The notes below the pieces were generated by a model, which saw only the letters and a list, made by a program, of their open reading frames with translations, had not been told where the DNA came from and did no database searches. From Acidimicrobiales bacterium (lineage in GTDB: Bacteria; Actinomycetota; Acidimicrobiia; Acidimicrobiales; SZUA-35): a stretch of DNA of 40,022 bases. The translations under genes were made by a program, and so were the position numbers. Below are positions 1-40,022 of this stretch, piece by piece (position 1 is the stretch's first letter; each line of letters begins with the position of its first letter). The stretch is from NCBI GenBank assembly GCA_041584095.1, contig JBFHEP010000002.1, positions 1 through 40,022 on the forward strand. The letters are read 5' to 3'.

Positions 1-12
1 CTCAGACGCAGC

Positions 13-2133
13 TTGTCCCAACACCGGATACGGTCAACAGTGGTGGTACGACGAGTTCGACAGTCGATTGGGCAGTCGTCGCAGTCGAGATCCGCTCGGG
101 GTAACGTGGCTTACCGCCGGGCGGCGACGGCGGCCGGTCTTGTGGTGGGTCTTGGTGTCCTGGCTGGGGTGCTGCTCACGACGATCGTGCGAGGGGAGCA
201 GATCTCGTCTGTTCCCCTGGTTGTCGCGTCCGGTGTCGATGCGGTGACCATCGAACGACTGGTGGAACTCGACCGCCAGTCGCTGGACGGCGCGAGGAGC
301 CCCGCAGCCCTGGCCATGACCAGTGACGGTTCCAATTTGTACCTGACCGACACCACGGAGGGCGGATCGGTTCTCACCTACGCCAGAGATGAGCCGTACG
401 GCCCACCCGTCCAGGTCAACGTCTCGGAGGAGTCCGCCGGTGCCATCGCCGTCGATCCTCTCACCGGTCATCTGGTCACGGCCCGTGCCTCGCCCGCAGC
501 TCTCGTGTGGCGGGCCCCCGCAGACGGCAATGAGGTGACCACGCAAAGCGACCCGGCGGTGGCATCGGCCTTTGCCGACGGGATCGTCTTCGATCGCAGC
601 CGCGGGCTCGCTCACGGTCTGCGCCAGGGCGTGGTGTCGTCGTTTGTGTATGATCCTGAGTCGAATCAGATCGGTGAGATGAGGCAGCAGATCGACGTCA
701 CATCGATTTCCGCAGCCGAAAGGGCCCGTGGTCTGAGCGTCGACCCGGTGTCCGGCTCGCTGTACCTGGGCTTGCTCGGCGAGTCCAGAATCTTCGAGAT
801 CGACAGCAGCGGCCAGCTCGTTCGTATTCTCGATCTCGGCAGGGTCGACGGTCAACTGAGCGCCTTCACGGTGGCGGCCAGTTCCGATCCGACGGACCGA
901 TCGGGGACGACCAGCGTTTTCGTCGTCAATGCGGAGAGCGGGTCCGTCGGGGACTCGACGATCGTCGAGCTCGGTGCCGCCAGTGTCGGCACCGTCGGCC
1001 TCGATGTGGTCGACAGAGCGGATCTGGTTCAAACGATCTCCATGGCCGACATTCCGAACCCGGGGCCGGACAGCTCGGCGATCACCTGGTTGCCGGCGCA
1101 GGGTAGGTTGCTGGTCGCCGACTCCGAGGTCGACGAATACGACTTCTTCACCGGCGTGAACACCTGGACCATCGAGCTCGATGGAACGGTCGCCCCCGTG
1201 GAGATCAGCGGAGGACTTCCGTCGGACGAGCCGACCGGGCTCACGGTCAGCGAGAATCTCCTCTTCGTGACCGATGACGTGGCGATGCAGATCCACGTCA
1301 TCGATCTCGGACCCGACGCTGCGGTGGGGGTCGACGACACGGTCGTCGCCAGCTTCAGCACCCAGGCGTTCGGCTGCACCGATCCCGAGGACGTGGCGTT
1401 CGACGGTCGGCACAATCGCCTCTATGTGGTCGACGGTATGGCGAGCGAGGTGTTCATCATCGATCCGGGTCCAAACGGCATGTTCGAGGGCTTCGGCGAC
1501 GACATCATCACGCAGTTCGACGTCGCCGCTGCCGGAATACGCGACCCGGAAGGCATCGCCTACGACCCCGAACGTGACGCAATACTGATCGTCGACCGCA
1601 AGGGTGCGATTGCCGTCGAACTCGGCCCCGACGGTGATGTGCTTCGTCGGCTCGACCTGTCGGCTGCGGAGGCGGTCCACCTGGCCGGAGTCGTCTGGGC
1701 CCCGGGCAGCAAAGGAGGCCTCAGTCTCTGGGCGGTCGACCGCGGTGTCGACGGCCCGTTGACCGTCGACGGACGAATCTTCGAGCTGACGGTTCCCCCG
1801 CTGCTCAATGGATCGCTCGAGCCCAGTATCGTGGTTCGTCGAGCGCTGGTGGAGCGTCGAGAGAACAGGGACAAGACCACTCGTTTCACCGTCGAGGTCG
1901 AGAATCGCGGGACCGCCCCGCTGCGCGTCACCGATGTGCGGGTCCACGGGACGGAGGCGGGGGCGGTGACCATCCTTGACACGGTGCCGAGGGTGATCCC
2001 GGCCGCCGGCCACACTGAATTCGCCGTTGAAGTGGCCCCTCGGGCCGATGTGCCGCCGGGCAGCCGGTTGGTTATCGAGTCATCCGACCCGAACCTTCCT
2101 CGGACGACCGTCGAATTGGTCGTCGAGGGATAG
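13..2133 (+). CDS. large membrane-anchored extracellular beta-propeller-repeat protein with C-terminal Ig-like domain
   Basis: 706-codon ORF. Arg-rich N-terminus followed by one hydrophobic helix (AAGLVVGLGVLAGVLLTTIV). Recurring strand motifs (NLYLTD, RLLVADSE, NLLFVTDD, RLYVVDG, DPEGIAYDPERDAILIVD) resemble NHL/SdiA-regulated-type propeller blades. The last ~100 aa (RFTVEVENRGTAPLRVTDVRV...LVIESSDPN) resemble a HYDIN/choice-of-anchor-D Ig fold. The TTG start at 13 is weak and the frame is open to base 1, so the 5' end may lie outside the window. Confidence 0.7.
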   Translation: MSQHRIRSTVVVRRVRQSIGQSSQSRSARGNVAYRRAATAAGLVVGLGVLAGVLLTTIVRGEQISSVPLVVASGVDAVTIERLVELDRQSLDGARSPAALAMTSDGSNLYLTDTTEGGSVLTYARDEPYGPPVQVNVSEESAGAIAVDPLTGHLVTARASPAALVWRAPADGNEVTTQSDPAVASAFADGIVFDRSRGLAHGLRQGVVSSFVYDPESNQIGEMRQQIDVTSISAAERARGLSVDPVSGSLYLGLLGESRIFEIDSSGQLVRILDLGRVDGQLSAFTVAASSDPTDRSGTTSVFVVNAESGSVGDSTIVELGAASVGTVGLDVVDRADLVQTISMADIPNPGPDSSAITWLPAQGRLLVADSEVDEYDFFTGVNTWTIELDGTVAPVEISGGLPSDEPTGLTVSENLLFVTDDVAMQIHVIDLGPDAAVGVDDTVVASFSTQAFGCTDPEDVAFDGRHNRLYVVDGMASEVFIIDPGPNGMFEGFGDDIITQFDVAAAGIRDPEGIAYDPERDAILIVDRKGAIAVELGPDGDVLRRLDLSAAEAVHLAGVVWAPGSKGGLSLWAVDRGVDGPLTVDGRIFELTVPPLLNGSLEPSIVVRRALVERRENRDKTTRFTVEVENRGTAPLRVTDVRVHGTEAGAVTILDTVPRVIPAAGHTEFAVEVAPRADVPPGSRLVIESSDPNLPRTTVELVVEG

Positions 2134-2175
2134 CTTCCGGTTCCACCTCCGGTCCGGTCGTGGGCGGGCCGACGG

Positions 2176-4818
2176 TCAGCGCACGAACTCCACGACCAGC
2201 TCGGGGCGGACCGACCGACCGGCATCGAAGGAGGCGGCGATCCGACTCCCGGTCCCGCTGAACAGCAGCGTGAGGGCGTTGCCCGTATCCCATCTTGGCT
2301 GGTCGATCACCTCCTGGATGATCGGCGCCAGGTCCGGTGTGCGTTGTTCGGCTGTGGTATCCCCGGGATCGTGCCACCACCCCGGCGACCAGTCGACGGT
2401 GGCGGTCGTTGGACGGCGCCTGCTCAGATTCCCCTGGCTCGTGTTGAATGGCTGGCTCCTGGCGTCGGCGTCGCCGCGGACACTCAACTCCGCTCGCTCG
2501 CTGAACACCTTCACCTTTGATGCGGTGAATTGAACGTGGGCCCGCACGATGGTTGCTCCCGCAGGGATGGCAAGCTCGGGGAATCGAATGCCGACCAGCT
2601 GCGAACGATCTTCGTCGGAGAGTTCGAGATCCTCGTCGTCGATCGACACGTTCCTCCTCTCGACATTCTCCTGGGCATCGTCGGTCGAGCCGATGGGCGC
2701 GGCGGTAGCTGTTTCCACCGGTGAACCGCCGGCGGAGAGCACGTCGACCTCGAACGAGGAAACGCCCCGAAATCCACCGATTCCGTCGAGCAGGGCGCTC
2801 ACGACGTGGCGGCCCGGTGTCAACTCGCCGAGGTCGACCTGGGGACCGGATGCGAGTTCGCCGTCCCTGTCGGAATGCCAGCTGATCAGGTTTGACACGT
2901 CGGAGCCGGTGTCGTCGACGGCGGTTGCCGTCACCGATCTGGCCGTGCCCGTTCGCACGTTGCTGCCGACCGGGCCGACCCCGATGTCGACCGCAGCTCC
3001 GGGTTTCGGGGTCTCGCTGTTGCAGGCCTGCTCGCCACGATCTCGCAGAGGCGCCCGGTCGATCGGTAGGAACGTCCACGTGTAGTATCCGTCACCCAGC
3101 ACCAACTGGAGCACACCTCGGCTGGTGGTGTCGAAGAGCTCGCTGTTCGGAGCGCGAGGCCTCGGCGACGGTGATGGGACAGCGTCGCCCTGGTCGTCGC
3201 TGTAGAGGCCTCCGCGCTCGACGTCGACGCCGACCTTGATCGTGTCGGCCCCTCCGGTGCCGACCACGAATTGCCGTACACCGCCGGCGTCGGCCGTTGC
3301 GTCGGCGGTTTGCGGAGCGAATCGCTCGTAGCTGCGATCATGTCCGGCGAGCACGACATCCACGTTGTGCTCGTCCAACAGCTTCCACACGTCGGACAGC
3401 CCGTCGTCGCCGCCCCGCAAATCGGATCCGAAGCGGGCCTGGTGTCCATACACCAGCGTGCAGGCCGAGGGACTCGATGCCAGTTCGTCGGCGAGCCAGA
3501 CCAGCTGCGGTGACGCTCGATCGCAGCCGCCGATCGCTTCGCAGTTCGTGTTCAGCGCGATGATCCGCCAGGATCCGAGATCGTAGGCGTACCACCCTGT
3601 TCCCGGTTCTCCGGATCGGGTGTCGAAGTACGAGTAGTAGCCGCCGGCATCGAGGGTGTGATAGTCGAGATTGCCCGGCACGGCTCGGATCCGGTTCTGG
3701 AAGCGACCCCACGTTGGATCGAAACAGTCCTGATACTGCGCCACGGTGCCGTCGGGATACGCCTGATCTCCGAGTGCCAGAACGGTGGCCCACGGCATCT
3801 TCTCGACAACGTCCGCCGTCAGTACGTCACCGTCGCCGAGGCAGGATGCGATCTCCCCGGCGGCGATGACCACGGGGTCTGAGGGCCTGACGACGACGTC
3901 GACCGAGCCGGCGGATCCCCGACCTGACCCGTCATAGACCACGGCCGTGAGTCGGTGCGGTCCCGCGCTCAGCGTCGTCGAGAGGGTGCCGCCTGAGCCG
4001 AGCTGACCGTCGAGGTCCGAGATCCACGACACCCGATCGGTGATGTCGCCGTCCTCGGGGTCGATGGCCTCCGCACGCAACTCGATCTCGTCTCCGGCGC
4101 CGACCTGGAGCACGCCATCGCGAGGCTCGGCGATGGCTACGGTCGGGGGTTCGTTGTCCGGTGGCTCGTAGACGACGGTGATCGTCGGAGCAGCGGCCGC
4201 GTCGCTGTCGAACGACCAGGCGACGCGGGTCCCCAATCCCGAGATGAGGAACACGAGCGGGTCGTCAGGCGACCACCACGGCTGATCGACTGCCGACTGG
4301 ACCAGCGGGCGGAGCTCCGGCGAGCGCGTGACATTGTCCAGTTCACTGGGCAGCCAGGGGCCCGGCGCCCACTTGACACGGACATCGGATCGGGGGCGAG
4401 TGGTGAGATCATAGAGCCGTTCGGAGAACTCCGCCGGCTCATCGCCTGTCTCGATCGCGATGTCGAGGCTGCTGGCGCCCACCGTACTGCGTGCGATGAC
4501 AAAGCCGAGATTTGCCTCGAGAATGCGGGCGCCGGGAGGGATTCCGAGCTTCTCGAAGCGGAGGCCGATGGTCTGCACCGACTGGTCGACCGTGAGTTCG
4601 AGCTCGTCATTCGACAGCTGCATCGTTCCCGACGCCCGTTCCTCGACGTCGGCCGCGCTGGATGTGATCCGCGACGACACGGTAACGCCCTGCGCTTCGG
4701 GCCGGGGAACGGTCCAGGCCCGGTCGATCCCCACGCCGATTGCGGCGAGAACGGCCACCGTCACGAGAAGTCGGCCCGCGGTACCGAACCGTGGACGGAG
4801 TATCACGTCGGCACGCAA
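2176..4818 (-). CDS. secreted multidomain calcineurin-like metallophosphoesterase (X-Ig-phosphoesterase-Ig-X layout)
   Basis: 880-codon ORF with an N-terminal signal-anchor (GRLLVTVAVLAAIGVGI). Central metallophosphatase motifs are LALGDQAYPDG, PGNLDYH, VYGHQ and AGHDRSYERF (purple-acid-phosphatase-like). Two Ig/PKD-like modules and two paralogous terminal domains flank the core (see finding). Confidence 0.8.
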   Translation of the reverse strand: MRADVILRPRFGTAGRLLVTVAVLAAIGVGIDRAWTVPRPEAQGVTVSSRITSSAADVEERASGTMQLSNDELELTVDQSVQTIGLRFEKLGIPPGARILEANLGFVIARSTVGASSLDIAIETGDEPAEFSERLYDLTTRPRSDVRVKWAPGPWLPSELDNVTRSPELRPLVQSAVDQPWWSPDDPLVFLISGLGTRVAWSFDSDAAAAPTITVVYEPPDNEPPTVAIAEPRDGVLQVGAGDEIELRAEAIDPEDGDITDRVSWISDLDGQLGSGGTLSTTLSAGPHRLTAVVYDGSGRGSAGSVDVVVRPSDPVVIAAGEIASCLGDGDVLTADVVEKMPWATVLALGDQAYPDGTVAQYQDCFDPTWGRFQNRIRAVPGNLDYHTLDAGGYYSYFDTRSGEPGTGWYAYDLGSWRIIALNTNCEAIGGCDRASPQLVWLADELASSPSACTLVYGHQARFGSDLRGGDDGLSDVWKLLDEHNVDVVLAGHDRSYERFAPQTADATADAGGVRQFVVGTGGADTIKVGVDVERGGLYSDDQGDAVPSPSPRPRAPNSELFDTTSRGVLQLVLGDGYYTWTFLPIDRAPLRDRGEQACNSETPKPGAAVDIGVGPVGSNVRTGTARSVTATAVDDTGSDVSNLISWHSDRDGELASGPQVDLGELTPGRHVVSALLDGIGGFRGVSSFEVDVLSAGGSPVETATAAPIGSTDDAQENVERRNVSIDDEDLELSDEDRSQLVGIRFPELAIPAGATIVRAHVQFTASKVKVFSERAELSVRGDADARSQPFNTSQGNLSRRRPTTATVDWSPGWWHDPGDTTAEQRTPDLAPIIQEVIDQPRWDTGNALTLLFSGTGSRIAASFDAGRSVRPELVVEFVR

Positions 4819-4869
4819 GGGCGTCTGTTCGGAACCTGCCGGATCAATCCACGCGGGGAGTGGTGGACG

Positions 4870-5481
4870 CTAGACGCCGCGAGCGGTGATGACGCTGACA
4901 AGCGTTCGCCAGAGGATCCAGAGGTCCGTGCGCAACGACATCCGACCCATGTACTCGTTGTCGATGCGAACGCGCTCGTCGAATCCCGAGTCGTGCCGTG
5001 CGCCGAGCTGCCAGAGACCGGTGAGACCCGGCGGCACCTCGAGGCGTCGTCCATGCCACACATCATAGGTCGACGCCGCAAACGACGTCGGCCGTGGGCC
5101 GACCAGGCTCATCTCGCCCTTTGCAACGTTGAGCAATTGGGGCAGTTCGTCGAGGCTCGTCTTGCGGAGCAGCCGCCCGACTCTGGTGATACGAGGGTCG
5201 TCGGGAATCTTGAAATCGGGCGGTTCGAGCACATTGAGGTGGGCCAATTGAGCCTTGAGTTCTTCGGCGTTTACCAGCATTGTGCGGAACTTGTAGATCT
5301 GAAACCGCCGGCCGAACTGGCCGGTCCGAGCCTGTTTGAACACGATCGGGCCGGGCGAGTCGAGCCGAATGAGCACGGCGACCACAAGACAGACGGTGAC
5401 CACAAAGGGGGCCGCGAGCAACAGGATCACGAGGTCGAACAGTCGCTTGATGATGAGGTACCGACGGGTCACGAGCGCCAT
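4870..5481 (-). CDS. polyprenyl-phosphate sugar-phosphate transferase (bacterial sugar transferase family, WbaP/EpsL-like small form)
   Basis: 203 aa with an ATG start. N-terminal TM helix ([25 protein letters not shown]). Family hallmarks are present: [27 protein letters not shown] and [21 protein letters not shown]. Confidence 0.9.
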
Positions 5482-5486
5482 GGGTC

Positions 5487-6071
5487 CTACTGGACGCTTG
5501 AGCTGTCGATGGCGGCCGGCCCGGTATGACCATGGCGGGAGTAGTGGCGGTTCTCGCCCACTTTCAGGAGGAGCTCACCCACGGTGAGAGCCTCGGCCGG
5601 GAAGCATGCCGAAGACCAGGTGGCAATCGGGTTGGCGTTGGGCGGGATGCGGTTCAAGGTTCTCCGGGCGTCGGTGCACCCGGGCAGCAGAAGATAGGTC
5701 ACGTCGTCACTGACGACGATGGTGTCGATGCTGCGAGTCGCCGACTCGAGGGTGCGAACCGACGATCCCGGTCGAAGGATCAGCCTGGCCAGCGTGAGCG
5801 GGTATCCCAACCTCCGAGCCCGTTCGACCTCTTCGAACAAATAGGTCACGAGGTCGGTTCTACCGGGGTCGACCGTCGGCGTGTCGACATAGGATGTCCG
5901 GGCAGCGAAAACGGCCAGCACGAGCAGCCCAAAGGCGCCCAGCAGGAAATAGGGATTAAGTAAAACAAACATCATCGCCGTGGCCCCTCCGATCGCCAAG
6001 GATTTGTCAGGGCTGAACCCTCTGCAACCCTCCACCGAGTTCAGCCAAGCCCGTGAGTGGCCAGTGTACAT
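5487..6071 (-). CDS. hypothetical membrane protein, possible degenerate GGDEF-like cytoplasmic domain
   Basis: High third-position GC. TM helix (NPYFLLGAFGLLVLAVFAA). The downstream segment LFEEVERARRLGYPLTLARLIL...SIDTIVVSDDVTYLLLPG follows the spacing of a GGDEF fold but has SDDVTY in place of GGDEF and lacks the Mg/GTP motifs. The stop lies 5 nt upstream of the sugar-transferase start. The true start may be the internal ATG at 5975 (MMFVLLN). Confidence 0.5.
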   Translation of the reverse strand: MYTGHSRAWLNSVEGCRGFSPDKSLAIGGATAMMFVLLNPYFLLGAFGLLVLAVFAARTSYVDTPTVDPGRTDLVTYLFEEVERARRLGYPLTLARLILRPGSSVRTLESATRSIDTIVVSDDVTYLLLPGCTDARRTLNRIPPNANPIATWSSACFPAEALTVGELLLKVGENRHYSRHGHTGPAAIDSSSVQ

Positions 6072-6137
6072 CTGGCAAAGAGCTGGCCAAAAGCGGGTAA
6101 GTCACAGGTTAAGGGAGCAAAACTACCTGATCACGGG

Positions 6138-6812
6138 CTAGCGGTTTTCGCTCCGGCCATCGCTGAAGGTCTTGGCGAGCTCGAGCGCTCTGACGAGTTC
6201 GTCGCGCTGGCGACATTTGACCAGCCACCATGGTCGCTTGAGCTCGGTGTTGCGCTGCTCTATCAAGACGGCATCGATGGATTCCTTATCGACGGTGATC
6301 CGAGTCCATCCGAGCCGCTTTCCCTCGTAGCGCAGCGCCATGGATTTGCGCCACATCTTCCCGCGCCGGTCTTCCGACACCGCTTTGACGATGCCGATCT
6401 CCGATGCCGGAAGATGTCGCGGCACGAGCAGTTCGACGCGAGCCCCGGACGGCCACAACGTCCACCCCCGGTGTCGAATCCAGAGTCCGTGTCGGTCTAC
6501 CGACACCCGGGCGCCGACCGAGCCGAAGGGCCCGTACCACGAGAGCATGGCCACTGCGGCCAGCGCGAGCGCGAAGACGGCACTACCGAGCTGACCGCCG
6601 GGTTCCCCCTGCGCCGCGTTGAACAGTCCGACGACGGCCAGCGCGAGGAGGAGCACAACCGTGGCCGAGGCGAAGATGTCCTTGAACTCCCGCTCGCCCT
6701 GCTCGGACCAGGGGAGCGTGACCGCCTCGACATCGGACACCTCTCCGGCTTGCCGTGTCGATTCGGGCCGAGCATCGGCCTCCTCACCGTCGCCGTTCAT
6801 CGGCAACACCAT
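6138..6812 (-). CDS. hypothetical two-TM membrane protein with C-terminal PH-like (bPH) domain
   Basis: The ORF track runs from a TTG at 6992, but its first 60 codons lie in GC-poor, non-protein-like sequence. I start at the ATG at 6812 (MVLPMNGDGEE). Two hydrophobic helices (VVLLLALAVVGLF, AVFALALAAVAMLSWY) are followed by VSVDRHGLWIRHRGW...IGIVKAV...ALRYEGKRLGWTRITVD, which resembles a bacterial PH domain. Confidence 0.5.
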   Translation of the reverse strand: MVLPMNGDGEEADARPESTRQAGEVSDVEAVTLPWSEQGEREFKDIFASATVVLLLALAVVGLFNAAQGEPGGQLGSAVFALALAAVAMLSWYGPFGSVGARVSVDRHGLWIRHRGWTLWPSGARVELLVPRHLPASEIGIVKAVSEDRRGKMWRKSMALRYEGKRLGWTRITVDKESIDAVLIEQRNTELKRPWWLVKCRQRDELVRALELAKTFSDGRSENR

Positions 6813-7432
6813 ACTCGACCAGCCGAGCGTCGACCTCCGCTCCGCCGCCTGCCAGAACCGGCTACTGGTGATAGCCGACTTGAGGGCATTTTCATGTGAA
6901 TGGACGATCCGAGGTTCGGAACAAAAAGTCCAATAGTCGATTGTCGAATACCTCGGATTGGGTATTGAGCCACATGAGCGCTCCAGCGACAATCAGGTCG
7001 TAGACGACGTAGGACACGTTGACTGCGTAGATGTTCAGCGGTATCACCGACGGGCGTCACCGTCCGGTCTAGGCTGGAGATCAAAGCAACGATCAACTGG
7101 TGGGACAATTTTGAGTGGTCATTGGCGGGTCTCGCATGGCGTGCGAGATGCGAAGAGAACGCCCGTCGAAGAGCCCCCGGTTCTCTCGATCCTGGTCGAA
7201 TACAGGTCGTGCAAGGGCCAGGCCGTCGAGGAAAGCGGTGCATTCGGCACCCCGGGCGGGCTGTCTCGCCACAAGAGCGTTGATCCTACGGCAGCCTGGC
7301 AGGGCGGGACCCCGACCGCAAACGGGGAGGTGGGTGGCGGCGGCCCGAACGATGGGTGACCTGTCCCGAACCCAACCGCCCGGTGCGCAGACGACAGAGC
7401 CTTCGGCGAGCCCTTCTGAGGAGGGAAGCAAC

Positions 7433-8809
7433 ATGGATACCGGCCAGCACTTGACCGGCGAAGAGCAGGGTCTGCGGATCGGCGTGTTCGGACTCGGCCA
7501 CGTCGGCACGGTGACGGTGGCCGGGCTGGCGAAACTCGGCCATACCGTCATCGGTGTCGACATCGCATCGAGCAAGGTCGACGACCTGAGTCGTGGGACG
7601 GCGTCGGTCGTCGAGCCGGGTCTCGACGAGCTGCTGGCCGAGTACACCAGGCGGGGCACCATCTCCGCCACGGTCGATCCGACGGCGGTGGCCCGAAGTG
7701 TCGACATGGTCATGCTCGCCGTGGGCAGGGCGTCGACCTCGGGCGGGGTCGCCGATAGGCGCCTTCTCGCGGCAGCCGCTGAGATCGGGATAGGACTTCG
7801 GGCCAACCCTCGACCATTCGTCCCGGTGGTCAGCCGGTCGACCTGGCTGCCCGAAGTGCACTACCAGGTACGGGCCCGACTCGAGACGACGTCACGGCGT
7901 GTGCTCGGCCCGAACCTCGGCTATGCCTGCCATCCGGAGTTCTTCCGGGAGGCGTCCGCGCTCGACGACTTCTTCGACCCGCCGGCCACTGTCGTCGGCT
8001 CCGACGAACTGCTCACGTTCGAGTTGACCCGGCGGCTCTATCCCGGTCTCGACGCGCCGATCATCGAGGTCGGCGTTGGCGAGGCGTCGATGGTGAAGTA
8101 CGCGGCCAGCTGCTACTTCGCCGCAAAGGCAACGTTCGTCGACGAGATCGGCAGGCTCTGTGCCGAACTGGACATCAACTCAATCGACGTCATGGACATC
8201 TTCCGTCTCGACGACACGTTGAACCTCTCGGCCGAGTACCTCCGGGCCGGCAGCCTGTTCGATGGTTCGTGTCTGCTGAAGGACCTGCGAGCGGTCATCG
8301 GCATGGCCCAGCGGCGGGCGGTGCCGCTTCCGATGCTGTCCGGGGTTCTGCTTTCTAACCGTGACCAGGTCGACCTGGTCTGCGATCGGATCCTGGCTGA
8401 GTTGCCCAGCCGGGTCGCCATCGTCGGCATGACGTTCAAGGATGGCACCGACGATCCGCGGGAGGCGCCGATGGTGTCGGTGGTGGAGCGGCTCAAGGGC
8501 AAGGGTGTCGAGGTGACGGTTTACGACCGCGTACTCGCGGTCGACCCTGTTCACGCTGCCAATCGGACATACGCACTGTCCGCACCGCCCCATCTCGTCG
8601 ACCTGGTGCAGGACGATCTCAGTAAGGTCGTTGCCGGGGCCGACGTGGTGGTGATCAGTCACAGCCTCGACGACGAGGTCTGGTCGACGGTGGAGCTCGA
8701 CAGGGAATCCGTCATCCTCGACCTCTGCGATGTGAGGGCCTTGACCTCGCATCCGGGCTACCACGGCATGTTCTGGCCCGGTCCTCAACCGGCGGTGACG
8801 GTTGGCTGA
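7433..8809 (+). CDS. nucleotide-sugar 6-dehydrogenase (UDP-glucose/GDP-mannose dehydrogenase family)
   Basis: ATG at 7433 preceded by GAGGAGGGAAG. Rossmann motif IGVFGLGHVGTVTVAGLA. Catalytic-Cys region GSLFDGSCLLKDL. C-terminal UDP-binding-type segment VAIVGMTFKDGTDDPREAP. The 106 codons upstream in the ORF track (7115-7432) are Arg/Pro-rich and not protein-like. Confidence 0.85.
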   Translation: MDTGQHLTGEEQGLRIGVFGLGHVGTVTVAGLAKLGHTVIGVDIASSKVDDLSRGTASVVEPGLDELLAEYTRRGTISATVDPTAVARSVDMVMLAVGRASTSGGVADRRLLAAAAEIGIGLRANPRPFVPVVSRSTWLPEVHYQVRARLETTSRRVLGPNLGYACHPEFFREASALDDFFDPPATVVGSDELLTFELTRRLYPGLDAPIIEVGVGEASMVKYAASCYFAAKATFVDEIGRLCAELDINSIDVMDIFRLDDTLNLSAEYLRAGSLFDGSCLLKDLRAVIGMAQRRAVPLPMLSGVLLSNRDQVDLVCDRILAELPSRVAIVGMTFKDGTDDPREAPMVSVVERLKGKGVEVTVYDRVLAVDPVHAANRTYALSAPPHLVDLVQDDLSKVVAGADVVVISHSLDDEVWSTVELDRESVILDLCDVRALTSHPGYHGMFWPGPQPAVTVG

Positions 8810-8994
8810 ACACGTCCTCGACAATCGCTACGGCGAGCGCCGGATCCGGGGTCGACGGCACCATCAACGCATCTGGTGGTGTTGTCGACCTCGGCGGCGT
8901 TCAGTTCGCCCCGAGTCGGATCGGCGGGTCCGGATGGTGGGGGAGGCCTTCGTCGAGCCACGTGTCGTCGACGATGTCGTCGGATCGAGTTGCT

Positions 8995-9450
8995 CTACTG
9001 CTGGTCTTCGTGGAGCGGTGCCAGCACGAAGTGGCCGTGGCTGTTGGCCACCACCCGGTCGCGTTCGTTCTGCCAGAGCTCGCAGCGGACATTGGCGACC
9101 CGGCGACCCTGGCGGGTGACGGTGGCCCGCCCGTAGGTGATGGTGTCGGAGCGAACCGGCCGGAGATAGTTGAACGACACGTCGACGGTCTTCGGCAGCC
9201 GCTCACAGTCGGTGTCGTGAATGAGTTGAAGTATCGCCGTCATCTCGAGGACGGCGCCGACCACACCCCCATGGACGGCGGGCAGGTTGGGATTGCCGGT
9301 CAGATGGGTCTGCGGCGGCAGCTCGGTGATCACCTCGTCACCCAGTTGATGGACTCTGAGCCCGATGAAGCGGGCGTAGGGAATGTGATCGAGCAGCGCC
9401 TCGAGGTCGTTTACCCGGCCCTCGGCGCGGAGTTGAGTGAGGAACTTCAT
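8995..9450 (-). CDS. PaaI-family hotdog-fold thioesterase
   Basis: 151 aa. The motif GNPNLPAVHGGVVGAVLEMTA is typical of PaaI/4HBT-type thioesterases. Its ATG overlaps the upstream gene's stop (ATGA at 9447-9450). Confidence 0.8.
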   Translation of the reverse strand: MKFLTQLRAEGRVNDLEALLDHIPYARFIGLRVHQLGDEVITELPPQTHLTGNPNLPAVHGGVVGAVLEMTAILQLIHDTDCERLPKTVDVSFNYLRPVRSDTITYGRATVTRQGRRVANVRCELWQNERDRVVANSHGHFVLAPLHEDQQ

Positions 9451-10034
9451 CTCCGTCCCTCGCCTTGTGAATGAACGGCGGGAGATTGAACGGCGGACGG
9501 AACGCCGGGGCGGCTGGTGAGTGGTCGGGTGGTATTGGGTGTGCCGGTCATGAAGGTGGCGGTACAGGTGGCGATCGGGTCATCGGGCGAGTCGTGATAG
9601 GCCACGCCCCGCACGAACGTTATCGATCGGGTCCGCTTGAAGCAGGTGGCCCGGGCGATCACCTCCCGACCGGGAGTGGCCGGACCCATGTAGTCGATCC
9701 GCAGGTCGAGGGTGGCGATGGCCACGGGTTCGGTCTCGGTGCCGGGTACCCGCACCGCAAACCCGGCGGCATTGTCGAGCAGGGCGGTGATGGCGCCACC
9801 GTGGATGACACCGGTGTCCGGATCGCCGACCAGGCTTTCGTCGTATGGCAGGGCGATCTCCACGAACTCGTCGGTGGCGTTGTGGAACCGTAGGCCGAGC
9901 GCGGCGGCGTGGGGGATGTTGGCCAGGTGCTCGACGATCGCCTGGCCGATCACCGGCCGTCGTCCGTTCGTCGGATGGCCGGCTCGAACATGTTCATGGT
10001 GTGACCCTATCCGGCTTCCCGTTCTCGATTTCAC
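9447..10034 (-). CDS. PaaI-family hotdog-fold thioesterase (second tandem copy)
   Basis: 195-codon ORF with the motif GDPDTGVIHGGAITALLDNAAGFAV. The N-terminal ~25 codons are uncertain. Confidence 0.75.
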   Translation of the reverse strand: MKSRTGSRIGSHHEHVRAGHPTNGRRPVIGQAIVEHLANIPHAAALGLRFHNATDEFVEIALPYDESLVGDPDTGVIHGGAITALLDNAAGFAVRVPGTETEPVAIATLDLRIDYMGPATPGREVIARATCFKRTRSITFVRGVAYHDSPDDPIATCTATFMTGTPNTTRPLTSRPGVPSAVQSPAVHSQGEGRR

Positions 10035-10081
10035 ACAGGCCGCAAGATCGACGATACGTCGGGGGCCTACACTGGCCGATC

Positions 10082-10864
10082 TTGGAACCTGGAGTCGCCA
10101 CAGGGCTGTTCGCTCTGGCCATGGTCATTGGTGCCTACGGTTCGATCATCGGTGCCGGCGGCGGGTTCCTGCTCATTCCCGGCCTCGCTCTGCTTTTCGG
10201 ACTCGAGGGTGCCGAGGCGGTCGGAACCGGCGTCATCACCCTGGCCTGTCTCCATGCGGCGGGATCCCTGACCTATGACCGTCACGGCCTCGTGGATCGA
10301 TCGGTGGCAGCCTGGTGGGCGTCGGTTGCGGGCCCCGTGGCACTGCTGAGCGGCTGGCTGTTGACCAACCGTCTCGACTCCGACGTGCTGTTGACGATCA
10401 TCGGTCTGCTGATGATTGCTCTCGCCGTGTTCGTCGTGACGGGTTCGGTTGGCGGCCGTCGCTCGGCGACCGAGATCGACGCCGGGACGCGAACCGAACC
10501 CCAGGTCGCTGCTCTCCTGATCGGTGGGTCGGGGGTCGGCTTCCTCAACGGGACCTTCGCGGTCGGCGGCGGTCTCATCGCCGTTCCCTATCTGGCCCGG
10601 GTGCAACGCTTGTCGGCGCATCGGGCGGCGGCCACGACGGCTGCGGCGGGGATGGTGGCCAGCTCGGCGGCGACGGTGGGTCACGCCCTGGCCGGCAACA
10701 TCGTTTGGGTCTATGCACCGCCGTTGATCCTCGGCGCGGTCATCGGATCGACCACCGGGGCTCGCTTGTCGCCGAGGCTGTCGCCTCGCATGATCATGGC
10801 GCTGCTGTCGGCTGGTCTGGTGACGGCCGGCGCCCCGCTGATCGGATTCACCCGCTGGGGTTGA
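10082..10864 (+). CDS. TauE/SafE-family (DUF81) anion permease
   Basis: Multi-TM protein with the family's internally duplicated glycine motif: GSIIGAGGGFLLIPGL and GFLNGTFAVGGGLIAVPYL. The ORF track starts at 9845 but runs antisense through the thioesterase gene. The TTG at 10082 is the first start that still includes TM1; the alternative ATG at 10121 would cut TM1. Confidence 0.7.
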   Translation: MEPGVATGLFALAMVIGAYGSIIGAGGGFLLIPGLALLFGLEGAEAVGTGVITLACLHAAGSLTYDRHGLVDRSVAAWWASVAGPVALLSGWLLTNRLDSDVLLTIIGLLMIALAVFVVTGSVGGRRSATEIDAGTRTEPQVAALLIGGSGVGFLNGTFAVGGGLIAVPYLARVQRLSAHRAAATTAAAGMVASSAATVGHALAGNIVWVYAPPLILGAVIGSTTGARLSPRLSPRMIMALLSAGLVTAGAPLIGFTRWG

Positions 10865-11003
10865 CGATCGCCCATATGCAGCTGAACATCATCTCGGGCC
10901 CGATGGGCGGGGTGGCATGGAGTGCGAAATTGGACCGGCGACGCGGATCTCCGATTGCCATTCGACACGACTCGGTCACCGGCCATTCGCTACCCTGGTC
11001 TGG

Positions 11004-11411
11004 GTGAGCACGTCCCGATCCGCTCAGGGCCGCCAGCAGGCGCCGGCCCCGGCCGCCAAGACATCGGCGGTCGTGAGCTACCGGCTCGCCCGCCAGCGGG
11101 TGGTCGACTCGATCCTTCGGGGCGATCGGCCCATCGAGACCGCCTGCGATGCTCAAGCCGAGCTGAGACGGGTTGCTCACAACTGTGGAACATTGTTGCC
11201 GGAACCTTGCCCGTTGTGCGACGGTTCAGATCTGGTGGCGGTAACGTTTGCCTTTGGCGCGTCCCTTCCCAAGTCGGGTCGGGTCGTCACCGATCTGGGT
11301 GAAGCCCGCAAGCTGAGAAATCGTGGTAGACCTTCTACGTGGTATGTCATCGAGGTGTGCCGCCAGTGCTGGTGGAACCACCTGCGGGAGTCCTTCGAAG
11401 TCTCAGGCTGA
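11004..11411 (+). CDS. DUF5318-like conserved actinobacterial protein (Cys4 motif)
   Basis: GTG at 11004. The pattern CPLCDGSDLVAVTFAFG...WYVIEVCRQCWWNHL matches my recollection of the DUF5318 signature (CPxC...VVEVCxxCxWNHL). That family usually sits directly upstream of a class A PBP in Actinobacteria, as it does here. Confidence 0.7.
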   Translation: MSTSRSAQGRQQAPAPAAKTSAVVSYRLARQRVVDSILRGDRPIETACDAQAELRRVAHNCGTLLPEPCPLCDGSDLVAVTFAFGASLPKSGRVVTDLGEARKLRNRGRPSTWYVIEVCRQCWWNHLRESFEVSG

Positions 11412-11462
11412 CCTGGCCGAGGCCCTGAACCGCACAGCCGGTCGACAGTTGGTGATACAGCA

Positions 11463-14174
11463 ATGACGACGTATGTTCCCGGGCCGCTTGCCGGTCCCGC
11501 TCCGCCCCGCAACCGGAGCCGCAATCCGTTCTGGCGTTTCCGACGCTTCTTCTTCGTGCTCTTTGTGATCGCCGGTGCCGGGCTGGCCGTCGCCTGGAAC
11601 TTCGCCAGCCAGGTGACGCTGACCGGCGACGACTTCGAGAATCTCAACGAGACCACCTACGTGTGCACCGGCGAGGTCGAGTTCGAGTGCGGCCCGGATT
11701 CGGCCGCTTACTCGGTTGCCCAGAACGCCGAGGATCGTATCGTCGTTGCCTACGACGAGATCCCCGAGGTCGTCATTCAGGCGGTACTCGCCACGGAAGA
11801 CAAGAGCTACTTCGATCATTCGGGTGTCGACCCGATCGGCCTCGCTCGGGCCGCGTACCAGGTGGTCAAACGTAAGCTCACCGGCGAGGGCAGCCTCCAG
11901 GGTGGTTCCACGATCACCCAGCAGTACATCAAGCTGACGTCGGGCGACTCCTCCGACAGCGTGTCGCGAAAGGCCCGCGAGGTGGTCCGGGCCATCAAGT
12001 TCGAACAGGAGCTGGCCGACGAGCTCGGCTCGAGGGAAGCGGCGAAGCAGCAGATCCTCGAGCGATACCTGAATCGAATCTGGTTCGGCCGCCGCTCCTA
12101 CGGCATCGCCGCCGCATCGCGTAACTACTTCGGCAAGGACCTTGCCGACGTGACGCTGCCCGAGGCCGCCTACCTGGCCGGCCTGATCCGCAACCCCGCC
12201 GCCGCCGATCCACTGGCCTTCCCCGACGAGGCGGCCCGTCGCCGGGCGGTCACGCTCGGTCTGATGGAGGAGCAGGAGTTCATCACCGCCGACCAGCGGG
12301 TGCTGGCCGAACAGGACAACTGGTCGTCACTGGTTCGCGAGGAGGCCAACGTCGAGGGCCTGGGCGACGTCAAGTGGGCCAACGTCGGCTCCGAATACTT
12401 CCTCTGGGAGGCCCGCAAGCAGCTCGAGACGATCTTCCCGCAGGCCGAGTACTACCAGCGGAGTCTCAGGGTCTACACCACGCTCAACCCTGAGATGCAA
12501 CGGATGGCCTACGACACGGTCGTCAACACCCTCGACCCGAGAAACCCCGATATGCCCCTCGGCTCCATCGTCAGCCTCGACGAGCAGGGGCGTGTCGTCG
12601 CGATGATGGCGGGCGCCGATTGGGACGCCTCGGAAGTCAATCTGGCCACCGGCCGGGGCGGCACCGGGTTCGAGCCCGGCTCGACCATGAAGCCGGTGGT
12701 GTTGGCCGAATTCATCGAGCAGGGGTTCTCGCTCGAATCCCTGTTCGACAACGAGCCCGTCACCTATCCGGAATGGAACTGGTCGCCCGGCGGTGGCACT
12801 CGAAACCCGGTGAACCGGGCCAAGACGGTGTCCGATGCAATGCGGTGGTCCCGGAACTCGATCTTCGCCCAGATGATCTTCCAGGTGGGTATCGAACCGG
12901 TGATCGACATGGCTCACCGCCTGGGGATCACCTCCAATATCGACGAGGTCCCCTCCATCGCCCTCGGCTCCAACACCGTGGCCCCGATCGAAATGGCCAC
13001 CGTCTACTCGACGTTCAAGAACGAGGGTGTGCGACTCGATCCGGTGTACATCGACCGGATCGAAGACGCCGACGGGAACGTGCTGTGCTGGTATCCGACG
13101 AAGGCCGGCGATTGCGACGGGATCGCCTCGGCGGCCGATGGCGTACGTCAGGGTGAGCAGGTCATCGACGGGTCCGTGGCCCGGCAGGTGAATCTCACCC
13201 TGGTCGACGTCGCCGCCAACGGCACCGGCAAGAATGCCCTGCTGGTCAACGAGGACGGCTCCGTCAGGGCCACGGCCGGGAAGACCGGCACGACCAACAA
13301 CGCCCAGCACGCCTGGTTCAACGGGTTCTCCTGCAAGCTCACCACAGCGGTGTGGATGGGCTATCCGGGTGTGGCCGGTCAGGTCGGCGCCCCTCGCACC
13401 ATGAGCGACGGAACCCTCGCCGCGTCCAACGTGGAGCGGGAGGCAGTCGGTGAGCCGCTGTGGCCGATGATCAGCGAGCTGTTCCCCGAATATGACGAGA
13501 TCCACGGCGGTGATATCCCCGCCCTCATGTGGCACGACTTCATGATGCAGGCAACTGCCGGCGACGAGCCTTGCGAGATTCCGACCGAGCAGTCGGGCGC
13601 CGATCAGCACGTCCTCGGTCTCGAACTGATGACCACACTGGTTCCCTGTGCCGAGCCCGACCCGGCGCTGGTCGCCGCGGCCCAGGCGCAGGCCGAGTCG
13701 ACGTCCACCTCGGAACCCGAGGGCGGCGGTGAAGGCGATGAGGGCGCCCTCGGTGTCATCGGGGGTGGAACCGGTGTCGGTTCCGGTTTCGGCTACGTCC
13801 GCCTGCCCACCTTCGTCTTCCGCGGCCCTGTACCAGCTCAGGACGGCGATGGCGACAACGGCGGCGTCATCGTGCCGACGACCGAACCGTGTCTCCCGAT
13901 CGACCTCGACGGCAATGTGATCGACGGGCCCACCACGACGATCGATCCTGCCGGCCCGTCGACCGTCGACCCGAACTCGTCGACGACCGAGCCCGAGCCT
14001 TCCACGTCCAGTAGCTCGACGAGTACGAGTACGTCGACCACCGCCCAGCAGACGACCACTGCGTCGACGGCCCCGTCGTCGAGCGACACCCAGTCGACGT
14101 CGACCACGGCGGCCGGAAACGGGAACAACGGCAATGGAAACGGCAACGGCGGGGGAGGCGGTGGCGGCGGCTGA
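11463..14174 (+). CDS. ponA: class A penicillin-binding protein (GT51 transglycosylase + transpeptidase) with low-complexity C-terminal tail
   Basis: N-terminal TM helix (FFFVLFVIAGAGLAVAW). GT51 motifs: LATEDKSYFDHSGVDP, GGSTITQQYIKL, RKAREVVRAIKFE, ILERYLN. Transpeptidase motifs: STMKP (SxxK), SRNS (SxN), KTGTT (KTG). The last ~190 aa are Asp/Gly/Thr/Ser-rich and end in NGNNGNGNGNGGGGGGGG. Confidence 0.92.
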   Translation: MTTYVPGPLAGPAPPRNRSRNPFWRFRRFFFVLFVIAGAGLAVAWNFASQVTLTGDDFENLNETTYVCTGEVEFECGPDSAAYSVAQNAEDRIVVAYDEIPEVVIQAVLATEDKSYFDHSGVDPIGLARAAYQVVKRKLTGEGSLQGGSTITQQYIKLTSGDSSDSVSRKAREVVRAIKFEQELADELGSREAAKQQILERYLNRIWFGRRSYGIAAASRNYFGKDLADVTLPEAAYLAGLIRNPAAADPLAFPDEAARRRAVTLGLMEEQEFITADQRVLAEQDNWSSLVREEANVEGLGDVKWANVGSEYFLWEARKQLETIFPQAEYYQRSLRVYTTLNPEMQRMAYDTVVNTLDPRNPDMPLGSIVSLDEQGRVVAMMAGADWDASEVNLATGRGGTGFEPGSTMKPVVLAEFIEQGFSLESLFDNEPVTYPEWNWSPGGGTRNPVNRAKTVSDAMRWSRNSIFAQMIFQVGIEPVIDMAHRLGITSNIDEVPSIALGSNTVAPIEMATVYSTFKNEGVRLDPVYIDRIEDADGNVLCWYPTKAGDCDGIASAADGVRQGEQVIDGSVARQVNLTLVDVAANGTGKNALLVNEDGSVRATAGKTGTTNNAQHAWFNGFSCKLTTAVWMGYPGVAGQVGAPRTMSDGTLAASNVEREAVGEPLWPMISELFPEYDEIHGGDIPALMWHDFMMQATAGDEPCEIPTEQSGADQHVLGLELMTTLVPCAEPDPALVAAAQAQAESTSTSEPEGGGEGDEGALGVIGGGTGVGSGFGYVRLPTFVFRGPVPAQDGDGDNGGVIVPTTEPCLPIDLDGNVIDGPTTTIDPAGPSTVDPNSSTTEPEPSTSSSSTSTSTSTTAQQTTTASTAPSSSDTQSTSTTAAGNGNNGNGNGNGGGGGGGG

Positions 14175-14197
14175 CCTCCCCAGCCCGGATTGGCAGA

Positions 14198-14244
14198 TTC
14201 TGCGCGCCTACGGCGCGCGCAGAACCTTTCAGATCGCGTTTTTT
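14198..14244 (+). terminator. candidate intrinsic terminator downstream of the PBP gene
   Basis: GC-rich hairpin: TTCTGCGCGCC (14198-14208), loop TAC, GGCGCGCGCAGAA (14212-14224), with a 2-nt bulge. A T6 run lies at 14239-14244. That run is 14 nt from the stem, so this is not a textbook terminator. It sits in the 113-nt convergent gap before the LysR gene. Confidence 0.35.
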
Positions 14245-14287
14245 GGGCTTGCGGTGGTTGGTCGGCCGGCTCGACGGGCCAGAAGAG

Positions 14288-15217
14288 CTACGCCGCCGTC
14301 TCGGCGTCGGGAGCTGCGGCGAGTAGCTGGTCGCAGACGTCGATGGCGATGTCGACGAAACGCCGGGCCACCGGTGACAGCGACCGGTCGCGCAACCAGA
14401 CCAGGTTGAGTTCGCGAGGCTCGATCTCCGGAACGGTCGATCGTACGGAGATCGTCGGGTCCGACACATCGATCGTGAGCAGGGGGACGACGGCGATCCC
14501 GACTCCGGCGCTCACCATGCCCTGGATGGTCCCGTTGTCATGTGACCGGAACGCATAGTTCGGTGTCACCCCGAGGCGTTCGAGCCCACGGTCGACACCG
14601 AGCCCGCAGGTGTCTCCAGGCGGTTGGCCGACGGCCGGCTTGCCGGAGAGCGACGTCAACTCCACCGGTCCGGGCGGATGATCGGCGGGAACCATGGCGA
14701 CATGGGGATCGGCTCCGAGATATCGGGACTCACAGTCGGGGTGAGGGTCGCCGACGATGAATGCGAGGTCGATGTCACCCCGCCGCAGGGAGCCGATACG
14801 GATGTCCTGGTCGGCGTCCTCCTCAACGACGGTCACCTCGACGTCCGGCGCCTCCTGATGAAGACGGCGAAAGATCAGCGGAAGGACGCGGGCCGAGATC
14901 GACTGGAACGTGCCGACGGCCAGTTTGCCCGAGACGCCGCGGCCGAACCGGTCGAGATCGTGTTCGGCCAGTTCAACCGCCTCGATGAGAGTGTTGGCAT
15001 GCTGCAGCATCATCTCTCCGGCCGCAGTGAGCTCCGGACGACGAGGGCCGGACGGCCGGTCGAACAGGGGTTGGCCGACCATCTGCTCCAGTGCCGCCAC
15101 TTGCTGGGAGACGGCCGATTGGGTGAATCCGAGCCTGGTTGCGGCTTTGCCGAAGGTGCCTTCCTCGGCCACTGCTCGGAGGGCGAGAAGGTGTCGTGTG
15201 CTCAACTCGTTCCACAT
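14288..15217 (-). CDS. LysR-family transcriptional regulator
   Basis: 309 aa. N-terminal wHTH motif LRAVAEEGTFGKAATRLGFTQSAVSQQVAALE, followed by a periplasmic-binding-protein-like effector domain. Divergent from the 15300 operon. Confidence 0.9.
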   Translation of the reverse strand: MWNELSTRHLLALRAVAEEGTFGKAATRLGFTQSAVSQQVAALEQMVGQPLFDRPSGPRRPELTAAGEMMLQHANTLIEAVELAEHDLDRFGRGVSGKLAVGTFQSISARVLPLIFRRLHQEAPDVEVTVVEEDADQDIRIGSLRRGDIDLAFIVGDPHPDCESRYLGADPHVAMVPADHPPGPVELTSLSGKPAVGQPPGDTCGLGVDRGLERLGVTPNYAFRSHDNGTIQGMVSAGVGIAVVPLLTIDVSDPTISVRSTVPEIEPRELNLVWLRDRSLSPVARRFVDIAIDVCDQLLAAAPDAETAA

Positions 15218-15229
15218 AATTTGGATTAT
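15216..15229. promoter_or_regulatory. AT-rich dyad ATAAT-TTGG-ATTAT, candidate LysR-type operator
   Basis: Perfect 5-bp arms with a 4-bp spacer. It lies in the 82-nt AT-rich divergent region and overlaps the LysR start codon (15215-15217). The assignment rests only on position and dyad symmetry. Confidence 0.3.
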
Positions 15230-15271
15230 AAGACTAACTGATCAATACGGCAAATAATCATCGCTTTTGAT

Positions 15272-15286
15272 GGACACCACGTGTCC
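15272..15286. promoter_or_regulatory. dyad GGACAC-CAC-GTGTCC upstream of the 15300 ORF
   Basis: Perfect 6-bp inverted arms with a 3-bp spacer, 14 nt upstream of the ATG at 15300. It could be a second operator half or an RNA hairpin. Confidence 0.3.
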
Positions 15287-15299
15287 GTAGGATTGAATC

Positions 15300-15704
15300 A
15301 TGAAGAAGATTCCCAGCACCGAAGACCTCGCCCGACTCGGAGCCTCGATCCACGATCACGGGTTCCGACCCAACGAACAACAACTCACCGACATCGCCCT
15401 CCTGGCCCGCCAGGTGCGACCCGACTGGGCCGTTCTCGACGTGGTGGCCGACCGTGCCCACCCGGAAGTGGTCCGGGCACGAGCCCTCAGCCGACTGAGT
15501 GCCGACTGGGAGTCGATTCGGCTCGAACTCGAATCCTTTCGAGCCCGCTTCGAGGCCGATCTCGAAGGCCTCCTGACCCGCTGGAACGTCCACCAGGATC
15601 TCCGCCGGAGCGGCGCTCCCGTGGCCGACCTGGTCGAGTCCCGGAGCCGGCTCGACGCCATCCGCTCCGAAATGGGCCGCTACCGGCAGCTTGTGACACG
15701 ATAA
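15300..15704 (+). CDS. hypothetical small helical protein
   Basis: 134 aa with an ATG start. Predicted all-helical and Arg/Leu/Asp-rich. I recognise no family. The stop lies 4 nt before the aminotransferase GTG. Confidence 0.55.
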   Translation: MKKIPSTEDLARLGASIHDHGFRPNEQQLTDIALLARQVRPDWAVLDVVADRAHPEVVRARALSRLSADWESIRLELESFRARFEADLEGLLTRWNVHQDLRRSGAPVADLVESRSRLDAIRSEMGRYRQLVTR

Positions 15705-15708
15705 GCGG

Positions 15709-16989
15709 GTGATCGAGTCGGAACGGAAGCTGGCCGCGTTGGTCGATGAGGCCCACGCGGCCTACCGTTCCGCCCGGCCGGTGAGCGCCCGATGGCACGC
15801 TGACGCATGTCTGGTACTGCCGGGAGGCAACACCCGGTCGGTCCTGCACTTCGATCCGTTCCCGTTCCGTGTGGCTTCGGCTCACGATCAGGTCCTGATC
15901 GACGTCGACGGCCACCACTACATCGACTTCTGCGGCAACTACACCGCCGCCCTCCTCGGACACTCACCGGCCACCGTCCAAGCGGCGGTGGCCGACGTCT
16001 TGAACGAGGGCTGGGCGCTGGGTGCCACCCACCCTCGGGAGGTGGAACTGGCCCGACTCATCTGCGACCGGTTCCCCTCGATCGACCTGGTGCGGTTCAC
16101 CAACTCGGGCACCGAGGCCAATCTCATGGCCATCGGGACTGCGCTCAACCACGTCGCCTCCGAGGGCGACGAGCGCTGCACCATCGGCGTCTTCGACCAC
16201 GCCTACCACGGCGGTGTCCTGTCGTTCGGTCCTCATGGCGGACCTCATAACCCGATGAACGTGCCACACCGGTTCCGGGTTGCCCACTTCGACGACGTCG
16301 CCGGTCTCGACGAATTGTTCCAGCCCGACCTGGCCTGTGTGCTGGTCGAACCGGTCCAGGGCTCCGGCGGCTGCCGGCCGGCCTCACTCCCGTTCCTTCA
16401 CGAGCTTCGCCGTCGCTGTGACGACACCGGCACTCTGCTGATCTTCGACGAGGTCATGACCTCCCGTCTGGCTCCGGGCGGGGCGCAACAGCGATTCGAC
16501 GTCATGCCCGATTTGACGACACTGGGCAAGTACCTGGCCGGGGGCATGACGTTCGGTGCCTTCGGTGGACGCCGCGACCTCATGGCCGCCTTCGAACCGT
16601 CGGGGGAGCGCGCGCTGACCCAGGCCGGCACCTTCAACAACAACATCGTGTCGATGACCGCCGCCATCACCACGCTGCGACACGAGCTCGACGCCGACAC
16701 GCTCGGTGAGGTCAACGCCCGGGGGGATCGCCTCCGCGGTGACCTCCAAACGACATTCGCCGATGCCGGTGCTGGTCTCTGGGTGACCGGGCTCGGCTCG
16801 ATGTTGTGCGTGCACAGTGACGACGATCGTCTCGTCGAACTCTACTTCCACGCCATGCTGGCCCGTGGGCTGTACTTGGCCCGGCGGGGCTTCATGGCCC
16901 TCTCCAAGGCGCTGACCGACGACGACTGCCGCCGCCTGGTCGACGCCACCGCCGAGTGGGCGGCCGGCCTTGCGCAGAACGGTCGCTGA
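15709..16989 (+). CDS. class-III (GSA-aminomutase-like) PLP-dependent aminotransferase
   Basis: 426 aa with a GTG start. Motifs: LPGGNTRS, YIDFCGNYTAALLGH, FTNSGTEANLMAI, LLIFDEVMTSRL, TTLGKYLAGGMTFGAFGG (Schiff-base Lys in TLGK). Confidence 0.85.
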   Translation: MIESERKLAALVDEAHAAYRSARPVSARWHADACLVLPGGNTRSVLHFDPFPFRVASAHDQVLIDVDGHHYIDFCGNYTAALLGHSPATVQAAVADVLNEGWALGATHPREVELARLICDRFPSIDLVRFTNSGTEANLMAIGTALNHVASEGDERCTIGVFDHAYHGGVLSFGPHGGPHNPMNVPHRFRVAHFDDVAGLDELFQPDLACVLVEPVQGSGGCRPASLPFLHELRRRCDDTGTLLIFDEVMTSRLAPGGAQQRFDVMPDLTTLGKYLAGGMTFGAFGGRRDLMAAFEPSGERALTQAGTFNNNIVSMTAAITTLRHELDADTLGEVNARGDRLRGDLQTTFADAGAGLWVTGLGSMLCVHSDDDRLVELYFHAMLARGLYLARRGFMALSKALTDDDCRRLVDATAEWAAGLAQNGR

Positions 16990-17982
16990 GTGGCCGACAT
17001 CGCGCCTCCGAGCGCAGCCGTCGGAGGGAAAGGTGGCGCAACGGTCGACGACAGTGGCGCGTCCAGCCTGGCCGGTCTGCTCGGCGCCGCGCTGGCCGTC
17101 ACCGCGTGGGGTTCTGCCAGCGTGCTGGTCAAGGCGGTCGACATGGGCGGTCTCGCCGTCGCCGTCTACCGCTTCCTGTTGCACTTCGTCGCCATTGCCA
17201 TCTGGATGCGGTACCGGGGCACGCCGTTCTCACTGCGGGCGCTCCGCCTGTCGGCGTTCGGTGGTATCGCCTTGGCGCTCGACGTCGCCTTCTTCTTCAC
17301 GGCGGTCAAGGAGACCTCCGTCATCAACGCCACCCTGATCGGCGCCCTCCAACCGATCCTCGTCGGGGTGGTGGCGGCACGATTCTTCGGCGAGAGGATC
17401 CGTCCCCGCGACGCACTGTGGTCGATCGCAGCGCTGGCCGGCGTGTTCGCCGTGGTCGTGACGGCGGCCGACAGCGCCGTGTCGAGCATGAAGGGTGATC
17501 TCCTGGCGGTCGGAGCGCTGATCTCCTGGAGCGCCTACTTCATCGCCTCGAGGCAGTCGAGGAACACCCTGACCTCGACCGAGTTCACGGCGGGGGCCGC
17601 GCTGTGGGCCGGCGTACTGAACCTCCCACTGGCCATTGCCTTCGGTCAGGACCTGTCGATGCCGACCGGCCGGGATCTGACGCTGATCCTGATCATCACG
17701 TTCGTGGCCGGGGTGTTCGGCCACAGCCTCATGAACTGGTCGCTGGTGCAGATCCCGCTGTGGGTCGGCTCGACCTTCACCCTGATGATCCCGGTGGCCG
17801 CATCGGTGATCGCCTGGGTTGCGCTCGGCGAGCCACTGACCGCAGCCCAGATGCTGGGTACGGCGGCGGTGCTTGGAGCCCTGGCTGCCATCGTGATCGG
17901 CCAGTCGAGACCCACCGGCCGCCGGCGACGTGGGGCCGGGTGGGGCGGAGGATCGCAGCCGGCCGCTACTCGTCGAGTGTGA
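16990..17982 (+). CDS. EamA/DMT-family transporter
   Basis: 330 aa. The GTG start directly abuts the upstream TGA. About 10 hydrophobic helices sit in two similar halves, typical of the drug/metabolite transporter superfamily. Confidence 0.8.
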   Translation: MADIAPPSAAVGGKGGATVDDSGASSLAGLLGAALAVTAWGSASVLVKAVDMGGLAVAVYRFLLHFVAIAIWMRYRGTPFSLRALRLSAFGGIALALDVAFFFTAVKETSVINATLIGALQPILVGVVAARFFGERIRPRDALWSIAALAGVFAVVVTAADSAVSSMKGDLLAVGALISWSAYFIASRQSRNTLTSTEFTAGAALWAGVLNLPLAIAFGQDLSMPTGRDLTLILIITFVAGVFGHSLMNWSLVQIPLWVGSTFTLMIPVAASVIAWVALGEPLTAAQMLGTAAVLGALAAIVIGQSRPTGRRRRGAGWGGGSQPAATRRV

Positions 17983-18934
17983 TTCCGAGGCGCTCCGACT
18001 CCTCCGGGCAGAACACCACGACTGCGGTTGTGATGGTGAGATTGAGTTGTGTCGGCGTGAGGCTGCTCCGACTCGACGTGACCGCTACCCGGCGCAGCTC
18101 CTCGAAGGCGGCGCGATCCTCGGCCCCACCGGCGTAGACGCAATAGGTTGCGGCGAACGTCGTGATCTGGTCGTCGGTCAGCGCGTCGGTTGACAGACCG
18201 TGTTCGCCCAGCTGCCGCCGAAACTCGGCGATCGTTGCTGCGACCTCAGGATCGGACTCTGACGCAACGACCGGCCCGTCGAGCTCCTCCGCGTCGGCGA
18301 GCTCGCCTTCGGATGAGGCGGTTGAGGATGCATCGGTCGAGGTGGCCGTTGCGAGGTCGTCGTCGGTCACGACGGCCGGCGTGTCATCCGGCGCGATTGT
18401 GACATCGTCGTTCGAACCGGCCAGGACGAACTGCGCCAAAGCGGCGGTGCCGAGGACGACGACGGATACCAACGCCCCCGTCACCCACGGCTTGCGTTTC
18501 GTCGAACGGGTTGGGACCGCGGCGACAAGCTGCGCTTCCGACTTCGGTTCCGGAACCGACTTCGGTGGTTCCGCCGGCTCCGGTTCCGGCTCCGGTTCTG
18601 GTTCCGGGTCCGGTTCCGGTTCTGGTTCCGGTTCCGGTTCCGGCTCGGGTGCAGGGGAAGGCTCGATGGCGTTGTCGGCAGCGGCCACGCGTTCGGGCTC
18701 CGCATTGGGGGCGTCGGAAGGCCGGCTCGTCACGTCCCACACCGGCAGCGAATCCGGTGGATCGTCGGGCTCCTCGCCGGGCCCGTGGGCAGGGTGCCAC
18801 CATCTGCCGTCGGCCGCTCGGTACCAGTTCTCGGGCGGGGGCCAGGGCTGTTCCTCGCCGTTCCAGGCCGTGTAGGTTTCGGTCACCTGCTCATGGCCTC
18901 GACGGTCCGCCGTCATGCATGCCACCCATCTCAC
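17966..18934 (-). CDS. hypothetical single-pass membrane protein with (EP)n repeat linker and Cys-containing C-terminal domain
   Basis: 322 aa. W-rich N-terminal motif (NWYRAADGRWWHPAHGP, DUF2510-like), then PEPEPEPEPEPEPDPEPEPEPEPEP. TM helix (WVTGALVSVVVLGTAALAQFVLAG), an acidic stretch, and a C-terminal ~90 aa with two Cys (TYCVYAGG...VVFCPEE, DUF732-like). The 3' end overlaps the EamA gene by 17 nt (convergent). Confidence 0.65.
   Translation of the reverse strand: MRWVACMTADRRGHEQVTETYTAWNGEEQPWPPPENWYRAADGRWWHPAHGPGEEPDDPPDSLPVWDVTSRPSDAPNAEPERVAAADNAIEPSPAPEPEPEPEPEPEPDPEPEPEPEPEPAEPPKSVPEPKSEAQLVAAVPTRSTKRKPWVTGALVSVVVLGTAALAQFVLAGSNDDVTIAPDDTPAVVTDDDLATATSTDASSTASSEGELADAEELDGPVVASESDPEVAATIAEFRRQLGEHGLSTDALTDDQITTFAATYCVYAGGAEDRAAFEELRRVAVTSSRSSLTPTQLNLTITTAVVVFCPEESERLGITLDE
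18579..18650. repeat. 12-unit hexanucleotide tandem repeat (TCCGGT and variants) encoding (Glu-Pro)n on the minus strand
   Basis: Read directly from the sequence: TCCGGT TCCGGC TCCGGT TCTGGT TCCGGG TCCGGT TCCGGT TCTGGT TCCGGT TCCGGT TCCGGC TCGGGT. Confidence 0.9.
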
Positions 18935-19055
18935 ATCTCAGGGTAGCGGTTGAACCCGGTCCGACGCAGGAGGCGATTCCCCACAGGGGATTGGATCTGG
19001 ACCGGTTGGGGTAGGACAACCGGCACAACGGCGGGGAACCGACGAGGAGAGTATT

Positions 19056-19886
19056 GTGCGATACGGCGAGAAAAGCGTGGCGGCCCTGCTCTGGGCTGTA
19101 CTGACGGCGAGCCTGATGATGGTGCTGTCGGGCCCGGCGGCGGCCCAGGCCGACGATTCGGTGAGGATCAACCTGATCAACGGGATCCCCGACAATTCGG
19201 TCGACATCGAGTTCACATCCGGCGACTCGATCGCCGAGTTTGCATTTCGGGACACCTACGACCTGTCGAGCTTGGCCGGTTCAACGGCAGGCGTGGTCGT
19301 CACCGACGCCGTGAGCGATGAGACGCTGCTCGAGGTCGATCAACTTGTGCTTCCCGCATCGGGCAACGTGTCGGTGCTGCTCCACCTGAAGGTCGACGGC
19401 TCGGTCAGCCTGTCGACGTTCGAGAACGATCTGTCTCGAATCGAGGCGGGCGACAGCCGCTTGGTCGTCCGGCACCTCGCCGCAGCCCCCGAAGTCGATG
19501 TGCTGGCGGCGGGCGAGGTGGTGTTCGAGGGTCTGGGTAACGGACGGGAACGCAGTGCCGATCTCGAGGCGGGCGAGGTTTCCGCCAGTCTGGTTCCGAC
19601 GGGGGAAGATGGCCCGGTCATCATCGGCCCCGCGGATCTGCCGCTGATCGAGGGGGACATGTTGATCATCTACGGACTTGGATCGCTCGACGACGACACG
19701 ATGACCGTCCTCACCGAGACCATCACCGGTCTCGACACCCCGCCGTCCGGTGTCGACACCGGCAACTCCGACGTCTCCGGTATCGGGATGCTCGGCGTTG
19801 CTGTGCTGACGACGCTGGTGGTCGGAGCCAGCCTGGCCGGCGGACTCGGCCGTCGCAGCCGCTGGGCCGGCACTGGATCGCTGTAG
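19056..19886 (+). CDS. secreted DUF4397-like protein with C-terminal cell-wall-sorting-type tail
   Basis: GTG start preceded by GAGGAGA. Signal peptide (AALLWAVLTASLMMVLSGPAAAQA). Two DUF4397-like repeats (VRINLINGIPDNSVDIEF...; RLVVRHLAAAPEVDVLAAGEVVFEGL...). The C-terminus has a hydrophobic helix (GIGMLGVAVLTTLVVGASLAGGL) and a basic tail (GRRSR). Confidence 0.75.
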   Translation: MRYGEKSVAALLWAVLTASLMMVLSGPAAAQADDSVRINLINGIPDNSVDIEFTSGDSIAEFAFRDTYDLSSLAGSTAGVVVTDAVSDETLLEVDQLVLPASGNVSVLLHLKVDGSVSLSTFENDLSRIEAGDSRLVVRHLAAAPEVDVLAAGEVVFEGLGNGRERSADLEAGEVSASLVPTGEDGPVIIGPADLPLIEGDMLIIYGLGSLDDDTMTVLTETITGLDTPPSGVDTGNSDVSGIGMLGVAVLTTLVVGASLAGGLGRRSRWAGTGSL

Positions 19887-19902
19887 GGGCGGAAGGTCCG
19901 TC

Positions 19903-20622
19903 GTGACCGCGTACGGTCGGAGGCTGCTCGTTGGATTGGTGGTTGGGCCGGTGATCATTCTGGCGCTCTTCGCCTGGGCCGCCGCGTCCGCCCCAACGGC
20001 ACCGGCGGTCTCGTCGATCGCGCTCGCTACCGAGAGCTCCACCGGAGGGGAGGACGACGCCTCCGGTAGCGTGCCGGGGGCCACGATCGACCGAGCCCGG
20101 ATCGCGGCCGGCCCGGCCGCGACGACGGGCCTGCGCCCCCTGCCTCGCGCTCAGGGATTGCCCGAACAGGTGGCGGATCCGGGCGGGCCGGTCAGCATCC
20201 GCATCGCCGATATCGGCGTCGACGGCAACGTGGTTCCAGTCGGTGTCGAAGCCGATGGTTCGTTCGAGGTCCCGGCGGCCCGCGAGGTCGGCTGGTACCG
20301 CTTCGGATCCAACGCCGGAGAGCCCGGATCGACCGTCCTGGCCGCCCACATCTCCTACGACGGTGTTGACGGCGTCTTCCGCCATCTCTCGTCGGTCAGC
20401 CCCGGCGCCGCCGTGGAGATCGGAGCGGCCGACGGCTCCACCATCGAATACCGTGTCGTGGACATCATCGAATACGGCAAGGCCGAGTTGCCGGTCGACG
20501 AGCTGTTTTCCGAGTCTGGCGACGATCGCCTCGTACTCATCACCTGCGGGGGAACCTTCAATCCCCGCCTTCGTAGCTACGACTCGAACGTCGTCGTCCA
20601 CGCGGTACCGATCACCGGGTAG
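19903..20622 (+). CDS. class F sortase
   Basis: GTG start preceded by GGAAGG. N-terminal TM helix. Motifs: IRIADIGVD, GWYRFGSNAGEPGSTVLAAHISYDG (catalytic His), LVLITCGGTFNPRLRSYDSNVVVHA (catalytic Cys in TCGG). This is the pattern I associate with class F rather than class E sortases. Confidence 0.8.
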   Translation: MTAYGRRLLVGLVVGPVIILALFAWAAASAPTAPAVSSIALATESSTGGEDDASGSVPGATIDRARIAAGPAATTGLRPLPRAQGLPEQVADPGGPVSIRIADIGVDGNVVPVGVEADGSFEVPAAREVGWYRFGSNAGEPGSTVLAAHISYDGVDGVFRHLSSVSPGAAVEIGAADGSTIEYRVVDIIEYGKAELPVDELFSESGDDRLVLITCGGTFNPRLRSYDSNVVVHAVPITG

Positions 20623-20662
20623 TGGATCCCCGCCCGGAGTTGCCCGCTCTAGATTGAGTGGG

Positions 20663-21259
20663 ATGAGGTTCGAGTTTCGGTCGCTCACCCGATCCGACTT
20701 CAATCTGCTGGCCCGGTGGCTGGCCGACGCCGAGGTGCATCGGTGGTGGCATCACGAGTTCACGCCAGAGGCCGTCGAGCGCGATTTCGGTCCGGCCGTC
20801 GACGGCATGGAGCCGATGGCAGTGCACCTGGTTTTTCTCGGTGAATCGGAGGATCAACCAGTCAGGCCGATCGGTGTGATGCAGTCGTACGCCTTCGCCG
20901 ACCAGCCGCAGTACGAAGAGGAGCTTGCAGCCGTGATGGCCGTTCCACCGGGGGCCGGGTCCATCGACTATCTCATCGGTGAGGCCGACTGCCGCGGACG
21001 GGGAGTGGGACGGGCGATGATCGCCGCCTACGTCGATGATCTGTGGGCAAGGTGCGCCACCGTCAACTCGCTGATCGTTCCGGTCGTGGCCTCGAATGTC
21101 GGCTCGTGGAAGGCCCTGGTCGGAGCAGGTTTCACCAAGCTGGGTGAAGCGAACCTCGAACCGGACAATCCGATCGACGATCCACTCCACGTGATCATGG
21201 GCCTCGATCGACCCCGTCGGGGGCGGCACCGGCGACGTCCAGCCGATGGGCGACGGTGA
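20663..21259 (+). CDS. GNAT-family N-acetyltransferase (Acetyltransf_8 / AAC(6')-like subgroup)
   Basis: ATG at 20663 (MRFEFRSLTRSDFNLLARWLADAEVHRWWHHE). Acetyl-CoA motif A is CRGRGVGRAMIAAYV. The upstream 140 codons of the track ORF are not protein-like. The Arg-rich last ~20 codons overlap the convergent gene. Confidence 0.75.
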   Translation: MRFEFRSLTRSDFNLLARWLADAEVHRWWHHEFTPEAVERDFGPAVDGMEPMAVHLVFLGESEDQPVRPIGVMQSYAFADQPQYEEELAAVMAVPPGAGSIDYLIGEADCRGRGVGRAMIAAYVDDLWARCATVNSLIVPVVASNVGSWKALVGAGFTKLGEANLEPDNPIDDPLHVIMGLDRPRRGRHRRRPADGRR

Positions 21260-22328
21260 CGCCCTGGCCGACCGTCAACGGAACCGACACCATGTCGACG
21301 CCCGGGGCCAAGTCCGGCAGCGGGTGCTGCTCATGGACGACGAGGCGGCTCCCGGGCCTGACCTGGGCCAGTACCCGATCGACGACAGGTGGAACCGAGT
21401 AGGCGGGCACGAAGAGAAAGAACACCGAGCCCTCGGCCGCCGCCGCCGGCAGACGTTCCGCGTTGGCGTCGCCTTCGATGATCACGATTCGATCGCCGTG
21501 ACCCTCCGCGGCGACAAGCCGTCGGGCCTCGCCGGCCAGCAATGGATCGGACTCCACCCCCACTCCCCGGCACGCCCGCTTGGCGACGGCTTGGCGCAGG
21601 ATCCGGGCATCGCCGCAGCCCAGGTCGACCACCGTGTCGTCGGGTCCGACCTCGGCCAGATCGAGCAGCGGCTCGATGAGATCGGTCGGGGTGCTGAGGA
21701 ACGGCCCGAGGGCCTGCCCCGATGTTTCGCGCAGGCCGATTCGTTCAGCCGCGAGTCGCAATGGTCGGATCAAGAGATACAGGGGCCACAGTGACCTCGG
21801 GAGCGCGACGACCTGATAGTCGTTCTCGTTGGGAATCAGTATCGCCGGGAGCCTCTTCGCGATGGCGGAGGGCGGCCAGCGGAGGTCGAGAACGATGGTC
21901 ACGTCGTCGGTCCGAGCCACGGTCAGCGTGTCACGGAAGTGACGCGACAGCGGTTCGGCCGGCCCGTCGATCGGCTCCCACGGACGGTAGCCGTGTCCCT
22001 CGAGTATGCGTACCGCGGCGATGGCCTGACCGGCGTCGGTCAGATGCAGCGTGGCGTTGTGGCGTTGAACGGGCGCGCTCGGATCGCTCTTGACGGAGGC
22101 TGCGATCCCCTCGACCTCCAGGATTGCGATGACCTTGGCCACTTCCTCGGCGACCCGCCGACCGATCGCCCGGCAGACCGCCTGGACCTCGACATCGTCG
22201 ATGTCCGCCAGCCGATCACCGTGGATGGCGTCGATCAATCTGGCATCGGTTCCGGCCACAGCCGTCGATGCTATCGTGCCATCGGCGGCCGTTGCGTCGG
22301 ATCGACAGGCACGTAGCCTCGGTGGCAT
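21195..22328 (-). CDS. fusion protein: N-terminal nucleotidyltransferase-like (possibly degenerate) domain + C-terminal class I SAM-dependent methyltransferase
   Basis: 377 aa. SAM motif I is VVDLGCGDARIL, followed by VGVESD and IIEGDA. The N-terminal ~190 aa (AIAAVRILEGHGYRPWEP...VLDLRWPP) recall the uncharacterised nucleotidyltransferase family NTP_transf_5. The start is uncertain because it collides with the apbE start. Confidence 0.65.
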   Translation of the reverse strand: MPPRLRACRSDATAADGTIASTAVAGTDARLIDAIHGDRLADIDDVEVQAVCRAIGRRVAEEVAKVIAILEVEGIAASVKSDPSAPVQRHNATLHLTDAGQAIAAVRILEGHGYRPWEPIDGPAEPLSRHFRDTLTVARTDDVTIVLDLRWPPSAIAKRLPAILIPNENDYQVVALPRSLWPLYLLIRPLRLAAERIGLRETSGQALGPFLSTPTDLIEPLLDLAEVGPDDTVVDLGCGDARILRQAVAKRACRGVGVESDPLLAGEARRLVAAEGHGDRIVIIEGDANAERLPAAAAEGSVFFLFVPAYSVPPVVDRVLAQVRPGSRLVVHEQHPLPDLAPGVDMVSVPLTVGQGVTVAHRLDVAGAAPDGVDRGP

Positions 22329-23325
22329 GACGGCGAACCGCTACCGGTACCAGAACCCCGCCATGCTGGGAACGGTGGTGGAGCTGTCGTTCGAGATGTC
22401 CGGAGTCGGTGACAGCGCGCGCGACGATCACGCAGCCGACGGTCGGGCCGAGATGGTGGCCGACGCCCTGTTCGGCGAGATCGGTCGGCTGCAAGCCGTA
22501 TTCAACGCGTTCGATGACGAGAGCGAACTCTGCCGGTGGCGATCGGGCGTTCTCCCGGGTGCCGGGACGAGCGACGAATTCGCCGATCTCATGGGCCACG
22601 TCCTGTTCTGGCAACGGTGGTCGGGTGGTCTGTTCAACCCGCTGACCGGTGAGCTTTCGGCTGTCTGGGCCGAGGCCGAACGTGAGGACCGTGACCCGGA
22701 TCCGGACCGCCTGAGCACGATCGCGTCGTCGATCGCCGAACCCCGGTTCGAGATGGTCGAGGGCCGCCCGGTGCCGACCGGCGACTGCTCCCGGTTCAAC
22801 CTCAACGCCATGGCCAAGGGCTGGATCGTCGACCGGGCGGTCGCTTCGATCGGCGATCGGTTCGACGACATCGACAACATCCTCGTCAACGCCGGCGGGG
22901 ACTTGTGCCACCGAGGCTCGGGGACCGTGAGGGTCGGCATCGAGAATCCGCAGCGGCCCTACGACAACGAGCCCCCGCTCACCGTGATCGAGATTTCAAA
23001 TGAAGCGGTGGCCACCAGCGGGGCCGCCCGGCGAGCGTTTCGGGTCGGTGGGCGGCGGGTCGGCCACGTCCTCGACCCTCGTTCCGGGCAGCCGGCGGAG
23101 GTGTCGGCCTCGGTCTCGATTGTGGCCCCCCTGGCGATGGTGGCCGACGTCGTCGCCACGCCGGCCGGCATCCTGGCCGCGGCAACGGCGCTCGAACTGG
23201 TCGACGGAGCCGACGAAACGGCCGGAGTGGCGGTGGCCGCCCTGATCATCGATCACGATGGCACCACCCACCCGTCCCGACGGTGGCGGGATCGATTCGG
23301 CCGCCCGTCCGGACCGCCGGCTTGA
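22327..23325 (+). CDS. apbE: FAD:protein FMN transferase (ApbE family), no signal peptide
   Basis: ATG at 22327 (MTANRYRYQNPAMLGTVVEL). Motifs: NLNAMAKGWIVDRAV, LVNAGGDL, VATSGAARRAF, HVLDPRSG. The upstream part of the track ORF (22090-22326) is antisense to the methyltransferase gene. Confidence 0.8.
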   Translation: MTANRYRYQNPAMLGTVVELSFEMSGVGDSARDDHAADGRAEMVADALFGEIGRLQAVFNAFDDESELCRWRSGVLPGAGTSDEFADLMGHVLFWQRWSGGLFNPLTGELSAVWAEAEREDRDPDPDRLSTIASSIAEPRFEMVEGRPVPTGDCSRFNLNAMAKGWIVDRAVASIGDRFDDIDNILVNAGGDLCHRGSGTVRVGIENPQRPYDNEPPLTVIEISNEAVATSGAARRAFRVGGRRVGHVLDPRSGQPAEVSASVSIVAPLAMVADVVATPAGILAAATALELVDGADETAGVAVAALIIDHDGTTHPSRRWRDRFGRPSGPPA

Positions 23326-23413
23326 GGAATTGTGGCGCCGACTCGACCGCGAGGGTCGATCGCCGCAGCCCGGGGCCAGGGGTGCCGTCGACGAGATCTT
23401 TCCCGCGGTGTCG

Positions 23414-24511
23414 TCAGGCTCGAGCGCCGACCGAGAGGCGTTTGCGTCGTTCGGCGATGTGGCGGTCGCCCTCCGGGGTGCCGTCGTGGAAGGCATCGAT
23501 GAGATCGTCGAGCGGGGAATCGAGGCCGCCGTAGTTGCACTCGATGAGGCGGTGATGGAGCTGATGGTGGAAGTCTCCGACGTGGAGACGAATTCCGAGC
23601 GGGCCTTTGATGGCGTCGTAGCCGGTGTGCGACAGCGGGGCGCCGACACCGTGATGGAGCATGGCGAACAGCATGTGGATTGGATGCGACGGCACGATCA
23701 GGAACAGGATCACGTCGGAGAACAGCACGAACTGCTCGGCCGGGTGCATGGCCAGGCCCGACAGCGGTCCGATGTTGACGTTGCGGTGATGCCAGGCGTG
23801 CACGTGGCGGTACACCGGGCGGCGATGCAAAAGCCAGTGCTGGACCGAGAAGTAGAGCGCTGACCACAGCGGCACGATGAGGAGGAGTACGACGAACCAC
23901 ACCGGGTTCGACGACCAGGAGATCATCGTGGCCCAGCCGTTGGCGTATGCCCACCACATGAACGTCTCCCAGAACGTCCAGCAGATCACGGCCGGGCCGA
24001 GGGTGAGCATGGCGTTGTCGCGAACCTGATCGTTGAACAGGAAGATGCGCTTGTCGCGACCGAGCGGTCGGGCGTCGTAGCGCAGCTCGTCACCCTGGCG
24101 GGCGAAGGTATAGAGGTAGAGGTGGGTGCCGCCGGCGGCGGCGGCGACCACGGCGAGGTTGCGGAGCCACAGCTGTGCGATCCACCCCGGTGCGAGCGTG
24201 GCCGCCGTGTCGAGTGACGGGCTGGCCCATCGCCACAGCACGAAGGCCACAGCGAGCATGAGGACCCGGGGGGTGGTGAGCCGCCATCCTCGCAGCCAGA
24301 ACCTGAGGGCGGCGCCGGCGTCGATCGGCCAACGGAAGAGCGCCCAGGATCGGAGCGGAGCCGGAGGGGTGAAGTTCCAGCGGCTGGGCCGCACCGTCTC
24401 CATCGCGCCGATTCTGAAGCCGCCCTCCGGCGTTGTCAAGGCCGGTGTCAACATGGGGGGTTTGTGCGTTCGTGCGTCGTGGAACCCCCGGATCGCGCAA
24501 CCTTGCTTCAA
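23414..24511 (-). CDS. membrane fatty-acid hydroxylase / sterol-desaturase superfamily di-iron enzyme
   Basis: Several TM helices. His boxes: HWLLHRRPVYRHVHAWHHRN, HPAEQ, HHGVGAPLSH, FHHQLHHRLIECNYG. The track start is a TTG overlapping the upstream stop. The ATGs at 24454 or 24403 (METVRPSRW) are equally plausible starts. Confidence 0.8.
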   Translation of the reverse strand: MKQGCAIRGFHDARTHKPPMLTPALTTPEGGFRIGAMETVRPSRWNFTPPAPLRSWALFRWPIDAGAALRFWLRGWRLTTPRVLMLAVAFVLWRWASPSLDTAATLAPGWIAQLWLRNLAVVAAAAGGTHLYLYTFARQGDELRYDARPLGRDKRIFLFNDQVRDNAMLTLGPAVICWTFWETFMWWAYANGWATMISWSSNPVWFVVLLLIVPLWSALYFSVQHWLLHRRPVYRHVHAWHHRNVNIGPLSGLAMHPAEQFVLFSDVILFLIVPSHPIHMLFAMLHHGVGAPLSHTGYDAIKGPLGIRLHVGDFHHQLHHRLIECNYGGLDSPLDDLIDAFHDGTPEGDRHIAERRKRLSVGARA

Positions 24512-25593
24512 TCCACGTCGACGACCAGTGGAGAGCCGTGGTGGGGATCAAAGAGCGCGTGATAGCCGCCGGTGTGCCAGAACAGGATCGGCCCGTGGAG
24601 ATCGCCTGCTGCGGTGGCGCCGAGAGGGCCGGAGCGCACGAGGGCGACGAGGCCGGCCAGGCCTTTGGCCGAGTAGACGGGGTCCACGATGATGGCCTCG
24701 GTGCGGGCCAGGAGCTTGATGGCCTCGGTTGCCGCCGCGGTGCGTGCGCCGTAGCCGTCGCCGACCTGGTCGTGCACGATGGCGAGGTCGGCCGGTGACA
24801 GCTGGGCGGCCAGGTCGAGTCCGATCACCGCGGCGGCCTCGACGGCCAGCGCGTGGTGTTGGGCGGCGATGTCGTCATAGAGTCGCCCGGCGTCGACGCC
24901 GATGATCGGAACGCCTGCGAGCGGCGAGCCCGGGGACATCAGGGCCCTGCCGACCAGTAGTCCGGCGTGGGTGCCGCCGGAGGTCGTGGTGTGCATGATG
25001 ACCGACGGGGTCATGCCCGCCGTGTCGCTCTGGGTCTCGAGTTCAAGGAAGGCCCGGGCGAAGCCGAGCGATCCGAGCGGTGACGAGCACCCGACCGGCG
25101 CCGCGAATGCACGGCGTCCGGCAGCGTTGAGTTCGGCCACGAGTTCGTCAACCTGTTGGTTCAATGCAGCCCACGAGGCGTCGCCGGTGTAGTGGACGGT
25201 GGCGCCGACGAGATGTTCGAGCAACAGGTTGGCGGTCGGACCGGGCTCATCATTCGGCGGCTCACCGCTCAGCACGAGGTGGCACTCCATGCCCACTGCG
25301 GCCGCGGCCGACGCCCCCGTCCGCGCCGAGTTCGACTGGAGCCCGCCGGTGGTGACCAACGTGTCACAGCCTTCGGCCAGGGCTCGGCCGACCACCAGAT
25401 TGAACTTGCGGATCTTGTTGCCGGCCAGGGCCACGCCCTGAACGTCGTCTCGCTTGATCCACACCTCGGCGCCGACGGCGGTGCCGAACCGGTCGAGGCG
25501 ATGCAGCGGTGTCGGCCACGTGCCGAGCCCGGCCGTCGGCAGCGCCAGTAGTCGCTCGACGGCCGCCCTCCGCGCCGTCTCCGGATCACTCAC
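24508..25593 (-). CDS. PLP-dependent enzyme of the ACC deaminase / D-cysteine desulfhydrase family
   Basis: 361 aa with a GTG start. Motifs: TPLHRLDRFG, VWIKRDDVQGVALAGNKIRKFN (PLP Lys), LVTTGGLQSNSAR, MHTTTSGGTHAG. Confidence 0.85.
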   Translation of the reverse strand: MSDPETARRAAVERLLALPTAGLGTWPTPLHRLDRFGTAVGAEVWIKRDDVQGVALAGNKIRKFNLVVGRALAEGCDTLVTTGGLQSNSARTGASAAAAVGMECHLVLSGEPPNDEPGPTANLLLEHLVGATVHYTGDASWAALNQQVDELVAELNAAGRRAFAAPVGCSSPLGSLGFARAFLELETQSDTAGMTPSVIMHTTTSGGTHAGLLVGRALMSPGSPLAGVPIIGVDAGRLYDDIAAQHHALAVEAAAVIGLDLAAQLSPADLAIVHDQVGDGYGARTAAATEAIKLLARTEAIIVDPVYSAKGLAGLVALVRSGPLGATAAGDLHGPILFWHTGGYHALFDPHHGSPLVVDVD

Positions 25594-25682
25594 GTCACGC
25601 CCCTATCCTTGTTGTGGCGTGCACGACGTCGTCAGCGACGCGGGAAACGCGCACAACGGGGCCAGGCGGGAGCACTGCCAGA

Positions 25683-26717
25683 TCACACCGTCAGCGACGG
25701 ATCGGCCCAGTAGAAGTCGGGGTCGAGCTGCTTCGTTTCCAGGAGCTGCTGGAGGCGCTTCAGCCGGGTGAACGGTGGCGCCACGAAGAGTGCCTCGTCC
25801 ATGTCGATCGCCTCGAACACCTGTCGGAGCTGGCGGGCGCCACGCTCGGCGTCCCACTCGCAGGAGAATCCGGGGAGCCGGGTCGATATCTTCTCGAAGT
25901 TCACGCGGTACGACCGGTTGTCCGAAGCCGGGCCGAAGGTCAGCTCGCAGCCGGGGAACACGTCGGCCACGATCTCGGCCACCTGCCGCACCCGGTAGTT
26001 CTGCTCGGTCGCCCCGACGTTGAACACCTCGTTGTGGATGGCGTCACGGGGAGCGGCCAGCGTGCACTCGATGGCCTTGGCGATGTCGAGGGCGTGGACG
26101 AGCGGCCGCCACGGTGACCCGTCGGAGATCATGGCGATCTCCCGGGTCGTCCAGGCCAGGCCCGACAAGTTGTTCAACACGATGTCGAACCGCATCCGGG
26201 GCGATGCACCGAAGGCGGTGGCATTGCGGAGGAAGGTTGGGGAGAAGTCGTCGTCGGCCATCGGGGCCAGGTCGCGTTCCACCAGGGTCTTGCACTCGGC
26301 GTAGGCGGTCTGCGGGTTCACGGGCGAGGACTCGTCGAGTTCACCCTCGGCGATGCCGTAGACCGAGCACGACGACATGTAGACGAACCGTTCGACTCCG
26401 GCCGCCTTGGCCAACTCGGCCAGCTTGACCGAACCCTGATGGTTGATCTCATGGGTGATGCCGGGCCGCAGCTCGCCGGTGGGGTCGTTCGACAGCTCGG
26501 CCATGTGGACCACGGCGTCGATTCCCTCGAGGTCTGCGGCCTCCACGTGGCGCAGATCCTTGATGAGCGTGTGGGCCGTGCGCTCCACGCCCTGGTAGAG
26601 CCAGCCGGTCATGTAGTAGCCGGTGTCGAGCCCGACAACCTCATGGCCCCTGGCCATCAGCCGGGGGGCCAGCAGCGACCCAAGGTAGCCCTCGGTGCCC
26701 GTAACCAGGATCCGCAC
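25683..26717 (-). CDS. NAD-dependent epimerase/dehydratase (extended SDR)
   Basis: GTG at 26717 preceded by GGAGGA. Motifs: VRILVTGTEGYLGS (GxxGxxG), MSSCSVYG, YAECK (YxxxK). The track ORF's first 51 codons overlap lhgO and are not protein-like. Confidence 0.85.
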   Translation of the reverse strand: MRILVTGTEGYLGSLLAPRLMARGHEVVGLDTGYYMTGWLYQGVERTAHTLIKDLRHVEAADLEGIDAVVHMAELSNDPTGELRPGITHEINHQGSVKLAELAKAAGVERFVYMSSCSVYGIAEGELDESSPVNPQTAYAECKTLVERDLAPMADDDFSPTFLRNATAFGASPRMRFDIVLNNLSGLAWTTREIAMISDGSPWRPLVHALDIAKAIECTLAAPRDAIHNEVFNVGATEQNYRVRQVAEIVADVFPGCELTFGPASDNRSYRVNFEKISTRLPGFSCEWDAERGARQLRQVFEAIDMDEALFVAPPFTRLKRLQQLLETKQLDPDFYWADPSLTV

Positions 26718-26760
26718 GTGAAGTCCTCCGTCTCGAAAGGGTGTTGGCCCGGTTCGTGGT

Positions 26761-28035
26761 TCAGCCTCTCGGCCCCTCCGCCACGCCCGCGTCGGCCAGC
26801 GCCGGTAGCGCTCGATCGACAATGGTACCGGCGATCTCGAGGGAGGCCGTCGCCGCCGGGGATGGGGCATTGCACACGTGCAGCGCCCTCGGGCGATCGA
26901 CGAGGAGGAAGTCGTCGACCAGCGAACCGTCGGGTTTCAGCGCCTGGGCCCGGATCCCGGACGGGGAGGGCACCAGGTCTTCGGATCGGACCTCGGGGAT
27001 CAGCTCCTGGAGCGAGGCGGTGAACCGTTTACGGCTGAACGACCGGAGCACCTCGTCGATCCCGGTGTGCCAGTGTTTGGCGGCGAGGCGCCAGAATCCC
27101 GGGTAGGCGAGGACCTCCGCCAGCTCGCTCAGATTCACGTCGGTTTTCGAGTAGCCTTCGCGGGCCAGGGCGAGCACGGCGTTCGGGCCGGCGTGTACGC
27201 CGCCGCCGATCATCTTGGTGAAGTGCACGCCGAGGAATGGGAACGCTGGATCGGGCACCGGGTAGATGAGCGTGCGGACGAGGTGCTCCCGTTCCGGTAC
27301 GAGCTCGTAGTATTCGCCGCGGAACGGAACGATCTTGGCGCCGGGGTCACCCCCCTCGGCTCGGGCGAGCTTGTCGGAATACTGGCCGCCGCAGGTGATC
27401 ACGAAGCGGGTTCGGATCTCGCCCCGGTCGGTGATGACCCGGTGAGAGCCGGAATCGGGTTGGATGCCGGTGACCTTCTCGCCGAGGCGGATGGTGACTC
27501 CCCGGCTGCAGGCCTGGTCGGCCAGGGCGTGGCACACGGCGACGAAGTCGATGATGCCGGTACTGGGCACCCTGATGGCGCCGACGCAGTTGACGTACGG
27601 CTCGATCTCGACTGCCTCGGAGGGCGAGATGAGCGACACGTCGAGCCCGTTCTCCTTACCTCGATCGCTGAGGGCTCGCATCCGATCGAGCTGCTCGGGT
27701 CGGGTGGCGACGATCAGCTTCCCGCACAGCTCATGGGCGATGCCGTGTTCGGCTGCGAAGCGGACCATCGAGTCACGACCGGCTCGGCACAGCTTGGCTT
27801 TGAGGCTGCCCGGTGCGTAGTAGATTCCGGAGTGGAGGACTCCGGAGTTCCGTCCGGTCTGGTGGCGGGCCAGTTCGCACTCTTTCTCGATCAGCGTCAT
27901 CGACGCATTCGGCCGGCGCTTCGACAGCTCGGCCGCGACGGCCAATCCGAGAATACCGCCGCCGACAATGACACAGTCCCTCACCGCATTGCTGCCGTCG
28001 TCGCCGCCACGAGATCGCTTCGTCATGGCCACCAC
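26761..28035 (-). CDS. lhgO: L-2-hydroxyglutarate oxidase/dehydrogenase (FAD)
   Basis: Close end-to-end resemblance to E. coli LhgO as I recall it: VIVGGGILGL, HQTGRNSGVLHSGIYYAPGSLKAKLC, PFRGEYYEL, LIYPVPDPAFPFLGVHFT, GPNAVLALAREGY, GIRAQAL.PDGSLVDDFL, HVCNAPSPAATASL. GTG at 28035 sits 8 nt after AGGAGGG. Confidence 0.9.
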   Translation of the reverse strand: MVAMTKRSRGGDDGSNAVRDCVIVGGGILGLAVAAELSKRRPNASMTLIEKECELARHQTGRNSGVLHSGIYYAPGSLKAKLCRAGRDSMVRFAAEHGIAHELCGKLIVATRPEQLDRMRALSDRGKENGLDVSLISPSEAVEIEPYVNCVGAIRVPSTGIIDFVAVCHALADQACSRGVTIRLGEKVTGIQPDSGSHRVITDRGEIRTRFVITCGGQYSDKLARAEGGDPGAKIVPFRGEYYELVPEREHLVRTLIYPVPDPAFPFLGVHFTKMIGGGVHAGPNAVLALAREGYSKTDVNLSELAEVLAYPGFWRLAAKHWHTGIDEVLRSFSRKRFTASLQELIPEVRSEDLVPSPSGIRAQALKPDGSLVDDFLLVDRPRALHVCNAPSPAATASLEIAGTIVDRALPALADAGVAEGPRG

Positions 28036-28107
28036 GATAGAGGCCCTCCTTCGGAGCCCGCCGGCCGCGTCCCCGCCTTCTTGCCGGGGAGGAAACGTCG
28101 ACGTACG

Positions 28108-28800
28108 ATGCCGTTGATGTCGTTGCCGGGCCTCGGCCTGCTGGTTTCTCTGATCGGTGCGGAGGTCGGTCGGGCGCGTTCGCGATCCGGCACCGATGAC
28201 GGCGACGGCGAGGATCGGGCGGTACTCGATCGCCTGTCAGTCGCCCTGATCGGTCTGGTTCCGACCCAGCCACCGATGCCGACGTCGCATCCTGCATTGG
28301 ATCGTTGGCTCGACCCGGCCGTGTCGGCGGCGCCCGAACAGCAACGTCCGCTCGCCGAGGCCTTTCGTTCCGTTTCCCCGTACCTCGGCTGGAAGACGGC
28401 CTATGCCGGGGCTCCAACCTCGCAGGCCATGCGCCGTTTCTGGACCAATTACGCGTATGCACCGCTGGTGTCGCCCCGCAGGGACGACGGCGGGGAAAGC
28501 CCACTGCTGTCGCCCGAGATAAACCTCTATCTGGTGGTTCAGGGCGCCGGTGTCACCTACGGCCGCCACCATCACCCGGCGATCGAGGTGTACGGCGTCG
28601 TCTCGGGCACGGCTCGCTGGTTGCGTGGCGATGACGGGTTCCTGCCCCGCAGCCCCGGCAACGTCTTCGTCCATCATCCAAGCGTGGTGCACGCAACGAC
28701 CACCGGGGCCGAGCCGACGATCTCGTGGGTGGCCTGGCTCGGTGACCTGCTATCCCGTCCGATGCTGGAGACATCGAACGGGCCGGTCGTTACTGCATGA
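28108..28800 (+). CDS. cupin-fold protein, DMSP-lyase-like family (DddQ/DddL-type metal motif)
   Basis: ATG at 28108. C-terminal cupin with YGRHHHPAIEVYGVVSGTARW...VHHPSVVHAT, which fits the Y-x-x-H-x-H-x-A-x-E-x-Y-x-x-x-x-G signature I recall for DMSP-lyase cupins. The first 410 codons of the track ORF 26878..28800 are antisense to lhgO. Confidence 0.6.
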   Translation: MPLMSLPGLGLLVSLIGAEVGRARSRSGTDDGDGEDRAVLDRLSVALIGLVPTQPPMPTSHPALDRWLDPAVSAAPEQQRPLAEAFRSVSPYLGWKTAYAGAPTSQAMRRFWTNYAYAPLVSPRRDDGGESPLLSPEINLYLVVQGAGVTYGRHHHPAIEVYGVVSGTARWLRGDDGFLPRSPGNVFVHHPSVVHATTTGAEPTISWVAWLGDLLSRPMLETSNGPVVTA

Positions 28801-30142
28801 GATCCGCTTCGATGTCGCCCGGCCGCAGACGCAGGCGAGCCGCCGCTGTGACTTCCACCGCGGCCATCATGAGGATCCACAGCTGATAGACGTCCAAGCC
28901 CAGGATCTCGAACGGCGAGGCCACAGCGGTCGCTGCGATCAGGAATCCGGCCACGAACAGGTTCAGCTGGAATGTCGTCGATCCGATGACGTCGAGCATG
29001 GTCATGACCCGCACGGAGTTGGTGGTGTCGATTCGTCGGTGCATCAGCTCCATCGAGGCCGTTCCCGTGACATTTCGGGCCGCGGAGCCTACGGCGGCCA
29101 GTAGGAACAGCAGACCCGTGCCCGATGTCGTCGTGAGCGGGCCGTTCATGGTTGCGAGGCCGACGGTGCAGACCGCGGTCAGGACGGCCCCGCTCCGGAT
29201 CGCCGCGAGCACATGCCGTCCGGGGTCTCGCCACAGCAGCGACGCCACGATTCCTCCGGCCGACAGCGCGGCCCCCAGCAGGCCGAGATTGCCTGTCGGC
29301 CACAGGGTGATGGCGGCGTAGGTCACCAGCAGTGGCCAGCGGCCCAGCGCCAGTGCGGCGGTCATGAGGTAGAGACTCCAGATCCCCGCCGGGAGGGGTT
29401 GCCGCTTCGGGCCGGTGGCATCGATGACCGATTCCGGACGTGAACCCGAATCGGAAACCTCATCCGGCGGGGCGGGGATCTGACGAAGGGTGTCGGCCAC
29501 GACGAGAACGGCCACACCGATCACCAGTAGGAAGACGGTCCGGCCTGTTCGGTCGAGTGCGCCGACGAGAATGGTTGAACCAAGGATGACCGTTCCTCGA
29601 ATGGCGGCCGCCGGTCCGAGCATGAACGCCCGCTGCACCGGCGAGAGGCTGTAGGCGATGAGCGGCTGCCAGGCGGTGGCCATCAGCACCGATACCGAGA
29701 TCTCGGCCGCAATCGCCACCACCAGCGCCAGCCCGGCCACCCACGACCCTGGTTCGGCGAACGCGACCAGCGCGGCCGTGGCCAGCACCATCACGCCCAT
29801 CGTCCAGAGGAACAGCCGCACGTTGTGGCGTGCTCGGTGCAAGGGAATTCGGGCGGCCCAGATCTGGATGGGAATCGACAGCGTGCCCAATCCGAGCGCG
29901 ATCCCGATGGCCCGCGGGCCGAGCGCCAGGCTCTCCACCGCGAGGATCTGGAAGATCGCGTGACCATCGACGCCGATCGACAGGGCGCTCAGAAAGCCGA
30001 CGATGCCGACCGCGAACAGGCGCTGTTTCACCTTCTCCGATCCGATCGGCAGGGTCACAGACACCGCATCACCGTAGTGGCCGTCGGTCGGCGCCTCCTG
30101 GAGATCGCGCTCTGACTTCGTCGATCCCGGTCGTCTGGCCAC
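28790..30142 (-). CDS. polytopic membrane transporter (MFS-like, ~12 TM)
   Basis: 450 aa, almost entirely hydrophobic helices in two halves, with a cytoplasmic N-terminal tail. I saw no specific signature. The 3' end overlaps the cupin gene by 11 nt (convergent). Confidence 0.6.
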   Translation of the reverse strand: MARRPGSTKSERDLQEAPTDGHYGDAVSVTLPIGSEKVKQRLFAVGIVGFLSALSIGVDGHAIFQILAVESLALGPRAIGIALGLGTLSIPIQIWAARIPLHRARHNVRLFLWTMGVMVLATAALVAFAEPGSWVAGLALVVAIAAEISVSVLMATAWQPLIAYSLSPVQRAFMLGPAAAIRGTVILGSTILVGALDRTGRTVFLLVIGVAVLVVADTLRQIPAPPDEVSDSGSRPESVIDATGPKRQPLPAGIWSLYLMTAALALGRWPLLVTYAAITLWPTGNLGLLGAALSAGGIVASLLWRDPGRHVLAAIRSGAVLTAVCTVGLATMNGPLTTTSGTGLLFLLAAVGSAARNVTGTASMELMHRRIDTTNSVRVMTMLDVIGSTTFQLNLFVAGFLIAATAVASPFEILGLDVYQLWILMMAAVEVTAAARLRLRPGDIEADLMQ

Positions 30143-30189
30143 ATCGCCGAACCGCTACCCTCGGTGCGCAGACGAGTGAGGGTCCGGAA

Positions 30190-31338
30190 GTGAGCAACTT
30201 GACGACGGCGCTGGAGGACATCCTGGTGGTGGCGGTCGAGCAGGCCGTGGCCGCCCCCGTCTGCACGGCTCGGCTGCGGGACGCCGGAGCTCGGATCATC
30301 AAGATCGAGCGTCCCGAAGGGGATTTCGCCCGTGGCTACGACACTGCGGCCGGCGGCGACAGCTCGTATTTCGCCTGGGCCAATCACGGGAAGGAGTCGG
30401 TCGTGCTCGACTTCAAGAAGCCCGACGACGCCGCCCTGCTGAGGCGCCTGGTCGCCGCCGCGGATGTGTTCGTGCAGAACCTGGTGCCCGGTGCGCTCGA
30501 ACGTGCCGGGTTCGGATCCGCTCGCCTCCGGTCCGACCACCCTCCGCTCATCACTCTCGACATCAGCGGCTACGGCGAGTCTCCCGAGCTGGCGGACAAG
30601 AAGGCCTATGACCTCCTCGTCCAGGCCGAGAGCGGACTGATCGGGATTTCGGGCGGCCCGAACGAACTCGGTCGGATCGGGGTTTCGGTTTGCGACATCG
30701 GCACCGGGGTCACCGCCTACGGTGCCGTGTTGGAGGCGCTGCTGGCCCGAACCATGACCGGCCAAGGTCGGAGCATCCGTCTCTCGCTGTTCGACATGAT
30801 GGCCGAGTGGATGTCGGTACCCCTCGTCCAGCACGAGTACGGAGATGGCGGCCCGACCAGGGTCGGGCTTCGCCATCCGACGATTGCCCCCTACGGAGCC
30901 TACGCCACATCCGAGGGAGCTCTGACGCTCATCTCGATCCAGAACGAACGGGAGTGGGTCCGGTTGTGCGCCGAGACTCTGGCCGACCCGGACCTGGTCG
31001 ACGATCCGCGGTTCATGTCCAACAACGATCGGGTGGCGAACCGGGAGGCACTGGAGGTGGAGCTGGATCGGCGGATCCGAGCACTCGATCGGGCCGAGTT
31101 CCACCGCCGTCTCGCCGCCGCGACCATCGCCTACGGTTCGGTCAACTCGCTCGACGATCTGGCCGCCCACCCGGCGCTGCGTCGTCGTACGATTGTGAGC
31201 AGCAGCGGGACCGCCGTCGACCTGGCCGCCCACCCCGTTCGGTGGACCGACGGCGATCGAACCGACGGGTCCACCGCGGCACCCGTGGTTCCTGCAGTCG
31301 GCGAGCACACCGAAGCCGTCCGGGCGGAGTTCTCCTGA
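30190..31338 (+). CDS. family III (CaiB/BaiF-type) CoA-transferase
   Basis: GTG at 30190 (VSNLTTALEDILVVAVEQAVAAPVCTARLRDAGARIIKIERPEGDFARGY). Active-site Asp context GVSVCDIGTGV. The length (~382 aa) is typical of the family. Confidence 0.85.
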   Translation: MSNLTTALEDILVVAVEQAVAAPVCTARLRDAGARIIKIERPEGDFARGYDTAAGGDSSYFAWANHGKESVVLDFKKPDDAALLRRLVAAADVFVQNLVPGALERAGFGSARLRSDHPPLITLDISGYGESPELADKKAYDLLVQAESGLIGISGGPNELGRIGVSVCDIGTGVTAYGAVLEALLARTMTGQGRSIRLSLFDMMAEWMSVPLVQHEYGDGGPTRVGLRHPTIAPYGAYATSEGALTLISIQNEREWVRLCAETLADPDLVDDPRFMSNNDRVANREALEVELDRRIRALDRAEFHRRLAAATIAYGSVNSLDDLAAHPALRRRTIVSSSGTAVDLAAHPVRWTDGDRTDGSTAAPVVPAVGEHTEAVRAEFS

Positions 31339-31503
31339 ACCAACTGCGCCGACCGGTCGGCTCGGATGGCAAAGGGCAGAAATCTTCGACGATGCGGGAA
31401 CTTTTCCCCGCTGTATCGCGACTCAGTATTCGAACGGACAGCAAATCTTTGCTTGCGGGTGAGAACTTTCGAGTGCGGTAGAGCTGTTCGCTCCACATAG
31501 TTC

Positions 31504-31620
31504 TGACATCTGGCAGCCGGAGTTCCTCTATCCGATGAGTCGGCCTTGGACCACGCGGCGGACCTGAGGCGGGCTTATTGGCCTAAACGCAAACCGCTGA
31601 ACAATGGCTGCCAGATGTCA
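31504..31620. repeat. perfect 15-bp inverted repeat closing an 87-nt interior
   Basis: TGACATCTGGCAGCC (31504-31518) and GGCTGCCAGATGTCA (31606-31620) are exact reverse complements. Located in an ORF-less, GC-poor spacer. Confidence 0.9.
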
Positions 31621-31624
31621 CTCT

Positions 31625-31682
31625 CTCTCCGACGGCTTTCCTCCCCGGACCGATACCGGTCCTTCCTCTCGCCGTCGGAGAG
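31625..31682. repeat. nested hairpin: perfect 12-bp outer stem, pyrimidine-rich internal loops, 6-bp inner stem
   Basis: CTCTCCGACGGC (31625-31636) pairs with GCCGTCGGAGAG (31671-31682). Inside, TTTCCTCCCC precedes GGACCG-ATAC-CGGTCC (31647-31662), which is followed by TTCCTCTC. Confidence 0.9.
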
Positions 31683-31688
31683 CTGTGT

Positions 31689-31756
31689 AACCAAACTGTG
31701 TGATCGAACATCCAAGAAGAGCGGCTTCGGCCGAACCACAACTGTGGTGTATCGAA
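31689..31756 (+). repeat. two ~20-nt direct repeats flanking a C(UUCG)G tetraloop hairpin
   Basis: AACCAAACTGTGTGATCGAA (31689-31708) and AACCACAACTGTGGTGTATCGAA (31734-31756). CGGC-TTCG-GCCG lies between them at 31722-31733. The UUCG loop reads as such only on the plus strand. Confidence 0.85.
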
Positions 31757-32053
31757 TGAACGTCCTGGCGCGGGGCGTTTGTTCGCGTTTTCGGCCCGTC
31801 GCCACCCTGGTCGGCGCTCGTCAAGAAATCGGAAATACTGGCTCCGGCCTAGCGGCTGTCCACGCCTTTCCAATATCGTGGTGTGGCAAGCGTGTAGGCG
31901 CTCACTGTAGGGACAGCAATCATTCACAACGACGCCGCGATAGTCGATGAACTCCTAACCTTCCTCCAATCGGGCTCGCCGGTCGTCGACGCGCGGCTGG
32001 CCACGATCTACGCGGACGCCGACCCGGATCTTGCCGATCGGCTGCTCGACAGC

Positions 32054-32572
32054 GTGGCCGTCCAGGCCTCCCAGGGTTCGCCCTATGCCCTGCAGTTGCT
32101 TCTCAACCTCATATCGGAGCACCGGCTGGCCTACCCGGGTATCAGCCGCCACATCCTCACCCGCTCGGTGCAGGAGGATGTGGCGCAGGATGTGCTGATC
32201 GCCGTCGCCCGGTCGATCCACCGCTACCGGGGTGATTCGAAGTTCACCACCTGGCTCTACGCCGTTGCCCGGAACACGGCCGTCGCCGAGTTGCGTCGCA
32301 GCCGTTCCGCGGTCTCGTACGATGACGAGTCGAACAACGAACAGGACGCCCTGCGTTTCAGCTCCCGGGCCACCGATCGCCAGATCATTCAGACTGCCAT
32401 CGGGCAACTCCCAGCGATTTTCCGTGAAATCGTCTACCTGCGTGACGTGCAGCGAATGAGTTACGAGGACATCGCCAATCACGAAGGCATCGCCATCAAC
32501 ACCGTTCGATCCCGCCTGTCACGGGGTCGGGCGCTTCTCGCCACGGAGCTGGCGGCATTCCGAGGCCTATGA
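32054..32572 (+). CDS. ECF-type RNA polymerase sigma-70 family factor
   Basis: Region 2: EDVAQDVLIAVARSIHRYRGDSKFTTWLYAVARNTAVAELRR. Region 4: REIVYLRDVQRMSYEDIANHEGIAINTVRSRLSRGRALL. GTG at 32054 is the first canonical start, but the frame is open and codon-biased from about 31920. The stop overlaps the kinase ATG (ATGA). Confidence 0.85.
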   Translation: MAVQASQGSPYALQLLLNLISEHRLAYPGISRHILTRSVQEDVAQDVLIAVARSIHRYRGDSKFTTWLYAVARNTAVAELRRSRSAVSYDDESNNEQDALRFSSRATDRQIIQTAIGQLPAIFREIVYLRDVQRMSYEDIANHEGIAINTVRSRLSRGRALLATELAAFRGL

Positions 32573-33507
32573 CGAATCTGCCGACCGCACGTTCGAAGCG
32601 AATCGACAAGTATCGAATCATCGCGCCGATCGGTGTCGGCTCATCGGCTACGGTCTACCGGGCGATCGACGAGTCGAGCGGCTACGAGGTGGCGATCAAA
32701 GTGCTGGCGGAGAACCTCAGCCTGCTACCGGAACCGCGTCAGCGGTTCTACGACGAGGCGGAGATTCTCCGAGGGATCGACAGCCCGGCCATCGCCCGGA
32801 TCTACCACGTGGGCGAGACCGACACCGGGCAGCCGTTCATGGTGCTCGAGCTGGCCGACAGAGGTGACCTGCGTCGCCGAGTCGATGAGCTGCGAGCCCG
32901 GGCCGAGTCGATCGACTGGACCGATCTCTGGGCCCTGGGCCGTCACCTGCACGAGGCACTCAGCTCGTTACATCAGCGCGGCATCATTCACCGCGACGTC
33001 TCGCCGGGCAATATCCTCATCCAACATCGCAGCGAACTGACCGGCCTGTCGGCGGCCAACCTGCTCGAACCAGGGGAACGATTCATCCTGTCCGACCTCG
33101 GCTTCGCCAAAGATCTGGAGTGGGCCTCGGGCTTCACCGCCGGCGGCGGAACGAGGGGTTTCGCCTCCCCCGAGCAGTTGAATGAGGTGACCGTCGTCGA
33201 TCATCGAACCGACATCTTCAGCGCCTCCGCCGTGATCGACTGGACGGTTTACGACGGTCCGTTCGCGAAGGCGCTCGAACCGTTTCTGCTGAAGGGCCTG
33301 GCCGACGATCCGGACGATCGCTTCGAGACGATCGACGAGTGGTACGACGCGTTCGTCGATGCCATGGATGTCATCGAGTCGTGGGACGACCCGCCCCGCC
33401 GAGGCGGTTGGCTTCCCGCAGCGCTCGTGTTCATCGCCGGAATCGCTCTCATCGTGCTGGTCTTGTGGTTCACCGACTCGCTGAGCGAGCTGATCGACGC
33501 GCTGTGA
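32569..33507 (+). CDS. Hanks-type Ser/Thr protein kinase, tail-anchored, no extracellular sensor domain
   Basis: Motifs: IGVGSSATVY (Gly loop), VAIKVL, DEAEIL, HRDVSPGNILI, SDLGFAK, GTRGFASPEQ. One C-terminal TM helix (WLPAALVFIAGIALIVLVLWF) is followed by only 11 residues. Confidence 0.88.
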   Translation: MTNLPTARSKRIDKYRIIAPIGVGSSATVYRAIDESSGYEVAIKVLAENLSLLPEPRQRFYDEAEILRGIDSPAIARIYHVGETDTGQPFMVLELADRGDLRRRVDELRARAESIDWTDLWALGRHLHEALSSLHQRGIIHRDVSPGNILIQHRSELTGLSAANLLEPGERFILSDLGFAKDLEWASGFTAGGGTRGFASPEQLNEVTVVDHRTDIFSASAVIDWTVYDGPFAKALEPFLLKGLADDPDDRFETIDEWYDAFVDAMDVIESWDDPPRRGGWLPAALVFIAGIALIVLVLWFTDSLSELIDAL

Positions 33508-33570
33508 GGTTGACCGGTCGGGGGACGAGCAGCGAGCCACGAGGAGCAGGGACCGCAGCGCCGGAACGCC

Positions 33571-33601
33571 CATGTGCCCGGACCAACGGCCCGGGCACAT
33601 G
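33571..33601 (+). terminator. strong hairpin 63 nt downstream of the kinase stop, candidate U-tail-less terminator
   Basis: CATGTGCCCGG (33571-33581), loop ACCAACGGC, CCGGGCACATG (33591-33601). The stem is a perfect 11 bp. There is no T-run after it. Confidence 0.45.
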
Positions 33602-33759
33602 TCCAACTCCGGAAGCTCACGCGGTATCTTCCTGAACGCCACATGGGCGTTTCCTGGTGAGAAAATCGGGGAGTTCCGAGGTTGGAGTTCGACTATCGAT
33701 CGCTGCTCAGTTATCTGTCACAACGTTCGAAAGGAGAACCTTCTCCTGAGTCCTGGTTT

Positions 33760-33850
33760 GCGGCGGATCATCCACAGAGATACCTGTTGTCTCAGCGTGC
33801 GTTACCGGAAATCCCTTACGGGAAATCTCAGTGTGCGGCAGATCATCCAC
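33760..33850. repeat. direct repeats GCGGCrGATCATCCAC (x2) interleaved with TCTCAGyGTGCG (x2) and GGAAATC (x2)
   Basis: GCGGCGGATCATCCAC at 33760-33775 and GCGGCAGATCATCCAC at 33835-33850. TCTCAGCGTGCG at 33790-33801 and TCTCAGTGTGCG at 33826-33837. GGAAATC at 33807-33813 and 33821-33827. Confidence 0.85.
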
Positions 33851-34408
33851 GAATAGGGTTCCGGAGGTGGTCCTCCTTGTCGGCGGGTGAGGTGTCGCTC
33901 TGTCGTGCGACAACGCATAGATTAGCGCCTCATCAGCATCTGTCAACCTGAAACCACCAGCAGCCCCAAACTTCGATACCTGAGGACGTTGTCATCGCGA
34001 TGAAATATTACGACTCTACGGACCCTGTTTCAGCTGGTGGTCGCGTGTCATGTCGCCCTCGCTTCGACGTCGTTCCGTAAGATTGGCCGGTCACCGCCGG
34101 CGGGGTGCTGAAGGGGACGGTGTCGCTACGACGCCATCAAATCCTCCGGTTGGACTACAACATTCAAGCTGCTGCCGCTAGGCTCGGTGCAGACGTTCGG
34201 CGATTCAGGCTGCCGCCCAACCCGCCAAACGGCTCGTAACGGTGACTAGAGGAACCAGGACGTCGGCTCAAAGAAGGTCCCACGGCAGGGAGGTCCGAGG
34301 ACCGGAGTGAGCGGACGAAGAACAAAGCGGTCCAAGAGGGACGTTTGCCGCAACGACCGAACGGGTTCGATGCGGGGGCGGACGGTCGGAACGTTCAGGA
34401 GTTGATGC

Positions 34409-36502
34409 ATGGTGGAGCTGAACGAGGAGGCGAGGGACTACCTCACCGGCGACAATGCAAAGGCGGCACTGATGTCGCAATACGGATCGCCGACGATCGC
34501 CTCCACCTCCTCCGCCGTCGACTACGGCTTGCCGTTGGTGGTTGCCGGCCTGAAACGCCGGGCAGAGGATTCGGCAGGCATCGTCAATCTCCTGAATCTG
34601 GTTCGCTCGCTCGACACGAGCCAGCTCGGCACGGAGGCGATGTGGAGCCGAACCTCCCACCGCGCGGTCATGGGCCCGGACCTGACCGAGATTCTGTTTC
34701 GTGACCAGAACGGCCAAGGCACCCACGAAACCGTGATCGCCAAGCTGGCCGAGCGGGCCCGGGTCGACTTCGAAACCGCGCAGGGCATTCTCGGCTCCTG
34801 CACGTGGATGCTGCTGGCCGTGCTCGTCAATCGCTACAGCCGTTCCCTCGACCGGCAGACGCTGCTGCGGGTGGCCGACGAGGAACGCCGGCTGCTCTCG
34901 GAGCAGGGGTGGGATCCGTGGATCCGCGCCGTCGAGTGGGAAACCAACGCAGTCGGAGGCAGCGATACCCTCTACGTCGATTCCCTTCCCACTCCACCGA
35001 GAACCACCACCGCCAGTACCGGGGACCGCTCGGGCCGGTACCCGCCTCCGGTGAGCCGGGGCGATCGCAGCGATGGGCCCGCACATTCTTTTGCGCCCGA
35101 ACCCCCCAACACCGGCCGCCGGTCGGAAGGACACGAGGCGGCGGGTCTGGGCGGAGTCGGCCTCGGCGGATATGCACCACCCGAACGCCCCGGCCGTGGC
35201 CCCGCACCGATCGAGTACGGCGGCGGACGTGGACCCGACTATCCCGATCCGCGCCTCGCGTCGGGCCGCCGTCGCCCGATGACCGCGCCCCAGCCGGCGC
35301 ATCGGCATACCCGGCCCCGAGCACCGATGCCCGAGCCGAAGCCTCGACGGTGGCCGATAGCGGTGGCATTGGCCGCCGTGCTGCTCTTGGCCGGCGGTGT
35401 CTGGTGGCTCATCGGCGGCGGTGATGACACCGATGTCGACTCCGCCCAAGGCGAAGCGGTCGACTCGGCGGTCACGGCAACCGACGAGGCGTCCGGCTCC
35501 GACGAGTCGACCGACGCCGCGGCGGCGGAGTCCGGCGATGGCGCAGCCCTGGCCACCGACTACACCGGAATCGTCACCATGGACGTTCCCATGCGCGACA
35601 TCTTCACCGGCGAGACCACCAACGCAACAGGCAGCGTGACCTTCACCATCGATGCCAACACCGGCGAGGCGTGCGCCCTGGTGGCGACTGACGGGGTTTC
35701 GGGTCCGTACGCTTCACACATCCACCTTGGCGCCTTCCGGGAACGGGGTCCGGTGGTTGTGAATTTCGGCGACATGAACGACGGGGTCGAGAAGTGTGTC
35801 GCCAACGATCTCGACGACATCAACGAGATATTGGCCGATCGGTCCGAGTACTACGGTGAGATGCACGACGTCGGCGGTGAGTACACCGTGCGCGGACAGC
35901 TGTCGGAAGCCGATCCGTTCGATGATCGGCGCGACCCGGCTCTCCTTCCCGACCTTGACGGCGGCTCGGCACTGTTCGACACCGACCCCGACCCGCTTCT
36001 GAACGGCGCCCGCGTCCGATTCGAGGGGTCGACGCTGGTGGCCACCGGCGAGGTCGACAGCCAGGAGGTCCTCGACGCCCTCATCTCGGCGCTCGAGGCA
36101 TCGGGTGTGACGGTTGTGAACGAATTGCTGGTGGTGCCGGGCTCGCCGCCGCCGTCCGGGCGGTTCATCGCCAACCAAGGACTCACGTTCGGGGTCGGCA
36201 GTGATCAGCTCGAAGGCGATAACAGTGCGGTGCTGGAAACGATGGCGAAGGTTCTCGCCGCCAATCCGGATTGGAAACTCACCGTTGCCGGCCACACCGA
36301 CAGCACCGGGTCAAGGGTCGACAATCTCGAACTGTCCCAGCGCCGGGCGATCACCGTTCGTACGGCACTCGAGGAGCTGGGTGTCGCCACCGATGTGCTG
36401 AAGATCGCCGGCTACGGTCCGGAGCAGCCGATCGGCGACAACAGCACGGCCGAGGGACGTCGCCGGAACCGGCGCATCGAGTTCGTCATCGACCCCACCT
36501 GA
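34409..36502 (+). CDS. bitopic envelope protein: DUF937-like cytoplasmic domain, Pro/Arg/Gly linker, TM, CHRD-like, BON-like and OmpA-C peptidoglycan-binding domains
   Basis: ATG at 34409, 7 nt after AGGAG. TM helix: WPIAVALAAVLLLAGGVWWLIGG. CHRD-like: GSVTFTIDANTGEACALVATDGVSGPYASHIHLGAFRERGPVVVNF. BON-like: VRFEGSTLVATGEVDSQEVLDALISALEASGVTVVNELLV. OmpA-C: FGVGSDQLEGDNSAVLETMAKVLAANPDWKLTVAGHTDSTGS...NLELSQRRA...NRRIEFVI. Confidence 0.8.
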   Translation: MVELNEEARDYLTGDNAKAALMSQYGSPTIASTSSAVDYGLPLVVAGLKRRAEDSAGIVNLLNLVRSLDTSQLGTEAMWSRTSHRAVMGPDLTEILFRDQNGQGTHETVIAKLAERARVDFETAQGILGSCTWMLLAVLVNRYSRSLDRQTLLRVADEERRLLSEQGWDPWIRAVEWETNAVGGSDTLYVDSLPTPPRTTTASTGDRSGRYPPPVSRGDRSDGPAHSFAPEPPNTGRRSEGHEAAGLGGVGLGGYAPPERPGRGPAPIEYGGGRGPDYPDPRLASGRRRPMTAPQPAHRHTRPRAPMPEPKPRRWPIAVALAAVLLLAGGVWWLIGGGDDTDVDSAQGEAVDSAVTATDEASGSDESTDAAAAESGDGAALATDYTGIVTMDVPMRDIFTGETTNATGSVTFTIDANTGEACALVATDGVSGPYASHIHLGAFRERGPVVVNFGDMNDGVEKCVANDLDDINEILADRSEYYGEMHDVGGEYTVRGQLSEADPFDDRRDPALLPDLDGGSALFDTDPDPLLNGARVRFEGSTLVATGEVDSQEVLDALISALEASGVTVVNELLVVPGSPPPSGRFIANQGLTFGVGSDQLEGDNSAVLETMAKVLAANPDWKLTVAGHTDSTGSRVDNLELSQRRAITVRTALEELGVATDVLKIAGYGPEQPIGDNSTAEGRRRNRRIEFVIDPT

Positions 36503-36668
36503 TCGACGGGCCGCATCGGCTGCCGTCCGCAGCTCGGATGTTTGCACCTGAAGGATTTCTTGCCTCAAGGCTCGCTTTTCGTGTCATTTCTGACCAGAAT
36601 CGAACATGACGCTCCAAACAACCGCCTGGGGCGTCGCCCCGATCAGAGGTGGAGGCACCGATCCGCCG

Positions 36669-37223
36669 CTACGTGCCTCCACCTCGCTCTGGGGAGTCGG
36701 GAGACTGGGTTGGGTCGACTGTCGCGTCATGGCTGTAGCCGAGCGCGGCCAATATCTGATTCAGCAGCTCCAGAACGGAGCCGAGATCATCGCCCAGAAA
36801 ACGGGTGAAGTACCGCTCGATGCCGTCGAGGTGGGTGGGGCTGGCCGCCTTGAGCACCTCGAATCCCTCGTCGGTCAGGACGGCGTGCTTGACCCGTCCG
36901 TCGTCGGCGTCCGACTCGCGGCGAACCAGGCCTTCGGCTGCCAGACGATCGACCAGACGGCTGCAGTTCGACGGCGAGATCAGCAGGGCCGACGCAAGGT
37001 TCCCCATCGTTCGACGACCGCCGGCTTCGACGAGCTGGACGAGGACGTCGTACCACTCGATTGAGAGTTCATGTCCGGCCTGGAGATCGTCGTCCATCTG
37101 ACGGACGATCCTGGTGTGGGCCTCGAGAAAGAGGCGCCACACCCGTAGCCGCTCGTCGTCCTGCCAGCGCCTCGCCACGCTTCCATCCGTCGTCAACGAT
37201 CCGTTCCCCTCCTGTGCGGACAC
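36669..37223 (-). CDS. MarR-family transcriptional regulator
   Basis: 184 aa with a GTG start 6 nt after the paaZ stop. wHTH motif: WYDVLVQLVEAGGRRTMGNLASALLISPSNCSRLVDRLAAEGLVRRESDADDGRVKHAVLTDEG. Confidence 0.85.
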   Translation of the reverse strand: MSAQEGNGSLTTDGSVARRWQDDERLRVWRLFLEAHTRIVRQMDDDLQAGHELSIEWYDVLVQLVEAGGRRTMGNLASALLISPSNCSRLVDRLAAEGLVRRESDADDGRVKHAVLTDEGFEVLKAASPTHLDGIERYFTRFLGDDLGSVLELLNQILAALGYSHDATVDPTQSPDSPERGGGT

Positions 37224-37229
37224 CTCAGT

Positions 37230-39275
37230 TTACGACGGTTGATCGCGGGTGGCGACCATCGTGAGGACGTCGTAGACGGCGGCGACCTCGCCGTTCTGGT
37301 TGACGACCTGCGTGTCCCACGCCACCTCGCCGTAGCCGGCACCGGCCCGCAGCGTCTTACGCTTGCACGTGAGGGTGACGGTGAGCGTGTCGCCGGGATA
37401 GGTCGGCGTGGCGAAGCGGAGCCTGTCGAGGCCGTAGTTCGCCAGCACCGGGCCCGGGTCGGGGTCGACGAACAGCCCGGCCGCTGCGGACAGCACGAAG
37501 TAGCCGTGAGCCACCCGACCATCGAAGATGGGCGACGCCTTGGCCGCATCGTCGTCCATGTGGGCATAGAAGTTGTCGCCGGTGAGATCGGCGAACCGTT
37601 CGATGTCATCAAGGGTCACGGTTCGGCTATCGGTGACGAGGGAGTCGCCGACCTCGAGGTCCTCGAAGTGGAGCCGGAAGGGATGGCCCTTGGTCTCATT
37701 GCGGGGGGCGCCGGCCTGGTACTCACCGGTGATGGCGGTCATGGCCGCCGGCGAAGCCTGTATGGCGCTGATCTGGAGGTGATGCTTCACCGCTCGCATC
37801 CCGCCGAGTTCCTCGCCGCCGCCGGCGCGCCCGGGTCCACCATGAACAAGGTTTGGCAGCGGTGCGCCGTGACCGGTGTGTGATTCGAGACTGGTCTCGT
37901 CGACCACCTGGACCCGACCGTGATGGCAACCGAGTGCCACGGTCAGCGTGGCGGCCTCGGCCGGGTCGTCGGTGAACACGGAGGCGACCAGGCTGCCCCG
38001 GCCGAGGGCGGCGAGTTCGACCGCCTCGTCGGCCGAGTCGTAACCGATCACCGTCGACACCGGACCGAACGCCTCGACCTGATGGATGGCGTCGGCCCGC
38101 TTGTCGGTGGCCTGCAGCAGGGTAGGGGCCATGAACGCCCCTCGCTCTGGATCGACGCCGACGAACTCGCAGCGATCGGTGATGACGGCGGCCGCGGATT
38201 TGAGCCGAGCGACGGCGTCGCGGACCTCCGCCCGCTGGTCGATTCCGGCCAGGGCGCCCATGGTGGTGGTCTTGTCGGCCGGGTCGCCGACGACGACGTC
38301 GGCGAGTGCGGCTTCGAGCGCTTCGATCGTGGCATCGCGGTGCTGTTCCGGAACCAGGATGCGGCGGATGGCCGTGCACTTCTGGCCGGCCTTCGTCGTC
38401 ATCTCGTTGACGACCTCGTTGACGAATCCGGTGAAGGTGGCCGTGCCCGGTGCCGCGCCCGAGCCGAGGATGGCGCTGTTGAGCGAGTCGGCCTCGGCCG
38501 TGAACCGGACGGCCTCGTTGATGATGGTGGGGTGGGCCCGCAGCAGGGCGGCGGTGGTGGCCGATCCGGTGAAGGCGACGCTGTCCTGGCCGTCGAGTTG
38601 ATCCAGGAGATCGCCTGTGCCACCGCAGATCGCCTGGAGTGACCCGTCGGGCAGCAGCCCCGACTCAGCGATGAGACGCATGACCGCCTCGGTGAGGTAG
38701 GCGGTGGGCGAGGCGGGTTTGGCGATGGTGGGGACGCCGGCCAGGAATGCGGGAGCGAACTTCTCCAGCATGCCCCAACACGGGAAGTTGAAGGCGTTGA
38801 TCTGGACGGCAACTCCGGTTCGCGATGTTCCGATGTGAGCGCCGAGGAACGAGCCGTCACGGGCCAGTGGTTCGACGTCGCCGTCGATCAGCACCGTTGA
38901 ATCGGGAAGTTCGCGGCGGGCCTTGGAGGCGTAGCTCAACAGCACGCCGATCCCGCCGTCGATGTCGAACCACGAGTCGGATCGGGTGGCACCGGTCGCG
39001 GTCGATACCGAATACAGTTCGTCCTTGCGTTCCATCAGGTACTTCCCGAGCGACCGTAGGATGGCCGCCCGCTGGTGGAATGTCATGGCCCGCAGTTCGG
39101 GCCCGCCGGTGTCGATCGCGTACCGGCGGACTGCCGCCATGTCGATTCCGTGGTCCACGAGGGTGGCCACCGGCTCGCCGGTCACGGCGCTGGTCAGCAC
39201 CCGCCCGTCGGTCGATACCGGGGTGTGCCAGCTGCCGAGGATGTAACTTTCGAGAACCGGAGTCAAGCTTGTCAT
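37230..39275 (-). CDS. paaZ: bifunctional aldehyde dehydrogenase / MaoC-type hydratase PaaZ (oxepin-CoA hydrolase / 3-oxo-5,6-dehydrosuberyl-CoA semialdehyde dehydrogenase)
   Basis: 681 aa, the same length as E. coli PaaZ. The N-terminus aligns by eye (LRAMTFHQRAAILRSLGKYL, TGATRSDSWFDIDGGIGVLLSYAS). ALDH core: FTGSATTA, GQKCTAIRR. C-terminal hotdog domain: DIERFADLTGDNFYAHMD. Confidence 0.9.
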   Translation of the reverse strand: MTSLTPVLESYILGSWHTPVSTDGRVLTSAVTGEPVATLVDHGIDMAAVRRYAIDTGGPELRAMTFHQRAAILRSLGKYLMERKDELYSVSTATGATRSDSWFDIDGGIGVLLSYASKARRELPDSTVLIDGDVEPLARDGSFLGAHIGTSRTGVAVQINAFNFPCWGMLEKFAPAFLAGVPTIAKPASPTAYLTEAVMRLIAESGLLPDGSLQAICGGTGDLLDQLDGQDSVAFTGSATTAALLRAHPTIINEAVRFTAEADSLNSAILGSGAAPGTATFTGFVNEVVNEMTTKAGQKCTAIRRILVPEQHRDATIEALEAALADVVVGDPADKTTTMGALAGIDQRAEVRDAVARLKSAAAVITDRCEFVGVDPERGAFMAPTLLQATDKRADAIHQVEAFGPVSTVIGYDSADEAVELAALGRGSLVASVFTDDPAEAATLTVALGCHHGRVQVVDETSLESHTGHGAPLPNLVHGGPGRAGGGEELGGMRAVKHHLQISAIQASPAAMTAITGEYQAGAPRNETKGHPFRLHFEDLEVGDSLVTDSRTVTLDDIERFADLTGDNFYAHMDDDAAKASPIFDGRVAHGYFVLSAAAGLFVDPDPGPVLANYGLDRLRFATPTYPGDTLTVTLTCKRKTLRAGAGYGEVAWDTQVVNQNGEVAAVYDVLTMVATRDQPS

Positions 39276-39352
39276 GGGCCCAACGTAGCGCTAAAACGCA
39301 CGGCCCCGAAGTCTGTTCTGGGCTCCGACATGGTGACTACGGCGGCAACAGC

Positions 39353-40022
39353 TCAGCCGCCGGGGACCGGACTCACGTGCTGGTCGGCGGCGTTCGAGAC
39401 CGACCGCCACCCCTCCGACGTGGTGCCGGTGGCCGGGATGCCGTCGTTCGCTTTGAGCATGGCGGCCATGTGCATGAGGTTCCAGGCCATGATCGTGGCG
39501 TTCTTGTTCGTGAACTCGGTGTCGTAGCCGACCGGCGTCTCCTGGCCATCGACGCTGTCTCCGTAGCTCGGCCCTGGTCCGATCGAGCCGATCCAACCGC
39601 AATCGGCCTGCGGTGGGATGGTGTAGCCGATGTGCTGGAGGGCGTAGAGCGTTTCGGCCGCCACGGCCTTGACGCCGTCCTCGTTTCCGGTCACAACACA
39701 GCCGGCGACCTTGCCGTAGTACAGGTATTGGCCTTTGCCGTTCGTGTCGGCGCTGTAGGCGTAGAGTCGCTCGACGGCCAGCGTGGCAACGCTCGATTTG
39801 ACGCCGAGCCAGATCGGCGTGCCGATGACGAGAATGTCGGCGTCGGTGATCCGACGCTGGATCGACGGCCAGTCGTCGGTCTCGGTCCGGGACAGATCCT
39901 TGGCCATCCCGAAGGCGATCGTGTGATCCCTGAGATGGATGATGTCGGTCGTGACGCCTTCGTCCTCCATGACGCCGGCCACCCGCCGCAGGAGCCGCAT
40001 CGTGTGGGAGCCTTCGGCCCCC
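39353..40022 (-). CDS. flavodoxin-like NAD(P)H-dependent FMN reductase family protein (5' end outside window)
   Basis: ADILVIGTPIWLGVKSSVATLAVERL is typical of the FMN_red/flavodoxin_2 fold. The frame stays open upstream of the ATG at 40000 to the window edge (…GAEGSHT-MRLL), so the gene is N-terminally truncated here. Confidence 0.7.
   Translation of the reverse strand, partial: GAEGSHTMRLLRRVAGVMEDEGVTTDIIHLRDHTIAFGMAKDLSRTETDDWPSIQRRITDADILVIGTPIWLGVKSSVATLAVERLYAYSADTNGKGQYLYYGKVAGCVVTGNEDGVKAVAAETLYALQHIGYTIPPQADCGWIGSIGPGPSYGDSVDGQETPVGYDTEFTNKNATIMAWNLMHMAAMLKANDGIPATGTTSEGWRSVSNAADQHVSPVPGG

Follow-up and report, generated by a model that had tools for sequence, protein, structure and literature searches.

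The window, i.e. the whole stretch of 40,022 nucleotides that was analysed, carries between positions 31339 and 36502 an ECF sigma factor gene, a Ser/Thr kinase gene and a gene for an OmpA-like envelope protein, with one long spacer in front of the sigma gene (spacer 1) and another behind the kinase gene (spacer 2). The features of this block and of its right flank are as follows.

31339..31395, no strand: deletion junction at which ~1.9 kb is missing (ABC ATPase and ABC-2 permease operon, on the minus strand in relatives), from comparison with L001
31396..31425, plus: ECF-type promoter motif GGGAACTTTT-N11-CGCGAC-NNA, from a motif scan and its recurrence beside sigma-kinase pairs
31503..31621, plus: structured leader RNA core, in which a 15-bp helix closes a multi-stem junction and the loops GGACCACGCGGCGGACC and AACGCAAAACCGCUGAAC are invariant, from folding and covariation
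31625..31682, plus: second leader hairpin (CUCUCCGACGGC ... GCCGUCGGAGAG, with an inner hairpin), predicted from a 7-sequence alignment
31753..31794, plus: terminator-like or attenuator hairpin, whose 15-bp stem includes four G-U pairs and is followed by CGUUUUCGG, from folding and conservation
31869..31876, plus: conserved TCCAATAT box, TCCAATA in all 11 loci with a variable last base (T, C or G)
31922..32572, plus: ECF sigma factor gene, 216 aa if the start is ATT (Pfam Sigma70_r2 and r4; protein-level conservation)
32569..33507, plus: Hanks-type Ser/Thr kinase gene, 312 aa, tail-anchored (Pfam Pkinase, 1.5e-28)
33560..34026, plus: conserved structured element of spacer 2, ~470 nt, from nhmmer and covariation
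33563..33604, plus: strong hairpin 55 nt past the kinase stop (-24 kcal/mol, z = -3.1; compensatory changes in 5 of 10 pairs)
34131..34352, plus: less conserved tail of spacer 2, conserved in L001-L006 only
34409..36502, plus: gene for a 697-aa DUF937-TM-CHRD-OmpA protein (Pfam and PDB matches)
34409-34978, plus: its DUF937-like cytoplasmic domain, ~190 aa, followed by a Pro/Arg/Gly-rich linker
35351-35419, plus: its transmembrane helix, residues 315-337
35612-35854, plus: its CHRD domain (Pfam)
36014-36178, plus: its possible BON-like region
36185-36472, plus: its OmpA-like peptidoglycan-binding domain (Pfam)
36669..37223, minus: MarR-family regulator gene on the right flank (gene calls and Pfam at the orthologous position in L067 and L066)

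An uncultured Acidimicrobiia lineage has conserved this block as a chromosomal neighbourhood, with two, possibly three, coupled units. In L001-L006 the block and its flanks are syntenic with the window (68-84% DNA identity over long aligned segments), CoA-transferase and AldDH-MaoC genes bracket it as they do in the window, and block and flanks have diverged in proportion to each other. The CoA-transferase gene upstream and the MarR and AldDH-MaoC genes downstream were not found next to the block in L008-L010, where the L009 flanks were also checked with Pfam; despite other immediate flanks, these three loci retain the ABC, sigma-kinase and spacer 2-OmpA genes together. An ORF on the plus strand at 36606-37064, without a family match, was rejected as spurious.

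The initial annotation described the block as a compositionally distinct islet. Horizontal acquisition of a genomic islet is hinted at by the lower G+C content of the block (63.8%, against a window average of 66.1%) and of its spacers, measured at 58.1% in spacer 1 and 59.6% in spacer 2 (54.7% in the lowest 400-nt bin) instead of the approximately 50% first stated. The sigma and kinase genes, first described as visibly less GC-rich than their neighbours, are only slightly so (63.4% and 63.8%), their GC3 of 0.79-0.82 is inside the window range, and low G+C is restricted to the non-coding RNA regions. Since L001-L006 hold the block between the same genes at a proportional divergence and the window has no tRNA gene, acquisition is hardly tenable and the islet description had to be given up. 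A close relative's gene calls confirmed the unusual length of both spacers: they measure 729 and 878 nt there, and all other gaps are 227 nt or shorter.

Positions 1267-3170 of L001 have no counterpart between 31339 and 31395 of the window, and the missing genes were recognised in L003 and L067 as those of an ABC ATPase and an ABC-2 permease. An orthologous ABC ATPase gene adjoins the sigma-kinase genes in 12 loci but not in the window. The third partner would be this ABC-2 exporter operon, which lies beside the module in relatives and has been deleted in the window genome.

Pfam matched the Sigma70_r2 and r4 domains in the sigma protein, in agreement with its annotation as an ECF sigma factor. 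Its translation most likely starts at ATT 31922: the frame is conserved at the protein level 5' of GTG 32054, no ATG, GTG or TTG follows the stop at 31895, a Shine-Dalgarno sequence, AGGGA, is present at 31909-31913, and the ATT codon is conserved in 11 of 11 loci. With this start, spacer 1 measures 583 nt and not the ~715 nt that a start at GTG 32054 would give. The protein has an N-terminal extension of ~35 aa as measured against E. coli sigma-E. The acidic residues of region 2.2 are retained (V-Q-E-D-V-A-Q-D), and the linker contains R145-F-S-S148 (nt 32354-32365), an R-Φ-S-S motif conserved in ~60 homologues.

In ~46 loci, with kinase identities as low as 34%, the kinase gene directly follows the sigma gene. 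The catalytic residues of the kinase are invariant (G-loop, K44, HRD, N148, DLG and SPE motifs), and a single C-terminal transmembrane helix (residues 279-301; 33403-33471) is followed by only 11 residues, which bears out the earlier view of a membrane kinase without an input domain. Most more distant relatives of the kinase have an extracellular domain of 120-200 aa, and the kinases of a sister clade are short too. Sigma and kinase constitute a conserved two-gene module without an anti-sigma factor, as the annotation had it, and neither spacer contains a conserved ORF. Unit 1 would be an operon in which the start of the kinase gene overlaps the sigma stop (ATGA), an overlap that may couple kinase translation to that of sigma. 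The kinase most likely activates sigma by phosphorylating R-F-S-S, by analogy with EcfK, whose phosphosite (T106) lies in the sigma2-sigma4 linker (PMC13147305). An ECF43-type switch in region 2.2 is unlikely because the acidic residues are retained there.

The promoter motif in front of the operon scored 36 and is the sole site in the 40 kb; a single further candidate exceeded 4, with a score below 6. In ~29 loci, including L001-L010 and ~18 more distant ones, one copy of the motif accompanies the sigma-kinase genes. We infer from this co-occurrence, the only basis for the assignment, that sigma recognises GGGAACTTTT-N11-CGCGAC as its cognate promoter and that transcription starts near 31433. 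As the motif lies ~525 nt upstream of the sigma start codon, sigma would positively regulate its own operon. The motif was not found upstream of the sigma genes of the L011-L022 clade, so autoregulation is not universal. In the sister clade, it heads an 85-nt RNA with 13 covarying pairs out of 23.

The sigma-kinase transcript would begin with a ~490-nt leader, in which a 117-nt covarying multi-stem structure is combined with the terminator-like hairpin, and translation of sigma would be initiated from the weak ATT codon. The leader core (117 nt) has a minimum free energy of -60.9 kcal/mol (z = -6.1). In an alignment from which the structure itself was derived, 96.9% of cells are paired and compensatory changes affect 14 of 41 pairs; slid controls gave at most 3. 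Its G-U pairs favour the plus strand, and its identity tracks the first and second codon positions of the kinase gene. The second leader hairpin is preserved in L006 despite a larger loop. The terminator-like hairpin folds on the plus strand only (-19.5 versus -8.8 kcal/mol). It is near-invariant in L001-L006, so that its pairing is beyond the reach of covariation, although the few one-sided changes preserve pairing; in L007-L010 it is unrecognisable. Much transcription may end there as a ~360-nt non-coding RNA, or be attenuated. The TCCAATAT box may belong to a second promoter as its -10 element, or function as an RNA element.

With nhmmer, the spacer-2 element was recovered from L001-L010 and from no other locus, each time 5' of the OmpA-like gene; it contains direct repeats TGCGGC(G/A)GATCATCCAC at 33759-33775 and 33834-33850. 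Here too the pairs were counted in the alignment that gave the structure: 96.1% of cells are paired, with compensatory changes in 20 of 74 pairs versus 4-7 in slid controls. Judged against third-codon positions, both the leader and the spacer-2 elements are under purifying selection. The extensive cis-acting structure claimed for the two spacers was therefore upheld. Neither the leader RNA nor the spacer-2 element has a match in Rfam, and the two conserved, folded non-coding RNAs that flank the sigma-kinase genes are undescribed.

Both spacers offer open reading frames of 68-134 aa, and these might be small protein genes that escaped annotation, such as that of the missing anti-sigma factor, in place of RNA or DNA elements. 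However, substitutions (those of spacer 2 included) show no 3-nt periodicity, many small indels break the frames, the relatives' gene calls are empty there, and what is conserved is invariant blocks of 15-40 nt together with compensatory base-pair changes. Hidden genes are thus very improbable.

The spacer-2 element would be a long leader belonging to the OmpA-like gene, or else a non-coding RNA in its own right. In L007, four genes stand between the kinase gene and the element, which stays with the OmpA-like gene, and the hairpin at 33563..33604 moves with it. This hairpin would either terminate the sigma-kinase operon or form the 5' stem-loop of the spacer-2 RNA. The tail of spacer 2 presumably holds the proximal 5' UTR or the promoter of the OmpA-like gene. 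Unit 2 would consist of the DUF937-TM-CHRD-OmpA protein and the structured RNA of ~470 nt in front of its gene. In L007, this is a transcription unit separate from sigma-kinase, and we infer the same for the window.

The OmpA-like protein has no signal peptide and one transmembrane helix; a GHTDSTGSRVDNLELSQRRA motif can be read in its sequence, and its PDB matches are YiaD, Rv0899 and Pal. Its earlier description as a CHRD-BON-OmpA protein with a large cytoplasmic DUF937 domain stands for the CHRD and OmpA domains. DUF937 is below the Pfam cut-off in the window protein (E 0.003) and is accepted through the family, 19 of 23 members of which match (best E 9e-27). BON was not detected by Pfam, and only hints of it come from one homologue with BON/BON_like matches and from the alignment of residues 536-695 with Rv0899, which extends upstream of the OmpA domain. 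The family of the N-terminal domain is rare, with 25 clusters among 1.84 billion representatives.

Our overall reading is a conserved neighbourhood with a kinase-switched, autoregulated sigma operon behind an RNA leader, a separate OmpA-like/RNA unit and a lost ABC exporter, and on the sequence evidence we consider it rather probable. The two units are probably coupled at the regulatory or physiological level, around the theme of envelope homeostasis. In the window the coupling would not run through the promoter of sigma, as none of 10 loci has the motif in front of the OmpA-like gene. Relatives are predicted to express OmpA-domain lipoproteins and other secreted proteins from the same promoter: the motif lies directly 5' of OmpA-domain lipoprotein genes in L042, L133 and L107, and a degenerate copy with three mismatches precedes such a gene in Nesterenkonia (L152).

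The units might also share nothing but inherited synteny, the OmpA-like gene and its upstream RNA being functionally unrelated to sigma-kinase and merely side by side in one genome family. The missing promoter, the hairpin between the units and the displacement of spacer 2 and the OmpA-like gene in L007 are consistent with this idea, as is the wider synteny that persists farther downstream (PaaX and MMPL genes, L003 versus L009). Distant DUF937-CHRD-OmpA genes are not adjacent to sigma-kinase pairs (in one MAG that contains both, they are on separate contigs), so the adjacency could be inherited. However, the block is retained while its immediate flanks turn over. As a rule, genomes have only a few genes with an OmpA domain, yet such genes recur independently, immediately 3' of sigma-kinase and behind a sigma-type promoter, in unrelated lineages including Nesterenkonia, for which chance is an unlikely cause. 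Synteny without function is therefore possible but doubtful.

A closer link would make the block one signalling unit. The OmpA-like protein would be the missing sensor, sensing through its wall-bound outer part, and its DUF937 domain or transmembrane helix would contact the kinase, or be phosphorylated by it, and the kinase would switch on sigma. The kinase has 11 extracytoplasmic residues where most distant relatives have a whole domain, the adjacent protein spans the membrane with ~190 aa in the cytoplasm, 10 loci preserve the adjacency even though the usual flanks were not found beside L008-L010, and OmpA-domain proteins recur beside the sigma-kinase family. The L007 kinase, however, has an extracellular domain and is four genes away from the OmpA-like gene, the short kinases of the sister clade have no OmpA-like neighbour of this type, the distant DUF937-CHRD-OmpA genes lie elsewhere, and in L042, L133 and L152 the neighbours with an OmpA domain, being lipoproteins, lack a cytoplasmic domain. 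We judge a sensor role, in which the protein would be a partner or substrate of the kinase, unlikely; a link of some kind between the protein and the sigma-kinase switch is plausible. The self-contained three-part envelope-signalling unit of the initial annotation is thus kept in its sigma-kinase module, structured spacers and recurring OmpA-domain neighbours, while the OmpA-like gene lacks the sigma promoter and takes spacer 2 with it. Likewise, sigma, kinase, OmpA-like gene and spacers co-occur in L001-L010, interrupted in L007, but not around the distant OmpA-like genes.

The sigma-kinase pair of our preferred reading belongs to a known kind. Kinase-associated ECF groups without an anti-sigma factor have been described, namely ECF43, ECF59-62, ECF217, ECF267 and the actinobacterial ECF283 (PMC7826278, PMC8999054; see also PMC13147305), so an ECF paired with a Ser/Thr kinase in place of an anti-sigma factor is not new in itself. 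By its description, ECF283 of Nocardioides resembles the window pair as an ECF of actinobacteria that is encoded together with a Ser/Thr kinase, does without an anti-sigma factor and retains a DAED-like motif (PMC7826278, PMC8999054). ECF43 (EcfP/PknT of Vibrio parahaemolyticus and EcfK/PknS of Xanthomonas citri) shares with the window an ECF gene adjoining a membrane Hanks kinase gene, the lack of an anti-sigma factor and, probably, activation by direct phosphorylation. The window pair, in contrast, is from a different phylum, its sigma has the N-terminal extension and its kinase lacks an extracytoplasmic domain. Membership of ECF43 was rejected, since region 2.2 keeps acidic residues in place of S/QTTA and the family has the R-Φ-S-S linker motif instead. 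To our knowledge, no structured leader, ATT start or RNA target has been described for other kinase-associated ECF groups, including ECF283.

ArfA (Rv0899, OmpATb) of Mycobacterium tuberculosis resembles the OmpA-like protein in its membrane anchor and in its OmpA-like peptidoglycan-binding C-terminal domain after a BON-type region; the window protein adds the cytoplasmic DUF937 and the CHRD domains, its BON region is undetected by Pfam, and its operon context differs. Genes of the infC type use AUU start codons. Both infC and sigma are regulatory genes with a conserved non-canonical initiation codon, which implies weak or regulated initiation; IF3-dependent autoregulation belongs to infC, whereas the sigma start is deduced from conservation alone. 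In the sigma-E envelope stress response of E. coli, the sigma-E-dependent small RNAs MicA, RybB and MicL control mRNAs of ompA, other outer membrane proteins and lpp. The window has no RseA/RseB anti-sigma cascade, and its RNA is unrelated in sequence and sits in the leader of the sigma operon itself, where any target pairing would be hypothetical. Nevertheless, the predicted circuit of the window resembles that of sigma-E in that an ECF promoter drives non-coding RNAs, OmpA-type envelope proteins take part and the sigma operon is autoregulated.

The core of the block at 31339-36502 is probably a new actinobacterial variant of a known kinase-controlled ECF switch. The features to which the following paragraphs refer are listed by window position.

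Ends at 31338: family III CoA-transferase gene, left flank of the block
Between the CoA-transferase and sigma genes: non-coding stretch of 583 nt (spacer 1)
31396-31425, plus strand: GGGAACTTTT-N11-CGCGAC-NNA, putative promoter motif, the only such site in 40 kb
31503-31621, plus strand: leader core of 117 nt, a multi-stem junction closed by a 15-bp helix and containing two single-stranded segments that are invariant
31625-31682: second leader hairpin
31753-31794, plus strand: terminator-like hairpin, 15-bp stem with four G-U pairs, then CGUUUU
31869-31876: TCCAATAT box, roughly 45 nt before the apparent ATT start, first seven bases kept in 11 of 11 loci
32354-32365: R-F-S-S linker motif, sigma residues R145-S148
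Between the kinase gene and the gene for the 697-aa OmpA-like protein: non-coding stretch of 901 nt (spacer 2)
33560-34026: conserved spacer-2 element of about 470 nt, always upstream of the DUF937-CHRD-OmpA gene
36669-37223, minus strand: MarR-family regulator gene, right flank, as called in relatives

ECF sigma factors that are co-encoded with a Ser/Thr kinase and have no anti-sigma factor are established as ECF43, ECF59-62, ECF217, ECF267 and the actinobacterial ECF283, and direct activating phosphorylation has been demonstrated for EcfP/PknT and EcfK/PknS (PMC7826278, PMC8999054, PMC13147305). The pair in the window has the features of these groups, namely a kinase gene next to the sigma gene and no co-encoded anti-sigma factor. 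The start ATG of the kinase gene overlaps the sigma stop codon (ATGA). Of the 65 genomic loci fetched, about 46, down to 34% kinase identity, have the sigma gene directly before the kinase gene, as do several metagenome loci. The pair is also present in the cultured actinomycete Nesterenkonia haasae, the closest cultured relative found (35% identity for sigma, 41% for the kinase). No anti-sigma gene was found in the block: the spacers lack codon periodicity and a conserved ORF, carry frame-breaking indels and have no called genes in relatives, and the initial annotation was right that a canonical anti-sigma factor is missing. The kinase (Pfam Pkinase, 1.5e-28) has the complete Hanks motif set, that is, the Gly-rich loop, catalytic Lys, HRD...N, DFG-like and SPE/APE motifs, and G22/G24, K44, H141-R142-D143, N148, D176-L-G178 and P201-E202 are invariant among 30 sequences. 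It has one C-terminal transmembrane helix, followed by 11 residues.

The sigma protein matches Pfam Sigma70_r2 (5.7e-12) and Sigma70_r4_2 (3.5e-14) and reaches 79 bits against NCBIfam sigma70-ECF (cut-off, 42.9 bits). It is composed of the sigma2 and sigma4 domains only, within about 170-220 aa, and can be aligned to E. coli sigma-E, as expected of an ECF (group 4) factor. Conservation at the protein level begins 35 codons upstream of GTG 32054 (tblastn). The gene appears to start at ATT 31922, because no ATG, GTG or TTG lies between the in-frame stop at 31895 and GTG 32054 in the window and seven relatives, an in-frame ATT is kept at the same position in 11 of 11 clade loci, and in two relatives (L006 and L010) the upstream stop leaves just three or four codons before it. 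In the clade a purine-rich Shine-Dalgarno-like run precedes this ATT by 3-13 nt; in the window the ATT occupies 31922-31924 and the run is AGGGA at 31909-31913. At this G+C content ATC is presumably the preferred Ile codon. In more distant clades the sigma start is GTG. Public gene calls shorten the protein to 172 aa; relative to E. coli sigma-E it is extended by about 35 aa at the N terminus.

In ECF43 the acidic DAED/DxxDxxQE motif of region 2.2 is lost and replaced by S/QTTA with a phospho-threonine. In contrast, region 2.2 of the window sigma factor reads VQEDVAQD, and E/D-E/D and Q-E/D are retained in nearly all of about 60 homologues; thus, the protein is not an ECF43 member. The acidic motif is reportedly retained in the non-ECF43 kinase-associated groups, whose activation mechanism is an open question (PMC8999054). 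In the family studied here, the normally variable sigma2-sigma4 linker contains an R-[FLMIV]-S-S motif that is conserved in about 60 members, out to Nesterenkonia. Since EcfK is activated through a phosphosite in the linker (PMC13147305), the R-Φ-S-S motif is a candidate phospho-acceptor and switch.

The motif upstream of the sigma gene consists of GGAAC and, 15-17 nt later, CG.C. It scores 36 in the window, where just one other site exceeds 4 and stays below 6. It is found once per 20-kb locus, at the same place, in the ten related loci of the clade (L001-L010), and about 18 more distant loci carry it no farther than 1 kb from the kinase gene. From its form and its strict association with the sigma-kinase module, the motif is likely the cognate promoter of the sigma factor, and its position would imply autoregulation of the sigma operon in the window's clade. 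Upstream of the sigma genes of another clade with the pair (L011-L022) the motif was searched for and not found. A consensus scan for sigma-70 promoters and terminators was uninformative. Scanning metagenomes with the motif yielded more sigma-kinase loci as well as sites directly upstream of lipoproteins or secreted proteins. In two metagenome loci (L106, position 4863; L113, position 2758) the motif is 80-110 nt upstream of secreted proteins beginning ...AAAHVTVNP..., which look similar to the YcnI/DUF1775 type and could also belong to the regulon.

The block had been described as a compositionally distinct islet, and this description did not hold. The CoA-transferase and AldDH-MaoC flanks are the same in L001-L005, as is the AldDH-MaoC side in L006, and the long aligned segments are 68-84% identical in DNA to L001-L006. 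The closest loci are in metagenome-assembled genomes labelled Acidimicrobiia or Acidimicrobiales, with kinase identity up to 95%. Window G+C is 66.1%; the spacers, which had been put at about 50%, measure 58.1% and 59.6%, and the sigma and kinase genes are indeed less GC-rich, by about 2.5 points relative to the window mean, but their GC3 is typical. The two long gaps are real outliers (729 and 878 nt vs at most 227 nt for all others in a close relative's gene calls). Elsewhere in the window, a further gap of about 490 nt with 61.7% G+C lies between divergent ORFs at 15218-15708, and lower-G+C bins occur around 6000-7200. At the right flank, a plus-strand ORF of 152 aa (36606-37064) was rejected in favor of the minus-strand MarR gene, since it has no family match and the gene calls of relatives give MarR. 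All-against-all clustering of GC3-filtered ORFs was too noisy for comparing loci, owing to antisense ORFs in high-G+C DNA, and targeted tblastn and gene calls were used instead. Relative to the five nearest relatives, L001-L005, about 1.9 kb is deleted in the window at 31339/31395, the deletion ending about 1 nt upstream of the -35 element of the promoter motif. The deleted segment is an operon of an ABC ATPase and an ABC-2 permease. In 12 loci, arranged in three different ways, this operon adjoins the sigma-kinase pair, so it counts as a conserved partner of the pair and was lost from this genome.

Extensive cis-acting RNA or DNA structure had been proposed for the block, and covariation supports structured elements in both spacers. 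In the leader core, 96.9% of cells are paired over 11 loci and 14 of 41 pairs are compensatory, vs at most 3 with partners slid; its folding energy is -60.9 kcal/mol (z = -6.1). Core identities of 96, 95, 79, 78 and 70% compare with 68, 63, 46, 52 and 48% at kinase third positions, so that the core evolves like codon positions 1 and 2 of the kinase gene. G-U pairs, the orientation of the promoter and retention of the leader after loss of the divergent ABC operon point to the plus strand. The terminator-like hairpin folds on the plus strand only; it is invariant, and unrecognisable in L007-L010. Among riboswitch or attenuator features, the leader has a covarying core and a hairpin with a short U-tract, and neither an alternative pairing nor a ligand was identified. 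The TCCAATAT box may be the -10 element of a second, housekeeping promoter. Rfam gave no match in the window at gathering score and none at E up to 1 in 31300-34450, and a tRNA scan of the spacers found nothing.

A different RNA stands behind the same ECF-type promoter in a sister clade (L023-L037 and L049) and in a dozen metagenome loci. This 85-nt RNA, R1, is composed of a TCTAGC hairpin and a long helix with a CUAACUGCCCCAA loop (among others, L023 11224-11571; L024 5419-5622; L027 11141-11224; metagenome loci L070, L081, L095, L115, L119 and L123). It is convergent with the kinase gene, at times in two or three tandem copies, and no ORF follows it; ORFs seemingly downstream of the minus-strand motif in L023-L049 were rejected as antisense to the kinase gene. 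In R1, 99% of cells are paired and 13 of 23 pairs are compensatory. It has no Rfam match, the sole Rfam match in five related loci being a tRNA, and two covariance models run with filters off did not find it in the window. R1 indicates that members of this sigma family repeatedly have structured RNA as a direct target. An independent RNA-level function of the window leader is therefore likely too.

Spacer 2 goes with the OmpA-like gene rather than with the kinase gene. Its element was found in L001-L010 only, and in L007 it and the kinase gene have four other genes between them, two on the opposite strand. It opens with a strongly covarying hairpin; 96.1% of cells are paired, and 20 of 74 pairs are compensatory vs 4-7 in controls. 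Several long-range helices are invariant across loci and for that reason give no covariation test. Two 17-nt direct repeats (33759-33775 and 33834-33850) share GCGGC(G/A)GA(C/T)C with the apical loop of the leader core (31557-31566), which is invariant. This common sequence could mediate contact between the two RNAs or be a binding site that they share.

The OmpA-like protein lacks a signal peptide, and its single helix comes after a cytoplasmic part of about 310 aa. Of the CHRD-BON-OmpA architecture first assigned to it, CHRD (PF07452, 39.6 bits, cut-off 24.1; matched by 17 of 23 family members) and OmpA (PF00691, 1.9e-19) were recovered by Pfam, but BON was not: PF04972 and PF21923 did not match the window protein even with the E limit raised to 10, and a single homologue matches each of the two models. 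The peptidoglycan-binding motif TDxxG...N..LS..RA is present in the translation as GHTDSTGSRVDNLELSQRRA. PDB matches are YiaD, Pal and Rv0899, and the alignment to M. tuberculosis Rv0899 reaches residue 536, about 55 residues upstream of the OmpA domain. DUF937 (PF06078) scores 18.4 bits in the window protein, below the 25.4-bit cut-off, and is matched by 19 of 23 homologues (best E, 9e-27). A word-indexed protein search with the DUF937 domain gave one match only; the exhaustive HMMER search used in its place found 25 clusters of the family at 50% identity among 1.84 billion representatives.

The initial annotation holds in part, both in what it observed and in how it interpreted this. It combined sigma factor, kinase and OmpA-like protein into a self-contained signalling unit. 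In its strong, three-protein form this is rather unlikely, although some observations favor it. The block of ABC operon, sigma-kinase pair and spacer 2-OmpA is retained in L008-L010, where identity of the OmpA-like protein drops to about 33% and the immediate flanking genes of the window block were not found. Moreover, a sigma-type promoter directly precedes lipoproteins carrying an OmpA domain at the C terminus in L042 (11401-13044), L133 (7144-8431) and L107, those of L042 and L133 adjoining sigma-kinase pairs. In Nesterenkonia (L152, 6236-7628) sigma and kinase are followed by a lipoprotein and then an OmpA protein, and the motif in front of the lipoprotein is degenerate. The sigma family thus has recurrent ties to OmpA-type wall-binding proteins. 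However, the sigma motif is absent upstream of the OmpA-like gene in 10 of 10 loci, even with a relaxed position-weight matrix. Co-occurrence in other genomes extends to about 46 loci for the sigma-kinase pair and to L001-L010 for the OmpA-like gene, but three distant homologues (P0127, P0134 and P0142) have no sigma-kinase neighbours, and one metagenome-assembled genome carries its sigma-kinase pairs and its DUF937-OmpA gene on separate contigs. Any sigma-OmpA tie in the window's clade is indirect.

Genuinely new are the motif in the linker, the putative promoter, the apparent ATT start and the structured RNAs. With an intact region 2.2 and a conserved R-Φ-S-S linker motif, the sigma-kinase family offers a concrete, testable answer to how kinase-associated ECF factors outside ECF43 are activated. 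Further outcomes are a clearly defined promoter motif, three candidate structured RNA families that have covariation support and are absent from Rfam, and an apparent ATT start of the sigma gene that is kept across the clade. If the RNAs turn out to be sigma-dependent regulators of wall-binding proteins, the principle that an ECF sigma factor plus small RNAs controls OmpA-type proteins would have arisen independently in Actinobacteria. Because all of this comes from uncultured Acidimicrobiia, practical impact depends on heterologous reconstitution.

A broader reading, which we hold to be quite improbable, is that the main direct target of the switch would be structured RNA, a leader of about 360 nt in the window's clade and the 85-nt R1 in the sister clade. 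Both, with the spacer-2 element and its shared GCGGCGGAYC motif, would form a post-transcriptional arm that controls wall-binding proteins, and the OmpA-like protein would sense for the input-less kinase. In effect, actinobacteria would have their own equivalent of the sigma-E/sRNA/OmpA circuit, assembled from parts unrelated to it.

Follow-up and report, generated by a model that had tools for sequence, protein, structure and literature searches.

A two-gene cassette of an ECF sigma factor and a membrane-anchored Hanks-type kinase in Acidimicrobiales

Layout, conservation and surroundings of the locus

The window analysed here is a 40,022-nt stretch of contig JBFHEP010000002.1 (assembly GCA_041584095.1) from an Acidimicrobiales bacterium. 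It contains an ECF sigma factor gene (31922..32572; 216 aa from a proposed ATT start) followed on the same strand by a gene for a tail-anchored Hanks-type Ser/Thr kinase (32569..33507; 312 aa; Pfam Pkinase, E 1.5e-28); these genes and all features given below lie on the + strand. Direct reading of the sequence confirms that the two genes share an ATGA overlap (32569..32572), in which the sigma stop codon TGA (32570-32572) runs into the kinase ATG (32569-32571). The same overlap is present in loci L001-L007, L026 and L033, and a gap of 2-16 nt separates the two genes in most other loci. Domain matches and checks of the neighbouring open reading frames also support the claim of a sequence-only reading that the module has no co-encoded anti-sigma factor. 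The 901 bp downstream of the kinase gene are non-coding, the next gene matched only DUF937 (weakly, at its N-terminus, E 0.0012), CHRD and OmpA, and neither the spacer nor this gene yielded a HxxxCxxC motif or a Pfam anti-sigma domain of the kind that marks class I or ZAS anti-sigma factors.

That reading had named lack of conservation of the gene pair as grounds for abandoning a functional link, and the pair proved to be strictly conserved. Sigma and kinase genes are adjacent in the loci of 12/12 relatives and in all 22 Acidimicrobiales loci located by the sigma factor alone. Among 25 genomes of the genus, 22 carry both genes and 3 carry neither. A comparison of the two match lists, paralogous cassettes included, placed about 42 of 47 sigma matches next to a kinase match, and a single genome can hold up to 6-7 paralogous cassettes; the pair has been duplicated as a unit. 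The family belongs to the actinobacteria and centres on a single Acidimicrobiales genus of uncultured members, with related cassettes sparse in other Actinomycetota, where the same operon is found in Nesterenkonia and on other actinobacterial contigs.

Upstream of the sigma gene lies a putative promoter element (31849..31879) consisting of CTAGCGG, a 16-nt spacer and AATATCGT, with a -10-like TATCGT at 31874-31879; the arrangement CT[AG]G[CT], 17-19 nt, AATAnnnT is kept at this place in most loci of the family. In a deeper clade, a -10-like TAGGGT positioned 6-8 nt before a GTG suggests a leaderless start. Searching four genomes for a regulon with the pattern CTRGY-N17-19-AATANNNT gave no enrichment over a reversed-pattern control. 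An upstream block reading GAAC..CGTT was ruled out as an ECF-type promoter, being confined to the closest clade and reading AAAC in two relatives; the invariant upstream block is a palindrome, AACGTCC-N6-GGGCGTT. Downstream of the kinase gene, a perfect 11-bp hairpin (33571..33601), with compensatory changes in relatives, is probably the operon terminator or else the 5' stem of a neighbouring leader RNA, and no Rfam family matched positions 31300-34500.

We also considered whether the sigma-kinase pair, the spacer RNA and the following CHRD-OmpA gene form a composite system, and ruled this out. The conserved RNA of ~450 nt and the 697-aa gene occur together in a genome that has neither sigma nor kinase (G015); in another (G001) 3-4 kb separate them from the kinase gene, and in two more (G009, G014) the 697-aa gene is about 21-30 kb away from it. 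The neighbouring gene and its leader RNA are therefore independent of the pair.

The sigma factor: start codon, N-terminal extension and candidate phospho-motif

The sigma gene had been taken to begin at a GTG at 32054, a boundary that is not borne out, as the real start lies 132 nt further upstream, most likely at an ATT at position 31922. Homology extends along the full length of the stop-to-stop frame 31898-32572 in 11 related genomes, and in one relative (L003) the first ATG, GTG or TTG does not appear before codon 76. The ATT (31922-31924) is invariant in 11/11 genomes and in all of them is preceded at 7-10 nt by a Shine-Dalgarno-like GTAGGGA/GAGGA (GGGA/GAGGA), here TAGGGA (31908..31913) at 8 nt, while ATT makes up only ~10% of internal Ile codons. 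In-frame stops occur 3-6 codons upstream of the ATT in three genomes, and in the 44 added codons synonymous differences exceed non-synonymous ones, as they do in the remainder of the gene. Homology, the invariant ATT with its Shine-Dalgarno-like sequence, the upstream stops and the substitution pattern thus assign the gene to 31922-32572, a combination (invariant AUU, Shine-Dalgarno, no canonical alternative, coding conservation downstream) that argues for a non-AUG start. A GTG-TAG 'start-stop' pair (31892..31897) lies in the sigma frame, 24 nt (8 codons) before the ATT; one relative (L006) has TTG in place of the TAG, so that the frame is open to the upstream GTG. Public gene calls give the sigma orthologues lengths of 172 to 226 aa. 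The locus offers a concrete case of an N-terminal extension hidden by a non-canonical start. It resembles E. coli infC in its conserved AUU start with a Shine-Dalgarno sequence, the AUU here being proposed from sequence. AUU starts such as that of infC give low, IF3-sensitive translation, and a regulatory use of the sigma AUU codon would be speculation.

The extension (residues 1-50; 31922..32071) is predicted by AlphaFold2 to form three helices at 2-17, 20-32 and 35-50 (pLDDT 79-96), and the sigma factor carries two conserved GS motifs, G18-S19 and G52-S53. No Pfam family matched the extension, matches to solved sigma structures start at profile position 40 or later, and the paralogous sigma factors align only from residue ~39-42 onward. 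Its origin as a duplicated first sigma-2 helix found weak support: hhalign placed the GS helices in register, with an E-value of only 0.014 and a probability of 3%.

Beyond the extension, the protein has the architecture of an ECF (group 4) sigma factor, with Sigma70_r2 at residues 76-128 (E about 9e-12) and Sigma70_r4_2 at residues 153-206 (E about 5e-14) and without sigma-3. It scores 80 bits against NCBIfam TIGR02937 (cut-off 42.9), a model that identifies the generic ECF superfamily only, and its best PDB matches are AlgU, RpoE, SigE and SigW. Region 2.2 reads SVQEDVAQDVL, with VQED at the positions aligned to DAED. In 12 aligned orthologues, conservation of E85 and of D86 is 90% or higher, and region 2.2 of every cassette sigma contains ED, EE or DD. 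The earlier caution that an EcfP/ECF43 mechanism should not be assumed is thus upheld: since the acidic residues of region 2.2 are kept, this sigma factor is not an EcfP/ECF43-type switch.

Regions 2.1-2.2 had been put forward as the place to look for a phospho-acceptor. A better candidate is a near-universal R-x-S/T-S motif, here R145-F-S147-S148 (32354..32365), situated where the disordered linker (residues 131-146, AlphaFold2 pLDDT <50) gives way to the first sigma-4 helix. S148 is present in every one of 90 sequences, with conservation of 90% or more for R145 and S147. The motif is found in nearly all paralogous cassettes and kinase-linked sigma factors, whatever the type of kinase, and in the sigma factors of Nesterenkonia and Nocardiopsis; a degenerate R-R-T-S-V occurs in Micromonospora. 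Another sigma factor of the same genome (contig C21) has RQLSS without a nearby kinase.

Two further ideas about individual residues of the sigma factor fared less well. That S147 stands in place of an acidic residue of ordinary ECFs received mixed, weak support: E or D is found at the equivalent position in about half of the other ECFs encoded by the genome, and Ser occupies the position aligned to S147 in RpoE and SigW, in linker alignments that are unreliable. Co-variation of S53 (the 'GD' position) with kinase position 145 was not convincing, with several counter-examples; by a rough lineage count, Ser occupies the S53 position in ~11/15 partners of Lys-less kinases vs ~3/9 partners of K-type kinases.

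The kinase: catalytic residues and membrane anchoring

The kinase motifs could be located as described: GVGSSA (residues 22-27), VAIK with K44 (32698-32700), the catalytic loop HRDVSPGN (32989..33012), DLG (33094-33102) and SPE, together with E63 as the helix-C Glu. In 109 relatives K44, E63, H141-R142-D143, N148, D176 and G178 are invariant, as are the arginine of the RD motif and the activation-loop Thr residues. The kinase therefore has the VAIK Lys, helix-C Glu, HRD Asp, loop Asn and DFG Asp of the Hanks type. What it lacks is the catalytic-loop Lys (HRDxKxxN), with S145 aligning to the Lys of PknB (HRDVKPAN). The Lys-less loop is thus real, although it is no peculiarity of this protein: the position is labile, with S in 57, T in 24, K in 23 and A in 5 of the 109 sequences, and flips among these four residues several times in the kinase tree. 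About 80% of the family is Lys-less, full-length sensor-bearing members included, and no compensating basic residue separates the S/T/A-type kinases from the K-type ones.

Studies of PKA indicate that the catalytic-loop Lys normally touches the gamma-phosphate. Turnover by the present kinase may consequently be slow, given that the loop Lys is missing, that there is no compensating residue and that some relatives have Ala. Because the other catalytic residues stay fixed while position 145 varies, the kinase is probably catalytically active. Bacterial pseudokinases have been defined by a missing VAIK-Lys, HRD-Asp or DFG-Asp (PMC12599244); all three residues are present and invariant here, so the protein is not a pseudokinase by this definition. 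AlphaFold2 models the fold with confidence (pLDDT 89.5, pTM 0.82). A family-specific insert of ~16 residues between beta7 and beta8 (RSELTGLSAANLLEPG; 33028..33075) ends in a near-invariant E170-R171.

The kinase domain is followed by a single TM helix (residues 281-301) and a tail of only 11 residues (together 33409..33504), in agreement with the original description. Most relatives are ~500 aa long; in them the TM helix is followed by a Ser/Thr/Pro-rich linker and then by an ectodomain that is Ig-like and weakly Big_7/PKD-like. This continuation of the kinase is seen in L008, L012 and most of L023-L034. The view of a minimal, sensor-less kinase therefore holds for this protein and not as the base design of the family: since most relatives carry the ectodomain, its absence is a derived loss within a subclade. 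Domain fission, with the lost ectodomain now residing in the 697-aa protein, was ruled out, the two sharing no similarity.

Proposed regulation of the sigma factor and comparison with known systems

We lean towards reading the locus as a self-contained cassette whose ECF sigma factor has the membrane-anchored Hanks kinase as its dedicated regulator, in the place of an anti-sigma factor. The sigma factor would be translated at a low level from its AUU codon, and coupled re-initiation at the ATGA would yield the kinase and tie the amounts of the two proteins. The kinase, presumably competent although Ser replaces the catalytic-loop Lys, would phosphorylate the sigma factor, most likely within R-F-S147-S148 at the linker/sigma-4 junction and possibly also at the GS motifs of the extension. 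Phosphorylation is then predicted to alter how the sigma factor engages core RNA polymerase. As the acidic residues of region 2.2 are kept, such a mechanism would follow the logic of a second site, as with T106 of EcfK, and differ from EcfP, where region 2.2 is the target. Loss of the Ig-like ectodomain in the subclade implies that any signal would have to come from the membrane, the cytoplasm or a partner protein.

Retention of the acidic ED also means that the sigma factor may bind core polymerase unphosphorylated, in which case another restraint would be needed. We therefore weighed whether the kinase domain could itself work mainly by binding the sigma factor, as a membrane-tethered anti-sigma factor with a kinase fold, which holds the sigma factor at the membrane, perhaps through the three-helix extension, until nucleotide binding or slow (auto)phosphorylation releases it. 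Such a role would supply the inhibitor that an acidic region 2.2 without an anti-sigma factor calls for, and a use for an extension that is conserved and folded in the model and otherwise has no known role. The stop/start overlap and the tail anchor resemble typical sigma/anti-sigma operons, and tolerance of K, S, T and even A at position 145 could reflect a relaxed constraint where fast turnover is not needed. A pure binder is, however, hard to square with the invariance of the ATP-binding and phosphotransfer residues other than K145, and paralogous and more distant cassettes keep the kinase without having the extension. We know of no Hanks-fold anti-sigma factor that has been demonstrated, and regard this explanation as rather unlikely.

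It is unlikely, too, that the kinase is mere co-transcribed cargo that acts on substrates other than the sigma factor, with the latter driving expression of the kinase and itself controlled elsewhere, for example through its transcription, AUU-limited translation or an unlinked anti-sigma factor. ECF sigma factors do commonly autoregulate their own operon (PMC7826278), a promoter-like element is conserved upstream of the sigma gene and region 2.2 looks intrinsically competent. Strict co-inheritance, duplication as a unit and the persistence of R-x-S/T-S across differing kinases nevertheless argue for a direct partnership, and the independence of the neighbouring gene and leader RNA leaves no other conserved substrate gene linked to the pair. 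That the kinase is a decaying or inactive, dispensable remnant is hardly credible in spite of the loss of both K145 and the ectodomain, as its reading frame is intact among close relatives, at 87-95% protein identity, its catalytic residues are invariant over 109 sequences and the Lys-less state extends to full-length, sensor-bearing kinases.

Regulation by phosphorylation and retention at the membrane could also be combined. The Lys-less kinase would then serve as both anti-sigma factor and activator, docking the three-helix domain at the membrane and releasing the sigma factor through deliberately slow phosphorylation of R-x-S-S, with the AUU start and the ATGA overlap fixing a low, equal dose of the two proteins. 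We consider this quite improbable; if true, it would amount to an anti-sigma factor built on a kinase fold and fitted with its own timer, which as a class of regulator has yet to be demonstrated.

The cassette with the kinase as dedicated regulator, which we prefer, can be set against a small number of precedents. [quoted passage not shown] SigH is phosphorylated at the linker/sigma-4 border; the role of this phosphorylation is not known. The EcfK-PknS pair of Xanthomonas citri (ECF43; PMC13147305) likewise places an ECF sigma factor beside a transmembrane Hanks kinase without an anti-sigma factor. PknS phosphorylates EcfK at T51 and in the linker (T104-S110), with T106 essential (PMC13147305), and this linker region is also where the conserved R-x-S-S motif lies in the present sigma factor, for which phosphorylation is predicted. 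The two sigma factors differ in that EcfK lacks the acidic DAED and needs T51 of region 2.2, whereas ours keeps E-D; of the kinases, PknS is described as a typical Hanks-type enzyme and has a periplasmic TPR domain, whereas ours has no ectodomain and Ser in place of the loop Lys. EcfP-PknT of Vibrio parahaemolyticus (ECF43; PMC8999054) is a further pair in which a kinase replaces the anti-sigma factor. EcfP is inactive by itself, with STTA in place of DAED and a Thr that becomes phosphorylated (PMC8999054). The present locus shares with ECF43 the adjacent Hanks kinase and the lack of a co-encoded anti-sigma factor, but with VQED it does not have the loss of DAED in favour of Ser/Thr that defines EcfP.

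Further counterparts, likened here by group descriptions, are the other kinase-associated ECF groups (ECF59-62, ECF217, ECF267, ECF283 and subgroups of ECF27, ECF40 and ECF210; PMC7826278), which have a conserved kinase neighbour, usually no anti-sigma factor and in some cases DAED-like residues. For kinase-linked groups that have kept DAED-like residues, the use of other sites is predicted (PMC8999054), and N-terminal extensions are known to have arisen inside a kinase-regulated lineage (PMC7671368). Among solved structures, the kinase domain of M. tuberculosis PknB (PDB 1MRU, 1O6Y, 5U94) is nearest to the present kinase in both sequence and fold. The catalytic loops align residue for residue, but PknB has HRDVKPAN and PASTA sensor domains where the present kinase has HRDVSPGN, the 16-residue insert before beta8 and the 11-residue tail. 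Reviews hold that kinase-linked groups with an acidic region 2.2 must work differently and are uncharacterised. For these the family offers a clean test case: the two genes duplicate together as one cassette, the candidate phospho-motif is near-universal, K, S, T and A alternate naturally at a kinase position held to be essential, and both the sensor domain and the N-terminal extension are present in some natural versions and absent from others. Set beside these systems, the cassette is an unstudied variant of the known sigma-kinase design, with a proposed AUU start, an extra N-terminal domain and a Lys-less kinase loop.

Conservation of the sigma/kinase pair and its surroundings

The window has a GC content of ~66% and comes from an uncultured member of the Acidimicrobiales; among public genomes, those nearest to it are MAGs labelled Acidimicrobiia or Acidimicrobiales. 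The open reading frame at 32054-32572 matches Pfam Sigma70_r2 and Sigma70_r4_2 and, among NCBIfam models, only the generic ECF superfamily model. Its TGA stop (32570-32572) overlaps the ATG (32569-32571) of a 312-aa kinase gene ending at 33507 (Pfam Pkinase, E 1.5e-28). In public genomes searched with only the sigma as query, the kinase lay directly downstream in 22 of 22 Acidimicrobiales loci, in most of them with a gap of -4 to +16 nt. Within the same genus, 22 of 25 genomes carry both genes side by side and the other three carry neither. Comparison of the two match lists, with sigma matches counted at E < 1e-20, showed ~42 of 47 sigma matches adjoining a kinase match, including the paralogous cassettes, which number as many as six or seven in one genome. 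The family is seldom found beyond the order (3 of 300 sampled Actinomycetota genomes); where present, as in Nesterenkonia haasae and in several metagenomic contigs of actinobacteria, sigma again precedes kinase in one operon, and stop and start overlap. The sequence-only reading had named a non-conserved gene pair as grounds for abandoning the association; adjacency in all 22 Acidimicrobiales loci and joint presence or absence within the genus demonstrate that the pair is conserved. In six genomes of the genus (G010, G016, G017, G020, G021 and G023) the cassettes have expanded to 3-7 paralogous copies each, whose sigmas lack the N-terminal extension and whose kinases have K, S or T at the variable loop position.

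The 583-bp spacer upstream of the pair (31339-31921) contains blocks invariant in seven genomes. These include a long hairpin, in which 31628-31636 (TCCGACGGC) pairs with 31671-31679 (GCCGTCGGA), and, with a T-rich tract after it, the palindrome AACGTCC-N6-GGGCGTT (31759-31779). A small RNA, a terminator or an operator may lie here; the spacer had no match in Rfam. It also features a promoter-like motif (CT[AG]GC, 17-19 nt, AATAnnnT) conserved across most of the family, and as this motif shows no enrichment at other sites of four genomes, no regulon can be derived from it.

Within the 901-bp spacer after the kinase, a ~450-nt non-coding block on the forward strand (33558-34011) exceeds the flanking genes in conservation across nine loci. 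RNAalifold predicts 73 pairs in it, 19 with compensatory double changes, and a search of Rfam 15 returned no match. The next gene (34409-36502, forward strand) encodes a 697-aa single-pass membrane protein with a weak DUF937 match in its ~300-residue cytoplasmic part, followed by CHRD and OmpA domains outside. Its homologues occur throughout the genus, in several copies in some genomes, and the RNA block always lies ~400 nt upstream, also in genomes without sigma and kinase. Membership of the RNA block and this gene in the sigma/kinase system was considered and ruled out by their independent occurrence: both are present in genome G015, where sigma and kinase are absent, both lie 3-4 kb from the kinase in G001, and the 697-aa gene is ~21-30 kb from it in G009 and G014. 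Since the two travel together independently of sigma and kinase, they make up a module of their own: the gene probably has a long structured 5' leader, for which the block is a novel candidate.

Proposed start and N-terminal extension of the sigma gene

The stop first assigned to the sigma frame holds, but its proposed start at 32054 does not, as homology extends further upstream. In 11 related genomes, protein similarity spans the entire stop-to-stop frame (31898-32572), ~50 codons 5' of the first GTG, and in one relative no ATG, GTG or TTG appears before codon 76 of that frame. An ATT at 31922-31924 is invariant in the DNA alignment of all 11 genomes, is preceded at 7-10 nt by a Shine-Dalgarno-like GTAGGGA or GAGGA, and in three genomes lies merely 3-6 codons downstream of an in-frame stop. 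ATT makes up ~10% (14/144) of the internal Ile codons in the sigma genes, and over the 44 added codons synonymous differences between relatives outnumber non-synonymous ones, a pattern shared by the rest of the gene. From these features together we infer that the sigma gene starts at ATT 31922 and encodes 216 aa. A GTG directly followed by TAG (31892-31897) stands in frame with the sigma, 24 nt (8 codons) before the ATT; this pair is kept in five close relatives, and a sixth, L006, has TTG for TAG, leaving the frame open to that GTG.

Gene calls for orthologues in public records (P0121-P0134) disagree, giving 172, 196 or 226 aa depending on whichever canonical start happens to stand in frame. 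The two shorter annotations cut off part of the conserved extension, fitting the situation of N-terminal extensions hidden behind non-canonical starts that was warned of in PMC7826278. In a deeper clade of other Acidimicrobiales (L023-L034), the sigma gene begins GTG GTT TGG CGA, 6-8 nt after a conserved -10-like box, (C)AATAGGGT (TAGGGT), which points to a leaderless mRNA. In the window's clade this arrangement has given way to a short leader with a Shine-Dalgarno sequence and ATT.

In a model built from 90 sequences, the extension forms three helices (residues 2-17, 20-32 and 35-50; pLDDT 79-96), and a Pfam search assigned it to no family. The fold of the modelled sigma matches AlgU, RpoE, SigE and SigW. 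In sequence comparison, matches to solved sigma structures start at profile position 40 or later, so that the first two helices are without a solved counterpart. A conserved G18-S19 resembles G52-S53, which occupies the site of the 'GD' in the first helix of ordinary ECFs, and profile comparison aligns the two GS helices in register, with a weak match (E 0.014). The orthologue group of the window's sigma carries the extension, as do the sigmas of Nesterenkonia and locus L049; paralogous cassettes of the same genus lack it, their sigmas matching only from residue ~39-42 on.

Catalytic loop and sensor domain of the kinase

GVGSSA, VAIK (K44), the helix-C Glu, DLG and SPE were all found where the sequence-only reading had placed them, as was the catalytic loop HRDVSPGN (32989-33012). 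The AlphaFold2 model from 109 relatives is confident (pLDDT 89.5, pTM 0.82), and in its alignment with the nearest solved relative, the PknB kinase domain, S145 falls exactly on the Lys of HRDVKPAN. The loop, described initially as Lys-less, does carry Ser, but as a labile family trait: at position 145 the 109 aligned relatives have Ser (57), Thr (24), Lys (23) or Ala (5), and these residues interchange several times on the kinase-domain tree. Across the same relatives K44, E63, H141-R142-D143, P146, N148, D176, G178 and K181 never vary, T190 and T195 in the activation loop hardly do, and no basic residue separates S/T/A-type from K-type kinases. RIO and Bud32 kinases have Ser or Thr at the catalytic-loop Lys position, and tyrosine kinases have Ala; phosphotransfer is therefore compatible with loss of the Lys, though probably slower. 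Judged by its sequence, the kinase is not a pseudokinase under the three-residue definition for bacteria (PMC12599244), and it is probably active, with a turnover that may be slow.

A single TM helix (residues 281-301) followed by 11 residues ends the protein, in agreement with the earlier description. An extracytoplasmic sensor is indeed missing, but this state is derived: most relatives are ~450-550 aa long, with a linker rich in Ser, Thr and Pro after the TM helix and then a domain of ~110 aa that weakly resembles Big_7 or PKD (Ig-like), and the short tail-anchored form occurs only in the window's clade and a single sister clade.

The R-x-S/T-S motif and proposed control of the sigma

The acidic DAED motif of region 2.2 is missing from EcfP and the ECF43 group, which have their phospho-acceptor there (PMC8999054), whereas the window sigma has VQED at the corresponding positions. 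At least 90% of 12 aligned orthologues conserve E85 and D86, and ED, EE or DD is retained in every cassette sigma examined, which bears out the initial caution against assuming the EcfP mechanism. We looked for an ECF43-like loss of DAED and found none, placing the sigma, by sequence, outside the EcfP type.

A different element, R-x-[S/T]-S, is common to the kinase-linked sigmas (R145-F-S147-S148 in the window, 32354-32365). Among 90 sequences S148 never changes, and conservation of R145 and of S147 is 90% or more. The motif recurs in Nesterenkonia and Nocardiopsis, is degenerate in Micromonospora (R-R-T-S-V), and is carried by nearly all paralogous cassettes independently of the kinase loop residue. 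The model positions it where the disordered sigma-2/sigma-4 linker (131-146, pLDDT < 50) meets the first sigma-4 helix, the region in which EcfK is phosphorylated by PknS, with T106 essential, and SigH by PknB (PMC13147305). The idea that S147 takes the place of an acidic residue of ordinary ECFs has mixed support: in linker alignments, which are unreliable, the S147 site is E or D in about half of the source genome's other 15 ECF-like sigmas, none of which adjoins a kinase, and Ser in RpoE and SigW. An ECF-like sigma on contig C21 of the source genome (reverse strand, 316-aa frame) has RQLSS at the motif site and no kinase within 1.5 kb.

We lean towards direct control of the sigma by its kinase, which would phosphorylate it, most likely at R-x-S-S, by a second-site logic like that of EcfK, in a sigma whose other features suggest that it can bind core polymerase. 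The main rival, which we consider rather unlikely, is that the kinase domain chiefly sequesters the sigma at the membrane, perhaps via the N-terminal extension, serving as a kinase-fold anti-sigma factor; such a role would account for both a sigma with intact region 2.2 that needs no anti-sigma factor and the dispensable catalytic-loop Lys, but leaves the invariance of the remaining catalytic machinery unexplained. Somewhat less probable still is a kinase that is co-transcribed cargo, given that the pair co-duplicates and the sigma motif is shared, and a decaying kinase is very improbable in view of the strong conservation. The pair is a real, strongly conserved and hitherto unstudied form of the known ECF sigma/Hanks kinase design, to which it adds a hidden three-helix extension with a putative AUU start, a nearly universal R-x-S/T-S motif, a naturally variable catalytic-loop residue and the derived loss of a sensor domain.
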